A stretch of 64,000 nucleotides of DNA from Scenedesmus sp. PABB004. Its lineage: Eukaryota. The notes below the pieces were generated by a model. It was given only the letters and a program-made list of their open reading frames with translations, made no database searches and had not been told where the DNA came from. The stretch spans positions 496,001 through 560,000 of the forward strand of contig JABVCE010000022.1 in assembly GCA_014905635.1 (NCBI GenBank), written 5' to 3'. How positions within the stretch are numbered: position 1 is the stretch's first letter; each line of letters begins with the position of its first letter. A program made the translations under genes and the position numbers. Shown here in pieces: positions 1 to 64,000 of this stretch.

Positions 1-10
1 GGCCCCGCAG

Positions 11-3000
11 GTCGGCGACCCCGCGTCGCAGCTGCTCAGCGCGCGGCGCGGCTTCACGGACGGCGTCGTCGCGCGCGGCGCGGTGGCGGTCGAGTCGGCG
101 GGCACGCAGTACGCGTGCACCATCGGCGGCAGCGCCGCCGCCGCCTGCGCGTGCACGCCGTCCGCCAACTGCAGCCAGGAGGTGGCGTGCTACGGCGGGC
201 TGTGCGACTTCAGCCCGCTCGCGCTCGTGGCCAACACGACGTACAAGGCGCGCGGGGCCGGCCTAAACCCTCGGCTGCAGCTGCGCGCGCACGGTCGCGC
301 ACCGGCCCGGGGCCCCACGCGCCGCCGCCCACGCGGCCGCGCCGCGGTTTCGCTGCGCAGGTGCTGCTCGTGCCCGCCAGCGCGGACGGGAGCAGCCTGG
401 GCGCGCCGGTGGAGCTCGCGCCGTTCACCACGGCGCCGCCGACCAGCGCGCCGGTGCCGGCGGCGGGCGAGGGCGTCGCGGCGGGCGTCGGGGCCGACCG
501 CTTCACGCTCGCCGGCGTGCAGCAGGACAGGCCGGGCCTGGCGCGCGTGATCGTGACGCGCCTGAACAGCCAGTCCGCCACCAAGGTGCGCGCGCGGGCC
601 GCCGATGGAGCAGGCGGGCGGCGGTCCGCGCCACAGCCGGGCGACGCCAACCAGCCCGCCGCCGCCGCCGCTGCCGCAGCTGGCCGCCGGCAGCGCCACG
701 CCGCTGCAGCCGGCGGCGCCGCGGCCGCAGCCGCTGCCGGCGCGGCAGCTGCTCGGCGCGGCCGCGTCGCGCCTGCCGCGCGAGCCCGGGCCCGGCACGC
801 CGGGCACGCTGTTAGCGCCGCCGTGCCTGGCGGAGCTGCCGTGCGGCTCGCTGTCTGAGGCGCAGCTGCGCGGCTACGTCGACGCCGGCGCCGAGACCGT
901 GGTCGCGCAGCAGTGCGTGCCGCTGCCGACCATCAGCGGGGCCGCCGAGGCCACGGTCGGGCAGCTCGCCAACGACACGATGTATCGCGTGGTCGTCGTG
1001 CACGCCGACACCGCCGGGTGGGCGCGCTGGGCCTGGGCACGCTGCGCCGGGGCGGCTGCCGGGCCCGAACCGGGCCAAGGCTGCAGGCTCACGCCGCCGC
1101 CGCCGCCGCCGCTGTGGCGCAGGAACGAGGCGGTGCTGACGGGCCTGGTGCGCACGCGCGACCTCACGCCGCCGCGGCTCACGGTGCTGGACGCGCCGCC
1201 GCCCGACTTTGACAGCTTCAACCTCACCCTGGCCCTGGACGAGCCGGGCACCGTGTACGGCGGCCTCGTGCTCGCGTCCGACGCGGGCGGCGCGCCGCCC
1301 GAGCCCGCCTGCCCGCCCGCGTTTGCGGGCCCGCTCGTGTGCGAGGTCGCGCTGCCGGCGCCGGACGCCGGCGCCGGCGTGGGCCTTGCCTTCAGCACCG
1401 GGCTGGCGGCCAACACCGACTACGTGCTGCGCCTCATCGCGGCCGACGCGAGCGGCAACTGCCAGCCCGGCTTCACCGAGCTGGCGGTCCACACGCTCGA
1501 CAACGTGCCGCCGCAGACGCTTGCGGCGCGCGTCGAGGGGCTCGGCGGCGACCACGCGACGCTCGCGGTCGCGCTGAACGAGCCCGGCACCGTGCACTTT
1601 ATGGTGCTCCCGCACGGCCCCGCCGGCCCGCCGGCCTGCCCCGCGCCCGACGCGCTCTTCGCCGGCACGCCGCTAAACGCCAGCGCGCTGCCGAGCGCGT
1701 CGTGCGCGGGGGCCGTGCCCGCGCCCGCCGCCGGCGCGGCCGCGCGCGCCAACGTGACGGGCCTGGCCAGCGAGACGGGCTACCGCGCGTGCGTCATCGC
1801 CGCCGACGCGACGCGCCTGGCCAACCGGCAGGCCGCGCCGGCGTCGGTCGACTTCACGACCCTGGACGTCACGCCGCCGGCCCTCGCCGCCGCGCCGCTG
1901 CCCGGCAGCGACGGCAACTTCAGCTGCAGCAGGCGCGGCGCCGGCCGCGCGCGCGCGTGCTGGCAGCGGTGGCCCGGCCGCCCGCGCTGACCGCCTCGCC
2001 GCGCCTGTGCGGCCGCGCAGGGAGACCTTCCTGTGCGACCTCACCTTTACGACCGCGCTGAACGAGCCCGGCGCGGTCGCATGGGCGCTCCTGCCAGCGG
2101 GCGCCGTGCCGGCGGAGCTGCCGTCGGCGGCGCAGCTGCTGGGCGCGGCCAACGCGAGCGAGCTGCTGCCCGGCGCGCTGGCGGCGGGCGCGGTCGGCGC
2201 GGCGGCGGCCAACACCAGCGTGCCGGGCCTGCCAAGCCAGGCGGCGTACGCGCTGCTCCTCGCCGCGCGGGACGCGGCGCCGGCGCCCAACTATGCGGCG
2301 CTGCAGCTGCTGCGCCTGGCCGCGCCCGACGTCACGCCGCCCGCCTTCACAAGTGCGGCGGCGGACCGCACAGCGCGAGGGGCCAGCTGGGGCGGACGGG
2401 CCTGCCGCTGGCGCTGTGGCGCGACGCCCGCTCCGCCCCGGCCCGCCCCGGCCCGCCCCGCCCCGCCCGCAGCCGTGGCACTGGCAGCCGCGGCCGACAC
2501 CAACATCACGCTCAACCTGACCCTGAACGAGGCTGGCATCGTGCACGTGGTGCTCGCGCTAAACCCCTCGGCGGCGCCCACGCCGGCGGAGGTCGCGGCC
2601 GGCGCGTGCGCCAACGGCTCCGCGCCGTGCGCCGCGGCCGCGAGCGCGCCGGCCGGCGCTGGCGCGCCGCTGTCGCTGGTGGTGCCCGGCCTCGCCCCGG
2701 GCAGCCTGTACGACGTGTACCTCGTTGCCGCCGACGCGCCCGCCGGCAACGTGCAGCGCGACGTCACCAACATCACGTGCGATGCCGCGCTGCGCGCTGC
2801 GTGTTGCCGCGCCTGCCGCCGCGCGTCTCGCCCACGCCGCCGCGCGCCCCGCCCGCCTCGCGCGGCGCTGCGCAGGCGCGTGCGCACGCCCGACAGCTCG
2901 CCGCCGGTCGTGTCGGCGCTCGCGGCGAGCTTCACGCCGCCGATGACGCTGGTGCTGACCGCCAACGTCAGCAAGGCCGGGCGCCTCATCTATGCGGCAC

Positions 3001-6000
3001 GGCGCCGCGGCGAGCCGGCGCCGAGCGCGGCCGACGTGCTGTCCGCGTGGCAGAGCGGCGACGCCGCGCTCGCCAACTTCACGGGCGCGCTGCCGGCGCC
3101 CGCGCCGCACGCGGCGCTGTCCGGCTCCGCGTGCGTCGCGGACGGCGACCGCATGGTGATCTACGCGGTGCCGCAGGACGCCGAGGGGCTGTGGCCGGGG
3201 CGCGCCAACAATACCGGCGCGCTCGCGAGGTGCGAGCGGGCGGGCGCGCGGGCGCGGGGCGCGAGCGCCTGCGCGGCGCCGCCTGGCCTGGCCAGCCCAC
3301 GCGCCGCACGCGGTGCGTCGCCGCAGCGCGGAGGTGGCGCTCGTGGACCCCGACTTTGGAGCGTCGTGCGTGAGCCAGGTCTTCCTCGCGCCGCTGCGCC
3401 CCACCCTCGCGTTTGCGGCAGGCGCCGACCCCGCGGCGGGCCTCGGCGGCCTGCTGCTCGGCCCGCGCCGCGCCAACGCGACAGCGAGCGGGACGACGTG
3501 GCAGCAGGACGCGGCGGGCGTGCTGGAGGGCGGCGGCCTGGGCGCGCCGCTGGCGCTCGTCGCGCGCGCGGGCCCCGTGTGGCTGCCCGGCGCCATCGCG
3601 CTTGACGTCCGGCCGTGAGCGCGCCCTGCCGCTGCCGCCGCCCCCGCCGGCCCGCCCCACGCGCAACGGCTGCCCTCCGCGCCCGCGGGCCGAGCGCGCG
3701 CCGCCGCCCCCGCGCGCCGCGCGCGCCCCGCTCGCAGGCGCCCGCCCGCCGCGGTCGCGGCCGTCGTGCGCGGCGGCCTGCTCGTGCCGGACGCCAACGA
3801 CGCGCGCGGCGCCACGCTGCGGCTGAGCTACCAGCTGACCGACGCCAGCGGCCGCGCGCAGGTCGACGCGCGCGGGCTGGTGCTGCGCCCGCAGCTGGGC
3901 TACGCCAACGGCACGGCGCCGCCGCCCGGCGCGTCGGCGGGCGGCAACGCGCTGCCCGACTGCGACGCGGGGCTGCTCGACCCGGTCAGCGGCGTGGGGA
4001 CGTGCGAGGTCGCGGTGGCGGGCCGCCTCTTCCCCGCCGCCGGCACCGCGGCGGCGACGGTCGTGCTGCGCGTGCTGGCCGGGTTCGCCGCGCGGCGCGG
4101 CACGGCGCGGGGGCGCGGCCGGCCCCTGCGCCGCGGCCGTCGTGCCCACCCGCGGCGCGCGCCGCGCGCAGGTCGGCAGAGCTCGCGGCGTCCGCGCCCG
4201 CGCCCGTCACGCTGCAGGCGCCGCCCGGTCCGCCGGCGTCGCCGTCCGCCCAGCCGGCGCTGCTGGTGACGCTGCCGTACCGCCCCGTCGCGCCCGGCGA
4301 GGTCATCAAGGTCACGCTGGAGGCCTCCAACCCGCTGCCCCAGGGCCTGACCTCCTTCACCGTGCCGCTGCGCGTCGACCGCCGCGCGCTCGAGTGGCGC
4401 AGCGGCGCGTCCGCGGCGCCGTGGCTGCCGCTCGCGACGTCGCTGCGCCCGCTGCCGGGCGGCGGCGACCTGCTGGAGCTGTCGGTCGCGGGGCGCGCCG
4501 GCGGCACCCCCGACGCGGCGTGAGTGCCGCCTCCCGTCGCCCGCGGGCGGCGCCGTGCTGAGCCGCCGGGCGGCCGGCCCCGCCACCCACGCACGGCTGG
4601 CCCCACCCACGCGCGCCGCCGCCGCTGTGCCGTGTGGCGCGCCGCAGGTATCGCGCGAGCTCGAGCATCCCCCTCGCCGAGCTCTACTTTGCCGTCACGG
4701 CGCCCCCCGGCACCGCGGCGGCCGCGCTCGCGATCGCGCCGGGCAGCCTCTTTGCGCTCGGGCCCGCCTGGTCGGCGCCGTTTGCGCAGTTTTCCAGCTT
4801 TGACGGCGCCGGCCCCGCGGGGCGCCTTGCGGTGGTGCCCGCGGCGACGCTCGGCGCGTGGGCGTGGGCCGAGGCGTACGAGCTGTTCAACACCGCGGCG
4901 CTCAACGGGCGCCAGGTCTCGGCGCGCCTGCGCGGCGCGCTCGTGCGCAGCCACGGCGACCTCGGCGGCGGCGCGCCGGGCGCCGTGAGCGGCTGCGCGC
5001 TGTCGGGCGGCGGCGGCGGCGCCGCGAGCGTGGCGGTCGAGGACGGCGCGTGCGTGGTGCGGCTCAACGCGGTCAACACCCTGCCCGCCAAGGGCCTGGC
5101 CGTGACCGTGTCGCTCGCCGGCGACGGCCAGGCGCCCGACCCGACGGCGGAGGTGCGCCGGGCGCCCCAACCCCCGAGCCGCGCGGCGCCGCCGGGAGCT
5201 GCCGCCGTCCCTGCCGCCGTCCCTGCTGACTGCCGCCGGCGCACCGGCAGGTCAAGCTCAACGTCTGGCTGCCCACCAACCTCACGCTGTCTGCCGCGGA
5301 CGCGACGCTCAACTCTCTGCTCCCCATCAACGCCGCGCCGGCGACGCCCTCCTGCCTCGACCGCTTCCAGAGCACGCAGCTCACGCTCACCGCGGACTGG
5401 ACCAACGGCGGCGGCGGGCCGGGCGACGTGCTGGCAGGCGCGGACGCCACCGACCTCGCCGCGTTTGCCAGCAGCGACACCAACGTCGCACAGGTGGCGG
5501 GCGCGACGGTCAAGGTGCGTGCGTGCGGCGCGCGCACCGCCCGGCGCCGGGGCGCGCACTCCCCTGTCGCGTCGAGCCGCCACCGCGGAAGGGCCGAGCG
5601 CGTGGGCGCCGCCTCACGCCCTCGCACGCGCCCAGGGCGTGCGCGCCGGGGCCGTCACCATCACCACCCCCGCCGCGCCGGCGCTGCGCCTGGCGCTGAC
5701 GGTGAGCGACGAGCCGGTCTGCCTGGTGCAGCTCCATGCGCTCGCCACGACCGGCGTCGGGCTTGCGCCGGCGTCCGCGGCGGCGCTCGCGGCGGCGCCG
5801 CCGCGCGGGCTGGACCGCGCCGCGCTGGCCTGGGAGGCGCGGCAGGCGCTCGTGTGGGAGGACTCGGCGGCGCTGGTGCTCAGCGTGGCGCGCTTCTCCG
5901 ACGGCGCGACCATGGATGTCAGTGCCCGCGCGGCAGTGAGCCTCGCGGCGCCCGCGCCCGGCGCGGCGGCGCTGCCGGTCGCGCTCGGCCGCGACGACGC

Positions 6001-6885
6001 GACGCAGCTGGCGACCGTGGTCGTCAACGCGACGGTGCGCCGCCGCGCGGTCCGGGGGCGCCCCCGCCTGTCGCGCCGGCGGCCACCGCCCACCTGCGCC
6101 CCACCGCCGCCGCCCCCTCGGCCTCCCCGCGCGCAGGTCGGCGCCAACGCCAGCTGCCAGCAGGCGCTGCGCACCTCCTGGTCCGTCTGCTCGCTGCCGC
6201 TGGGCGGCGGCAGCGGCGCGGTGCGCGTGCAGCTGCCGGCGCCGGCCCGGGTCGCCAACTTCAGCGCCGCGCCGGGCGCGATCGCGGCCGCCGGCAGCGC
6301 GGCCAGCGCGGCGCCCGTGGCGCTGCCGACGGCGGCGGCGCTCTCGCTGTGGGTCGCGTTTGCCGACGGCAGCGTGCGCGACTTCAGCCGCGACGCGCGC
6401 GCGTCCTTTGCCGTGACCGCCGGCGGCACCGCCTGCGCCGTCGCGCGTGCGCCTGGCGGCGGCTGGCAGGCCGTCGCGGCCGCGCCGAGCGCGGCGGGGC
6501 CGTGCACGCTCACCGCCACGGTGTCCTTTGCCGGCCCGCCCGCCGCGTCGCCGGCCAGCCTCTCCGCGACGGCGGGGCTCGAGGTCGTCGCGCTCACGCA
6601 GCTCGGTGTCGCGGCGCTCGACGCCGCGACGGTGTCGCCGCCGGCGCTGCCGCTGGCGCCTGGCGCGCTGCTCGCGCCGGACGAGGGCCTGGTGCTGCTC
6701 AAGTGCGACGCCACCAACTACGACCAGGTGCGGCGGGGGCGCGCTGCGGCTGGTGCCGCCGTGCAGCGCGAGGTGCGGAGGTTTTGCCGGCAGGACGCCA
6801 TCTGACGCCGCCGCGCGCCGCCGCCCCGCGCAGCGCACCATCTGGGCGGTGGGCGTGCTCAGCAACTGCAGCGCGGGCGGCGCGC

Positions 6886-6940
<55 letters not shown>

Positions 6941-8956
6941 GTCGTGCCCGCAGGTCGACCTGAGCAACCGCGCGCTGCTCAGCCTGGCGAGCAGCAACCC
7001 GGGCGTGGCCGACGTGCTGGCGGCCTACCCGCCGCCCCTCGCGGGTGCGCGCCGGCGGCGGGGCCTGGCCCGGGCGGGGCGGCTGGCTCAAAGCCTGTCA
7101 GGGTCTGGCTGCCTTGGCTGGGGACGCGTGCGCCCGCTCAGCTGACGCGCGTCCGCCGCCGCACGCCTCCCTGCCGCCCCAAAACATCCGCCCTCCTCTG
7201 AACCCTCAGGCTACCCGACCTATCCGCTTCTGGGCAACCGCCTCGTGCCCACCGCGCCCGGCGCCACCAACCTCACGCTGACGCTGAACGCAAGCGGCCT
7301 GTCCCGCGCGGTCGCGGTGACCGTGCGCGACACGTACGCGCCGGGCTGGCCGGCCGCGCGTCCGCTGCGCGATGGCGCCGCGGGCGTGACGGCCAACATG
7401 AGCGCCCCGGGGTTCACCGTGACCTACCGCCTCGTGCCCTCGGACGCGCTGCCGGGCCTCGCGACCGAACCGCCGAGCGCGGCCGACGTCGAGCGTGACG
7501 GTGCGCGCGGCGCGCGGGCCGGGGGGTCCGGGCCCGCCCTCAGCCGCGCGGACGCAGCGCGGCTGCCCTGGCCCGGGCGCCGCCGAGCCTGGCGCGCGCG
7601 CCGCGCCGCGCCCCCGCCTGCGCAGGCGTGCGGCTGGTCGCGGACGCGTCCGGCGGGCCGGGCTTCCTGTCGGGCGTCGCGGACGGCCTCGTGCCGGGGA
7701 CCAACTACACGCTGCTCGCCGCGGTGCGCCACGGCGACGCGCTGTCGCCCGGCGTGACCGCGCTGTCGGGCCTGCTCGTCCCAGACACCACGCCGCCGAG
7801 CTTCACGCGCGCCGCCGTCACCGCGGTCGGCCCCGGCGGCGCGGCGGGGCGGTTCAGCCTGTCGCTGGAGCTCGGCCTCAGCGAGGCGGGGCGCGTGGCG
7901 TACGCGGTCTACGGCGACCCCGCCTGCATCACCGGTGCGCCGCGCTCCAGCGGCGGCTGCGGCCCACCCCCGTGCGTGCGCAGCGAGCGCCCGCGCCCAC
8001 CGCCGCCGCCTCACCGCGCGCATGCGCACGCACCGCGCACAGCGCCGCCCACGCCGGAGGAGGTGTCGGCGGGCGCCAACCTCGCGGACGCGGGCAAGTG
8101 CAGCTGCGACCGCCGCTTCTGCACTGCCGCGGCGGCGGGCGCGTGGGTGTTTGACGCGAGCGGCGCGGCCGACGCGGTGTCGGCGAGCCCCGCGCTGCCG
8201 CCCTTCCCCTTTGACGACCTGCCCGCCGACCCCGTGTGCGCCAACTGTGAGCGCGCGGGACGTAGGCTGTGCCGCGGGCGGGGGCGGCCGCGCACAGCGC
8301 ACCTCCCTGGCGCCTGCCCACGCTCACCCGCCCGCGCCCCGCGCCGGGCTCTGGACTCACCCCGCCTCGCGCGTGCAGACACGCCGGCGGGCTTTGCGTC
8401 GCGCCACCACGCGGTCTACCTGGTGGCGGAGGACGCACTGCCAAACTACGCCGGCTGGGCCAGCGCCTGCGCGCTGCCGCCCACGCCCGCCGCGCCGCCG
8501 CCGGTCGGGCCGTGCGCGCCGCTAACGCTCGCGCGCTGCGCCAACAGCGCGCCCGCGTCCGAGGCGCCCAACCGGCAGGCGCCGCCGTATGCCGACCTCG
8601 CCGCCGCGGGTGGCCCGCCGCCGCGGGCGCCGCTCGTGGGCGTCGCGACGCTCGACGACGGCGTGGCGCCGGGGTTTGCCGCCGCGTCGCTCAACACCAC
8701 GGGCGCGAGCCTCGTGTTTGCGTTTGCGCCGTCCAAGCCCGGCCTGGTGCGCTGGCAGCTGGTGGAGCGCGTGAGCGTGGTCATCGCGGGCGGCTACGTC
8801 GCCGCGCGCGCGGGCGGCGAGGCGGGCAGCGTGTCGGTGTCGACGACCTGCGCCGGCGCGCCGCTCGTGGGCGGCACCGCGTACGCGCTCTGGTACAGCC
8901 TCACAGACGCCTACGGCGCGTCGACGGACGTCAACATCCTGCGCGCGGTGCTGTGA
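11..8956 (+). CDS. Very large multi-exon protein, probably extracellular, with repeated Ig/FN3-like modules and a central TMEM132-like region; 5' end lies outside the window
   Basis: About 18 exons join in frame at GT/GC..CAG junctions and end at TGA 8954-8956. At least 8 modules of the form D-x-T/A-P-P...L-N/D-E-P-G-x-V. The segment VWLPTNLTLSAADATLNSL..CLDRFQ..DATDLAAFASSDTNVAQV..VSDEPV..ARFSDG resembles the TMEM132 BIG domains. Confidence 0.75.
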
Positions 8957-9437
8957 GGCGCGCGAGGGCTGACGAGCTGAGCTCAGGGGAAGCAAGGGGC
9001 CGGGGGTGAGCTGTGTGGGGTCAAGCACGAGGGGGGCTCGCTCTATTGATTGATGGGCCGACCGGCTGACTGACCATGACCCCCTGACGGTGTACATCGA
9101 CGCACGAGGTGCGGCCACGAACGCGCAGCGAGCCCGTTGCATGTCCGAGGGCGCGCGCGCGCCGTCGCGGCGCGGCGCGGCGCGGACCAACCACCCAGCA
9201 CGCAGCGCGCGACCCGGCGCGACTGCGTTCGTTCGTTCGTTCGTTCGCCGCCCCTGCGTGCAAGGGGCGGCACTCGCTCACTGCACATGCACGCACGCCC
9301 CACGCACGACGCCGGTGACTCGCGGCGGAGAGACGCCGCGGCGCAGCGCTCCGCCCCGCCTGCCCGCTCCGGTCCGGCCCCGCGCGCGCGCCGCAGCTGC
9401 GCGTCCCGCCTCGATCGCCCGCCCCGCCCCCTGTCGC

Positions 9438-11399
9438 TCACAGCAGGCGCAGCGCCTGGTTGGCCACGTAGTAGGCGCCAGACGGCGTGTGCGCGAGCGT
9501 GAAGGCCTCGGCAAACGGGAACCGCGCGCCGCCAGCGCCGGCGCCGGCGGCGCCGCCCAGCTCCGCGACGCCCTGCACGAGCACGAGCACGCACCCCGTC
9601 TGCGGGCGCAGCACGCAGGTGCCGTGAGCGGCGGCGCGATGCGGCGGCGGCGGCGGCGGCGCGGGGTGGCGGGGCGGCAGCTGCGCCGCGCACCTCGACC
9701 GCGCCGAGTGGCTGGCTGTCCACGCTCGTCACGCGCCACCCCGGGCGCGGCCCGCCGCCCGGCTGCGCCGTGGTGGCCTGGCCGAGGCGCGCGAGGATGG
9801 CGGGCCGCCCCGTGTGCGCCTTGCCCTGGTACGTCAGCACCTGCCAACCCCGGCGCGCGCGCGGTGAGCGCGGTGGCGCAGGCGCGCTGCCGCTCGCACG
9901 CGCTCGGCGGTGAGCGCGGCGGCGCAGGCGCTCCGCCGCTCGCACGCGCTCGGCGGCGCCCGCGGCCGGCCGCTGCCGGCGCTGGCGCCACCGCCGCCGA
10001 GGCCGCCGCCAAGGTTGGGCTCACCGAGTGGTCCATGTAGAGTGGGGCGTAGAGCTCGCCGCGCGCGAGGCCTGCGTAGTAGGTTGACGCAAACATGACG
10101 CCCACCTCCTCCAGCCTGGGGCCGGCAGAGGGAGGGGGTGTGGGACAACGGGCGAGGGGGCGCGTGGGTGGCTGGGCACCCAGGGACGGGGGGGGGGGGG
10201 GGGGCGGCGCCGTGCGGCGCGGCGCGCGGCGCGCGGCGCGGCGCGGCCGCACTTGTCCTCCAGGCGCAGCACCGCCTGGCGCATGAGCCCCCGCAGGTTG
10301 CCGCCGCCGCCCGCGAGCCAGGGGTGCGCGAGCAGCGCCGACGCGGGCGGCCGCGCCGACGGGTCGCGCGCGAGGCAGGCGGCCAGGAAGTCGCGGCACG
10401 CCTCGCTCACGGCGCCGTGCGGCGGCAGCGGCACGTCGTCCTGCAGCACCTGCGCCGCCGCCGCCGGGGCGCCCGCCACGCCGGCCGCGCCGGCTGTGAG
10501 ACAGGGCGCGGGCCGCGCCGGCGCCGCCCTGGCCGCCCCGCCTCGCCCCGCCTCGCCCCTCCCCCCGGCCCTCCCTTAAACCCTAGCCCCCCCCCCCCCC
10601 CCCCGCTCACGTGGAGGATGAGGTCCATCGGCCCCCCCGCCGCCGCCGCCTCAAAGGGGTACCGCCCGGTGAGGCACTCGACCAGCACCATGCCCAGGCT
10701 CCTGCGCGCGCCACGAGGCTCAGGGTTTAGGGTTTAGGGTTCATTCCCCCTCCCGCCGCGCGTGCGCGCGGTGTCGCGCCAGGGCCAGGCTCGTGCGGGC
10801 CGCCCGCCTGCCCCCCCCCCCCTGCTCCCTGCTCCCTCCCTCGCGCCCCACCAGATGTCTGCCTTGAAGCTGTACGGCCGGTTCTCCAGCCGCTCCGGCG
10901 ACATGTAGGTCACCGTGCCCGCGTACGTCGTGCACTGCGCGCCCACAGCAGCACACAGGGCGCGACGTCACGCGGCGCGCACGGCAGCGTGATGTGGCGC
11001 AGCGCGGCGCGGTGCGGTGCGCTCGGCGCGGCGCGGGGCGCAGCGGCGGCGCGGGGCGCTCGGCGCAGCTTGGCGCGCAGGCGGCGCGGGGCGCAGGCGG
11101 CGGCGCGCCTGCGCGAGCGTGTGGTCGACGGTCGCTGCGATGCCAAAGTCGCTGAGCTTGGCGGCGCCGGCGAGGCTGAGCAGGATGTTGGCGGGCTTGA
11201 TGTCGCGGTGCACCTGTTGGTGGCGGCGGGGTGAGGTGAGTTTGGGGGCTCTAACGGTGTGTGCTGTGTGCTGTGTGCTGTGTGCTGTGTGCTGTGCGTG
11301 CGCGCGCGTGGGATGGGGCGGCCTCGCCTTGGCGGTGTGCGCTGCACAGCCAGCCCCCTCTGCCACGCCCGCGCACCCAGCCGCCCGCCCAGGCCGCAG

Positions 11400-11432
<33 letters not shown>

Positions 11433-12671
11433 GCGCCCCCCCCCCTCCGCGGGCGCACCATGTGCCGCGCGTGCATGAAGGCCAACCCCTGCAGCACCTT
11501 GGCCGCGACGCACGCGACCACGTCCTCGGGCAGCCGCCCCAGCTGCGCGCGCCGCGGCGGGCGGCGCACGCGCGCGCGCGCTCGCGGCGCGCTCGCGCGG
11601 CCGGCGGCGCGCTGCGCCTCGGCCGCCGCGGCGCCGCGCGCAGCAGCACCTTTTTGAGCAGGTCTGCGAGCGTGCCGCCGTCCATGTATTCCAGCACCAC
11701 CGCCATCTGCGCGCGTCGGGGGGCGGCGTACCTCGGCGCGCCGCCGGCGCGGCACCGGGCCCGCGCCACCCCCATCGCCCCCGGCTGCGCGCCGCGCCCC
11801 CGGCCGCCCCCGCCCCGGGCTGCCGCGCCCCGGGCTGCCCCGCCCGGGCGCACCTGGTCGCGCGCCGGCACGACGTAGGCGCCGAGGAAGCGTATGAGCC
11901 CCGGCACGTCGTCCGCGTCGGCGAGGACCTTTACGTCACGCAGCATCTGCTGCCGCACCTCCTCGTTGGCCATGCTCACGCGCTTGACGGCGACAAAGCG
12001 CTGCAGGCCGTGGTGGAAGCCCTTGTGCACCTGCGCGGCGCGGTGCACACACGCCGCTCAGCGCCGCCGCGCAGCGCACCCGCTGCCCGCCGCGCCTGCC
12101 GCCGTCGCCCGCGGCCACGTCTGCCGGTGCCACCCCTCCACACGCCCCCACCCACCGTGGCGCAGGCGCCCGCGCCGAGGGGCTGCAGCAGCATGATGTC
12201 GCCCTCCCGCACCTGCGCCACACGCGCGGCGCGGGCAGCGGCGGGCCGGCTCGCCCGCGGGCGACGGCGGGGCGCGCCGCGCCGCGCGGCTGCGGCCGGC
12301 TGTGGCCGGCGGCGGGGCGCCGCGCGCGGCGCGGCGCGGGCGCGGGCGCGCCTTGTAGTGCGGCGCGGCCTGGCCGCCCGCTTTGACCAGGCCGTCGGCA
12401 CTGAACACGTACTGCCCCTTTAGCGACCGGCCCAGCATGGCGCAGCTGCCGTCGGGCCCCACCTGCCACGCGTCCTGCGGCGGCGGCGGCGCGCGCGCGC
12501 GCCGGGCGCGGGGCCGTCGCGTGCCGCGCCGCCCGACGCCGCCGCTGCTGCCCCGCGCCAGCGCCGCTCCCGCGCCGCGCTCACGACGGCATCCTTGGCA
12601 GCCGCTGCGGGGAGATCCGGGGGGCGCTCCGGCTCGGTCACGATCTTGAGCGCGAAGGGCCGCGGCGGCAT
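9438..12671 (-). CDS. MKK3: MAP kinase kinase, MKK3 (group B) type, with C-terminal NTF2-like domain; 13 exons
   Basis: Spliced kinase motifs LGAGACATV, VAVK, LEYMDGGTL, HRDIKPAN, DFG, T-LAQCT-T-YAGTVTYMSPER and KADIWSLG. The frame continues into an NTF2 fold (FASTYY..LYMDHS.LTYQG..SVDSQP..FAEAFTL..YYVANQALRL*). Confidence 0.9.
10722..10741. repeat. Interstitial telomere-like (TTTAGGG)n, about 3 units, inside an MKK3 intron
   Basis: Sequence AGGGTTTAGGGTTTAGGGTT. Confidence 0.8.
11258..11292. repeat. (TGTGTGC)5 intronic tandem repeat
   Basis: Read directly; inside an MKK3 intron. Confidence 0.9.
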
Positions 12672-13057
12672 GGTGTCGGGCGGCGCCTCAGTCCGCCGCC
12701 CCGCACATCTGGCGGCCGCCCGCCGCCGCCGCGCCGGCGCAGGCGCCGCCGCTCCGGCAGCGGTGCCGGTGACTCCCTCTCAGACGCTGAGGCCGCGCAC
12801 AGGCACGCGTCAACGGGTGTAGGCGTGTCGAGCTGCTGCTGCTGCTGCAACCGCTCGCCCAGCGCACGCTCGGTGTAGCGCGGCGCTCGCAGGACGGGCC
12901 CGGGGCGATCACGGGCGGTGCGGCGAGCGATCTGGCGCCGAGACGGGGGGCACACGATGATACAGCGCACTGCCGTTCGCAGAACCGCGAAGCTGGTTGC
13001 ACGCGCCGGCCCCCGCGCTGCGCGTCTCAGCGCAGACGAAACCCGCCGCCGCCGCCC

Positions 13058-13828
13058 TCAACTTGGCTGCTCCGGCGGCTGCTCCGGCGGCTGCTCTGGC
13101 GGCTGCTCCGGCTGCTCTGTCGTCGCGGGCGGCGGCGCGTGCTGCAGTGCGCCTTGCTGCTGGGGCCCGCCCCCGCCGCCAGGTCCGTCGCCGCAGTCGC
13201 ACTCGGCCTCGCTGTCGTCGCTGTCGCTCCAGTCGCCAAACTGGCGCGTGCGGTGGAAGATGCAGCACTCTGCGGCGCAGGCAGCGCGGCGTCGGGCGCG
13301 GCGTCGGGCGCGGCGCGGCGCGGCATCGGGCGCGGCGCCGGGGGTCTGCAGGGCGCTGTTGGTGTGCGCGTCGGCTCACTCTTGGACTTGCGCTTGCCCG
13401 CGTTTTCGTCATAGTCCGCCACGTCGGCCGCCCACTTCACGCTCTGTCGCGCGCGAGCAGCGAGCCACGGGCGGGCGGGGGCAAGCGGTGAGGCCGCCGC
13501 GGCGGCTGCCGGTGCAGCGCGGCGCTGGCGCAGCGTGAGCGCGCCGCGCTGGCCGCCGGCCGCCGCCGGCCGCGCCTTTTTCTTCTTGCGGCGCGGCACG
13601 AGGCGCAGCGTCACGGAGTCTGCGGCGCCGGCAGCGTGAGGCCTGCCCCGTTGCGCCCCGCACGCGCGGCTGCGGTCGCGGCGCCGCCGCGCGCGCACCC
13701 GTGATGGCGGACGCCGCCGGCGTCGCGGTCGTCGTGGCCGCTGCGCCGCCGCCGCTGGCCGGCGCTGCGAGCACGAGCGTGCTGCCCGCACCGCCGCCTG
13801 AGGCGCTGGCGCCGGCTGCAGATGCCAT
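13058..13828 (-). CDS. Protein phosphatase 1 inhibitor-3 (Ypi1/PPP1R11 family); 4 exons
   Basis: Spliced product TLRLVPRRKKKK|SVKW (RVxF-type motif)..DENAGKRKSK|KCCIFHRTRQFGDWSDSDDS, followed by an EQPP-repeat tail and TGA at 13060-13058. Confidence 0.9.
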
Positions 13829-14330
13829 GGGGCGCGGCCGCGGGCGCCGGCTCACATCGCGCGCGGCGCGCGCCGCGCCGCCGCCGGCGTGCCCGCTGCT
13901 GCCGCCGCCGCCGGGGCGCCGCTGCTGCCGCGGGCCCTGCCGCTGCGCGGTGGAGCGTCCGGAGAGAGCGTGGGGAGGCCGGGGCCACAGGCGCGGGCGC
14001 GCGGCGGGCGCGGCGAGCGGGCGCGGGGGCAGCCTGGCGCAGCGGCCTGCAGACAGCGCGGGCTTGATGAGGACGCTGCAGTCGGCACGGGGGCGAGTGC
14101 GCCCCGGGAGGCGCAGCGCGATGACCGTGTGCTGGCGCGCGCGTCCCCAGACCTGCCGCTGGCGACGGGCGACGTCTCCCCCGCGCCCCGCGCTGGCACG
14201 CACTCGCGCCACTCACGCTCCCACTTCTCGCCACACGCCGCAGCCGCGCGTCGCGTCGCCGAGCCCGCACGCGCCCCCTGGCCCATCGCGCCACGCCCGC
14301 CGCGTTCCGAGCCCGCGCGACCGCGCAGCC

Positions 14331-15306
14331 ATGCAGTCCCTCGCGTCGCAGAGCCGGGCAGGTGCGGGCGGTGCGCGCGGCGCGCGGGCGGTCGCGTGGC
14401 GGGCGCTGCCGCCCACCCCTGGCCACCCGCTGCCCGCGCAGGCGTCCTGGCGCCCCGCTGCCCCGGCCGGCAGGTGAGGCGGTCTCCGGGATGCCGCGCA
14501 GGCCTCTGGGAGCGTCCGCGCGGGCGCCGACCAATGGGGCCGCCCCGCGCGCCGCAGAGGGCCCCGGCCTGCCGGGCGATGGCAGCAGACCCCAACCTGC
14601 TCAAGAAGCCGGAGCTGAAGCGCCCAGAGTCGCCGCCCAAGAAGCTGTTCGACGACGCGCAGCAGCCCGCCGCAGCGGCGGCGCCGGCGGCCAGCAGCGC
14701 GCCCGCAGCGGCGGGCCCCAGCAGCAGCGGGTGCGCGCCGCGCCGCGCCCGCGGCGCCCGTGGCAGGGCGCTCCCAGGCGCCGCGGCCGCCCCGCCGGCG
14801 TCGGCGGCGCGGGCGCCTTGCTGGCGCAGCCGCCGGCGTGTGGCCGCCGCACGCCGCCGGCGCGCGCGGGGCCTCCCGCCAACGCCGCCCGCGCGCCGCC
14901 CGCCGCCGCCGCCGCCGCCGCCGCCGCGCAGCGAGCCCACCATCGAGTGGCAGCGCCAGCGGGCAAAGGAGATGCGCGCGTACTTCCAGGAGCAGCGGCT
15001 GGAGGCGCAGGTCAAGAAGGGCAAGTGAGTGCTGCCGCGCGCAGCTCGCGGCGGGGCCTCCCGGCGCGCGCGCGACGCGGCCGCCGCGCGCCTCCGCCGC
15101 CGCCGCGCCCACACCACCGCCGTGCCGGCCGCGCCGCGCGCGTGCGCAGGCTGTTTGGCTGGACGCCGGCGAACGAGATTGGCAACGGGCGCTGGGTGAT
15201 GTTTGGCGTCTTTGTCGGCCTCCTCACAGAGTATGCGACCGGCGTTGACTTCCCCCACCAGATTGGGCTGCTGCTGTCGTACCTGGGCATCGTGGACGTG
15301 GAGTGA
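14331..15306 (+). CDS. OHP2: One-helix LHC-like protein OHP2, plastid-targeted; 5 exons
   Basis: Transit-peptide-like N terminus; IEWQRQRAKEMRAYF..FGWTPANEIGNGRWVMFG..EYATGVDF..LLSYLGIVDVE*. Confidence 0.88.
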
Positions 15307-15872
15307 GGCGCCGCTTGGCACCAGTGAGCCGCCTCACACGCACCAGTGAGGCGCCTCACGCGCAGGCGCACCGCTCGCACACGGGCGCCACGACGCCGGC
15401 GCCGCGTGGCGCGGCGCGCTGTCCGGCCGTGGCCTCGAGGCGGGCGCGGGCGTGCGGCAGGGGCCGCGGCGGCGGCCTGAACGCGGGCCGCACGCTGCGG
15501 CGGGGGCCGCCATGGGCAGGGACCAGGGGCGGGCGCGGGGACGGGGAGGGGGCGAGAGGGCGGGGGCGGGGCTGAGAGAGCTCAACCCTCGCAGGGGTGA
15601 CGGCGGCGCGGCCGCGCAGTTTTCAGTTCGTCATCCCTTGGCTCGCGTGGTAACGGGCAGCTGCGCCTGCGCGTGGACCGCCCGCCCCGCGCGGCAGCGG
15701 CCGTCGGCCGCCTGAAACCTCGTGACAGCCTCGCCCGGGTCTTGCCCGCCGCCGCAGCCGACGTCCACCCTTTTCTCGCGCGCTCCACGAGCCCCTCCAA
15801 GCCCCGCCGCAGCGGCACGGCAGCGCTCTCTCACACGAAGCGGCAGCAGCGGCGCGCGGGCGGCGGCGCACG

Positions 15873-17264
15873 ATGCAGCTCATGCAGCGGCGGGCGGGGG
15901 TCCGCGCGTGCCGGGCCAGCCGCGCGTCGGCCGTGCGGGTGCAGGCCAAGGTGGTCAAGGAGGCGGGCGCCCCGCGCGTGGTGAAGGGGACCTGCTTCGT
16001 GACCAAAGATGTGCGTGCCCGCCCCGGCCAATTGCGGGCGCTGCTGGCCCCGCGCGGGCGCCTGACGCGCGCACCGCGGCCTGCAGAACATCGACACTGA
16101 CCAGATTATCCCAGCGGAGTACCTCACGCTCGTGCCGTCGAAGGTGGGCGCCCCCGGCCGCGGCCGCCCGCACTGCGCGCGCCGCCCCGCCATGCAGCGG
16201 TCGCACTGGCGAGCCCAGACGCGGAGCCCTCCCGGGGCGGTGCCAGCGCGCCCGGCAGCGCGGCGCGCGGCGCGCGGCGGGCAGCGCCGCAGCAGCCGCC
16301 GCTGCCGCGCTCGCCCGGGGCCGCGCCGAGCCCGCGTCGGCGCCGCCGCAGCCGGACGAGTACGAGAAGCTGGGCAGCTACGCGCTCATAGGGCTGCCGG
16401 AGGACCTGTACCCGACGCGGTGAGGCGGCGAAGGGGCAAAAAAGCAGTCCCAGCGGGCGCTCGGTGCTCGCGCGCCCACCCACGCCCGCGCCGCCGCGGC
16501 AGGTTTGTGGCGGAGGGGTCGATGAAGACGCCGTACGCCGTCATCATCGGCGGCCAGAACTTTGGCTGCGGCTCGTCGCGCGAGCACGCGCCCGTGGCGC
16601 TCGGCGCGGCCGGTGCGCGGCGGCGCCGCCCTCGCCGCCCCCGCCGCCCTCTCTCGCCGCCCTCGCCGCCCTCTCTCGCCGCCCTCGCCGCCCTCGCCGA
16701 CGCCGCGCGCGCGTTGCTGTCGCCACCCCCCGCAGGCAGCCAGGTGGTCGTGGCGGAGAGCTACGCGCGCATCTTCTTCCGCAACTGCATCGCCACTGGC
16801 GAGCTCTACCCGGTCGAGACCGACCTGCGCCTCTGCGACGAGCTCACCACCGGTGCGGACGGCGCGCGCGGGCGCGCGCGGGCGCGCGGCGCGGCGGCGG
16901 CGGGGCGCGCCTCCGGTGGGCTGCCCGCGACCCGCCCACGCGCGCCGCCGCCGGCGCCGCCGCCCGGGGGGCGCAGGCCAGGAGGTGACCGTGGACATGG
17001 AGGCCAACGTGCTGATCAACCACACCACCGGCAAGGAGTACGCGCTGAAGCCCCTCGGCGACGTGAGCGGCCCGCGGCGGCAGGCAGCTAGCAGCGCCAT
17101 GGCGTGCCGCGCCGCGCCGGCTCGGCCCGCGCCGCGCCCCGCTCACGCCGCGCCGCCGCCGCCGCCGCCGCGCTGCGCCTGCGCAGGCGGGGCCGGTGAT
17201 TGATGCGGGCGGCATCTTTGACTTTGCGCGCGCGCAGGGCATGATCAAGACTGTGGCAGCCTGA
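15873..17264 (+). CDS. leuD: 3-isopropylmalate dehydratase small subunit, plastid; 7 exons
   Basis: DNIDTDQIIPAEYL, GQNFGCGSSREHAPVALG, AESYARIFFRN, VIDAGGIFDFAR. Confidence 0.95.
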
Positions 17265-17370
17265 TGCGCTGGCTCAGGCCTGACGGGCTGCTGGCGCACG
17301 CGCGCGCGCGCGGCGTGACTGCGCCGGGACTGCGCTCCTGGCACGTGGGGCTGCCGCCGGCCCGCCGTGG

Positions 17371-17375
17371 TGTAA
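17371..17375 (+). promoter_or_regulatory. Chlorophyte polyadenylation signal TGTAA (IPMI small subunit 3' UTR)
   Basis: TGTAA 107 nt after the stop codon; this motif is rare in such GC-rich DNA. Confidence 0.6.
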
Positions 17376-17530
17376 ACGCGCGCTGCTCAGCGCTCGGTCG
17401 ACCGCGGAACAGCGCGGCCGGCGACCGGCGATTGCAACTCTGCGCTCAGCTCCGGTCGGCCCACGCAGCGTGCACAGCAGCTCGCGCTCGAGCTGGGCCA
17501 ACAACAGCAACACTAGGCCTTGAGCGCGGA

Positions 17531-19081
17531 CTAGGCCATGAGCTTGGCCATGTACTTGGAGCGAAACTTGGCGACCTTGGGCGCGACCACGGCGCGGCAG
17601 TAGCCCTGCGCGCGCCGCGCCGCGGCGCGGCGCTCAGGGCCCGCCCGCCCGGCGGCGCGCCGGGGCAGCAGCCCGCATGTGCGGGCACGTGCACGCACGC
17701 GGCCCGGCCGCCGCCCCGGCCTGGCCGCCAGCTTGGCTCAAGGAGGGTTTAGGGGCCTGCACCCGCACCTGGTTGGGGTTCAGCTTGTAGTAGTTTTGGT
17801 GGTACTCCTCGCCCGCCCAGAGCTTGGTGAGCGGCTCGACCTGCGTGACCACCGGCCCCGGGTACAGCCCCGCCGCGTTGACCTCGGCGATCGCCTGCGC
17901 GCGGCGGGTGCGGGAGCAGCGCGCGCGGCGGCGGCCGCGGCGCGCTCGCGGGCTCGCTGGCGGCGGCGCGGGAGCGCGCGGCCGCTGGCTAGCGGCGCCG
18001 CGCCGCGCCTGCTCCGCCGTCGCGCGCTGCGCGTCGCTGGTGGTGAGGATGATGCTCTGAGGGTGGGTGGGCGGGCGGGTGGGCGGGCGGGCGGGCGGGC
18101 GGGCGGGCGGGCGGGCGGGGGGGGGGGGGCGGCGGGCGGGCGGGCGGGCGGCGCGGCGCGAGGCGGCGTCTAGGTCGGCGGGCGCGCCCCGCCAGCGCCG
18201 AGGGCAGCTCCAGGAGCGGGCGCGCGGGCCGGCGCGGCGGGCCGGGTGCGGCGCACCCTGTACTGCGGCCCCACGTCAGCGCCCTGGCGGTTGGGCGTGG
18301 TCGGGTCGTGAATGGTGAAGAACACGTCCAGCAGGTCTTTGTAACAAATGACGGCCGGGTCAAACGTCACCGCCACGACCTCGGCGTGCCCCGTCTGCTT
18401 GCCGCACACCTGCGCGCGCGCCGGGCGGGCGCGGCTGGCCCCGTCGGCGCCGCCAAGGCGCGGCGCCGGCGGCGGCGGGGCTGTGCCCGCGCCGCATGCC
18501 CGCCCCGTGTCGCGCACCTGCTCGTACGTGGGGTTGTCGACGTGCCCGCCAGCGTATCCGCTGATGGCGCTGCTCACGCCCTTGAGCTGGGAGTAGCAGG
18601 CCTCCAGGCACCAGAAGCACCCGCCGCCGAGGACGGCGAGCTCCTTGCCCGCCGGCACCTCCCACGCGCCGCCTGCGCCGGCCATGGCCGCGACGCCCCT
18701 CCGCGCCCGGCTCAGGGACGAACCCAGCGTGCCGCTCGAGCTGCTGGCGCGGCGCGGCTGGCGGCGGCGGCGGGCGGCGGCGGCGGGCGGAGCGTCCGCA
18801 GCGGCGCGCCGGCGCAGCGCGCCAACCCGGACAGCCTGGCCGCAGCGCTGCCGCCACGTCGCTGCAGCGGACGATCACGCGCACTTGTGCGGCAGCTGGG
18901 CCGCCGCGGGCCCCAGGCGCGCGCGGAGCTGCCTGCATGCGCAGCGCACCAGAGCAGCAGGCGCCTTGTGCGCGTGCGAGTGCGCAGCAGCGGGGCGAGC
19001 AGGCGTGCGGGTGCCGAGGAGTCCCGCGACCGGCGTGGTGGTCGGGCGGCCGAGCAGCGCGCGCTGAGCGACGGCGAGCAT
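17531..19081 (-). CDS. msrA: Peptide methionine sulfoxide reductase A with a probable N-terminal organelle-targeting extension (alternative start at 18685)
   Basis: [61 protein letters not shown]; stop TAG ends at 17531. An upstream exon from ATG 19081 splices in frame. Confidence 0.93.
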
Positions 19082-19145
19082 GTGGCCGGCGAGAGCGCTG
19101 CGGCGCGTGCGCCGCTGGTGCGGGCTGGTGCGGGCTGGTCGGTGC

Positions 19146-19173
<28 letters not shown>
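19146..19173. repeat. (TG)14 microsatellite
   Basis: Read directly. Confidence 0.95.
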
Positions 19174-19176
<3 letters not shown>

Positions 19177-19389
19177 GCTGGCAGATCAAAAGGCACCGCA
19201 GGTGAGCGCGACGAGCGGCGGTTCGGCGGCGCCAAGCCCTGGCAGCGGCGCGTCACGCGACCGCACGAGTGTCACGCACGCACGCAAGAGATTGAGCTCT
19301 GGGCAATGAACCCGTCCTAGCCGCCCGCGTTCATGCAATGCTTGAGCGACTCGTGCGTTGCCCGCCCGCCTCCCACAGCATGTCGGCCC

Positions 19390-19535
19390 TCACGCGAAGC
19401 GCACGCGGCTGCCCATGGCGGTGCCGCAGGTCGGCGTGCGGCGCAGCGCCGACGGCCTCCCGCCTGCCGCCGGCGACCCGCTGACGCCGCGGCTGGCCGC
19501 GGCGCCGGTGCCGGCCGGCGACAGCGCCGCCGCGC

Positions 19536-19567
<32 letters not shown>

Positions 19568-21440
19568 AGGGCCGGCGCGTCGCCGTCGGCGGGCTCACCC
19601 GAGCCGCGCCCAAGCTGCGCCGCCGCCGTTCCGCTCACCCTGATGTTGGTGCTGCCGCTGCTGGCCGCGGCCGGGCCAGCCGGCGGGCTCCTGGTGCCAC
19701 GCGCCCATCGCGCGAGGGGTGGCAGCTTCGCCGCCCGCCACCCCACGGTCAGTGCAGTCAAAGGCCACACAAACCAGGCCGTGGCACCGACGCAAAAAAA
19801 CACAAACACGAGGTATGCGTGCACCCACCAGGTCGCTGCCCCCCGCTCCCGCGCAAACTCTCGGGCGCCGCGCAGCAGCGCGCCCGCGCCCGGCGGGCCC
19901 CACTGAGCGCAGCCGGCGGCCGCGCGCTGCTGCGCCGCGGCCGCGACCGCGGCCGCGGCCGCGGTCGCGGCGGCGGCGGTGAGCTCGCTCACGGCGACCA
20001 GCGCCGCGACCGGCCCCACGCGCCGCCCCGGCAGCGGCAGCGAGGCCGGCAGCTCGACGGACAGCGCCGGCAGGCCGCGCCGGCCACGCAGCTTGCCGCG
20101 GGCCGGGCGCGCCGCGCCCGGCGACGGTGCGGCTGCACCGCCGCCTGCCGACGGCGCGGCGGCACCGCCGCCGCCTGCCGCGGGCGCGGGCGCCGCGGCG
20201 CCGGCGGGGCGGGGCGAGAGCGATGCGCTGACGCCCCCCGCGATGCCGCGCGCCGAGCCGGCGGCCGCATAGAGCGGACTCACCACGGCCTGCAGCGCCG
20301 CGGCGAGCCCCGCCAGCACACCCAGCGCGCTGGCGACGCCAGGGGCCGGCGCGGCCGCAGCGGCGCCGGCGTGCGCGGCAGCAGCGGCAGCTGGAAGCTC
20401 GCCCAGCGCCGGTCCGCTCACTGCCGCGCCGGCCACAGCGCTCGCAGCGCCGCCGCCGCCGTCGCCGCCAGCAGGGCCGCTGGCAGCAGCGCCACCGCCG
20501 CCAGCGCTCCCGCCGCTGCCAGCGTCACCGTCTGCAGCAGCGCCAGCGCCGCTAGCGCCGCCGCCGCCGGCGCCAGCAGCGCGGCCAGCAGCGCCAGCAG
20601 CAGCAGGAGTGCTGCTGCTGTGAATGCCGTCAGCGGCGTCAGTGTGCTCGTCAGTCCCGTCGCTGGAGTTACCCGCAGCACGCGCGCCGTCACCGCTGAG
20701 CGGCTGGGCGCGGGCACTGCGGGCGGTCCGAAAAAACTGGCCGGGCTGGGGTGGCGGCCGCAGCGGCGGCGCCTCTTCTTCGCCGGCCGCCGCGCCCGCG
20801 GCGGCAGCACCTGCACGCAGCGGTGGCGGCGCGACGCTGGCGGGCGGGCCCGGGTACGGCGGGGCCGCGCCCACAGCCTGGTCGCGCTGCGCCTCCAGGC
20901 GGGACAGCCGATCCTTGACCGGCGGCCGTCCTGGCAGCATGGTCCCGGCGTCGCGCGCGCGGCTGTCGGCGGCGTCCGCCGCGCCAGCGCGCGCGCTGCG
21001 GCCTGCCTCGCTGCTGCCGACCTGGCTGCTGCCGGCCTCGCCGCTGGCGCCTGCCGCGCCCGGCTCGGCCCGCGCCGCCGCCGCCGACGGTGCAGCGACA
21101 GCCTGCGCCAGGGGGCTGGGGCCGGCTGGCGCCGCCACGGCGGCGGCGCACAGCGCCGTCGGGGCGTCGCCGTCGCCGCCAGCGCTGGCCGCCGGTGGGG
21201 CCTCGGAGCTGCCCCGTCGTGCGGCGCTGGCACCACCACCGGCGTGGGGGCTAGGGCGCGCGAGCCGGGCAGGGGAGGCGGGGTCAGGGCTGCCGTCGCG
21301 AGCGACGGCGATGCGCACCGCCGGTAGGCTCCGGGTGCGCGGCGATGCGGGCGTGCCGTCGGCGGCACTGGGCGCCGCCGCGCCGGTCACGACGGCTGCC
21401 GCGAGGGCTGGCGCCACCGCGAGCGCTGCGCTGGCCGCAC

Positions 21441-21479
<39 letters not shown>

Positions 21480-24400
21480 GCGGCGTGCCGCCGGCCAGCT
21501 GGCCGGCAGGCTCGGCGGCGTCGCCGCGGGCAGCTCTCAGCTCGAGGCGCGCCTCTGCCGCCGCCGCGCTGCCGCCAGCCGCTACCTCTGCCGTGACCGG
21601 CACGGCGGTGTCGGTGCCGTGGGCGCCCCCCTCCAGCTCTGCCTCCGCATCTGTCAGGGAGCGGGACGGCGTCGCGCCGCCGCAGCTCTGCTGCCGGGGC
21701 GTGCCGGGCGCGCCGCTCAGCAGGCGCTCCTGCGCGGCGGCGGGCGCCCTCAGGGGGCCGCGACCGCCAGCCTCGGCGCCGCCGTCCTCGCCGCCAGCCG
21801 GCTGCCCAGGCGGCGCGGCGCGCTGCGCCAGAGAGGCCCTGCTGACCGCGGCCGGTGCCGCTGCCGCGCCCGCCGCTGGCGCCGGCGCTGTGGGCTGGGC
21901 CGGCGCTGCGGGCGCTGCGCCCGGGCTGGAGACCGCGACGGCCCCGGCTGCCGCAGCAGCCACGCCGCCAGCCCGTGCTCCGGCCCTGCGTGCTGCGGTC
22001 GCTGCTGCCGTCGCCGCTGCTGCTGAGGCAGCCCGGGCCTTGCTCGCCTGTGTGGCCTTGGCCTTGCTCACAGCAGGGGCTGCAGCAGGCCCTGGTGGTG
22101 CCACGTGGGCCGGCAACCGCCCGGTTGCCGGGTCCGCCAGGCGTGCGGCGCTGCCGCTGCTGCCTGCCACGCCTGGCTCGACGCCCGCTGCGCGCTCCGG
22201 CGGCACCGCCTCCTTGGCCGCCGTGCCAACTGCGGCGGCGGCCAGGGGCTCGGCAGCTGCTTCCTGGCCGCACGCACGCGCCGCCGCTGGCGTGGCTGCC
22301 GCGGCACCGGCCAGGCCGGCGCTGGTCAGCAGGCTGAGCAGCGAGCCGGGGTCGGCATCGGCAGCCGCGTGCGGCGGCGCCGCCTCGGCGCTGACCGCGC
22401 AGGGGGCGACAGTGGCGCCAGCGACAGCCTGTGGCGCCACCGAGCTGCGAGTGTCTGAGCCCGTGGCGCCTTCGGCCTCCGCCTCGCTGACCGGCGCCAG
22501 AGCGGCGGCCTTGGCCGCGCTCTTGGCCGCCTTGCGCGCGGCCTGCTTGACGGTGAGCCTGGCAGAGCGCTCGGCCGCCTCCTGCGTGGCCCTGGCCTCG
22601 GCAAGGGCCCGCAGCCCCGCCCTGCTGTGGCTGCTGTTGCCGCTGCTGCTGCTGCCGCTGCTGCTGCCGCTGCGCTGCACGCCGGCCGCGCAGGAGCGGC
22701 GGCGAGCCACGGCGGCCGCGAGCAGCAGCATCGCGAGCAGCAGGCCCGCGCCGCCGAACACGGCGCCGCGGGGCGCGCCGCCCGCCAGCACCGTGCTGTA
22801 AAGCTGCCGCGCCTGCGCAGCCGCCGCAGCGCCGAGTTCGGGCGCCAGAGCGCCCCGCCCAGCCGCCGCCGCGGCGAGCAGGACTGCGACTGCCGCCGCC
22901 AGCAAGGCGAGCACGGGCGCCCGGCCGCGGCGGCGAGCGGGCTGCGCTGCACTCAGGGCAGCAGGACCGTGCGCGCGCTCGGCGCGCGCGGCCGCCGCCG
23001 CGGAGGTGCCCGCGGCGCCGGCCGTGCCGCGGATGTCGGGCTCCGACAGCTGGGCGCCCGGCTCCTCGGTGGAGTCGTGGTCGTCCCCAATCTGGCCAGC
23101 CGCCTCCGCCCAGTGCAACACGGTCTCCAGTGACCGCCGCCGCGCGCCGCTGGCAGCAGGGGCGCCACGCCGCCCTGGCGCCGTGGCACCGCCACGCGAC
23201 CGCGCCCGTGCGCGCAGCGCCCGTCGGGCCAGCGCAAGCACGAGCACGATCAGGCCAAGGCCGGCGGCAAGGGCACCGCCCGAGACCGGCGAGGGCAAGC
23301 GTGTCAGCGTCATGTGCTGGGCTGCGCCGGCGTACTGGCGAACAGCCTCGCCAGCCAGAGCCGTGTAGGCCGCCGCCGACGCTGCACACTGCCAGGCAGA
23401 GCCGGCCGCCGTCGCTGCAGCGGCAGCCGCAGCAGCCGCAGCAGCAATAGCCTTGCGAAGGCTGCCAGCAAGCACCGGCATGGCCAGGGTGGCAGCAGTG
23501 CCGCCCGGGAGCTCGATCGGAGGGGGTTGCTCTGCTGCAGCTTGCTTGACTGCTGCAGCGAGCTCAGCTGCCGCGGCCTGCTCCGCCGCGGCCTGCTCCG
23601 CCGCGGCCTGCTCCGCCGCGGCCTGCTCCGCCGCGGCCTGCTCCGCCACGGCCTGCTCCGCAGCCGCCTGCTCCGCCGCGGCCTGCTCCGCCGCGGCCTG
23701 CTCCGCAGCCGCCTGCTCCGCCGCGGCCTGGTCAGCAGCGGCCTGCTCTGCCGCGGCCTGCTCCGCCCGCTCCGCCGCGGCCTTCTCCGCAGCCGCCTGC
23801 TCCGCAGTTGCCTGCTCTGCCGCAGCCTGCTCTCCCGCCGCCCGCTCTGCCGCGGCGGCCTGCTCCGCCGCGGCCTGCTCCGCCGCGGCCTGCTCCGCCG
23901 CGGCCCGCTCCGCCGCGGCCTGCTCCGCCGCGGCCTGCTCCGCCGCGGCCCGCTCCGCCGCGGCCCGCTCCGCCGCTGCCAGCTCAGCTGCCGCCGCCGT
24001 CTCTGCCGGCGCTGCCAGCTCATGGATTGCGTCCTCCGACAGGACCGGCGCACTCATCTCCCCAGGCCCGGCCACGGCCTCTGCCGGACGCACCGCCCTG
24101 CACTCCAGCTCCTCCGGCTCGGCGCCCGCCGGGCGCTCGGCCTCGGCTGCCGGCGCGGTGCGGCGGCGCCACGCGCGCCGAAGCCGACCGCTGGCCGCCG
24201 TGGCCGCCGTGGCCGCCGCGGCGCCCTCTGCACCACGAGGCGCTGCGACCGGCACCGCGACGCTCGCTGGCCCGGCCGCCGGGCTGCGCGCGGAAGCGCG
24301 TGCTGTGCCCGCTGCAGCGTCCGAGCTGCCCCAGGGCCGCCACCAGGCAGATGGTCTGCCTGGTGCTCCCGGAGCCGCCGCCGCCGCAGCTGCTGCTGCC

Positions 24401-27400
24401 GCCAGCCCCGCGCTCGCCGCTTCAGCAGCGCCCGCACCGTTGCTGGGCATGGCGATGGCGCCGCCGGACATCGGGATGGCGCTGGCGCGCGCCGCCCGCC
24501 GCGCGGCGGCAGCGCCCAGCCCTGGCCCCGGCCCGCCCCAGCCGCCGGCCGCGCCGAGCAGCAGCGCGGCGCCGCTCGTGGCGACGAGCAGCACGACCAG
24601 CAGCAGCGCCGGCAGCGCGCGTGGCTCGGCGAGCAGCTGCTCGCTGGCCGCCGCCACGCCGCGCGCCGCGCACCGCGCGCCGGCCGCCCACGCGGACCGC
24701 GCCGCCGCGGACGCCGCAGCGTGCGCCCGGGCGGCGCCCGACGCTGGCGCCGCCGGCGCGCCCGCGGCGCCGTCCGCCTCGTCCACGGTCGAGTCGCTCA
24801 GCGCGCCGTCGCCGCACGACGCGGAGCGCCGCGGGCGCGCCTTGTCGCGCAGGACGGTGAAGCCCAACCCCGGCAGCGCCGCGCCGGCGCCGCCGTGCCC
24901 CCGGCGCAGCCGCCGCGCGGCGCCGCCGCCGGCGCCGGGCGCGGCGAGCGCGCGCAGCAGCGCCGGCGCGCGCGGGTGGTCCAGCGCGAGCGCCGCGAGC
25001 GCCGCGAGCAGGAGGCCGGCCAGCAGCGCGTGCGGCAGCGGGTACACCCCACCAAGGGCCGCGCCCAGCGCGAGCGGCAGCCGCGCGAGGCCCGCGCCGC
25101 CGCCGCCGGCGGCGCCGCCGCGCTGGGCGGCCAGCAGCGTGAGCGCCAGCGCCAGCGCCAGCGCGGTCGCGAGCGCGGCGGCGGCGGCGCCGCCGGCCGT
25201 GCGCACGCGGCGCGAGCTCGCGCCCAGCCGCGCGCTCAGCAGGCCCTGCTCGGTGCTGAGCGAGCCCAGCAGCTCGGCGCTGGGCACCGCCTCGAGGCGG
25301 CCGCCGCCGCCGTGCGGCGAGGCGCCGCCGTGCCGGGGCCGCTGGTCGCGGCGCCGCACGTCGGGCGACGCCGCCGCGCCGCCCGCCGCGGGCGAGGCCG
25401 GGAGCTGGCGCGGCGCCGCCTTGGCCAGGGCGCCGGCCGTGGGAGCGCCGGCGGCCACGATGCGCCGGGGGGCCCTGCCGAAGACGCCCGGGCTGTGCGG
25501 GCTGACGCCGCCGCGCTCGCTGGCGCCCGTGCTCCAGCCGCTGGGCGCGGGCGAGCCCCGCTCGCTCGCGCGCCTGCGCGGCCGCGGCGTGGCGGCGGCG
25601 GCGCCGACCATCGACAGAATGCCGCCCGCGACCTCGGGCGTCATCGGGCTGGCCGCGCCGAGCCGGGCGCTGCCGGCGGCGCTGCTCGCGGGGCCCTCGG
25701 GCACCGCCGGCAGCGCGCCGCCGTCGTCGGGGATGACGAGCGCCGCCGGCGGCGCCCGCCCGCCGGCCGGGCCCGCGCCGCCGCCGCCGCCGCCGCCGGC
25801 CTGATAGTCTGCCCACCCCGGCCGCGCGAGCGGCACCCGCGCGTCGGCGCCGGCTCCGGCGCGCGCGCCCGGGCGCGGCGCCTCGCTCGCCCAGCCCGCG
25901 GGCACGCCCGGCTCGGCCGCCGCGCCGACGCGGCCGGGCGCAAAGCTGAAGGCCTCTCCGCCCGCGGGCGAGAGGTCGCCGCCCGCGGGCGACAGGTCCA
26001 GCGCGGCGAGGCCCTCGCCCGCGGCCGGCGCAGACAGCGCAGAGTCGGAGCTCACGCGCGGCGCGCGGCGCGCGCCGTCGTGGCTGCGCCGCGCCGCGGC
26101 GCGCCCGCTGCCCGAGCTCGTGCGCGGCCGCCAGCCGGCGTCGCGGCCCGCCGCCGCCGCGGCCGCAAGGGTGGTGCGGATGCTGCTCACGCCCGACGCG
26201 GCGCTCACGCTGAGGGGCCGGCCCCCCTCGCCCAGCGCGGGCAGGCCGGAGGCCTCCAGCAGCGACTTGCCGTCGGGGCCGAGGTGCAGCGGCTGCCCCG
26301 TCGCCGCCGACGCGAGCGGGCGCCGCGTGGCCAGCTCGAGCAGGTGGCCTGGCGGCGGGCGCGGGCGCACGGCGCGGGCGCGGGCGCGGGTGAGGCCGCC
26401 GCGCGCGGCGCAGAGCCGGCAGAGGGGCCGGCGGGCCGGCGGCCGGCGCGTACCGTTGGGCGCCAGCCCCAGCTGCTGCCCGCCCGGCGAAAGCAGCGGC
26501 CGGCCGCTGGAGGTCACCAGCGCCGTGCCATCGGGGCCGAGCCGCAGCGCCGAGCCGTCGGGCCCCAGCAGGGTCCTGCCGTCCCGCCCCACAGCGGCGC
26601 GCGCGACGGCGCCGATCGAGGGGCTGCGTGCGCCGGGGGGCGCGGCGGCGGCGTGAGTGGCGCGGGACGGGCGCCGGGGCCCTGCCCGCGACTGCGCCGC
26701 GCTCGAGCGGCGGCCGCCAGGCTGCGCGCGCAAGCCTTACCTCAGCCGCGCGCCGTCGCGGCCCAGCACCGGCTGGCCGTCGGGGCCAACGAAGCACTTG
26801 CCGTCCACGGAGAGCGCGAGCGGCTGGCCGTCGGGGCCTGCGCGGCCGGCGGCGAGCGAGTGAGCGCGCAGGCGGGCGCGTTTGGGGGCGCGCCGCGCGC
26901 CGCGCGCCGCGCGCGCACCCGTGAGCGGTGCGCGGCCGCGCGCGAGCACGAGGCGGCCGTAGCAGTCGATGGCGAGCGGCTCGCCGGCGGGGCCCAGCAG
27001 CGGCGCGAGGCCGCCCAGGCCCGCCAGCGCGGCGAGGGCCTTGACCGCTGCCTCGGCGCGCTCGCCGGTCGTGTCGCACTGCGCCGCGGCCGGCGCCTCG
27101 GCCGCTGCGGCCCCCGCGCCGCCGGCGCCGCGGCGGCCCGCGGCGGCGTTGCTGGCGTTGCTGTCGCAGGCGCCGGCGGCGGCCGCGGGCGCGCCCTCGG
27201 TCACCGCGCCCAGCGCGGCCGAGAGGCCGCGCCCCGCCGAGCCGAGGCCCTGGCCCGACAGGCCGCGCAGCAGCGGGCCGCCCCCGCCGGGCGCTGCAGA
27301 GCCGAGGCCGAGCAGGAGGCCGCCAAAGTTGCCGCTGCTGCCCATCCGGCGCAGCCGCCGCGCCGCCGCGCCCGCGACAAGGGCGGTCAGGTTGGTCAAG

Positions 27401-30400
27401 CCGGCCGCGTTGGCCACGCCGCCGCGCGCGCCGCCGCTGCGCGCGCCGTAGAGGCGGCCGGCGCAGCCGAGCACGAGCGGGCGGCCGTCGGGGCTGACGA
27501 GCAGCCGCCCCGCGCCGCTGAACGCGGGCGGGCTGGCCGCGAGCGCGAGGCGCGGCGGGGCGCCGCCGCCGGGGCCGGCCGCGCCCGCGCGCCCGCTGCC
27601 GTCCACGAGGCTGATGCCGTCGGGGGCGATGTGAAGGAATTCGCCGTCCGGCCCCACCAGCGGCCGGCCGTCGGGCGTGAGCAGCGTGCAGTCGGGGCCC
27701 AGCGACAGCGACTGCCCCTGCCGGAGCGGCGGGCGGACGGGAGCGGCGGGCGCTCGCGGGCGCGGCGCGGCGGCGGGCCACGGCAGCGGGTGCGCGGCGC
27801 GGCGGCGCACCTGCGGGCCCAGCAGCGGCAGGCCGCGCGAGCTCAGCAGCGTCGCGCCGTCCGGCGCGAGCGTGAGGTGGCAGCCGTCCGGCCCGGGCAG
27901 CGGCCCGCCCTGGGGCGTGGTCGCCAGCGGCAGGCCCGAGCCGCTGGTCAACGGCTTGCCGTCGGGCTCCAGCAGCGCCTGCGCGGACGGCGGGCAGCGG
28001 GGCGGGCGGGCGGCCGGGGATGGACGCGCCTCGCGGCACGCGAGTCGCGTGCCGGACGCGGGCAGCGAGCAGTCGACGCAGCCGTCGCCGCAGCGGTGCG
28101 CGCCGCGGCTGCCGCCGCGCCCCCACCTCCAGCGGGGCATCGCCCGGGCCCAGCAGCGGCGCGCCGCGGTCGTCCAGCAGCGCCGCGCCGCCCTCGCCGC
28201 CCAGCACCAGCCGCAGCGGCTCGCGGTCGCGGCCGCGCAGCACGCGGCCGCCCGCCGCCAGCACCTGCCCCGCGCCCTCCGGGTTGGGCGCGACGCCCAG
28301 GAGCCGGCCGTCACGCAGGCGCAGCGGCTCGCCGCCCGCGCCGACCAGCACGGGCGCGGGCGGCGCCGGCAGCGCCGGCGGTGCCACCAGCGCGAGCAGC
28401 GCCTCGGGCGTGGCCTGGCCGTGTGCGAGGGCCAGCGCCAGCACGCCGGCCGCGCACGCGGCAGCCGCGAGCGGCAGCAGCAGCAGCAGCCAGGCGATGG
28501 CCTGCGGCGAGACGGGGCAGGCGTCAGGGCGGCGGGCCCCGAGCCCGACCCCTCGCGCGCCCCCGCGCCCCGACCAGCCATCAGCCCCAGCCGCGCACCT
28601 GGGTCCCAGCGGGGCCCGCAAGCCCCGCCCAGCACAGCGGCAGCAGCGCCGCGACCAGCAGCCACGCGGCCGCCGCCGCGCCGCCCCCTGCGGCCAGGCC
28701 GGCCTCCACCAGCAGGTGCACCTGGCCCTTGCGCACGCAGCGCTCGACCGCGCAGGCCAGCGCCGGGCGGAGCTGGCCCCGCGCCGCGGCAGCGGCCAGG
28801 CGGCGCGCGAGCGCGCGGCCGCGCTCGGCCGCGCCCGGCCGAGCGCACCGCGCCGCCAGCGGCCGGCCGTCCACGCCCCACGCCGGCATGCCAGTGGCGC
28901 TGCTGACGAGGCGGCCGTCGGGGGCGAGGGCCAGCGCCGAGCTGTCCGCGCCCAGCAGCGGCGCGCCGCTGTCGGCGCGCACCAGCACTGGCGCGCCGCC
29001 GCACCTCGGCGGCGCGTCCGCAGCGCCGCGCCGACAGGCTGCGCCCGTGCCGAGGTGGGGAAAGTCATCGGGCGTGGCGGCCAGCGCCAGCGGCTCGCCG
29101 CCCACGCCCAGCAGCGGCGCGCCGCGCCCACTGCAGGTCAGCAGCGGCCACACGGTCACCGGCGGCGCCGCCGCGCCCGCGGCGTCCGCCCCCGCGGCGC
29201 CGAGCCGCGCGGCTGCCGCCGCCGCGAGCGCGCCGCCACGCTGCGCGGCGGCGGGTGCGCCCAGCAGCAGCGGGCGGCCGTCGGGCGCGCGCAGGGGGCG
29301 GCCGTCGGGCGCGAGCGCCATCGGGTGCAGCACGCCGCGCCGCGTCGCGTGGTAGGGATGACCCGTGCCCGACGTGATGTGCGGCGGCGGCAGGAGGCCC
29401 GCGTAGGGCCGCGGGCCGCCGCCCGCGGCCGCGAGCTGCATCACCGCGCCGTCGGCGGCCAGCAGCACGCGCGGCCGCGCTGCGTCAACCAGCAGCGTGG
29501 CGCCCTGCAGGAAGAGCGGCCGCCCCGCCAGCAGCAGCGGCGCGGCGTCGCACGTCGCGGCATCGGGCGGCGGCGGTGGCACCGCCGCGACCGCGGCGGG
29601 CGGCGCCGCGGCGACCGGGGCGGCGGGCGGAGCCCCGCCCGACGCGGCATGCGGCGCCGGCGCCGGCGCAGACTGCTGCTCCCACAGCCCGCTCGGCGCG
29701 CGGGCGTACAGGTCCAGCGCGCCCAGCAGCGGCTGCTCGCTCGCGGCCTCGCTCCCCGAGTGTGACGCGGCGCTGCCCGGCGGCTCCGGCGCGAGCGACG
29801 CGCTGCGCAGCCGCCCCAGCCCCGGCACCACGCGCGCGAGCGCGGCGGCTGCGGCGGCGGCGGCGGCAGCTGCCGCGGACGACGTCCGCTGCGGGGCTGG
29901 CCCGCCGTGCGCGGCGCCGCGCACGGGCGAGGCCGAGCTCGCGAGCGCGTGCGCCGCAAAGGGGCTCAGGCCGAGTGCGGGGCCCGCCGCCGGGTCGGCG
30001 GCCTCCCGCTCCGGCTGCCCCGCCTGCTCCTGCTGCTCTAGCTGCCCCAGCTGAGCCTGCTGCTGCTCGTCCAGCTGCCCCAGCTGGCCCTGCTGCTGCT
30101 CCGTCAGCTGCCCCAGCTGAGCCTGCTGCTCCAGCTGGCCCTGCTCCAGCTGCTCCCCCGGCGCAGTCTCAGCGCCCTGATCGCACGGCGATGCTGCCGG
30201 CGCGGCGGCTGCGCCCCTCCCTGCCTGCTCCAGCTGCTGCGGCTGCGGCTCGCGCTCTAGGAAGTAGCTGCGCGTGGGGATGGGCCCCGAGTAGGTGGAG
30301 CCCGGCGGGCCTCGTGGCGACACCGGCTCCGCCGCAAGCGCTGCGGGTGCGCGGCGGGCGCACGGCGCGGGTGGGCCAGGGGGCTGCGGCTGCGGCCCCG

Positions 30401-30831
30401 CAGCAGCCTTCGAGGTCCCAGCAGCACGGCGGGCTCACCCGAGGGCGTGGCGGTGTAGACCGTGGTCGGCGCCGGCGCCGGCGCAGCAGCGGCCTCGCCC
30501 GGCGCGGCGGCCAAGCCCTGCGGCGCGCGTAAAGGCGGCGCCGCGGCGTGGACGGCTTGCAGGAAAACGGCTCGCGCCTTCGGCCTGCCGGCAGCGCGCC
30601 TGCCAGGCCAACCCGCGCGCGCCAGGCCGCTGCTGCTGCTTTTCGACGCGGCGCGGGCAGTGCGGGCAGCGGCGCCCCTGGCCGTCCCGCCGGACGCACC
30701 AGCCAGTGTGCCACGCGCTCCCTGGACACCGCAGAGCGCCGCCGCGTCGGCTCCTGCTGCGCGGGCTCCCCCGGCGGGCCGCGCCCCGCCCTGGCGACCT
30801 CCCGCGCCGCCCGTTCGGCCCGGCGCGGCAT
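19390..30831 (-). CDS. Giant (>3000 aa) Ala-rich hypothetical membrane protein with GPDG-x-PL repeats, an AAAEQ repeat and several hydrophobic segments
   Basis: ORFs 28581-30323, 26737-29004 and 19390-26733 link in frame through GT..CAG introns. Inferred first exon is ATG 30831 to 30700. Hydrophobic stretches include AIAWLLLLLPLAAAACAAGVLALAL and YLVFVFFCVGATAWFVWPL. Confidence 0.65.
23571..23976 (-). repeat. Coding 15-bp tandem repeat encoding (AAAEQ/AAAER)n, about 25 units
   Basis: Unit ccgcggcctgctccg on the + strand, with variants. Confidence 0.9.
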
Positions 30832-31854
30832 GGGCGCGGGCTGGCGCTCACGGCCGCGCCGCTCGAGCGATCGCGGGCGCCATGCTGCTGCACGCGGGCG
30901 CCGGTGCTGCTCCACGAGCGCGCTGCGGCGTCCCCGCGTCCTCGTGCTCGCGTGCGGGGAGGCTCGACGGGGTGTCCGGACTGCGGCGTTGGGCGGCTGC
31001 ACGATGGGCGATGCCGCAGCAGTAGCCGCAGCCGCAGCACACAGTCACTGATGTGTGTGTGCAGGCGTCACCGGCAGCGGTGCGGTCGGCCCCCTCAAGG
31101 TGGATTGTTGCCACGCACACCCCTCGCGAGCCATGCACACCGAATTACCAACACAAGCCAGCACCACACACCTTGCAGCTGTCCCTGCACCCACGCCGTC
31201 GCAGCCCGAACGCAGCGAACGCAGCGAGAGCTGGCACCGCACGCCCCAACAACGCACCCCCGAGTGGTTTGCCCCCCGACGGTCAGGCTGGGCGGCGCGC
31301 ACTCTGCTCAGCGCGGCCGTCAGTGCTCTGCGCCCGCGGCGCCGCCCGGCCGCCTGCACAGGCTGGCGCGGGCGGCGCGCGCCGGGCGGGTCGGTCGCCG
31401 CGCAGCACGCTTCAGTGCCGTAAGCGAGGCAAGTTCTGCCGGGTGCTGGCCGGACAGAGCTGAGCGCAGCCAGGGCCCGCTCCCCGCACGCGTCGCACAG
31501 CTAGTAGCGCATGGGCGCACCCAGCGTCGTTGCCGGCACAGCCGGCAATCAGTCCGCAAGGAAGGGCTTTCAGGGGCTTTCAAGCGAGGCAAGAAGGAAG
31601 GCAAGCGAAGGCAAGCAAAGGTAAGGAATGCCACTACGGATCACCTGCCTCGCGCAACGCCGGCGCCGCCCACGGCGGCGACCGCCCAACCGACGCGAGG
31701 TTTGCGCCTGCCCGCTGCACGCGCGCCAACTCACGGCGCGGCAGGCTCGTTGTTTGTTGCGCACGCCCTCGTGCGCAGCCTTCAGTCGTCGTCGTCGTCG
31801 TTGTCCAGGGGTCGCTGCCCTCAGCTGTTATGCGGCGTCAGTTGGCCGTGGTGC

Positions 31855-33252
31855 TCAGTCCAAGAGATAGAGGAGCTGCTGCTGCTGCTGGTGCTGGTGC
31901 TGGTGCTGGTGCTGGTGCTGGTGCCGCTCCTGCATTGGCGGCAGCGACGGCTGGCCAGACGGCGCGGGGGCCTTGGCCGGCCGCTCGGCCGCGCCGGCCG
32001 CCTGCGCCGCGCCGGCCGCGTGGGGCCCGACGCTGAAGCTGCTGAGGCGCAGGCAGCTAGCCGTGAGGCCGGCGAGCATGGTGCTGCTGCTCCGAGGGCT
32101 GAGCAGCGTGCTGCACGACAGCAGCTCCAGGACGGGCTGCTGCCGAGCGCCGCCGCCGGCGGACGCGGGCGCCGCGCGCGCGGGGACCGGCCGCGCGCCG
32201 CCGAGCGGCGCCGCCGCCGGCCCGCCCGCCAGCGCCGCGCCCGCGAGCACCAGCATGCTGCCGCTGGCGGGCAGCGCGTCGCACGCAGCCGCGCCCCCGG
32301 CGACAGGCGCCGTGCGCGTCGCGGCGCAGCCGCTGGGCCGCCGCACCGAGCGCGCGCCGCCGCCGCCGCCGCACGGCGCCGCCTCGGCGGCGCGCCTGCC
32401 CGGCAGGCCGCACAGGCTGCAGCTCGCGCGGTGCTGCTGCAGCAGCACGTCGAGGGAGGAGCAGGAGAACGACGCCAGCCGGCTGCCGGGCATGGTCGTG
32501 GAGCCGTGCCCCAGCAGCAGCAGCGCGTCGCCGCCGCACGGGGTCAGGAGCGTGCACACGTCGGCGCCGCCGGTGTGCGTGCCCGGCGCCGCGGCATCCG
32601 CCGCTGCCGCGAGCGCGGCGTGCGCCGCGGCCACCAGCGGGTCGGCAGCGTACACGGCGTCGAGCGCGGCCGCGGCCGCCGCCGCGTCCGCGCCGGCGAC
32701 GCCGGCGCCGGCGACGGCCGCGAGGAGCGCGCTCGCCGGCGGCGTGCGCGGCAGCGGCGCCGTGCCGATGCGCCAGTCGTCGAGCGCGCCGCTGCTGCAG
32801 TCGTCCTCCGACGCGGCGGCCGCGGCCGAGGAGTGCAGGCTGAGCGCGCCGCTGTGCGCAAAGTTGGAGCTGCGCGTGCTCCCCGTGGCGGCGCTCGGGG
32901 GCTCGCTGTCGCTGCAGCTCTCGCTGCCGTCGCCGTCGTCGGCGTCGTCGTCGTCGCCGTCGTAGTAGCCGACCGGCAGCAGGCAGAAGCCGTGGCCGCA
33001 CGCGCGGGGGGCGCGCGCCTCGCCGTCAGCAGCACAGGCGTCACCCGCCGCCGCCGCCGCCGCGAGCGCCGCGCGCGCCGGCGGCGTGCCGACCGCCGCC
33101 ACCTGCGCCCGCGCGACCGCCACGAGCTCGCGCGTGGTGCGCTGCTCCGCGCGCAAGGCGTCCTCGGCCGCGCGGCCCCGCCCGGCGCTCAGGGCGCTCA
33201 GGGTCGGCGGGCGGGCGGCGCGGGAGGCGCGGGTCGAGTCGTCACGGCCCAT
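31855..33252 (-). CDS. Hypothetical low-complexity protein with an acidic patch and a C-terminal HQ repeat
   Basis: ATG-initiated 465-aa ORF with plausible codon usage; no recognisable domain. Confidence 0.45.
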   Translation of the reverse strand: MGRDDSTRASRAARPPTLSALSAGRGRAAEDALRAEQRTTRELVAVARAQVAAVGTPPARAALAAAAAAGDACAADGEARAPRACGHGFCLLPVGYYDGDDDDADDGDGSESCSDSEPPSAATGSTRSSNFAHSGALSLHSSAAAAASEDDCSSGALDDWRIGTAPLPRTPPASALLAAVAGAGVAGADAAAAAAALDAVYAADPLVAAAHAALAAAADAAAPGTHTGGADVCTLLTPCGGDALLLLGHGSTTMPGSRLASFSCSSLDVLLQQHRASCSLCGLPGRRAAEAAPCGGGGGARSVRRPSGCAATRTAPVAGGAAACDALPASGSMLVLAGAALAGGPAAAPLGGARPVPARAAPASAGGGARQQPVLELLSCSTLLSPRSSSTMLAGLTASCLRLSSFSVGPHAAGAAQAAGAAERPAKAPAPSGQPSLPPMQERHQHQHQHQHQHQQQQQLLYLLD

Positions 33253-33876
33253 GGTGCCGCGGCCGCGCCCCGGCTCGGGCGTAGCGGGGCGGGAGAGCGG
33301 GGCGACGTCCGACGGCCTCAGGCTGTCCTGGCCCGCTCAGGCGCTGCCGGGCTGGTGCCGCGCTTGCACGACGTGACGGCCTTCCAGGAGCTTCCAGGAG
33401 GCCTTCCAGCGGGCGATGCAGCGGCAGGGGTGCGGCATGGGCAGCGCGCGAATCAGTCTGCAGGCGCCGCGGCTGCCGGGCCGTCGATGAGCGGCGCGAC
33501 GAGCCGCGGGAGAAGCTGTGCGCGAAGAGTGAGCGGTCGGCGGCGCCGGGGCAGGCGCGGGCGGACACGGCGAACCTGGCAGTCACGCGCGCGCGTGTGC
33601 GCCTGGCCCTCGTCGCGCCGCGGCTGTGGGCGCGGGATGAGCATGGTGGACCACCCAGCGCGGCGCCGGGGCGGGGCGGCGCTGTCACCCGACGCGCGCG
33701 CGGCGGCGCGACGTGCGCGCCGCCGCGGCGCGGCCGCTCGCTCACGGCTCGCGCACAATCGATCGCTCAGCACACAACCGCGCTCGCAGCAGTCCTGGTG
33801 GTGATACAAACTCGACACGGCACGCATGGTGGTACACATACACGGCGCTGCGCCGCCGGCCGGCCGCGCGCTCAGC

Positions 33877-35739
33877 TCAGCCGGCGAGGTAGAAGTCCAT
33901 CTTGTCGGCCGTCTGGTTGAGCGGGCTGCTCGCGACACCCTCCCACGGCACAAACACGCACGCGCTCAGGCCGCGCCGGAAGTTGGTCACCGCGCCCGCG
34001 CCCGCGGGCGTCGCGTCGGGGTCTGCGGCGCGCGCGGCGGCGGCGCGCGCGGCGGCGGCGCGCGCGGCGGCGGCGGCGGCGGCGGCGTCAGCGCCCGCGC
34101 CCGCGCCCGCGCGGGCACAGCGCCCGCCGCCGCCGCCGCGGCGCGCACCCGCGGTGCCGAGCATGCTCGTCGCCGTGCCGAGCTCGCGGTCAAAGCTGTT
34201 GAGCTCCTCTAGGTCCAGCCGGTTTGCCGCGCCGAGCGCCGGCACGCCGCGGATCGCGCAGCGCGCGCGCACCTCGGTGCTGCGCGGCCGCGGCGTGCAC
34301 GTGGCGGCGTGGGCGGGGGGCGCCGCGCCGCGCAGCACGCGTGCGCGCGCCCCGCGCCCCCCTGCCCGCGTGAGCCCTGCCCGCGTGAGCCTCGCTCACC
34401 CGCGTGTGTTGGGGTAGACGATGATCAGGAAGACCTTGCCGCCCTAAACCCCAGGGCAGCAGCGGGGAGGGAGGGCGGCGACGTGGTGAGGAGCGGCAGT
34501 GCCAGCAGAAGGGGAGGGCGGCCGGCCGCGGCAGCAGGGGAGGCGGCGTGCGCGCGGGAGGCGGGGCCGTGTTGCTGCCCCCCGCCCCTCTCTCCCCTCC
34601 CCCCCCCCACACACACACCCACCACACGCACCTTGATGACGTAGCGGCCGCTGAAGACGTGCGCCTCGCCCGGCCGCGACGCGCGGCCGCAGGCGTGCCG
34701 CGTGGCGAGGCTCTTGGCCGCGCGCGCGACGGGCAGCGGGCTGGTGCGGTAGAGCAGCGTGCCGTCGGCAAAGAACCGAAAGTACCTGGGGGGTGGGGGG
34801 GGGGGGGGGGGGGGTCGGCGGGCGGGCGGGCGAGGCGGCGGGCGGGCACGGGTGAGGGGGGCCGGCGGAGGAGGGCGGCGCCAGGGCGGCGGCGCGGCGG
34901 CGCCGGGGCGGCGCGCGTGCGCGGCGCGCCTGAAGTACGTCACCAGGAAGCAGGTGCGCTCGCGGCGCCACTCGGCTGCGCCCTGGCGGATGTAGGTGTT
35001 GCGGCTGACGTAGAGGCCGTCGAAGCGCAGGTGCGGGCACTCCAGGAACAGGCGCCGCCACGAGCCCCTGCGCGGCGCGGCGCGGGGGGTCGCGGCCGGG
35101 GTCCGCCGTGCGGCGGGCCGCCACGCCCACCGGCCGCGCGCCGCGCCCGCCGGCGCCGCCCGCCGCCGCCGCGCGCGCCTGAAGCTCTGGCGCACGAGCT
35201 CCGCGCAGGGGCGCACATCCTTGTGGGACGCGCCGTACGCCTGCTCGCACGCCGCCTGCCAGTGCCGCGGGTGGTCCGCGAGGTGGCGCCACTGCCGGCA
35301 CGCGCACGCGGCGCGGCCGAGGGAGTAGGGGTCGAGGTGGGCGAGGATGGTGTGCAGCATCTCCTCGGGAAACACGCGCTGGATGGGCGCGAGCTCGGCC
35401 TGCACCGCGGCAGCAGCGGCGCCGCGGTCGGCGCAGCGCGGCGCGGGCCGCGGCGCATGCCGCCGGCCGCCGCTCCGCTCCCGGGCGCTGCGCGCGGGAC
35501 CGCGCCAGGCTGGGCGCGCCAGGGCCGGCGAGGGCCGGCCGGTGCGCGCCGGGAGGGGGCGCTGCTGCCCGGCCACGCGTCCGCGACCGCGCGCCAGGCC
35601 CCGCCGGCGCGCGGCGCGAGCACAGGCGCCGCACCTCATCCACCGCGATCCCGAGCCGCGGGCGCGGCTTGAGCAGGACGTTGTAGAGCGAGAGCCAGGG
35701 CCGCTCCTCCGCGGGCGCCAGCGTCAGCGCCACGCTCAT
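33877..35739 (-). CDS. F-box protein, FBXO9 / plant F-box protein 7-like; 6 exons
   Basis: RPWLSLY, F-box (FPEEMLHTILAHLDPYSLGRAACACRQW), PHLRFDGLYVSRNTYIRQG, VTYFRYFRFFADG, RRGLSACVFVPW..MDFYLAG*. Confidence 0.88.
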
Positions 35740-36111
35740 CCCGGCGGTCTGGCCCGGTGCCAGCAGCAGCGGGGTGCGAGCAGGCGCCCGGCTCCGCACG
35801 GCGTGCGGCGGCGGCGGCGCCGCGGGCGCTGCAGCGCTGCGCTTTCGCGGTGCTGCCGCCGCGGGCGACCGCAGGGTGCGGGGGAGGTCGGGAGCGGGCA
35901 ATCGGCGGCGGCGGCGGCGCGTCAGGGGGCGCCCGCAGCGCGGCGCCCGCGCGCCGAGCGGGTCAACGAAGAACCCTCGCTGAACGCAGTCGGGCTGCCC
36001 GCGCCTGTGGCTGCCCCGCACGCTCGCACCCCACGCGGCCCTCGGAAGGCCCCGCGCCGCCTGCGCGCGCTCGACGGCGGCGGCGGCACGGAGCATGCGC
36101 GGCGCGCCAGC

Positions 36112-39100
36112 ATGGACGGCGCCGCCGCCGACGGCGGGGAGGACGACTTTGACGTGGACGCAGAGATTGTGGCGGAGCTGGCGGCCCTGGCGGCGCGCGG
36201 CGACGGCGGCGAGGGCAGCGGCGGCGGCGAGAGCCCGCACGGCCTGCCCCCCGCGTGCGCGGCGGAGCTGCAGCAGGAGCGCTGGCCCGCGCTCGCCGCG
36301 CTGCGCGACGCGATTGCGGCGCGGGACGCGTTTGCGGAGACCCTCGCCACGTCGGTTGCGGACGCGCGGCACGCGCTCGCGGCCGCCGCGGGCGGCGGAG
36401 CGCCTCCCTCGGGCGACGAGGTGAGCAAAGAGCCCGGCGGCGCCCGCGCCGACGCGGCTGGCGGCGACGTGAACGACGGCGAGACGGGGTCAGCGCCGGC
36501 AGAGCGGGCGGGGCCGATAGCGGCAGGCTGGGCGGGGGCAGAGGCGGCGGCGGGCGGCGCAGAGGCGGCCGCGCCGTCGGTGGACGGCGCCCTGCCCGCG
36601 GTGGCAGCCGGCAGCAAGCGCGCCGACAGCAGTCCCGCCAGCGAGGCTGCTGCACCGTGCAGCACTGCGGCGCAGCGCTCGCAGCGCGAGGAGGAGCCGG
36701 CGCAGCCGCCGGCCGCAGCGCCCGAGCAGGGCGCGCCAGCCGCGCAGCAGCTGGCGGCCGAGGCGGCGGCGGCGGCCGCGGCGCGCGCCGCGGAGGAGGC
36801 CGCGCTCGCGGCGCAGGCGGCGGCGCTGCGCCAGGCGGTGGAGGCTGCGGCCGCCGCGGCCGCGCAGCGCGAAGCGGAGCGGCGCGCGGCTCGGGAGGCG
36901 CTGGCCGCGCAGGTGGCGAGCGCCGCGCGGCGCTGCATGGCGGCCCGGCGCATCGGCCGGGCGTGGCGGGCGTACCGGCGGGGGCCCGCGCGCGCCGCGC
37001 GGCAGGAGGCGGCGCTCGCGCTGCAGGCGGCGGCGCGCGGCGCGGCGGCGCGGCGGGAGCGCGGCCGCCTGGAGCGGCGGCAGGCGCTGCTGGGCGCGCT
37101 GCGCGACGCGGTGCTGGCGGGGCGGCCGGACGGCGTGCGCGCCGCGGCCGACGCCGCGCAGCAGGCCGGTGCGGCTCGGCAGGCGCCGGCCGCGCCTGCC
37201 AGGCGCCGGCTGGCCGCGCCTTGGCGGCGCGCGGCGCGGGCCCGCTCACTCGCGGCGCCCGCCCCGCCGCCCGTGCGCAGGCTGGGGGCAGGACGGGGAC
37301 GCGGCCGTTGCGGCGGCGCGGTCGGCGCTCGCGGCCGCGGCCGTGGCGCTGGAGCAGGCCGCCGAGCGCGGCAACGCCGCCGCGTATGAGGCAGCCGCGG
37401 CGGCCCCCGCCCAGTTCACTGCGCTCGACGAGCTCGCTGCTGGCTGCCGCGCACGCTTCCAGGGGCGCAGGCGGGCGGCGGAGCTCGCGCTGGAGGCGGC
37501 GGCGGCGGCGGCGCCCTTGGGCGTCGTGCAGGGCGCGGTGGACGCCGCGCTGCAGCTGGGCACGCCCAGCGCACAGCTGTCCGCGGCACTCGAGGCAGCG
37601 CGGGCGCGCGACGCGGCGGCGGCCGCGCGCCTGGCTGCCTCGGCGGCGGCCGCGGCGGGCGCCGCTCGCCGCGCGGCTGCGCTGGCCCGCGGCGACACGC
37701 CCGCGCCTGACGGCGGCGCGCCGTTTGAGCTGCCAGAGTTTGAGGCGGCGGCGGCGGCCTGCGAGCAGCTGGGTATGTCGCGCGACGCCGCGGCCGCGCG
37801 GCAGGCGCTGCAGCAGCAGCGGCAGCTCTTGGCCGCGCAGCTTGCGGCCGCCGGGGAGACGGCCGGCGACGCGGCAGTGCGGCAGCTGGCGGCGCTGGCG
37901 GAGTCGCTGGGCGGCCTGGGGCAGCAGGCCGAGGCGTCGGCCGCCGCGCTGCGCGCCCGGCAGGCGGCGGTCGCGGCGGCGCTGCGGCTGGCGTCCGAGC
38001 AGGAGGGCGGCGCGGCGCGCGCCCATGAGCTGCTGGCGGAGGCGGAGCACCTCGGCGTGCCGGCGGGCGTGACTGCGGCGGCGCGGCAGCAGCTGTGCGA
38101 GCGCCAGGCAGGGGCGGCAGCCCAGCTCGCCGCCGCCGCAGAGGCGGGCACGCTTGTGCAGCTGCGGCGCACGCTGGCGGCGGCGCGGCAGGCGGGTGTG
38201 GACGCGGCGCAGCTGCAGCAGTGCTGCCAGCGCGCAGAGCAGCGCCGTGCCCTGGCCGCGCGGCAGCTGGCGGCAGCGGCGGCCGGCTGCTGCGCCGCGG
38301 TGGAGGCGGTCGGCGCGCACACGCGGCGCGGCTGCGGCGACCGCAGCAGCGCGCTGGCGCTGCTTGAGCTGGCTCGGGCGGCGGCCTCACACGCGCGGGA
38401 GACATGCCGCCAGGCTGCCGCCGGGTGTGAGGCGGCGCCCGGGCGTGCGGACCTGCTGAGCATTCCGGCAGCGCCCGGGGACTGCGGCGAGGTGCAGCAG
38501 TGGCTGCGGCAGCTGGGCGCGCAGGTCAATGACTGCCTGCAGCTTGGCCTGGCGAGCAGCGCTGCAGCGGTGCTGCACGCTCTGGAGCAGGCGTGCGCGG
38601 CGGGCCTGTACGCAGGTGTGCGAGGGAGGGGCGCGGCCTGCTCAGCTGGCGTTGCCCTCGCCCGCCCCGCCCAATGCCGCTCGCGCCGCCGCTGCCGCAG
38701 TGCACGGCCTCGTGGCGAGCTGCACCGTGAGGCTGGGGTCAGCACCCGGCGGCGAGCTGGCCGACGCAGCGCCAGACAGCCCTGGCCCGGCGGCGCCTGG
38801 CGGCCTGGCAGAGGAGGAGGAACCCTGGCGCGCCACGGCAGCGGCAGGCGGCGCCCAGGCGGCGACGGCCGGGCAGCTGCCCGGCCTGGCCTGGGCGCTG
38901 GGCGCTGCCGGCATGTGCGGCGCAGCGCAGGTGCGCGCCTGCAGCAGGCCGCTGGTGCCCCGTGCGCCGCCAGTGGCGGTGCTGCAGCAGCAGTGGGCGG
39001 CGAGCCTGCTGCACGGCGTGGCCGCAGCCAGGAGGTGGCCGCCGGCAGCGCTCGGGCCAGCTGCGCCCGGCGCCGCCGGTGACCGCAGCGCGGCGCCGCT

Positions 39101-40234
39101 GCCCCAGCAGCAGGTGCAGCAGCTCCAGCAGCTGCTGGCCCGCAACGCGGCCGTGCGCCCGGAGCAGCTGGGCGGCCTGCGGCAGCTGGACCTCGCGCTG
39201 GAGCAGCTGGACGGCATGCGCGGCCTGGGCCAGCTCTGCCCGCAGCTCGCAGCGCTCACGGTCAGCATGAACCGCCTCACCAGCCTCGCAGGGCTGCAGG
39301 GCTGCTCCGCCCTGCGCACGCTCTGCGCAAAGGCGCGTCTGCGGCGGCGTTGCGCCGGGGGCGTGGCCCCCGCCCCCGTGTATGCGCAGGGCGCGGCGGC
39401 CGGAGGCGCGCCTGACGACGCCCGCCGCGCGCCGCCGCGCCGGCAACCGCGCAGGACAATGCGCTGCAGCAGCTGCCGGAGCTGGCGCACCACCCGCAGC
39501 TTGAGGCCCTGCAGCTGGACGGCAACGCCATCCGGCGGCTCAGCTGCGAGTGCGACGGCAGCGGCGGCAGCGACGCCGCCGCCGCGGCGCCGCACGCCGC
39601 CCTGCGCGCACTGTCGCTCGCCAACAATCGGCTGGCGTCGCTGGAGCCGCCGGCGGCGCCGCGCGGCCTGGCCGCCTGGCTGGTGGGCCTGCAGGAGCTC
39701 TCCCTCGGCGGCAACCAGCTCGCCAGTTTGGCGGGCCTGGAGGGCTGCGCCGGGCTGCGCACGCTCGACGTCAGCCGCAACGCGCTCACCTGCCTGGAGG
39801 TGAGGGGGGGCCGACGCGCCGGGAGCTGGCCAGCTCGCAAGCGCCGGCGCCGCGCACCTACTCCGCTCACGACGCACGCCGCCGCTTGGCCGCAGGGCCT
39901 CGCGGGCTGCCGCCGACTGCAGGCGCTGCACGCCGCCGGCAACCGCATCGCCGCCTGGCCGCCGCGGCTGCACCTGCCGCTGCTGTGCGTGCTCGACCTG
40001 AGCGCCAACTGCCTGGCCGCCTGGCCGTCGCTGCCGCCGCTGCCGCACCTGCACCAGCTGACCGTGTCTGACAATCAGCTGGCCGCTCTGGGCTCGCTGC
40101 ATGGCGCGCCGCAGCTGGCTGTGCTGGACGCCAGCTTCAACGCGCTGCGCGACCCGCACCACGCCCTCGCGTGCCTCGCGGGCGCTCCCGCGCTGCGGGC
40201 GCTCCAGCTCCACGACAACCCCTGCGCGCCCGCG

Positions 40235-40275
<41 letters not shown>

Positions 40276-42229
40276 CGGTGCATCGTACCGGCGCATCGTG
40301 GCGGCGGCGCTGCCCTGGCTGCAGCTGCTGGACCGGGACGAGGTGCGCTCGAGCGTGCCGCAGCAGCAGCCGCAGCAGCAGCCTCAGCAGCAGGAGCCAG
40401 CGCAGCAGCAGCCACGTTTCACCCCCTTGGAGGGCCATGATGCCGCAGCAGGGGCGGCCGCGGCAGGCTGCCTCGTTGCGGCGAGGGCCGACCTCAGTGT
40501 GGAGCTGCTGCGCCAGGTGCGTCGCGGCGCGGCCAGCCTTGGGTGGGCGTGGCAGCCAGCGCGGGACGCTGATGCAGACAGCGTCCCGGGCCGCGCCTGC
40601 TGCGCGGCGTCAGCCAAGGCGGCCACGGGCTCGTGGCTGCCGGGCCTGCAGAGACCAGCGTGGACGCAGCAGCAGTCGCCAGCCTGCACCGTGCAGCAGG
40701 AGCGCGAGCTGCCTTGCAGCCACCTGCACGCAGCCAGCGGCGGCCAGACGCTCGGGGATGGCGCCGGCTGGCTGGCAGCCGCGGAGGTGCGCTGGTGCGC
40801 CGCCACGCGCGCGATGCTGGCGTGGGAGCAGGCGCTGGAGCTGGCGCCGGTAGGGGCGCTGGCGTGCTGCGGCCAGGTCGCGGCGGCGGCCGGCTGCTGC
40901 GCGGGCCCGTGGGCGGGTGCCAGCGCGGCGCAGCAGGCGCTGGAGCAGCTGACTGCCTGGCCGTGCCACCGGCTGCAGGAACGGCCAGCGGCGCACGCGG
41001 CGTTCCAGCGTCGGCGGCAGGCGGCGGTCGAGGCGGCAGCACGTGCGCTGCAGGGCGCCTGGCGCGCGCGCGCGGCACGACTGTCGTGCAGGCAGGGCCT
41101 GCAGAAGCAGCGCGTCGAGCGCGCAGCCGCCGCCGCCGCCGCGGTGTGCCTGCAGAGCGCCTGGCGCGGCCGCGCCGCGCGGCGGTCCGCGGCTGCGGCG
41201 CAGCGCGAGCGGGAGCAGTGCCTTGCCGCGCGCGCCGCCGAGCGGCACGCGGCTGCGGTCACGATCCAGGCTGCCGTGCGCGGCCACCGCGTGCGCGGCC
41301 GGCTGCGCGCGGCGCTCGCGGCGGCCGCGGCGGGCGGGGCGGGCGGGGCCGCGTGCCGCGCCCTGCTGCCGGGCGGCGATGCGGAGCTCGACGGCGAGCT
41401 GGCTGGCGTGGGCGAGGACTATGTGAGCCTGCCGCCGGAGCTGCTGGCGGAGCTGGAGTGGGCGGCGGCGCCCGGCACCGGCGCCGGCGCGCCCCGCCCC
41501 GCCAACGGCAGGGCTCCTCTCCTGCGCCAGCTGCAGGTGCCCGCCGCCACGAGCAGCAGCAGCAGCGGCTCCGATGCCGGCCCGCAGCCGACGTCTGCGA
41601 GCGCGGCGGCCGTCGGGGCTGCGGCACCGCCGGCCGCCGCCGAGACGCCGCCGGCGGAAAGCCCGCCGGCCAGCCCCGGCGCGGCGGCGGCGGCGCGCCG
41701 CGAGGCCCGGCTGTCGCAGCTGATGGCGGAGTGGGGCTTTGCAGACCGCGCCACCGCGGAGGCCTACTGCCGGCGCCAGAGGCACACGCAGCGGGGGGCG
41801 GCGCGCACCAGGCTGCAGCAGCAGCTCAAGGACCCCGCCGTGCGCCTCCAGCGCCTGCAGGAGCAGCTGGGCGCCGCCGGCGCCAGCGGCGGCAGGGCCG
41901 CGGCAAGCACGGCGGCGCAGGCCGCCGCGGCGGCAGCCCCGGGCGACGAGCGCCTCGCGCTCCGCTCCCTGAGCAGCCGCGGTGCGGGCGAGGCGCCGCG
42001 GCCGCGCAACCAGCCGGGCGGGCGCGGCGGGCGCCAGCTGCGCGCCAGCCAGTCGGTCGGCGCGCGCCTGGGCGGGCTGCCGCAGCTGGCGGCGCCGGTG
42101 GCGGTGGCCGGCGGGGGCAGCGGCGGCGCGGCCTGCGGCGGCGGCAAGCAGGCGGCGGAGGTGGAGGCGCTGCAGCTGCCCGCGCTGCGCGGCGCGGCGC
42201 CTGCCGTGCCGGCCCGCGGTCGAAAGTGA
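36112..42229 (+). CDS. LRRIQ1: Leucine-rich-repeat and IQ-motif protein (LRRIQ1-like); 5 exons
   Basis: Acidic N terminus (DVDAEIVAELAAL), IQ-like motifs (LQAAARG, LQSAWRG, IQAAVRGHRVR), SDS22-type LRRs with LRR cap (LHDNP..YRRIV..LPWLQLLD), and C-terminal LMAEWGFADRATAE. Confidence 0.78.
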
Positions 42230-42580
42230 GCGCGGGCGAGCGCCGTGGAGCTGTGACGGCCGTTTCACACGCTTTACGGCGCCGTCCGGGCCAGCCGCCG
42301 CGCCGCGCTCCCGGCCGCGTGCGCGGGCGAATGCGCGCAGCGCCGGCCCCGATGCCCCCGCCAGCCGCAAGGGCGCGCCCGGATCGCGCTGACGCGGCCC
42401 CTGGGCACAGCGAGAGGCCGCCGATCGCGATGACGGCGCGTCGGCGACGGCGAGTCACGCCGCGACGCAGCCCATAAGAGCGCCCCCGCCCGCCCGCCCG
42501 CCCCCAAAGCCCTCCCCCGCCTTCGAACTCGCACTCAGCCCGCACACAGCCCGCACGCAGCCCGCCGCGCCGCCGCCGCG

Positions 42581-43714
42581 ATGATGCTCGCCCGCTCGCC
42601 CCTCGCGCGCCGCGCCGGCCTGGCCCCGGCCGGCGCCCGCGCCGCGCCCGCGCTGCCCCCGCGCGGCCGCGTGCTGCGCCGCTTCAAGGCGCGCCGCCGC
42701 CGCCGCGCGGCGCGGCGCCGCGGCGTCGCCGCCGCGGCGCGCGCCCACCTCGCGCCCGCGCGCCCCGCCGCCGCGCAGGAGGGCGAGCAGGCGGACACGC
42801 AGGGCCAGGGCGGCAAGGCGCCGAAGAACCCGGTGACCGGCGAGCCGCTCACGCCCGTCGACAACGTGCGCAAGGAGGGCTACCAGGCGACGCAGCAGAT
42901 CGGCCAGACGCCCGAGACCTCCGCGCGCATCATGGGCCAGCTCGGGCCGCAGCCCGACGGCCGCTCCTTTGGCGGTGCGCGCGCCGGCAGCCGCGGCGGC
43001 GGCGGCGCGACTGCGCGCGCGCGCATTGCCGCCCACCGCCGCGCCGCGCCCGCGGCGCGCCGCGGCCGCCCCACAGAGATGCAGGCCTTTGACGGCCTCG
43101 GCCCGGAGGTCATCAACGGCCGGCTCGCGATGCTCGGCTTCGCCATAGCCGCGTTCTGGGAGCTCACCCAGGTCCGCCGCGCCGCGCCGCGCCGCGCGCT
43201 CGACCGGCCGCCGCCGTCGCGCGCCCCCTCCCTCACACCCCGCGCCGCGCGCCCCCTCCTCCCTCAATCCCCCCTCCCTCTCCCCCGCAGGGCATCGACG
43301 TGTTCCAGCAGCTCAACCGCTACCCGCTCATCACCATCGCCACGTTTGTGACCTTCACCGTCGCGAGCTGGATCCCCTTCCTGCAGGGCCAGAGCTACAA
43401 CGTCAAGAGCGGCCCCTTCACGCCCGCGGTGCGGCGCGCGCGCACCGGCAGGCCGCGCCGCGCGCCGCGTGCGCCGCCGCCGCCGCCGCCGCGCGGGCAG
43501 GGCAGCTGCCACTGCCTGCAGGCTGGCCGCCGCGCGCGCGGCCGCGCCGCGCCCGACCCCGCGCCGCTGCGCCGCCCGCGCCCGCTGCGCCGCCGCCCGC
43601 GGCCGCCGCGCGCAGCTGGAGGTCACGCTCGGGCGCATCGCCATGATCGGCTTCGTGGGCCTCATCCTCAACGAGGCCTACTTCAGCAAGCCGTTTTTCC
43701 CCCACATTTTTTGA
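42581..43714 (+). CDS. ELIP: Early light-induced protein (ELIP/CBR), three-helix LHC-like; 5 exons
   Basis: MQAFDGLGPEVINGRLAMLGF, TFTVASWIP, FTPALEVTLGRIAMIGFVGL. Confidence 0.88.
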
Positions 43715-44221
43715 GCCGCAGCAGGTCGGGGTTTGAGCGGTTGCAGCGGTTGGCTGTGGCGGCGCGCCGCTGCCTGTTGGTAATACGAGAGCTGCCCGTG
43801 CCCGTTCACACCAGTCGGCGCGGCCTCCCAGCGGGCAGGAGCGGCACGGGCACCTCATGTCGTGCGTCACCTCATGACCCTGTGCACGGGTCATTGGGGG
43901 GCGCAACCTACACCCTACTCCGCGCCGCCAACACCGCCGCAACTCCGCCTCACCCGCGATGTTGCGCGCCCACCGCCACCGCCACCAGGCGCTGTTTCAC
44001 GGGCGCTGCCGGCAGCGGGGGGAGGTGATCCCAGAGAATGCTGGGTCGCGGCGTGCCAGGCACGCCTTCGCCTACCCCCAAGCCAGGCAGCCAGCCCGCG
44101 CGAGCGCCGCGTTTCCGCTCCCGCAGCCGCAGCAACAGTGCGCGAACACGCGGGCCGGCCGCCGGCGGCGAGGCCGGCGGCCGTGCACTGCCGGGGGCTG
44201 CTCATCATCTGAGCATGGGCC

Positions 44222-44396
44222 TTGGCGAGGCCCCCCGAGTCAGCGCAGCGGTCCTGGACGTACCGGCAGCTCGAGCTGTGCAAGGAGCGCCTGCGCACGC
44301 CAGAGGCGCAGCCCCTTGTGGAAGCGCAGCGCGCGCTCGAGGCGGCGCTCGCGGCGCCGCAGCATGACTCGCCGCCGCCGCGGCGGCAGCGGCAGC

Positions 44397-44456
<60 letters not shown>

Positions 44457-45829
44457 GCGGCGAGCTGGAGGAGGTCGAGCTGGGGCTGATGCCGCCGCCG
44501 CCGCCGCGGGCGGGCGACAAGCGCGGCACCGAGGGCGACTGCGACGCGCAGCCCGGCGCCAAGTCGGCGAAGCAGACGCCGCCGCTGGCGCCCACGGCGC
44601 CCACGGCGGCCGCGGCGGCCGCGGCGCACGCGAGGCCCATGACGCGGGAGCGCGCGGCGCAGGAGCTGCTGGCCGCCGTGCGCGCGGCGCCGCCAGACCA
44701 AGGCGCGAGCCCTGCCATGGTGGAGGCGGCGGCGGGCCCCCTGGCCGGAGCGCGCGCGCCGGCGCCGGCGCCGCCCGGCCCGCCCGGCGGGCTTCTGCTC
44801 GAGCCGCAGCTGCCCGAGGAGGTCGAGCTGGGGCTGATGCCGCCGCCGCCGCCGCGGGCGGGCGACAAGCGCGGCACCGAGGGCGACTGCGACGCGCAGC
44901 CCGGCACCAAGTCGGCGAAGCAGACGCCGCCGCTGGCGCCCACGGCGCCCGCGGGGCCCATGACGCGGGAGCGCGCGGCGCAGGAGCTGCTGGCCGCCGT
45001 GCGCGCGGCGCCGCCAGACCAAGGCGCGAGCCCTGCCATGGTGGAGGCGGCGGCGGGCGCCCTGGCCAGAGCGCGCGCGCCGGCGCCGGCGCCGCCCGGG
45101 GGGCAGCTGCTCGAGCCGCAGCTGCAGCTGCAGCTGCAGCCCGAGCTGGGGCTGCCCGGCCTTGTGCGGCTGCTGCACAGCCGCGGCGGGGCCGGCCAGA
45201 CGCTCCGCGCGGTGGCGGAGCACCGCGGCCTGCCCGGCCGCCTCCCTGTCTGGGCGGGCGACTTTGTGGCTGCGCGCTTGGCGGCCCCAGGCGCGCCGGA
45301 CGTGGCGGCGCCGGCGCCGGCGGTGACGCTCGTGGCCTGCGCCGCCGCGAGCCTCAAGGCGCGCGCGTGGGCCTCGCCAGGGCTCGCCCGTGTTGCGCGC
45401 GAGATTGACAACATCCAGCTGCTGGAGCGACTGGTGGGGGTGCTGGCCGACGCGGCCCTCGCCGCCGGCGCGCCGGTGCGGCGCACGGCGACGCAGCGCG
45501 CGCACCTGGCGGCCCTGCTGGCCTGCGCGGCGGCGGCGCTCGGCGCGTGGCCGACGCTGCTATGGGACGCGGCGGCTGCGTTCAGGCGCAGCCCGGTCAT
45601 CCCTGACCGGCAGATGCAGGCCCTGGAGCTGAGCAGCGCGCTGGCCGAGCTGGCCCAGTGCGTGGCGGTGGACGACGGAGGCTTGCGGCGCTACGTGCTC
45701 GCCACGCTGGGCAGGCCGCCGCCGCCGCCGCTCAAGCAGCTCCTGCAGACGGCCCGCGCGGGCTGCGGCCGCGTGATGCAGACGGTGCAGCAGGCGTGCC
45801 AGGTTTGCCAGGCCGACGCGGGCGAGTGA
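44222..45829 (+). CDS. Hypothetical protein with polyQ and an internal tandem duplication; start uncertain
   Basis: 535-codon open frame with host-like codon usage. No ATG before 44489; an upstream exon (for example ATG 43959 to donor 44025) is possible. Confidence 0.55.
44399..44455 (+). repeat. (CAG)19 polyglutamine tract
   Basis: Read directly. Confidence 0.95.
44468..45124 (+). repeat. Tandem duplication: copy 1 at 44468-44815, copy 2 at 44816 to ~45124
   Basis: Near-identical EEVELGLMPPPPPRAGDKRGTEGDCDAQPG...MTRERAAQELLAAVRAAPPDQGASPAMVEAAAG units. Confidence 0.92.
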
Positions 45830-46201
45830 GCATGAAGGCGCCTGTCGGGCATGTTGCGGCCGGGCGCGCGGCACGCGCGGGCGCGCGCGGCGCGCGTGAG
45901 CGCGGGTTGGCGTTGGAGCGGCGCGTGGCGTGTGTGTGCCAGAAGAAGTGCAGCACCTCGGTTGGCTGGTGAGGCGGCGGTGATGCATGCGCGGGCGTAA
46001 CTAAAGAGCATCATCAAACAGGGCTCATGCCAACCCGGGCGGACGCGCAACCGCCGCAACCGCCGCGACGGGCGCCGCCGCACTCTCTCTAGCCCGCCGC
46101 ACTCGGCTCAGCTCAGCCGCCCAAAGCGCACGGAGCCTGGGTCGTGCTCCCCGCTGCGCGCGCACTGCTGCGGGCCGTGGCGGCGGCTCGAGCGCCGAGG
46201 G

Positions 46202-48471
46202 ATGGCGCCCTGCTGCTGCGTCTCGCGGTGGTGCCTCCTGGGCGCGATCGGCGGCCTGCTGGCGCTGGGCGTGCTCGTTGAGAGAGGCGAGCGGCGCCGC
46301 AGCAGGCCCGGCGCCGCCCGCGCGGCCGCCGGGGCGAGCGCTGGCGCCTGTGCCGCCGCTGCTGCCGCTGCCGCCGGGCAGGCGTGGTCCTGCTGCCCCT
46401 TCCGGCGCCGGCGTACGGCAAGCACGCGCACCCCGTCCCGCCTGGCGTGCTGGACTGGCGGCCGCGGCCGCTGGAGGTGCGGGCAGCGGCGGCGCGCCGG
46501 GCGCGGCGCTGCGGGCAGCACCGCACAGCCGCGCCGCGCCACGCCGCCCTGCAGGGCGCGCTGGCGCTCAACACGCGGCTGCGCGCGGCGCAGCGCCTGT
46601 TTGAGGGCCGGGTCGTCGGCTCGGGTGCGCGGCGGCGCGGCGGCGCGCTGTGCACGGCGCGCGCCGCGTGCTCTCTCGTGCCCGGCGGCGGAGCCTGCCG
46701 CGCCTCTGACCGCGACAGAGTCTGTGGCGGTGGGGCCTGAGGGGCAGCTGGTGATGCTGGACCGCTACAACCAGCTCTGGGAGGCGCGCCAGGACGCGCC
46801 AGGCGGCAACTGGACCCTCGGCGCCCGCCCGCGCGCGGCGCTCGGCGCGGGGCGCCCGCTCGGCGCGCACTTTGACCGCGCCGGCGACCTGTTCATTTGC
46901 AACTCCCTCACCGTGAGCCAGCGACGCCGGCCCTGCGCCGGGCCGGCGCGCGCCCCGTTGGTCGCGTCCCCTCGCTGCCCCTCACTGAAACCTGAACCCT
47001 CGCACGCGCCGCCGCCCCTCCCCCCAGGGCCTGGTCAAGTACAGCTACGCGACCGGGGAGCTCAGCATCCTGGCCAGCCACGTGAACGCGCGCTCTACGA
47101 TAGACCCGGGGTGAGCGGCGCGCGCGCGGCGGGCGAGCCGCGCGCCGGCCCCTCCCTCCTCGCCGCGCCGCGCCGCGCCCCGCCGCGCCGCGCCGCCGAC
47201 TCCGCCGCCCGCGCCGCCGCGCCGCCGCCGCCGCCGCGCCGCCGCCGCCGCCGCGCGCAGCACGCCGATCACGTACGCCAACGACCTCGCGGTCGCCTCT
47301 GACGGCCGCGTCTTCTTCACGTCCTGCACCGACGTCGTGCCGCCCCTGGGGGCGGGCGGGTACTACGACACGTTTAGGGCTTGGTTCCTCGGCCTCATGC
47401 AGGAGCGGCGGCGTCCTGTGTGAACCCCACTGTGCCCAGCGCGCGCGCGCGTGAAGGGGCGGCCGGGCGTGTGTCCGGTCTCCGGGGCGCGGCTGGGGCT
47501 GGGCGAGAGGCCGGGCGTGGCGGGGGCGGCCGCCCGAGCTGCCGCCGCCTGGGCCGCCGCCGCCGGGGCCGCCGCGCGCAGGGCCTGCCGCGGGGGCGGC
47601 TGCTGGTGTACGACCCCGCCAGCCGCGAGGCGCACGTGGTCGCCAAGGCGCGGCGCGCACGCGCCTCTGCGCGCGCGCGCACGCCGGCGGGGCCCGGCGC
47701 TGACCGCACGTGCGCGCGGTCTGGGCGCGCAGGGCTTTTACTACGCCAACGGCGTCGCGCTCGCGCCCGACGAGAGCTTTGTGGTGGTTGTCGAGACGGA
47801 CCGCCTCGCGGCGCACAAGGTGCACATCAAGGGGCCACAGGTGACGCGCGCCGCGCCAGCCCGCGCCGTCACACGGCGCCGGCCAGCGCGACGCGCGAGC
47901 CCCGCCGCCGCCGCCCGGCGCGCGCAGGCGGGGCGCGTGGAGCTGCTGGTGGACCGCCTGCCGGGCGTGCCGGACGGGGCCGACACCGCCGCCGACGGGA
48001 GCGGCGTGTGGATCAGCATGCTCGCCCCCGCCCCGCCGTTCAAGTCGGCGCTGCTCAGCCGCTGGCTGGCGAGCCCACTCGTGCGCGCGGCGCACGCGTG
48101 GCTGCCGCCCGCGCTGCGGCCGGGCATCCGCAGCTGGGGCGCGGTCGTCAAGGCGCGCCGGCAGCGCGCGCGCGGCGCGCCGTCCGCAGCCGCGGGGGCG
48201 CCCGCCGCGGGGCGCCGGCCGGGCGGCCGATGTCCAACACGCCCCGCCCGCGCAGGTCGACGCGTTGGGCGGCGTGCGTGAGTTCCTGGCCGACCCGGAC
48301 GGCCGCGTCGTGAGCGGCGTCAGCGCGGTCACCGAGGCGTGCCTGGGCGGCCGGGCGCTGCTGTTCCTGGGCAACCTGATCGGGGACCACGTCAGCGTGC
48401 TCGACCTCGGCGCCGCCGCGGGCGCGGCGGCGCCCGCGCACGGCGGCGGCGGGGCGCGCGACGAGCTGTGA
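46202..48471 (+). CDS. Strictosidine synthase-like / APMAP six-bladed beta-propeller protein; 10 exons
   Basis: N-terminal signal anchor; ESVAV, GRPLG, ITYANDLAVASDGRVFFT, GRLLVYDP, GFYYANGVALAPDESFVVVVET, LPGVPDG; ends RDEL*. Confidence 0.9.
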
Positions 48472-48889
48472 GCCTGGTGGCAACTCCGCCCCTGAGCTGC
48501 TCTTGGTGAGCGCCAGCGCACGCGGGTCGGTGACCGCCGCGGCGCAGAGGCGCACAGCCCTGCAGCGCGCGGCGGCTGACGCGCGGCGGCGGCTGCTGGG
48601 AGCGCCCAGCCCGCGAGCCGCCCAGCGTCACTTGCCGTCACTTGTAGGGCCGCAGCGCCAGCAGCCGGGACGGCTGAGAGGGAGTGGCGAGAGCGGCCCG
48701 CCGGCAGTCGAGACCCGCGCAGCGCAGCTCGCGGCGCGCGGGCCTGGAGCATGCGCGCACGCGCCTGGCGCTGCTGCTGAGAGCGTCCCGCGCAGCGGCC
48801 GTGACTGGCCGCTGCAGCAGGCGGCGGGCCGGTGGCGCGCGGCCTGGGCGCGATGGCGGGCGCCCACCCAATGCCGGCGGGGCGTGCCA

Positions 48890-51877
48890 ATGACGCGGGA
48901 GCGTGCGTGGCGCGACCAGCGACGGCCGCCCGCGCGAGCGCCGCACGCCAGCCCGGGTGCGCGCGCCGCGTGCGCTGCACTGGCGCGCTGGCGCGGCCGG
49001 GGCAATGGAAGGGCGCGGTGCCCGCGATCCCGCAAGCCCGGAGGCGACGCACGCGCGCGCGCCGGGCCGGCGGCACCGGCGCGCCCTCGCCGCGCGCTGC
49101 CCGCCGCCGCGGCGGCCGGGCGTCGGCGCGGCCGCGGCCTGGCGCGGCGCGCCCGCTGCAGCAGCTGCGCCGCCTCACGGCGATGCCGCACGCCGCGCAC
49201 CGCCCGCAGGCGGCGCAGCCGCGCGGCGGCGGGCGGCGCGCTCGCGGCCGCCCTGCTCGCGGCCGCGCTGCGCCCCGCGGCCGCGCAGGACCGCGCCGAC
49301 CCGGTGGCGACGTCGCTCGTCATCATCAACGGGTGCGGCCGCGCCCGCCGCGCGCGCGCCCTCTCTCCGCCGCCCCGCCCCGCCGCCCCGCCGCCCGCTC
49401 ATCATCTCCGACCCGCGCGCCGCCCCGCCCCTCTGCCGACGACCATTGCCCGCGCCGCCACGTGCCTGCCAGGTTCCTGGTGTTCTTCATGCAGGTCGGC
49501 TTCCTCGCGTTTGAGGCGGGCAGCGGGCGCGCGAAGAACGTGCGCAACATCCTCGTCAAAAACCTGCTCGACGTCATGCTCGCCGCGCTCGCCTGGTGGG
49601 TGGTCGGCTACGCGTTCGCGTACGGCGCCAGCGCCGGCGGCGTCATTGGGTGCGCCGCGCCCGCCGGCGCGTGCGCGCCGCCGACGCGCGCGCGCACGTG
49701 CGACCGCCGCCCCTCCCGCGCGCCGCGCGGCGGCGCCGCCGCCGCTTCTGCGTCCCACGCCCTCACGCGCCCGCCCGCCTCGCCGCCGCGCGCGCCGCGC
49801 CGCGCGCAGCACCGACATGTTTTTCTATGAGGGCGGCGTCACGCCCGACCGCGCGGCGGCGCGGCCCTGGTTTTTCAGCTGGACCTTCTGCATCGCCGCG
49901 TGCACCATCATCAGCGGCAGCCTCGCTGAGCGCACGCGGCTGCTCGTGTACCCGGCCTGCACCGCCGTGGTCGCAGCGCTGGTGCACCCGCTGGTCGTGC
50001 ACTGGCTCTGGTCGCCCTCGGGCTGGATGAGCAGCCTCGGCGAGTGCCACGTCCTCGACTTTGCCGGCGGCATGGCCGTGCACATGCTCGGCGGGCTGTT
50101 TGGGTTGGTTGGGGCGTGGCGCTGCGGGCCGCGCCTCGGGCGCTTCGAGCGCGCTTCGAGCGCCGACAACGGCGGCGGCGGCGGCGGCAGCCTCGGCGCG
50201 GGGCCGCGGCGCGGCGGCGGCGGCGGCGCCGACGGCCCCGGCGCCGGCGACCTCGGCGGCAGCAGCGCGGCGGCGGCCGCAGCCGCCGCCGGCAGCGGGT
50301 CGTGGGACGCCGTCGCGGCGGTCGCCGGCGGGCACGCCGGCTGGGGCGGCGACGGCGGCGGCAGCCCGCGCCCGCAGCCACCAACCTGGGGCGCGCCCGG
50401 CGCGGGCCTGCCCGGCGGCTGGCCGGGCAGCGCGCGGCGCGTGGACGGCTCTGCGTGCGACGGCCTGGAGCTGGCGGGCACGGCCAAGGACCGCGGCGGC
50501 GGCGGCGGCACCGCCGCGGCAGCAGACGTGAGCGCTGGCGCGTCGCCCGAGGCGGGGGGCGCCGGCGGCTGGCGTTTTGAGCCGGAGGCGCCGCCCGAGC
50601 GGCAGCAGCAGCGCGGCCTGCGCGGCAAGCTCCGCCTCCCGCACCTGTGCGGCCGCGGCGGCGCGTGCGGCGGCGGGCCCTGCGGCCGCGAGGCCAAGGA
50701 GATGCCGGGGCACGACATGGCCCTGGTCACTCTGGGCACGTTCATGCTCTGGTTCGGGTGCGCGCCGCGCGGCGTTGGGGGGGGGGGGGGGGGGCAGGCG
50801 GCGCCGCGCGCCGCGCCCGCCCGCGCGCCGCACGGCACACGCGCGGCACACGCGCCACCGCGCGCGCGGCCGCCCGCCGACGCGCTCCCCCGCCGTGCCG
50901 TCTCCCCCTCTTCTGTGCTGATGCAGCTGGTTTGGCTTCAACAATGGCTCCGTCTACTCATATGTCGCGGGCGGCCCCGGCGGCGCGGCGAGCGCGGCGA
51001 GCGCGGTGAGCGCGGAGGTCGTGCAGCGCACGAGCATGAACACCGCCCTCGGCGCCGCGTCGGGCGGCCTCGTCGCGCTCCTGGTCGCGGCGCTGTGCTC
51101 GGGTGAGCGCCCGCCCGCCCGCGCTGGCCGCGTCCGGGCAGCGGCGGGGAGCGCGCGGGGCCCGGCGGCCGCGCGCGCCCCGAGCCGAGTCCTTGACCGC
51201 CGGCCGCCCCGGCGGTCGCCGCAGGCACGTACGACCTGCGCGTCTGCTGCAACGGCGTGCTGTCGGGCCTCGTGACCGTGACGTGCATGTGCGGCTTCGT
51301 CGACCCCTGGGCGGCGGTCGTGTGCAGCGGCATCGCGGGCGCGCTCTACACCGCGAGCTCGGCCGCGCTGCTCGCGGCGGGCGTGGACGACCCGCTCGAC
51401 GCCTCGGCGGTGCACTTTGGCAACGGCCTGCTCGGCAGCGTGCTGCTCGCATTTGTGGCCAAGCCGGAGCACGTGTCCGCCCTCACGGGCAGCCCCTGCG
51501 GCGGCGTGCTCTACTCACGCACCGGCTGGCTGCAGCTCGGCCTGCAGCTCATGGGTGCGCGCCCGCCGCGCGCGCCGGGGCAGGGAAGGGCAGCAGCGGG
51601 GCGGCAGCGCGGCGGAGCGACCCTGCGGCGCCGCCGCGTCGCGCCGACGCGCCGGCGCCGGTCCGCAGGCGTGGGCGTCGTGGTCGTGTTTGCCGGCGGC
51701 GCCGCGCTCGCGCTGTTTGCGGCGCTCGACCGCTACGGCCTGCTGCGCGTCGACACGCTCACCGAGCTGGCGGGCATCGACAACGTGGACCACGGCGGCC
51801 CCGCCTACGACGCCGGCGACGGCGGCACCGGCGCGGGCGCCAGCCCCGACGCGGCGGGGCGCCGCGGCCTGCGCTGA
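48890..51877 (+). CDS. AMT1: Ammonium transporter, AMT1 family; start uncertain
   Basis: LVFFMQVGF..EAGSGRAKNVRNILVKNLLD, TIISGSLAER, DFAGGMAVH, GPRLGRF, GTFMLWFGWFGFN, DDPLDASAVH, LLRVD..GID..HGGPAY. Confidence 0.92.
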
Positions 51878-52922
51878 CGGGCGCGCGCGCCGCGGCGGCG
51901 GCCGCGCGGCGGCGGCGGGGGGCTGCCGCGGGGCTGCTGGCGCTGGGCACTGCGCACCGCCGCGCGCGCGCGGAGCTTGGCATTCTCGCATTGATTCGGG
52001 CGGCGGGCGCGCTGCGCCCCACGCGCGCGCCCGCCGCCCGCGCACACGCAGCGCGCGAGTGCCTAGGCGACGCTCACTGAGGCTGGCAGCCGGCGGGCGG
52101 CCGAAGGAGGGGGGCGTTCCGGCTCCGCTGCCGCAGCGCGCGGCGGCGCGCGACTTGAGCCCCGCTGGAAGGGGCCCTAGGATTGTGTTGGCAACGGCTC
52201 GCGCGCGCGCCCCTGCTGCGGGCGCGCCCGGGCCGCCGCCGCACCCATGGACACGGCCACACATTGCGGCGCGCGGCGGCGGGCGGTCTCGCCCGCCCGC
52301 CGCCGCCGCCGCCGCCGCACGCAGTCGGTGCGGACTCTCTTTGGCAGCGGCTGTGGTGCCGCCCGCGGCAGACAACCAATTCTGCGGCCTATCAAGTTGT
52401 AGGCAGGAGCGCAAGCCTGGACAAGGGGGCATTGCTACACCCACACTCGGACGCAGCTGCCGCGCCCCTGGATGGCCCTGGGCCGAGCTAGCAGAAGCAC
52501 GCACTGCGTTGGTCGGTCTCACCAGCACTTGCGTCCGGCGAGGACGGACGCCCGCCGCGGCGCGGCGCGCAGGAGCGCCGCTGGCCGCGCGACGCCTGCC
52601 ACCATGGTCCGGTCTCGAGCTTGTTTGCGGGCGCGGCGCCGCCGCTGCACCTAGTCTCCAGCTTTGCGACTGCACGGCGCGACGCAGTCAGGCGCCCCGC
52701 ATCAGAGGGCCCGCACTGCCGCACCCCGGGCTCGGCCCGCACACACCGCGTCTGCTCTTTCTACTACTAGCAGTACCAGTCTTGGCAGAAAAGCATTGCC
52801 CCTCTGGTGCCGATCAATCTCGTACGCGTGGGGAGCGGGCGGGCGGGCCGGCGCTCGCCAGCAATTGCTCGCGAGGTAACCCGCCCCTGGGAGCTTGCCT
52901 TGCGGCAGCTCATGAGCTCTGA

Positions 52923-54743
52923 TCAGAGCTCGCGGCAGTCGAGCGTCGCGAGCAGGCGCGCGAGCAGCTCGGCGGCGTCGCGCCCCGCGTTGCGCGTGCC
53001 GCCCACGACCGGGTCGCCGCGCAGGTCGCCCGCGAGCGCCGCGGCGACCGCGCAGTCGTCAAACATGCCGCCGCCGCCGCCGCCCGGCGCGGCGCCGTTC
53101 TCCAGCGCGTCCAGCCAGGCGCGCGGCAGCCACGCCGTGCCGTGGAGCGCGCCGACGAGCGCGCCTGTGGCGGGGCGGGGCGGGGCGGGGCGGGGCGGGG
53201 CGGGGCGGGGCGGGGCGGGGCGGGGCGGGGCGGGGCGGGGCGGGGCGGGGCGGGGCGGGGCGGGGCGGGCGGGGCGGGGCGGGGCGGGGCGGGGCGGGGC
53301 GGGGCGGGGCGGGCGGGGCGGGGCGGGGCGGGGCGGGGCGGGGGGGGCGGGGCGGGCGGGGCGGGGCGGGGCGGGGCGGGGCGGGGCGGGGCGGGGGCGG
53401 GGCGGGGCGGGGCGGGGCGGGGCGGGGCGGGGCGGGGCGGGGCGGGGCGGGCGGGGCGGGGCGGGGCGGGGCGGGGCGGGGCGGGGCGGGGCGGGCGGGG
53501 CGGGGCGGGGCGGGCGGGGCGGGGCGGGGCGGGGCGGGGCGGGGCGGGGGCGGGGCGGGGCGGGGCGGGGCGGGGCGGGGCGGGGCGGGCGGCAGCGGCG
53601 CAGCAAGCAGGGCCTCGGCCGGGGCGGGCGCGGCGCACGGCCCCGGGCGGTGCGCCCCGCGGCCCTCGCCGCGCACCGGCCATGCTCGCGTGGCACACCA
53701 CCGCCCACAGCGCCGCGGCCACCGCGTCGGTGGCGCGGATCTGGAAGCCCGGCGCCACCGCCTCGGCGACGCGCCGCTCGGCCGCCCACGCGGGCGAGCC
53801 GAGCCAGTCGGCCCAGGGCTGCGCGGCGGGCTTGAGCGCCGGCGCCTGCCCATGGGCGGCGGCGGCGGGCGCGCGCGTCGGCCGCCGCTCGCGGCCCGCG
53901 CGCCGCAGGCAAGGAGGGGAGGCAGGCGCGGCGCGGCCACCTGCTGCAGCGCGCGCTCCAGCACCAGCAGCTTGGCGGCCATCTCCCCGGGGAGATGGCG
54001 AGCGGGCCCGCTCTCGCCCGCGAGCCGCGCGCGCAGCGCGCGCAGCAGGCGCAGCTGCGGCTCGCGCGCCGCGCCGCCGTCGCAGCCGGGCGGCGGCGCC
54101 GCCGTGCGCGAGAGCTCGGCCACCGCGAGCGCCTGCGCCGCCGCGCCCTCGACTGCGGCGGGGTGCACGTGCGTGCAGAGCAGCGCGGCGCGCACAGCGC
54201 CTGCGGCGCGCGCGCGCGCGCGAGCGGTCAGCCCCGGGCCCTGCACGCCCCGCGGCCCCCGCGCCCCCGCCCGCCCGCACCGATCAGGACGTCCGTGCGC
54301 GCGTGGCGGAACGCGAGGCCGACGGGCGCGACGCGCATCGCGCCGCCGTTGCCGAACGAGCCGCCGTCGTGCAGCGCCGTGCCGGTGGTGGCGGGGTCGG
54401 CGCCGGCCGCGAGGCGGCGCAGCAGCTCGGCCGCGCTGGCGCCGTACCCGCGCTGCGGGTCAAACGCGCGCACGTACTGCGCCGCCGCGTCGGCCGCGCA
54501 CGCGCGGCGCCGGTTGACGAGGCTGGCCGCGAGCGCCAGCGACATCTGCGTGTCGTCCGTGTAGCGTGCGGGCTCGCGCAGCCCAATCAGGCCTCTCTGC
54601 GCCGCCGCGACGGCGTCGGCGGGAGAGCCCTCGAACGGCGCGCCGAGAGCGTCGCCGACCATAGCGCCCAGCAGCGCGCCGGCGCAGCGCTCGGCGTGGC
54701 TGGGCGGCGGCGCCGACGGCGCGCCGCGATCGACCGCTGCCAT
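52923..54743 (-). CDS. ADP-ribosylglycohydrolase (ARH3/DraG family), apparently lacking the C-terminal DTD motif; alternative start at 54899
   Basis: [70 protein letters not shown]. Confidence 0.85.
53169..53590. repeat. Intronic (GGGGC)n array, about 420 bp
   Basis: Read directly; fills most of the last intron (53165-53676) of the ADP-ribosylhydrolase gene. Confidence 0.95.
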
Positions 54744-55093
54744 CGGCGGCGCAGCGGCGGCGGTGGGCGGCGCGTGGCGGCGGCAGCCGCGCCGCCGGAC
54801 TGCGGCCGCGCGCTCCGTGGCAGCAGCCGCGGCCGCGCGCCCCGGGGCAGCGCGGACGGACGCGCGGGGCGCGGCGGCGGCGGCGGCGGCGGGCTGCATG
54901 CGCCGGGTGCGCCCACTGGCTTGTGGCGCGTCGCCCCGGGCCGCGCGCGCGAGGCAGCAGGGCCTGCCCGCGGTTCTTTGACGCGCGCCGTCGCGATGGT
55001 GCTGCTCCCGCCCCAACAGCGTCGCCCCGCCCCGCGGCCGCCCTCTCTCGGTCCGGTTTGCTCCGCAGAAGACGTTCCACGCAGACACGCGCC

Positions 55094-56950
55094 ATGGCTG
55101 AGACGCTCACCTTCCGCGGCAGCCTGAAGGGCCACCAGGGCTGGGTGACGAGCATCGCCACCCCCCTGGACCCGGCCAGCGACATCATCCTGTCCGCCAG
55201 CCGGTGCGGCGCCGCGGCGGCGCGAAGCGCGCGGGCGGGGCACCTCATCAGCCGCAATCGCGCCGGCGGCCGCTTCGGGCGCGGCGCGCCGCGGCAGCCG
55301 CCGGGCGCCGCCGGGGCGTCACCTGCGCGCCGTCTCGCCAGCGTGGCGCCGCCTGCATGGCGCCGGCGCCGCGGCGCGGCGCGGCGCGGAGCCGCCGCTG
55401 CTGCCCACGCCGCCGCCGCCGCCCCGGCCGCCGCGCAGCGACAAGTCGGTGATCGTCTGGCACCTGGAGCGCAGCGAGACGCAGTATGGCTACCCCAAGC
55501 GCTCGCTGACGGGCCACAGCCACTTTGTGCAGGACGTCGTCATCAGCAGCGACGGCCAGTTTGCGCTCTCGGGCTCGTGGGACGGCACGCTGCGCCTGTG
55601 GGACCTCAACACCGGCAACACCACGCGCCGCTTCGTGGGCCACACCAAGGACGTGCTCAGCGTGGCCTTCTCCGTGGACAACCGCCAGGTGCGGGCGGCG
55701 CGCACGGCGGCGTGCGTTGGCACTGGCTGCCGCAGCGGCGGCGGCGGCGTGGACGGCAGCGTGGACGGCGGCTGCAGAGGCGGCGGCTGCAGCAGCGGCA
55801 GCACCAGCACCAGCACCATCACCAGCACCAGCAGCGGCAGCACGAGCACCAGCAGCGGCAGCAGCTAGCAGCGGCGCGCGCCCCGCCGACCGGCGCGCCG
55901 CGCGCCGCAGATCGTGTCGGGCAGCCGCGACAAGACGATCAAGCTGTGGAACACGCTCGGCGAGTGCAAGTACACGATCGGCGAGCCGGAGGGCCACAGC
56001 GAGTGGGTGAGCTGCGTGCGGTTCAGCCCGATGACCAACAACCCCATCATCGTCTCGGCGGGCTGGGACAAGCTGGTCAAGGTGTTCAACCTCACCAACT
56101 GCAAGCTCAAGAACACCCTCGCCGGCCACAAGGGCTACATCAACACCGTCACCGTCTCGCCCGACGGCTCGCTCTGCGCGTCCGGCGGCAAGGTGCGCGG
56201 CCCGGCGCGGCGCGGCGCGGGTTGCGCGCGCCACGCGCGCGGCACCATTTGTCAAGCATGTCCCGGCCCTGCGCGGTGGCCTCGGCATGCCGCTTGGTGC
56301 CGACAGCAACGCGGTCGAAGACCACCGCCGGCGGGAGCCCCTGATCGCCAGCGGTGATAATCGCACTCGCGACAGCAGCACGGGCAGCGACGCACACGCT
56401 CCCCCGCCCCCGCCCCCCCTGCGCCCCGCCCCTCGCCCTGCTCGCGCCGCGCTCACGCCCGCCCCGCGCGCGCCGCGCCCACACAGGACGGCGTCGCGAT
56501 GCTGTGGGACCTCGCCGAGGGCCGCCGCCTGTACAACCTCGACGCGGGCGACATCATCCACGCGCTCGTCTTCTCGCCCAACAGGCACGCCGCCGCCCAC
56601 ACCACCGCGCCCACCGCGCCGCCGCACCGCCGCGCCCGGCGCCGCGCGCGCCCGCGCCGCCGCGCCCCCGCCGCCCGCCTCTGGCCCGCGCCGACCGCCG
56701 CGCCGCGGCCCGCACCTCTGCGCCGCGCAGGTACTGGCTGTGCGCGGCGACGCAGGCGTCGATCAAGATCTGGGACCTCGAGTCCAAGAGCGTCGTCGAC
56801 GACCTCCGCCCCGAGTTCAGCAAGACGTACGGCAAGAAGGCGATCGTGCCCTACTGCGTCTCCATCGCCTGGTCCGCCGACGGCGGCACGCTCTTCGCGG
56901 GCTACACCGACGGCATCATCCGCGTGTTCACCGTCAGCCACGGCCTCTGA
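55094..56950 (+). CDS. RACK1: RACK1 (G-beta-like WD40 protein, CBLP); 5 exons
   Basis: [95 protein letters not shown]. Confidence 0.98.
56240..56377 (+). ncRNA. Intronic box H/ACA snoRNA (predicted) in RACK1 intron 3
   Basis: Hairpin 1 closed by CGGCACCA/TGGTGCCG; H box ACAGCA at 56303-56308; hairpin 2 with CGCG/CGCG base and CACCGC/GCGGTG upper stem; ACA at 56372-56374, 15 nt after the upper stem; 138 nt in total. Confidence 0.8.
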
Positions 56951-57065
56951 GCGGCGGCGCGGACCGGACCGGGCGCGGGCTGACCGGACCGGGCGTGGTC
57001 GGCGCGGCGACGCGCGCGCCCGCCCCCCCTGCGGCGCCGGCGCCGGCGACGCCGCCGGCGGCGCG

Positions 57066-57070
57066 TGTAA
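57066..57070 (+). promoter_or_regulatory. Polyadenylation signal TGTAA (RACK1 3' UTR)
   Basis: TGTAA 116 nt after the stop codon. Confidence 0.65.
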
Positions 57071-57346
57071 TCGCCCCGCGGCCGTGCCATGCGTGCGCGT
57101 TGGGGCGCGGCGCGCGCGCGTCAGCGCGGCAGCGTGCACCGCCCGTGCTCTGAACCGCCGGCGGTCCACGCTGCTCAAGCTGGCCCTGCGCCACGTTATC
57201 AGCCACGGCAGCTCGCGCCAGCGCAGCGGGGCTCGCCAGCAGCTCGCGGCCCTCTGCAGTTCGCCGGCACCAAGCGCAGCCCCGCGCGGCGAGCGGCGGC
57301 CGCGCTGCTCGCGCGGCCGCGGCTGCGCGGGCCACAACCACCGTAG

Positions 57347-60123
57347 ATGCTGCCGCGCCTGGCGCTGGCCCTGGCGGCCGGCCGGCACGGCGGCGGCGCC
57401 GGCAGCGGCGCGCTCGCGGCGCTGGGCCGCTCCTTCGCCCTGGGCGGCGTGCAGCTGCCCTGGGCGGAGCTCAGCACAAGCGCAGATGAACCCGGGCCTG
57501 CGCAGCGGCGCGCCGCCGCCTCGCTGAGCGGCGGCGCGCAGCGGCAGCGGCAGCAGCGGCGGCGGTCCGGCGGCGACGGCGGGGGCGCCGGCGGCGGCGC
57601 AGAGGGCTCCACCAGGGGACAGCTGATCTGGAAGGGCGCAGCGTGGGCTGCGGCAGCAGCGCGCGGCGGTGGCGGCGACGACGGCGCGGCGGCGGCGGCG
57701 GCGGCCGCCTGGCGCGCGCAGCGCCGCGGCAGCGCGGCCGCGCCCCGTGGCGCCGGGCGCGCGCGTGGCGCCCCCGACGACGCCGACGACGGCCCCGCGC
57801 TGCCGGCGACCGTGGGTGGCGGCGGCGTGGCGGTGGCGGGGCGCGTGGCGATCGGCGAGGGGCAGCTCGCGGCGGCGCTCCGGGCCGCGCGGACCGTCGC
57901 CGACGTGGAGGCGCTGCTGCTGGCGCACCACGCCGACTTTCGGGTCGGCCACGTCGCGGCGGCGGTGGCGGCGCTGCCGGCGCTGGCGCCCGCGCCCGGC
58001 GTCAACCCCCGCCGCCGCCTGGGCCGGCTGACGCGCCTGCTCGCGTCGGGCCTGCTTGCCGTGGCGCACCAGCTCGACGCGCACCAGGCCGCGGCGTGCC
58101 TGGCCGCGCTGGCCAGCCCCGCGTGCGCCACGCCGCAGCTGCAGGCGGCACCGGTCGGCGCGCTGCTGGCGCGCCTGCTCGCAGACGGCGGCGCCGCGCT
58201 GCGCGAGCTGCACAGCAGGGAGCTGGCTGACGTCGCGGCGGCGGCGGCGGCGGTGCAGCTCGCAGCGCAGAGGCAGCCGCAGCCGCAGCGGCCGGCGGCG
58301 GCGGCCGGCGACGAGCGCGGCGGGCGACCGGCGCCGGCGCCGCTGCAGCTGCCGGCGAGCGGCGCGGCGGGCGCCGCCGCCGCGCTGCCGGCGCTGCCGG
58401 GCGGCGGCGGCGCGGGCGCCGGTGGCGGCGCGCTGGCGCTGCTGAGCCCGCTGCAGCGGCTGTGGCCGGCGCTCGAGGCGGTGTCCGCGCCGCAGCTGCA
58501 GTCGTTCAGCGCCGCGTCGCTGGCGGCGCTCGCGCTCGGCTTTGCGCGCGCCGGCGCGGCGAGCGAGCGGCTGCTGCTCGGCGTCGGCAACGCGGCGCTC
58601 GCGCGCGCGCACAAGTTTGACGTGCCCGGCCCCGTCGCGGCGCTGCTGCAGGCGCTGGCGCTTGCGCGCTCGCGCCAGCCCGCGCTGCTGGGCGCGCTGG
58701 CGGGCGCGCTCGCACGCTGCAATGCGGACGCGACGCCCGGCCAGCTGCTCGCAGCGGCCGAGGCGCTCGCGTCGCTGCGGTCGTACGACCCCACCGCCTG
58801 CACGGCCATCGCCAAGGCGGCGACGCGCGGGCTGAGGCGCTGGCGCGCCCCGCAGCTCGCGCGCCTGCTGGCCGCGTGCGCGGCGCTGCGCTTCAGCGAC
58901 GAGCCGCTGCTGCGCGGCGCGGCGCGCGCGCTCGCGGCGGCGCCGGGCGAGCTCAGCGGGCCGCAGCTCGCCAACGCGCTGGCTGCGCTGGTGCAGCTCG
59001 GCTGCGACGCGCCCGACCTGGGCCCCCTGCGCGCGCGGCGCTCGGGTGCGGCGCGGCGCGCGCCCGCGCGCCTGCGCACATGCGCGCCCGTGTCCCTGCC
59101 CCGCGCGCGTGCTGCGCGCGCCGCGGCGGCACAGCTCCGCCCGCGGCCCTCACGCGGCACGCCGCCGCGCCGCCGCCGCCGCCGGCCGGCAGGCAGGTCC
59201 CGCACCTCGCTCACGAGCTGACGCCGGGCGCCGCCGTGAAGCTGCTGTGGGCGGCCGCGGTGCTGGGCGAGGGGGACGACGGCACGCGCGCGACGCTGCT
59301 CGCGCGCCTGCACGGCGTGGCGCCGCGCGAGCTGGGGCGGGCGGAGCTGCTGCTGCTGCACCAGGCGCACCGCCTCGGCAGCGACGCGTGGCTGGGCGAG
59401 CCGCCGGGCCTCGCCCGCGGCGGCGGCGGCGCGCCGGCGCGGCCTGACTGCGGCGACGCCTGGGACGACGGCGGCGAGGGCGAGGAGGAGGAGGGGGAGG
59501 CAGAGGAGGGCGCGGACGGCGGCAGTGGCAGCGAGTGGGAGGACGGCGAGGACGAGCGCGTGGTCGTCGTGGTGGGCGGCAGCGAGGGAGATGAAGACGA
59601 GCTGCACGCCGCCCACGACGCGGCAGCGCCGGCGCGCGGCCATGCAGTCGCCGACCCCGGCGCCCCCGGCGGCCGGGGCGCGTGGCCGCCCGCGCTGCTC
59701 GCCGCGGCGCGGCGCGCCGCCGCCGCGGCCGCGGCGGCCGGTGTCGCGCGCGCCGCGGGCCGCGCGCGGCACGTGGCTGACCTGCTCGAGTCGCTCGGCG
59801 TGGAGCGCCCGCTCGACGGCGTGTCGCTCGACGGCGGCGCGCTGCGCCCGCACCTCGCGTTTGTGCTCGGCGGCGGCGGCGGCCGGCGCGGCGGCCCGCC
59901 GCCGCTGCGCGTCGCGCTGCTGCTCGACGGCGCGGCGCGCTACACCGCGAGCGCGCCGCACCGCCTGCTCGGCACCGCGGCGGTCGAGGCGCGGCTGCTC
60001 GCGGCCGCGGGCTGGCGCGTCGCGCGGCTGGCGCCGCACGAGGCCGCCGCGCTGCGCGCCGGCGGCGGCGACGCGGCGGCGTGGGTGTTCAACGCGCTCG
60101 CGGCGCAGGGCCTGCCGCTGTGA
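57347..60123 (+). CDS. RAP-domain helical-repeat (OPR/FASTK-like) organellar RNA-binding protein; 2 exons
   Basis: Repeats such as [16 protein letters not shown] and [17 protein letters not shown]-terminal RAP domain [38 protein letters not shown]; intron at ~59046-59196. Confidence 0.78.
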
Positions 60124-60833
60124 GCTCACCGCGCCCGCCTGGCCGGGCGCTGGTTGGCAGCCCGCCGCGGGCGGCGGCGAGCTGGCGCGCCGGTCGCGGC
60201 GCGCCAGGAGGTGACTGGCGGCTCGGGAGAGCTTGTGCGGGAGCCTCACCGCTTCCCGCGCCGGCCGTCACTGCCGTCACACCCGCCGGCGCCGCCGCTG
60301 CCGCGCAGCGCCACACGGGCCGTGGCCTCGCCAGCGCGGCACACACCCTCCCCTCCCTCCGCTCCCCACCCGCCCACGCCTCCTCTCCGCGCGCCCACCG
60401 GGGGCCGCGCGCCGCCCGGCGCCGAGCTCGCCGCGCCACAGCCTCCTCTCCACACCACACACACACACACCAGCTCTTCCGCGACCCGCGCGCCCGCGCC
60501 CTGCTGCCGCCCGGCTGCGCGCGCGCCGCGACCGGTGCGGCTCCCCGGTCCGCTGCCGATCGCGCCGTGGCCGCAGCGCGGTCCGAGGCGCGTCAACAGA
60601 GGGGGCGCCACTGAACGCGGAGCCGCGCGGCCGGCGCGGAGGCGCGTTGGGGCTCTGCAGCATCTCGGCTCGGCTGGCCGCTCCGGCGCTCCAGCGCTGG
60701 CGCGCACACGCACTCCCGCGCGCCTCGACGGCTCGGCGTGAGCGCGACACTGCAGTCGCGCACGCTCACGAGCGGCGTCGACAGCGGCCACGGCGGCGGC
60801 GACAGCAGCGGCAGCGGCAGCACGCTGCTCACG

Positions 60834-63800
60834 ATGACGGAGGCGGGCGACCCCTTCGCCATCATCCGGCGCTTCTGGGCGGCCCACAACATCCTGCAGA
60901 ACCCCGAGGACCTGCGGGAGTGGGAGACGCTGCCAAGCGACGTGATGGAGCACGTGCTCGCCTCGCTCGAGCGCCGCCACCTCGCGGCGCTGCGCCTCGT
61001 GTGCCGCGCGTGGCGCGGCTGCGTGGACGCGTCGGTGGAGAGCCTCACGCTCAGGTGGGCGCCGCCGCTGCGGCAGCGGCGGCGGCCCGCGCGCCCGCCG
61101 GCGGGCAGCCGCCGCGCGCCCGCGCGCCCGCCGACCCGCGCCCGCCGCCGACCCGCGCCCGCCGCCGCCCGGCGCCCCGCGCCCGCCGCCCTGCGTCCCA
61201 GGGCCTGGCCCGAGGCGCCCGCCTTCCTGGGCTGCTTCACCTGCCTCTCCAGCCTCGCGCTGCCAGGGCGCCCATCGCGGGGCCCGAGGCGCGCGCCGCC
61301 GCGCTCGCGCCGCTGCTGGCGCAGCTTGCGGAGCTGCCGCGCCTCTCGGCGCTCTCGCTGCACCACGCGGGCCCCGGCTGCCTGGATGACCTGGGCGCGC
61401 TGACCGGCCTCACCAGCCTCGCGATGCTGCGCCAGGGCGACGGCGGCAGCGCGCTGCTCAGCCCCGCCGCCGCCGACGCGGACGGCGGCGCCGGCGGCGC
61501 GTTTGGCGGCGGCGCAGACGCGGGCGCGGAGCCCGACAACAACGCCGCCGCCGGGGTCGCGCCGGGCGCGGGCGCCGGGGGCGCGGGCGACGCCGCCGCG
61601 CTCAACAACTGGGCGCTCCCGGGCGCCGCCGCGCCGGGCTACGCCGCGCTGGGGCGGCAGCCGCCGCCGCCGCAGCCGCGGGCGCCGAGGAGGAGGAGCG
61701 GGGCGGCGGCGGCGAGCCGGAGGCGCGCCTGCCGGCGAGCTTGACCGGCCTGAGCCGCCTCGCGGCGCTGTCGCTGGAGGGCATGGCCCCCGACGTCGCG
61801 GTGCTGCGCCAGCTGCGCCAGCTGCAGCGCCTGGAGCTGCGGGTGCGCGGCGCGCCGTGCCACGCGCCCGCGCCGCGCGTCGCGCCCGCCGCGCCGCCCA
61901 CGCCGCCGCCGCCGCCGGCGCCTGCCCGCGCGCAGGGCCGCACGCCGCGCCTGGCCAGCGGCCTCGTGGTCGCGAGCAACCCCCTGCCCGGCGTCGGCTG
62001 CCTCACGGGCCTGACGTGCCTCGTCGCGCGCTGCAACTACGGCATCAGCCGCCTCCCGCCCGACCTCGGGTCCCTCGGCCGCCTGGTGCACCTCGACGTC
62101 AGCAAGAACATGCTCTGGGAGCTGCCGCCCGAGGTGCGGCGCGGCGGGGCGGGGCGTGCCGCGGCAGGCTGCAGGCGGCGCGCACGCGGCGGCGCGCGGC
62201 GGCCCGCGACAACACCCACCCCCGCAACACCCGCCCCGCCCTGCAACACCGCCCCCGCGCCGCGTCCCACCGCGCAGATCGGCGGCCTGACGTCGCTGCG
62301 GCACCTCGACGTCAGCAGCAACTGCCTGTCGGCGCTCGGCGAGGCCGCGTGCGGGCTGGCCGCGCTGACGCACCTTGATGCGAGCAACAACAGCCGCATG
62401 GCGCTGCCGGCGGGGCTCGGCCGCCTCAGCGCGCTGGAGTCGCTCAACCTGAGCTGGGTGTGGAGCGACCTCGGCCCGCTCTGGGTCGCCGCGCCGGCGC
62501 TGTCCCGGCTCGCCGCGCTGAACGTCGTCGGCAATGGCATCGCAGAGCTGCCGCCGGGGGTGTCGGGCTTCAAGGCGCTCAGGCGCGCACAGCGCTGCGC
62601 CGCCTACACCTTGAGCTGCGCCGCCGCCGCCGCCGCCGCCGCACGCGGGGCGGGCGCGCGCGCGGCGGGGCGGGCGCGCGTCCGCGCCGTGGCGCCTCTG
62701 CCTGACGGCGCCCGCCTCCTCCTGCCGCCCGCCGCCGCGCGATGACCATCGCCGCTGCCCGCGCAGCGCGCTGTCCCTGAGCATGAACAACCTCACCTCC
62801 CTGCCCGACGCGCTGGGCGGCCTCGGCCCGCTCGCGTCGCTGGAGCTGTCGGACAACCGCCTGTCGGCGCTGCCGCCGTCGCTCGGCCGGCTCGGCGCGC
62901 TGACGAGCCTCGGCCTGCGCAGCAACTGCCTCGCGGCGCTGCCCGAGGAGCTGGGCGGCCTCTCCGCGCTCGCCTACCTGGACGTCAGCATGAACCACCT
63001 CTCGGTGCGGCAGCGGCCGCGGCGGGCACAGCGCGCGCAGCGCGGCGGCCGTGGCGGGCACAGCGCAGGCGGCTCAGCATGGCCGCACGGTCGCCCCCGC
63101 CCACGCGCCCGCCCACACGCGCCCGCCGCCCGCCCGCGCGCCCGCCGCCCGCCCGCGCGCAGGCGCTGCCGGACGGGCTGTCGCGCCTGACGGCGCTGAG
63201 TCAGCTCGCGCTGAGCATGAACCCGCTCACCGCGCTGCCGCCGGGCCTCGGCGCGCTGCAGGGGCTGCGCATCCTGGAGATGTACTACGTCCGCCTCCAC
63301 CACCCCGCGGCCGCCGGCGGCGGCGGCGGCGACGCCGGCGGCGGCGGGGGCGCCGGCGGCCAGGGCGGCGGCGAGGCCGGCGAGGCCGGCGGCGACGAGG
63401 CCGGCGGGTGCGCCGCGCCGGCGTGCCTCGCGGCGCTGCAGGAGCTCATCCCTGGGCTCTACATCTTCAGCAACAGCCTCTGGCCCGACGGCGCGGCGCC
63501 GCCGCCGGGCGGCGAGGCGGCGGCGGGCGCGGGCGCCGACGGCGGCGAGGCCGAGGCGCTGCTGCCGGGGCTGGGCGGCCTGCCGGCGCAGGCGCAGGTG
63601 CAGGTGCACTTTGCGCCGGCCGCGTGGGAGGGCGACGAGGACGACGCCGGCGGCGGCGGCGACGCCGCGGGCGGCGCGGCACCGGCGCCGGCGCTGGCGC
63701 CGGCGCCGGCGGGGCGGCTGTCGCCGCAGGGCAGCGCCGCGAGCAGCGCCGGCAGCGGCGCCGCCTACGGTGGCGGCGGCAGCAGCAGCAGCACGGCCAG

Positions 63801-64000
63801 CAGCGACGCCGCCGCGCTCTCTGCGTCGTCGTCGTCCAGCAGCCTCGCGGCCGACGCGGGCGCGTGGCCCGCCTGGGACGACGACGCCGCGCCGCGGCGC
63901 GACCAGCAGCTGCGCCGCGCCGGCAGCGGCCACGGCGCGCGCCCGCGCGCCACCTTTGCGCCCGGCACCACCAGCCCCGTGGCCGGCGGCGCGCCGGCGC
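60834..64000 (+). CDS. F-box + LRR protein; 3' end lies outside the window
   Basis: F-box WETLPSDVMEHVLASL..LAALRLVCRAWR followed by many LxxLxLSxNxLxxLPxxL repeats across exons. Confidence 0.8.

Follow-up and report, generated by a model that had tools for sequence, protein, structure and literature searches.

Does intron 3 of the RACK1 gene at this locus carry a small nucleolar RNA, and, if it does, which uridine would that RNA guide? The original prediction, made on the 64,000-nt stretch of DNA analyzed here (the window), placed a hairpin-H-hairpin-ACA structure in the intron, and all of its listed features were found at their positions. Box H/ACA snoRNAs are built from a hairpin, a hinge containing the H box (ANANNA), a second hairpin, and an ACA box, 3 nt after which the mature RNA ends; the top of each pseudouridylation pocket is separated from its box, H or ACA, by 14-16 nt. 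They accumulate as discrete RNAs, about 120-160 nt long, in complex with Cbf5, Nop10, Nhp2, and Gar1. As judged from the DNA sequence, the segment probably encodes a box H/ACA RNA, an ordinary guide of known type; that it is such an RNA and also guides a particular 18S uridine is the reading we favor on balance.

The host gene is RACK1, as had been proposed. The translation of exon 3 aligned with RACK1 chains over 94 amino acids (residues 120-212, E about 1e-55), and the coding exons splice into a 960-nt CDS of 319 amino acids with one stop codon, which is terminal. The window's RACK1 is 85.6% identical to that of Monoraphidium minutum and 94.7% identical to a JGI protein. A RACK1 tree places the window's organism among the chlorophyceans (support of 98/95), with Monoraphidium nearest. 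Translation-related host genes with intronic snoRNAs are the norm in many eukaryotes. RACK1 is one of them, and the prediction had correctly named box C/D snoRNAs in the vertebrate gene: human RACK1 is described as the host of U95 and U96A (PMC3941584), and its yeast counterpart, ASC1, as the host of snR24 (PMC4848094). The coordinates of the gene and of the candidate RNA are listed in Table 1.

Table 1. Candidate box H/ACA snoRNA and its host gene, in window coordinates
Feature	Coordinates	Strand	Sequence or remark
Host gene RACK1, CDS in 5 exons	55094-55203, 55439-55688, 55911-56192, 56487-56584, 56731-56950	+	
Host intron 3 of RACK1	56193-56486	+	294 nt, GT..AG, phase 0 after ...SGGK
Candidate box H/ACA snoRNA	56240-56377	+	138 nt, assuming a 3' end 3 nt beyond ACA; ends inferred
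5' hairpin (hairpin 1), candidate	56240-56302	+	MFE fold
Hairpin 1 lower stem	56240-56247 / 56295-56302	+	CGGCACCA / TGGTGCCG
Hairpin 1 pocket strands	56248-56255; 56291-56294	+	TTTGTCAA; CGCT
Hairpin 1 upper stem	56256-56262 / 56284-56290	+	GCATG(TC) with (GG)CATGC
H box	56303-56308	+	ACAGCA, fits ANANNA; between the two hairpins
3' hairpin (hairpin 2), candidate	56310-56371	+	MFE fold
Hairpin 2 lower stem	56310-56314 / 56367-56371	+	CGCGG / TCGCG
Guide strand, 5' side of 3' pocket	56317-56322	+	GAAGAC; complement GUCUUC, 3' of target U+N
Hairpin 2 upper stem	56323-56328 / 56351-56356	+	CACCGC / GCGGTG; a second 5-bp helix extends the stem
Guide strand, 3' side of 3' pocket	56357-56361	+	ATAAT; complement AUUAU, or AUUGU with one G.U, 5' of target U
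ACA box, then GCA (56375-56377)	56372-56374	+	abuts hairpin 2 lower stem

The unconstrained MFE fold of 56240-56380 takes the form hairpin-hinge-hairpin-tail at -64.5 kcal/mol, with both candidate hairpins about 63 nt long. The closing stem and the GCATG/CATGC upper stem of hairpin 1 are both present, as is the predicted H box. In hairpin 2, the pocket is formed by the strands TCGAAGAC and ATAATCGCAC, and the distance from the upper stem to the ACA box is exactly 15 nt, the value originally given. The most stable fold puts the pocket of hairpin 1 just 12 nt away from the H box, a short distance that grows to 13-14 nt only when one or two pairs of the upper stem are opened. A pocket-to-box spacing of 14-16 nt is therefore found in one of the two hairpins, the 3' hairpin.

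How often would such a pattern arise by chance? The fold of 56240-56380 has an MFE z-score of only -1.86, with 9 of 200 dinucleotide shuffles equally or more stable. We scored the architecture with a simple detector that was written after the candidate had been seen; among the 630 ACA sites on both strands of the window, the candidate alone passed. It was still the sole pass when a canonical spacing of 13-16 or 14-16 nt was imposed on both hairpins. Shuffled windows gave 0.35 passes each, with at least one pass in 7 of 20, and 0.55 (24/60) or 0.20 (12/60) per window under the canonical spacings. At 0.2-0.55 per window, the fold pattern alone is within chance, as it would appear about once in two to five windows. 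The candidate is improbable by chance only when architecture, composition, location, and target match are combined.

These rates and the z-score are the natural starting point for a skeptical reading, in which 56240-56377 would be two hairpins formed by chance in GC-rich intron sequence, with no stable RNA made and the low GC incidental (a younger insertion or a mutational quirk). The original prediction had moreover come from a scan of the whole window for such patterns. Against this reading stands the location: the candidate is in sense orientation within an intron of RACK1, which serves as a snoRNA host elsewhere among eukaryotes, and the four RACK1 introns make up 897 of the 128,000 strand-positions of the window.

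Composition also bears on it. The candidate has a GC content of 0.68 versus 0.91 and 0.86 in the flanks of intron 3, and it coincides exactly with the GC dip. Intron 3 had been described as longer and less GC-rich than its neighbors. It is indeed the longest RACK1 intron (294 nt versus 235, 222, and 146 nt), but its low GC comes from the candidate alone, and intron 2 is also at 0.79; the other two introns are at 88% and 91% and the exons at 64-72%. By codon phase, the GC of the candidate is 0.54/0.74/0.76 versus 0.54/0.46/0.98 for the CDS. Because the candidate lacks the GC3 periodicity of the CDS, it looks constrained yet non-coding. Such dips are not rare in the window, as 26 other low-GC islands likewise lack codon periodicity (26/109), which favors the chance reading. 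The candidate is not a repeat or transposon copy: the window holds no second copy of it, and the next best self-match is 18 nt (E = 0.023).

The exon-like GC content, which suggests some constraint, and the stability of both hairpins would also suit some other intronic element, such as a regulator of RACK1 splicing or expression, a microRNA-type hairpin precursor, or an alternative exon. We consider this very improbable. An alternative coding exon was rejected because no phase comes near the exon GC3 of 0.98 and the exon-3 frame runs into a stop at 56355-56357. A box C/D snoRNA was likewise rejected, as there are 0 RTGATGA motifs on the + strand of the window and the RACK1 sense strand carries no C/D-like motif. 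Furthermore, an element of any of these kinds would leave the positions of the H and ACA boxes and the 15-nt spacing unexplained.

We then turned to the target of the 3' pocket. The pairing rule had been correctly applied in the original prediction: the strands GAAGAC and ATAAT specify the substrate 5'-AUUAU-[U]-N-GUCUUC-3', with 5+6 bp around one uridine. In a plant-like rRNA locus (L018) that spans a full SSU, the 5.8S, and the 5' LSU, the best site for this pocket is U1567, with a score of 10.5 and 5+6 pairs, one G.U among them; the next best site scores 5.0. The pocket fits one contaminant 18S (L040) perfectly, again at 5+6. A chlorophyte SSU segment had been proposed as the match, and this holds exactly for Dunaliella salina, whose 18S, as printed in Appendix C of PMC7699214, carries ...GCAATTATTAGTCTTCAACGAGG... 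The term chlorophyte was nonetheless too broad, as the Chlorella vulgaris 18S in the same source reads AATCTTC at the site. The Chlorella-type sequence places a C.A mismatch next to the pocket, and a score based on contiguous pairing then yields no site. Among 57 contaminant 18S loci, AATCTTC was found in 5 and AGTCTTC in 0. In a viral contig collection, the exact 18S variant gave 0 hits, but since the general 18S pattern was also at 0 there, the zero for the variant is uninformative. Taken together, the GC island, the target fit, and an exact target in Dunaliella salina that accords with the chlorophycean placement of the gene lift the candidate above a chance fold.

We estimated how readily a match of this quality arises. 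In 814 shuffled windows, 372 chance architectures were found, of which 11 reached a target score of 10.5 over about 2.4 kb of mature rRNA. An architecture together with an rRNA match of at least 10.5 is thus expected 0.0135 times per shuffled window, which argues against a chance double hairpin. For the guide strands on their own, the score is easier to obtain: under three null models, 148, 380, and 317 per 20,000 random guides (0.7-1.9%) scored 10.5 over 2.8 kb of rRNA.

These frequencies, and the 11 of 372 chance architectures, leave room for a real, stable H/ACA RNA whose 18S match is coincidental, one that would guide a site in the LSU, an snRNA, or elsewhere, or would be an orphan or processing RNA. 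The search covered rRNA up to the 5' part of the LSU, and the 18S match was read from the 18S of other organisms. Hairpin 1 makes the same point. It had a single good match, in the ITS2 of the plant-like locus, at the same score of 10.5, and this is obviously a chance match; such scores, therefore, arise easily. Nonetheless, we regard a real RNA with a coincidental 18S match as quite unlikely. The 3'-pocket match rests on the most stable upper stem with its canonical spacing of 15 nt, far outscores every other site of a full SSU, and is perfect in the 18S of a chlorophycean.

For hairpin 1, a search of nine rRNA-bearing loci under four pocket definitions yielded no target, with scores of at most 8 outside the ITS2 of L018. 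In particular, nothing scoring 7 or more was found for it anywhere in two full 18S sequences, including the region equivalent to U1238. By eye, hairpin 1 also showed no contiguous pairing with the helix-31 region of the 18S, the other target region of the human guide SNORA5.

The target uridine of the 3' pocket occupies the loop-closing position of a covarying hairpin in the 18S 3' domain. In L018, the U equal to Arabidopsis U1630 and human U1692 is 67 nt downstream of it, and the C equal to Arabidopsis C1641 and human Cm1703 is 78 nt downstream (position correspondences from PMC8351944, supplementary table 3). Both offsets match human U1625, and the site therefore maps there, presuming that the human 18S has no indel across that stretch. 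We infer that the predicted algal site corresponds to psi1625 of the human 18S, a pseudouridine known from helix 42 (PMC10227372) and assigned to SNORA5C (PMC10835520, table 1). A uridine that is pseudouridylated in human speaks against coincidence, whereas Arabidopsis speaks for it: no pseudouridine is listed at the equivalent U1563 in supplementary table 3 of PMC8351944.

Is the RNA conserved in relatives? As relatives, we used eight RACK1 loci from metagenomes, retrieved with a probe for the donor side that demands GT after the Lys codon. All eight have an intron at the intron-3 position, as must any gene that this probe returns, and in all eight the downstream intron positions differ from those of the window. 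None of the eight introns resembled the candidate in sequence, carried its guide motif, or passed the detector under strict settings, and none of the loci matched an Rfam snoRNA family. As we take these loci to be distant, a missing homologue is weak evidence against the candidate. Rfam, which had been proposed as a check, did not bear the candidate out: there were 0 matches in the window at gathering score, and at E up to 10 the region 55000-57100 gave three matches, none to a snoRNA and none on the candidate.

A search of public runs for 56150-56530 listed 24 runs, each with 0.06 of the 36 sampled words and none with the intron. Four runs, at 80% likeness, covered exon 3 and exon 4 only, and two contigs bridge the intron with other letters. 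These are RACK1 sequences of other organisms, so the lack of coverage over the intron argues neither for nor against the candidate. The lack of a homologue in the relatives, of an Rfam match, and of a run with the intron is nonetheless what a chance double hairpin would lead one to expect. Weighed against the location of the candidate, its exact coincidence with the GC dip, and the rarity of an architecture with so good an rRNA match, we consider that reading unlikely.

We return to the H/ACA guide as the preferred reading. The candidate would be transcribed within the RACK1 pre-mRNA. If it is processed like other intronic snoRNAs, exonucleases would then trim intron 3, once spliced out and debranched, and so release the RNA. 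Cbf5/dyskerin, Nop10, Nhp2, and Gar1 would shield both hairpins and the H and ACA boxes. The 3' hairpin would be the working guide: its two strands would pair with the 18S substrate and set the unpaired U, at a distance of about 15 nt from the ACA box, in the Cbf5 active site for conversion to pseudouridine. The 5' hairpin may be either structural or a guide for a target outside the sequences searched.

In its general features, the candidate resembles the two-hairpin H/ACA guides of eukaryotes: the order hairpin-ANANNA-hairpin-ACA in about 138 nt, a pocket 15 nt above ACA, a bipartite 5+6 bp fit around an unpaired U-N of the 18S, and an intronic position, in sense orientation, in a translation-related host gene. 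It differs in its 12-nt 5' pocket, in having no Rfam family match, and in being known from DNA alone. A close functional counterpart would be human SNORA5, which guides the uridine that we take as homologous (U1625) and is similar in length (137 nt versus 138 nt). SNORA5C targets both 18S:U1238 and 18S:U1625 and resides in the human host gene TBRG4 (PMC10835520, table 1). Unlike SNORA5, the candidate lies in RACK1, and its hairpin 1 has no match in the U1238 region; furthermore, there is no detectable sequence or structure homology between the two (Rfam, E up to 10). Their relation may be one of descent or of convergence. The RACK1-hosted snoRNAs, human U95 and U96A and yeast snR24, share with the candidate the host gene family and the release from an intron envisaged for it, but they occupy other introns and guide methylation as box C/D RNAs, whereas the candidate is of the H/ACA type.

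These comparisons allow a broader reading that we put forward only tentatively and regard as rather doubtful as a whole. This 18S uridine would be pseudouridylated in animals (psi1625, by SNORA5) and in chlorophyceans, and the lists for Arabidopsis and yeast do not include it. Guides with no detectable homology would then reflect either an ancestral guide that diverged and was lost elsewhere, or two independent origins. RACK1 would have become a snoRNA host on at least three occasions, for box C/D RNAs in human and yeast and for an H/ACA RNA here.

If the candidate is real, it predicts one pseudouridine in the algal 18S, at a site that is modified in human and not listed for Arabidopsis; it is otherwise routine biology. 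It would also provide a detection rule for very GC-rich genomes, where a short, aperiodic island of exon-like GC within an intron of about 90% GC may flag an RNA gene.

With the candidate, the green algae would also gain an H/ACA guide that is not annotated; homology search largely misses the snoRNAs of this group according to PMC5122169, which describes searches with land-plant families as missing them and counts 131 families as found in Chlamydomonas only. No guide listed for Ostreococcus tauri in table S4 is of the SNORA5 type. Among 28 of the 29 GAAGAC places in supplementary file 9 of PMC5122169, no member with the same guide pair was found. At those 28 places, CrACA13 is the only Chlamydomonas H/ACA RNA, and the arrangement of its motif is not comparable. 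More generally, the Chlamydomonas reinhardtii CrACA and Ostreococcus tauri Ot-HAsno RNAs are, like the candidate, green-algal H/ACA RNAs and often intronic.

Window positions 56240–56377 (+), within intron 3 (56193–56486) of the RACK1 gene, most likely encode a genuine intronic box H/ACA snoRNA. All sequence features described in the original prediction were found in place when checked against the window sequence, and they are collected in the table below together with the exons of the host gene. The unconstrained fold of 56240–56380 has the hairpin-hinge-hairpin-tail shape that had been described, at −64.5 kcal/mol; shuffled sequences averaged −57.3 kcal/mol (z = −1.86), with 9 of 200 equal or better. 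The pocket of hairpin 2, the 3′ hairpin preceding the ACA box, is formed by the strands TCGAAGAC and ATAATCGCAC. Hairpin 1, the 5′ hairpin before the H box, carries a blemish in its H/ACA anatomy, as the best fold sets its pocket 12 nt from the H box, a distance that grows to 13–14 nt only when upper-stem pairs open.

Features of the candidate snoRNA and its host gene (window coordinates)
Feature	Position	Strand	Description
Hairpin 1	56240–56302	+	Lower stem of 8 bp, CGGCACCA/TGGTGCCG; upper stem GCATGTC/GGCATGC
H box ACAGCA	56303–56308	+	Read from sequence
Hairpin 2	56310–56371	+	Lower stem CGCGG/TCGCG; upper stem CACCGC/GCGGTG and a further 5-bp helix
ACA box	56372–56374	+	Separated from the upper stem of hairpin 2 by exactly 15 nt; followed by GCA
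RACK1, five exons	55094–55203, 55439–55688, 55911–56192, 56487–56584, 56731–56950	+	Spliced CDS of 960 nt with a single terminal stop

We measured how often such an architecture arises by chance using a detector that required lower stems that abut the box with 4 bp or more, upper stems of 5 bp or more, pocket strands of 3–10 nt, a set pocket-to-box spacing, and an ANANNA motif no more than 3 nt upstream of hairpin 2. Its rules were set after the candidate had been seen, which biases them in the candidate's favor. On both strands of the real window, one of 630 ACA sites passes, and this is the candidate, which is still the sole match when the canonical spacing of 13–16 or 14–16 nt is imposed on both hairpins. 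Block-wise dinucleotide-shuffled windows gave 0.35 matches per window, with at least one in 7 of 20; with the canonical spacings, the figures were 0.55 (24/60) and 0.20 (12/60). Looser rules gave four matches in the real window against a shuffled mean of 4.4. The H/ACA architecture by itself is thus at chance level, arising once per few windows, and alone is insufficient for a snoRNA claim.

The substrate that the original prediction had derived for hairpin 2, 5′-AUUAU-[U]-N-GUCUUC-3′, agrees with the standard H/ACA rule. For comparison, we used eukaryotic 18S sequences present as contaminants in prokaryote assemblies, where a conserved-segment pattern found at least 57 loci; an Rfam scan of nine of these identified SSU_rRNA_eukarya in all nine. 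Among the 57 matches listed, the variable positions read GTTGGTCTTC in 33, ATTGCTCTTC in 17, ATTAATCTTC in 5, and GTTCATCTTC and ATTGGTCTTC in one each, and ATTAGTCTTC was found in none. The variants lie in an 18S hairpin whose two strands covary (AGATCA/TGGTCT, AGAGCA/TGCTCT, AGATTA/TAATCT, and AGACCA/TGGTCT), and, as read from them, the target U belongs to the pair that closes the hairpin loop.

On L018, a plant-like contaminant locus with SSU, 5.8S, and 5′ LSU, the best site for the guide is U1567 of the 1,808-nt SSU, with 5+6 pairs, one G·U, and a score of 10.5, against 5.0 for the runner-up. Another contaminant locus (L040) pairs perfectly, 5+6, and on five 18S sequences of the AATCTTC type, a C·A mismatch falls next to the pocket and no site scored. 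Random guides reached 10.5 in 148, 380, and 317 of 20,000 trials (shuffled strands, uniform, and window-derived, respectively). When all alternative pockets were tried against the 563 U sites in mature rRNA of L018, 814 shuffled windows yielded 372 chance architectures, of which 11 reached 10.5, or 0.0135 per window. Scaled to a full rRNA set, the chance expectation is roughly 0.03, a figure that leaves uncounted the sense-strand intron position, the overlap with a dip in GC content, and the fact that the target is modified elsewhere. We regard it as quite probable that the candidate is an H/ACA RNA, counting together our best explanation and the rival in which it guides some other target. The fuller reading, in which the 3′ hairpin also guides the predicted pseudouridylation of the 18S hairpin uridine, is favored with less assurance.

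Hairpin 1, tried with four pocket definitions, had no site scoring above 8 in the SSU, 5.8S, or first 400–1,100 nt of the LSU of nine loci. It does pair with ITS2 of L018 (L018:2575), with 5+6 pairs around a U and a score of 10.5, the same as that of the proposed 18S target. This match is a concrete example of chance guide-target pairing.

The original prediction had matched the substrate to a chlorophyte SSU segment. The predicted string occurs in three papers from one group. In the 18S sequences printed in one of them, PMC7699214, the target string GCAATTATTAGTCTTCAACGAGG is exact in sample III (Appendix C), and sample I (Appendix A) reads ATTAATCTTC; from the species order of that paper, we take these as Dunaliella salina and Chlorella vulgaris, respectively. 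The RACK1 protein encoded in the window is 85.6% identical to that of Monoraphidium minutum over 320 aligned positions, 85.3% to Chlamydomonas eustigma, 81.8% to Volvox africanus, and 79.3–82.4% to seven trebouxiophyte sequences. A maximum likelihood RACK1 tree of 18 rows placed it in a clade with three chlorophyceans (support 98/95) and as sister to Monoraphidium plus one further protein (83/91). We selected the rows ourselves, taking 10 named sequences from green algae, 6 from JGI, 2 outgroups, and the window; we also trimmed Micractinium to its first 320 residues, and excluded a partial Tetrabaena protein. Given this placement among chlorophyceans, our best guess is that the organism would have a chlorophycean-type 18S.

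Two anchors give the position of the target on L018. One is the U of CCCTTTG, 67 nt 3′ of the target, which corresponds to Arabidopsis U1630 and human U1692; the other is the C of CCGCCCG, 78 nt 3′ of it, corresponding to Arabidopsis C1641 and human Cm1703 (PMC8351944, supplementary table 3). Assuming a constant offset and no human 18S indel there, the target would be Arabidopsis U1563 and human U1625, an equivalence that we infer, since anchors further upstream in that table are offset by 59–61. In human 18S, psi1625 is an established pseudouridine of helix 42 (PMC10227372), and a review table gives 18S:U1238 and 18S:U1625 as targets of SNORA5C, of the human H/ACA snoRNA SNORA5 (PMC10835520). 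For Arabidopsis, no pseudouridine is listed between U1531 and U1630 (PMC8351944, supplementary table 3), and table S4 for O. tauri contains no SNORA5-type guide.

We scanned metagenomes with a degenerate probe that spanned the exon 3 end and the GT donor, allowing only G or C at third positions. This gave eight RACK1 loci, in which an intron at this position is guaranteed by the probe design; exon 4 reads on after the intron in at least seven, and L059 ends within the intron. Across the eight loci, we found only short GC-rich words in common with the candidate, no GAAGA[CT]...ATAAT...ANA motif, no Rfam snoRNA family, and no match to the strict detector, with loose matches located elsewhere. 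All eight differ from the window in their downstream intron positions. We took these relatives as distant from the window's organism, so the missing homolog is uninformative about conservation; the comparison shows that green algae would not in general carry a snoRNA at this intron position. Nearer relatives, with RACK1 proteins 93–95% identical, lie on contigs of ~1.2 kb, little above the 957-nt CDS. In one metagenome locus (L063), the end of exon 3 is copied, with a 1-nt deletion, ~75–100 nt into the following intron, and part of the next exon is likewise repeated within the intron that comes after it, reflecting either tandem duplication or an assembly artifact.

None of the public sequencing runs searched contained intron 3, and the four that aligned cover RACK1 exons only, with sequence of other organisms. 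Land-plant snoRNAs are reported to have almost no identifiable green-algal homologs, with 131 families found only in Chlamydomonas (PMC5122169), so it is to be expected that the candidate matches no Rfam family. Among the matches listed, literature on RACK1 intron-hosted snoRNAs held nothing on algae, and that on Chlamydomonas H/ACA snoRNAs and pseudouridylation did not describe the candidate RNA; a chlorophycean counterpart may already be described elsewhere.

The window is 80% GC, and RACK1 introns (79–91%; introns 1, 2, and 4 at 88%, 79%, and 91%) exceed its exons (64–72%); the first, second, and third codon positions of the CDS have GC contents of 0.54, 0.46, and 0.98. At 68% GC, the candidate lies below the 91% and 86% of the 5′ (56194–56239) and 3′ (56378–56486) remainders of intron 3. 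A hidden coding exon would account for this exon-like content and was ruled out, because the phases (0.54/0.74/0.76) nowhere show the near-100% GC3 of the exons. A repeat copy was likewise ruled out, since the second-best match within the window spans 18 nt (E = 0.023). The dip is suggestive and not unique, as the window has 109 low-GC islands (GC ≤0.72 over 100 nt), of which 26 show no strong exon-type third-position periodicity. These 26 islands (19065–19437, 30948–31313, 52296–52557, 45884–46110, 15110–15388, and 21 others) may be UTRs, promoters, or more RNA genes; the strict H/ACA detector accepted none of them, and a search for C/D-like motif pairs was negative.

Exon 3 of RACK1 encodes 94 residues that match solved RACK1 chains end to end (residues 120–212, E ~1e-55). 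The introns measure 235, 222, 294, and 146 nt; introns 1–3 are GT-AG and intron 4 is GC-AG. RACK1 is reported to host C/D snoRNAs in human (U95 and U96A; PMC3941584) and in yeast (snR24; PMC4848094). Intron 4 (56585–56730; GCACGC...GCGCAG) occupies a position (...FSPNR | YWLCAAT...) that has no intron in the seven of seven metagenome relatives reaching that point, and a GC donor is likewise reported for human RACK1 intron 2, the host of U96A (PMC3941584). Intron 2 of the window's gene contains, at 55749–55870, a stretch of trinucleotide repeats of the CAGCAGCGG / CACCAGCAC type, which brings the GC of the intron down to 0.79 and produces a strong AT skew.

The contaminant rRNA loci are observations in their own right. 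Short contigs of eukaryotic rRNA operons occur in at least 57 prokaryote assemblies, isolates as well as MAGs; among the matches listed, 33 are land-plant and 17 fungal in type at the examined segment. One 18S contig in a cyanobacterial assembly (L039) carries two group I introns on the minus strand, at 752–1072 and 1401–1740 (Rfam, 75 and 77 bits).
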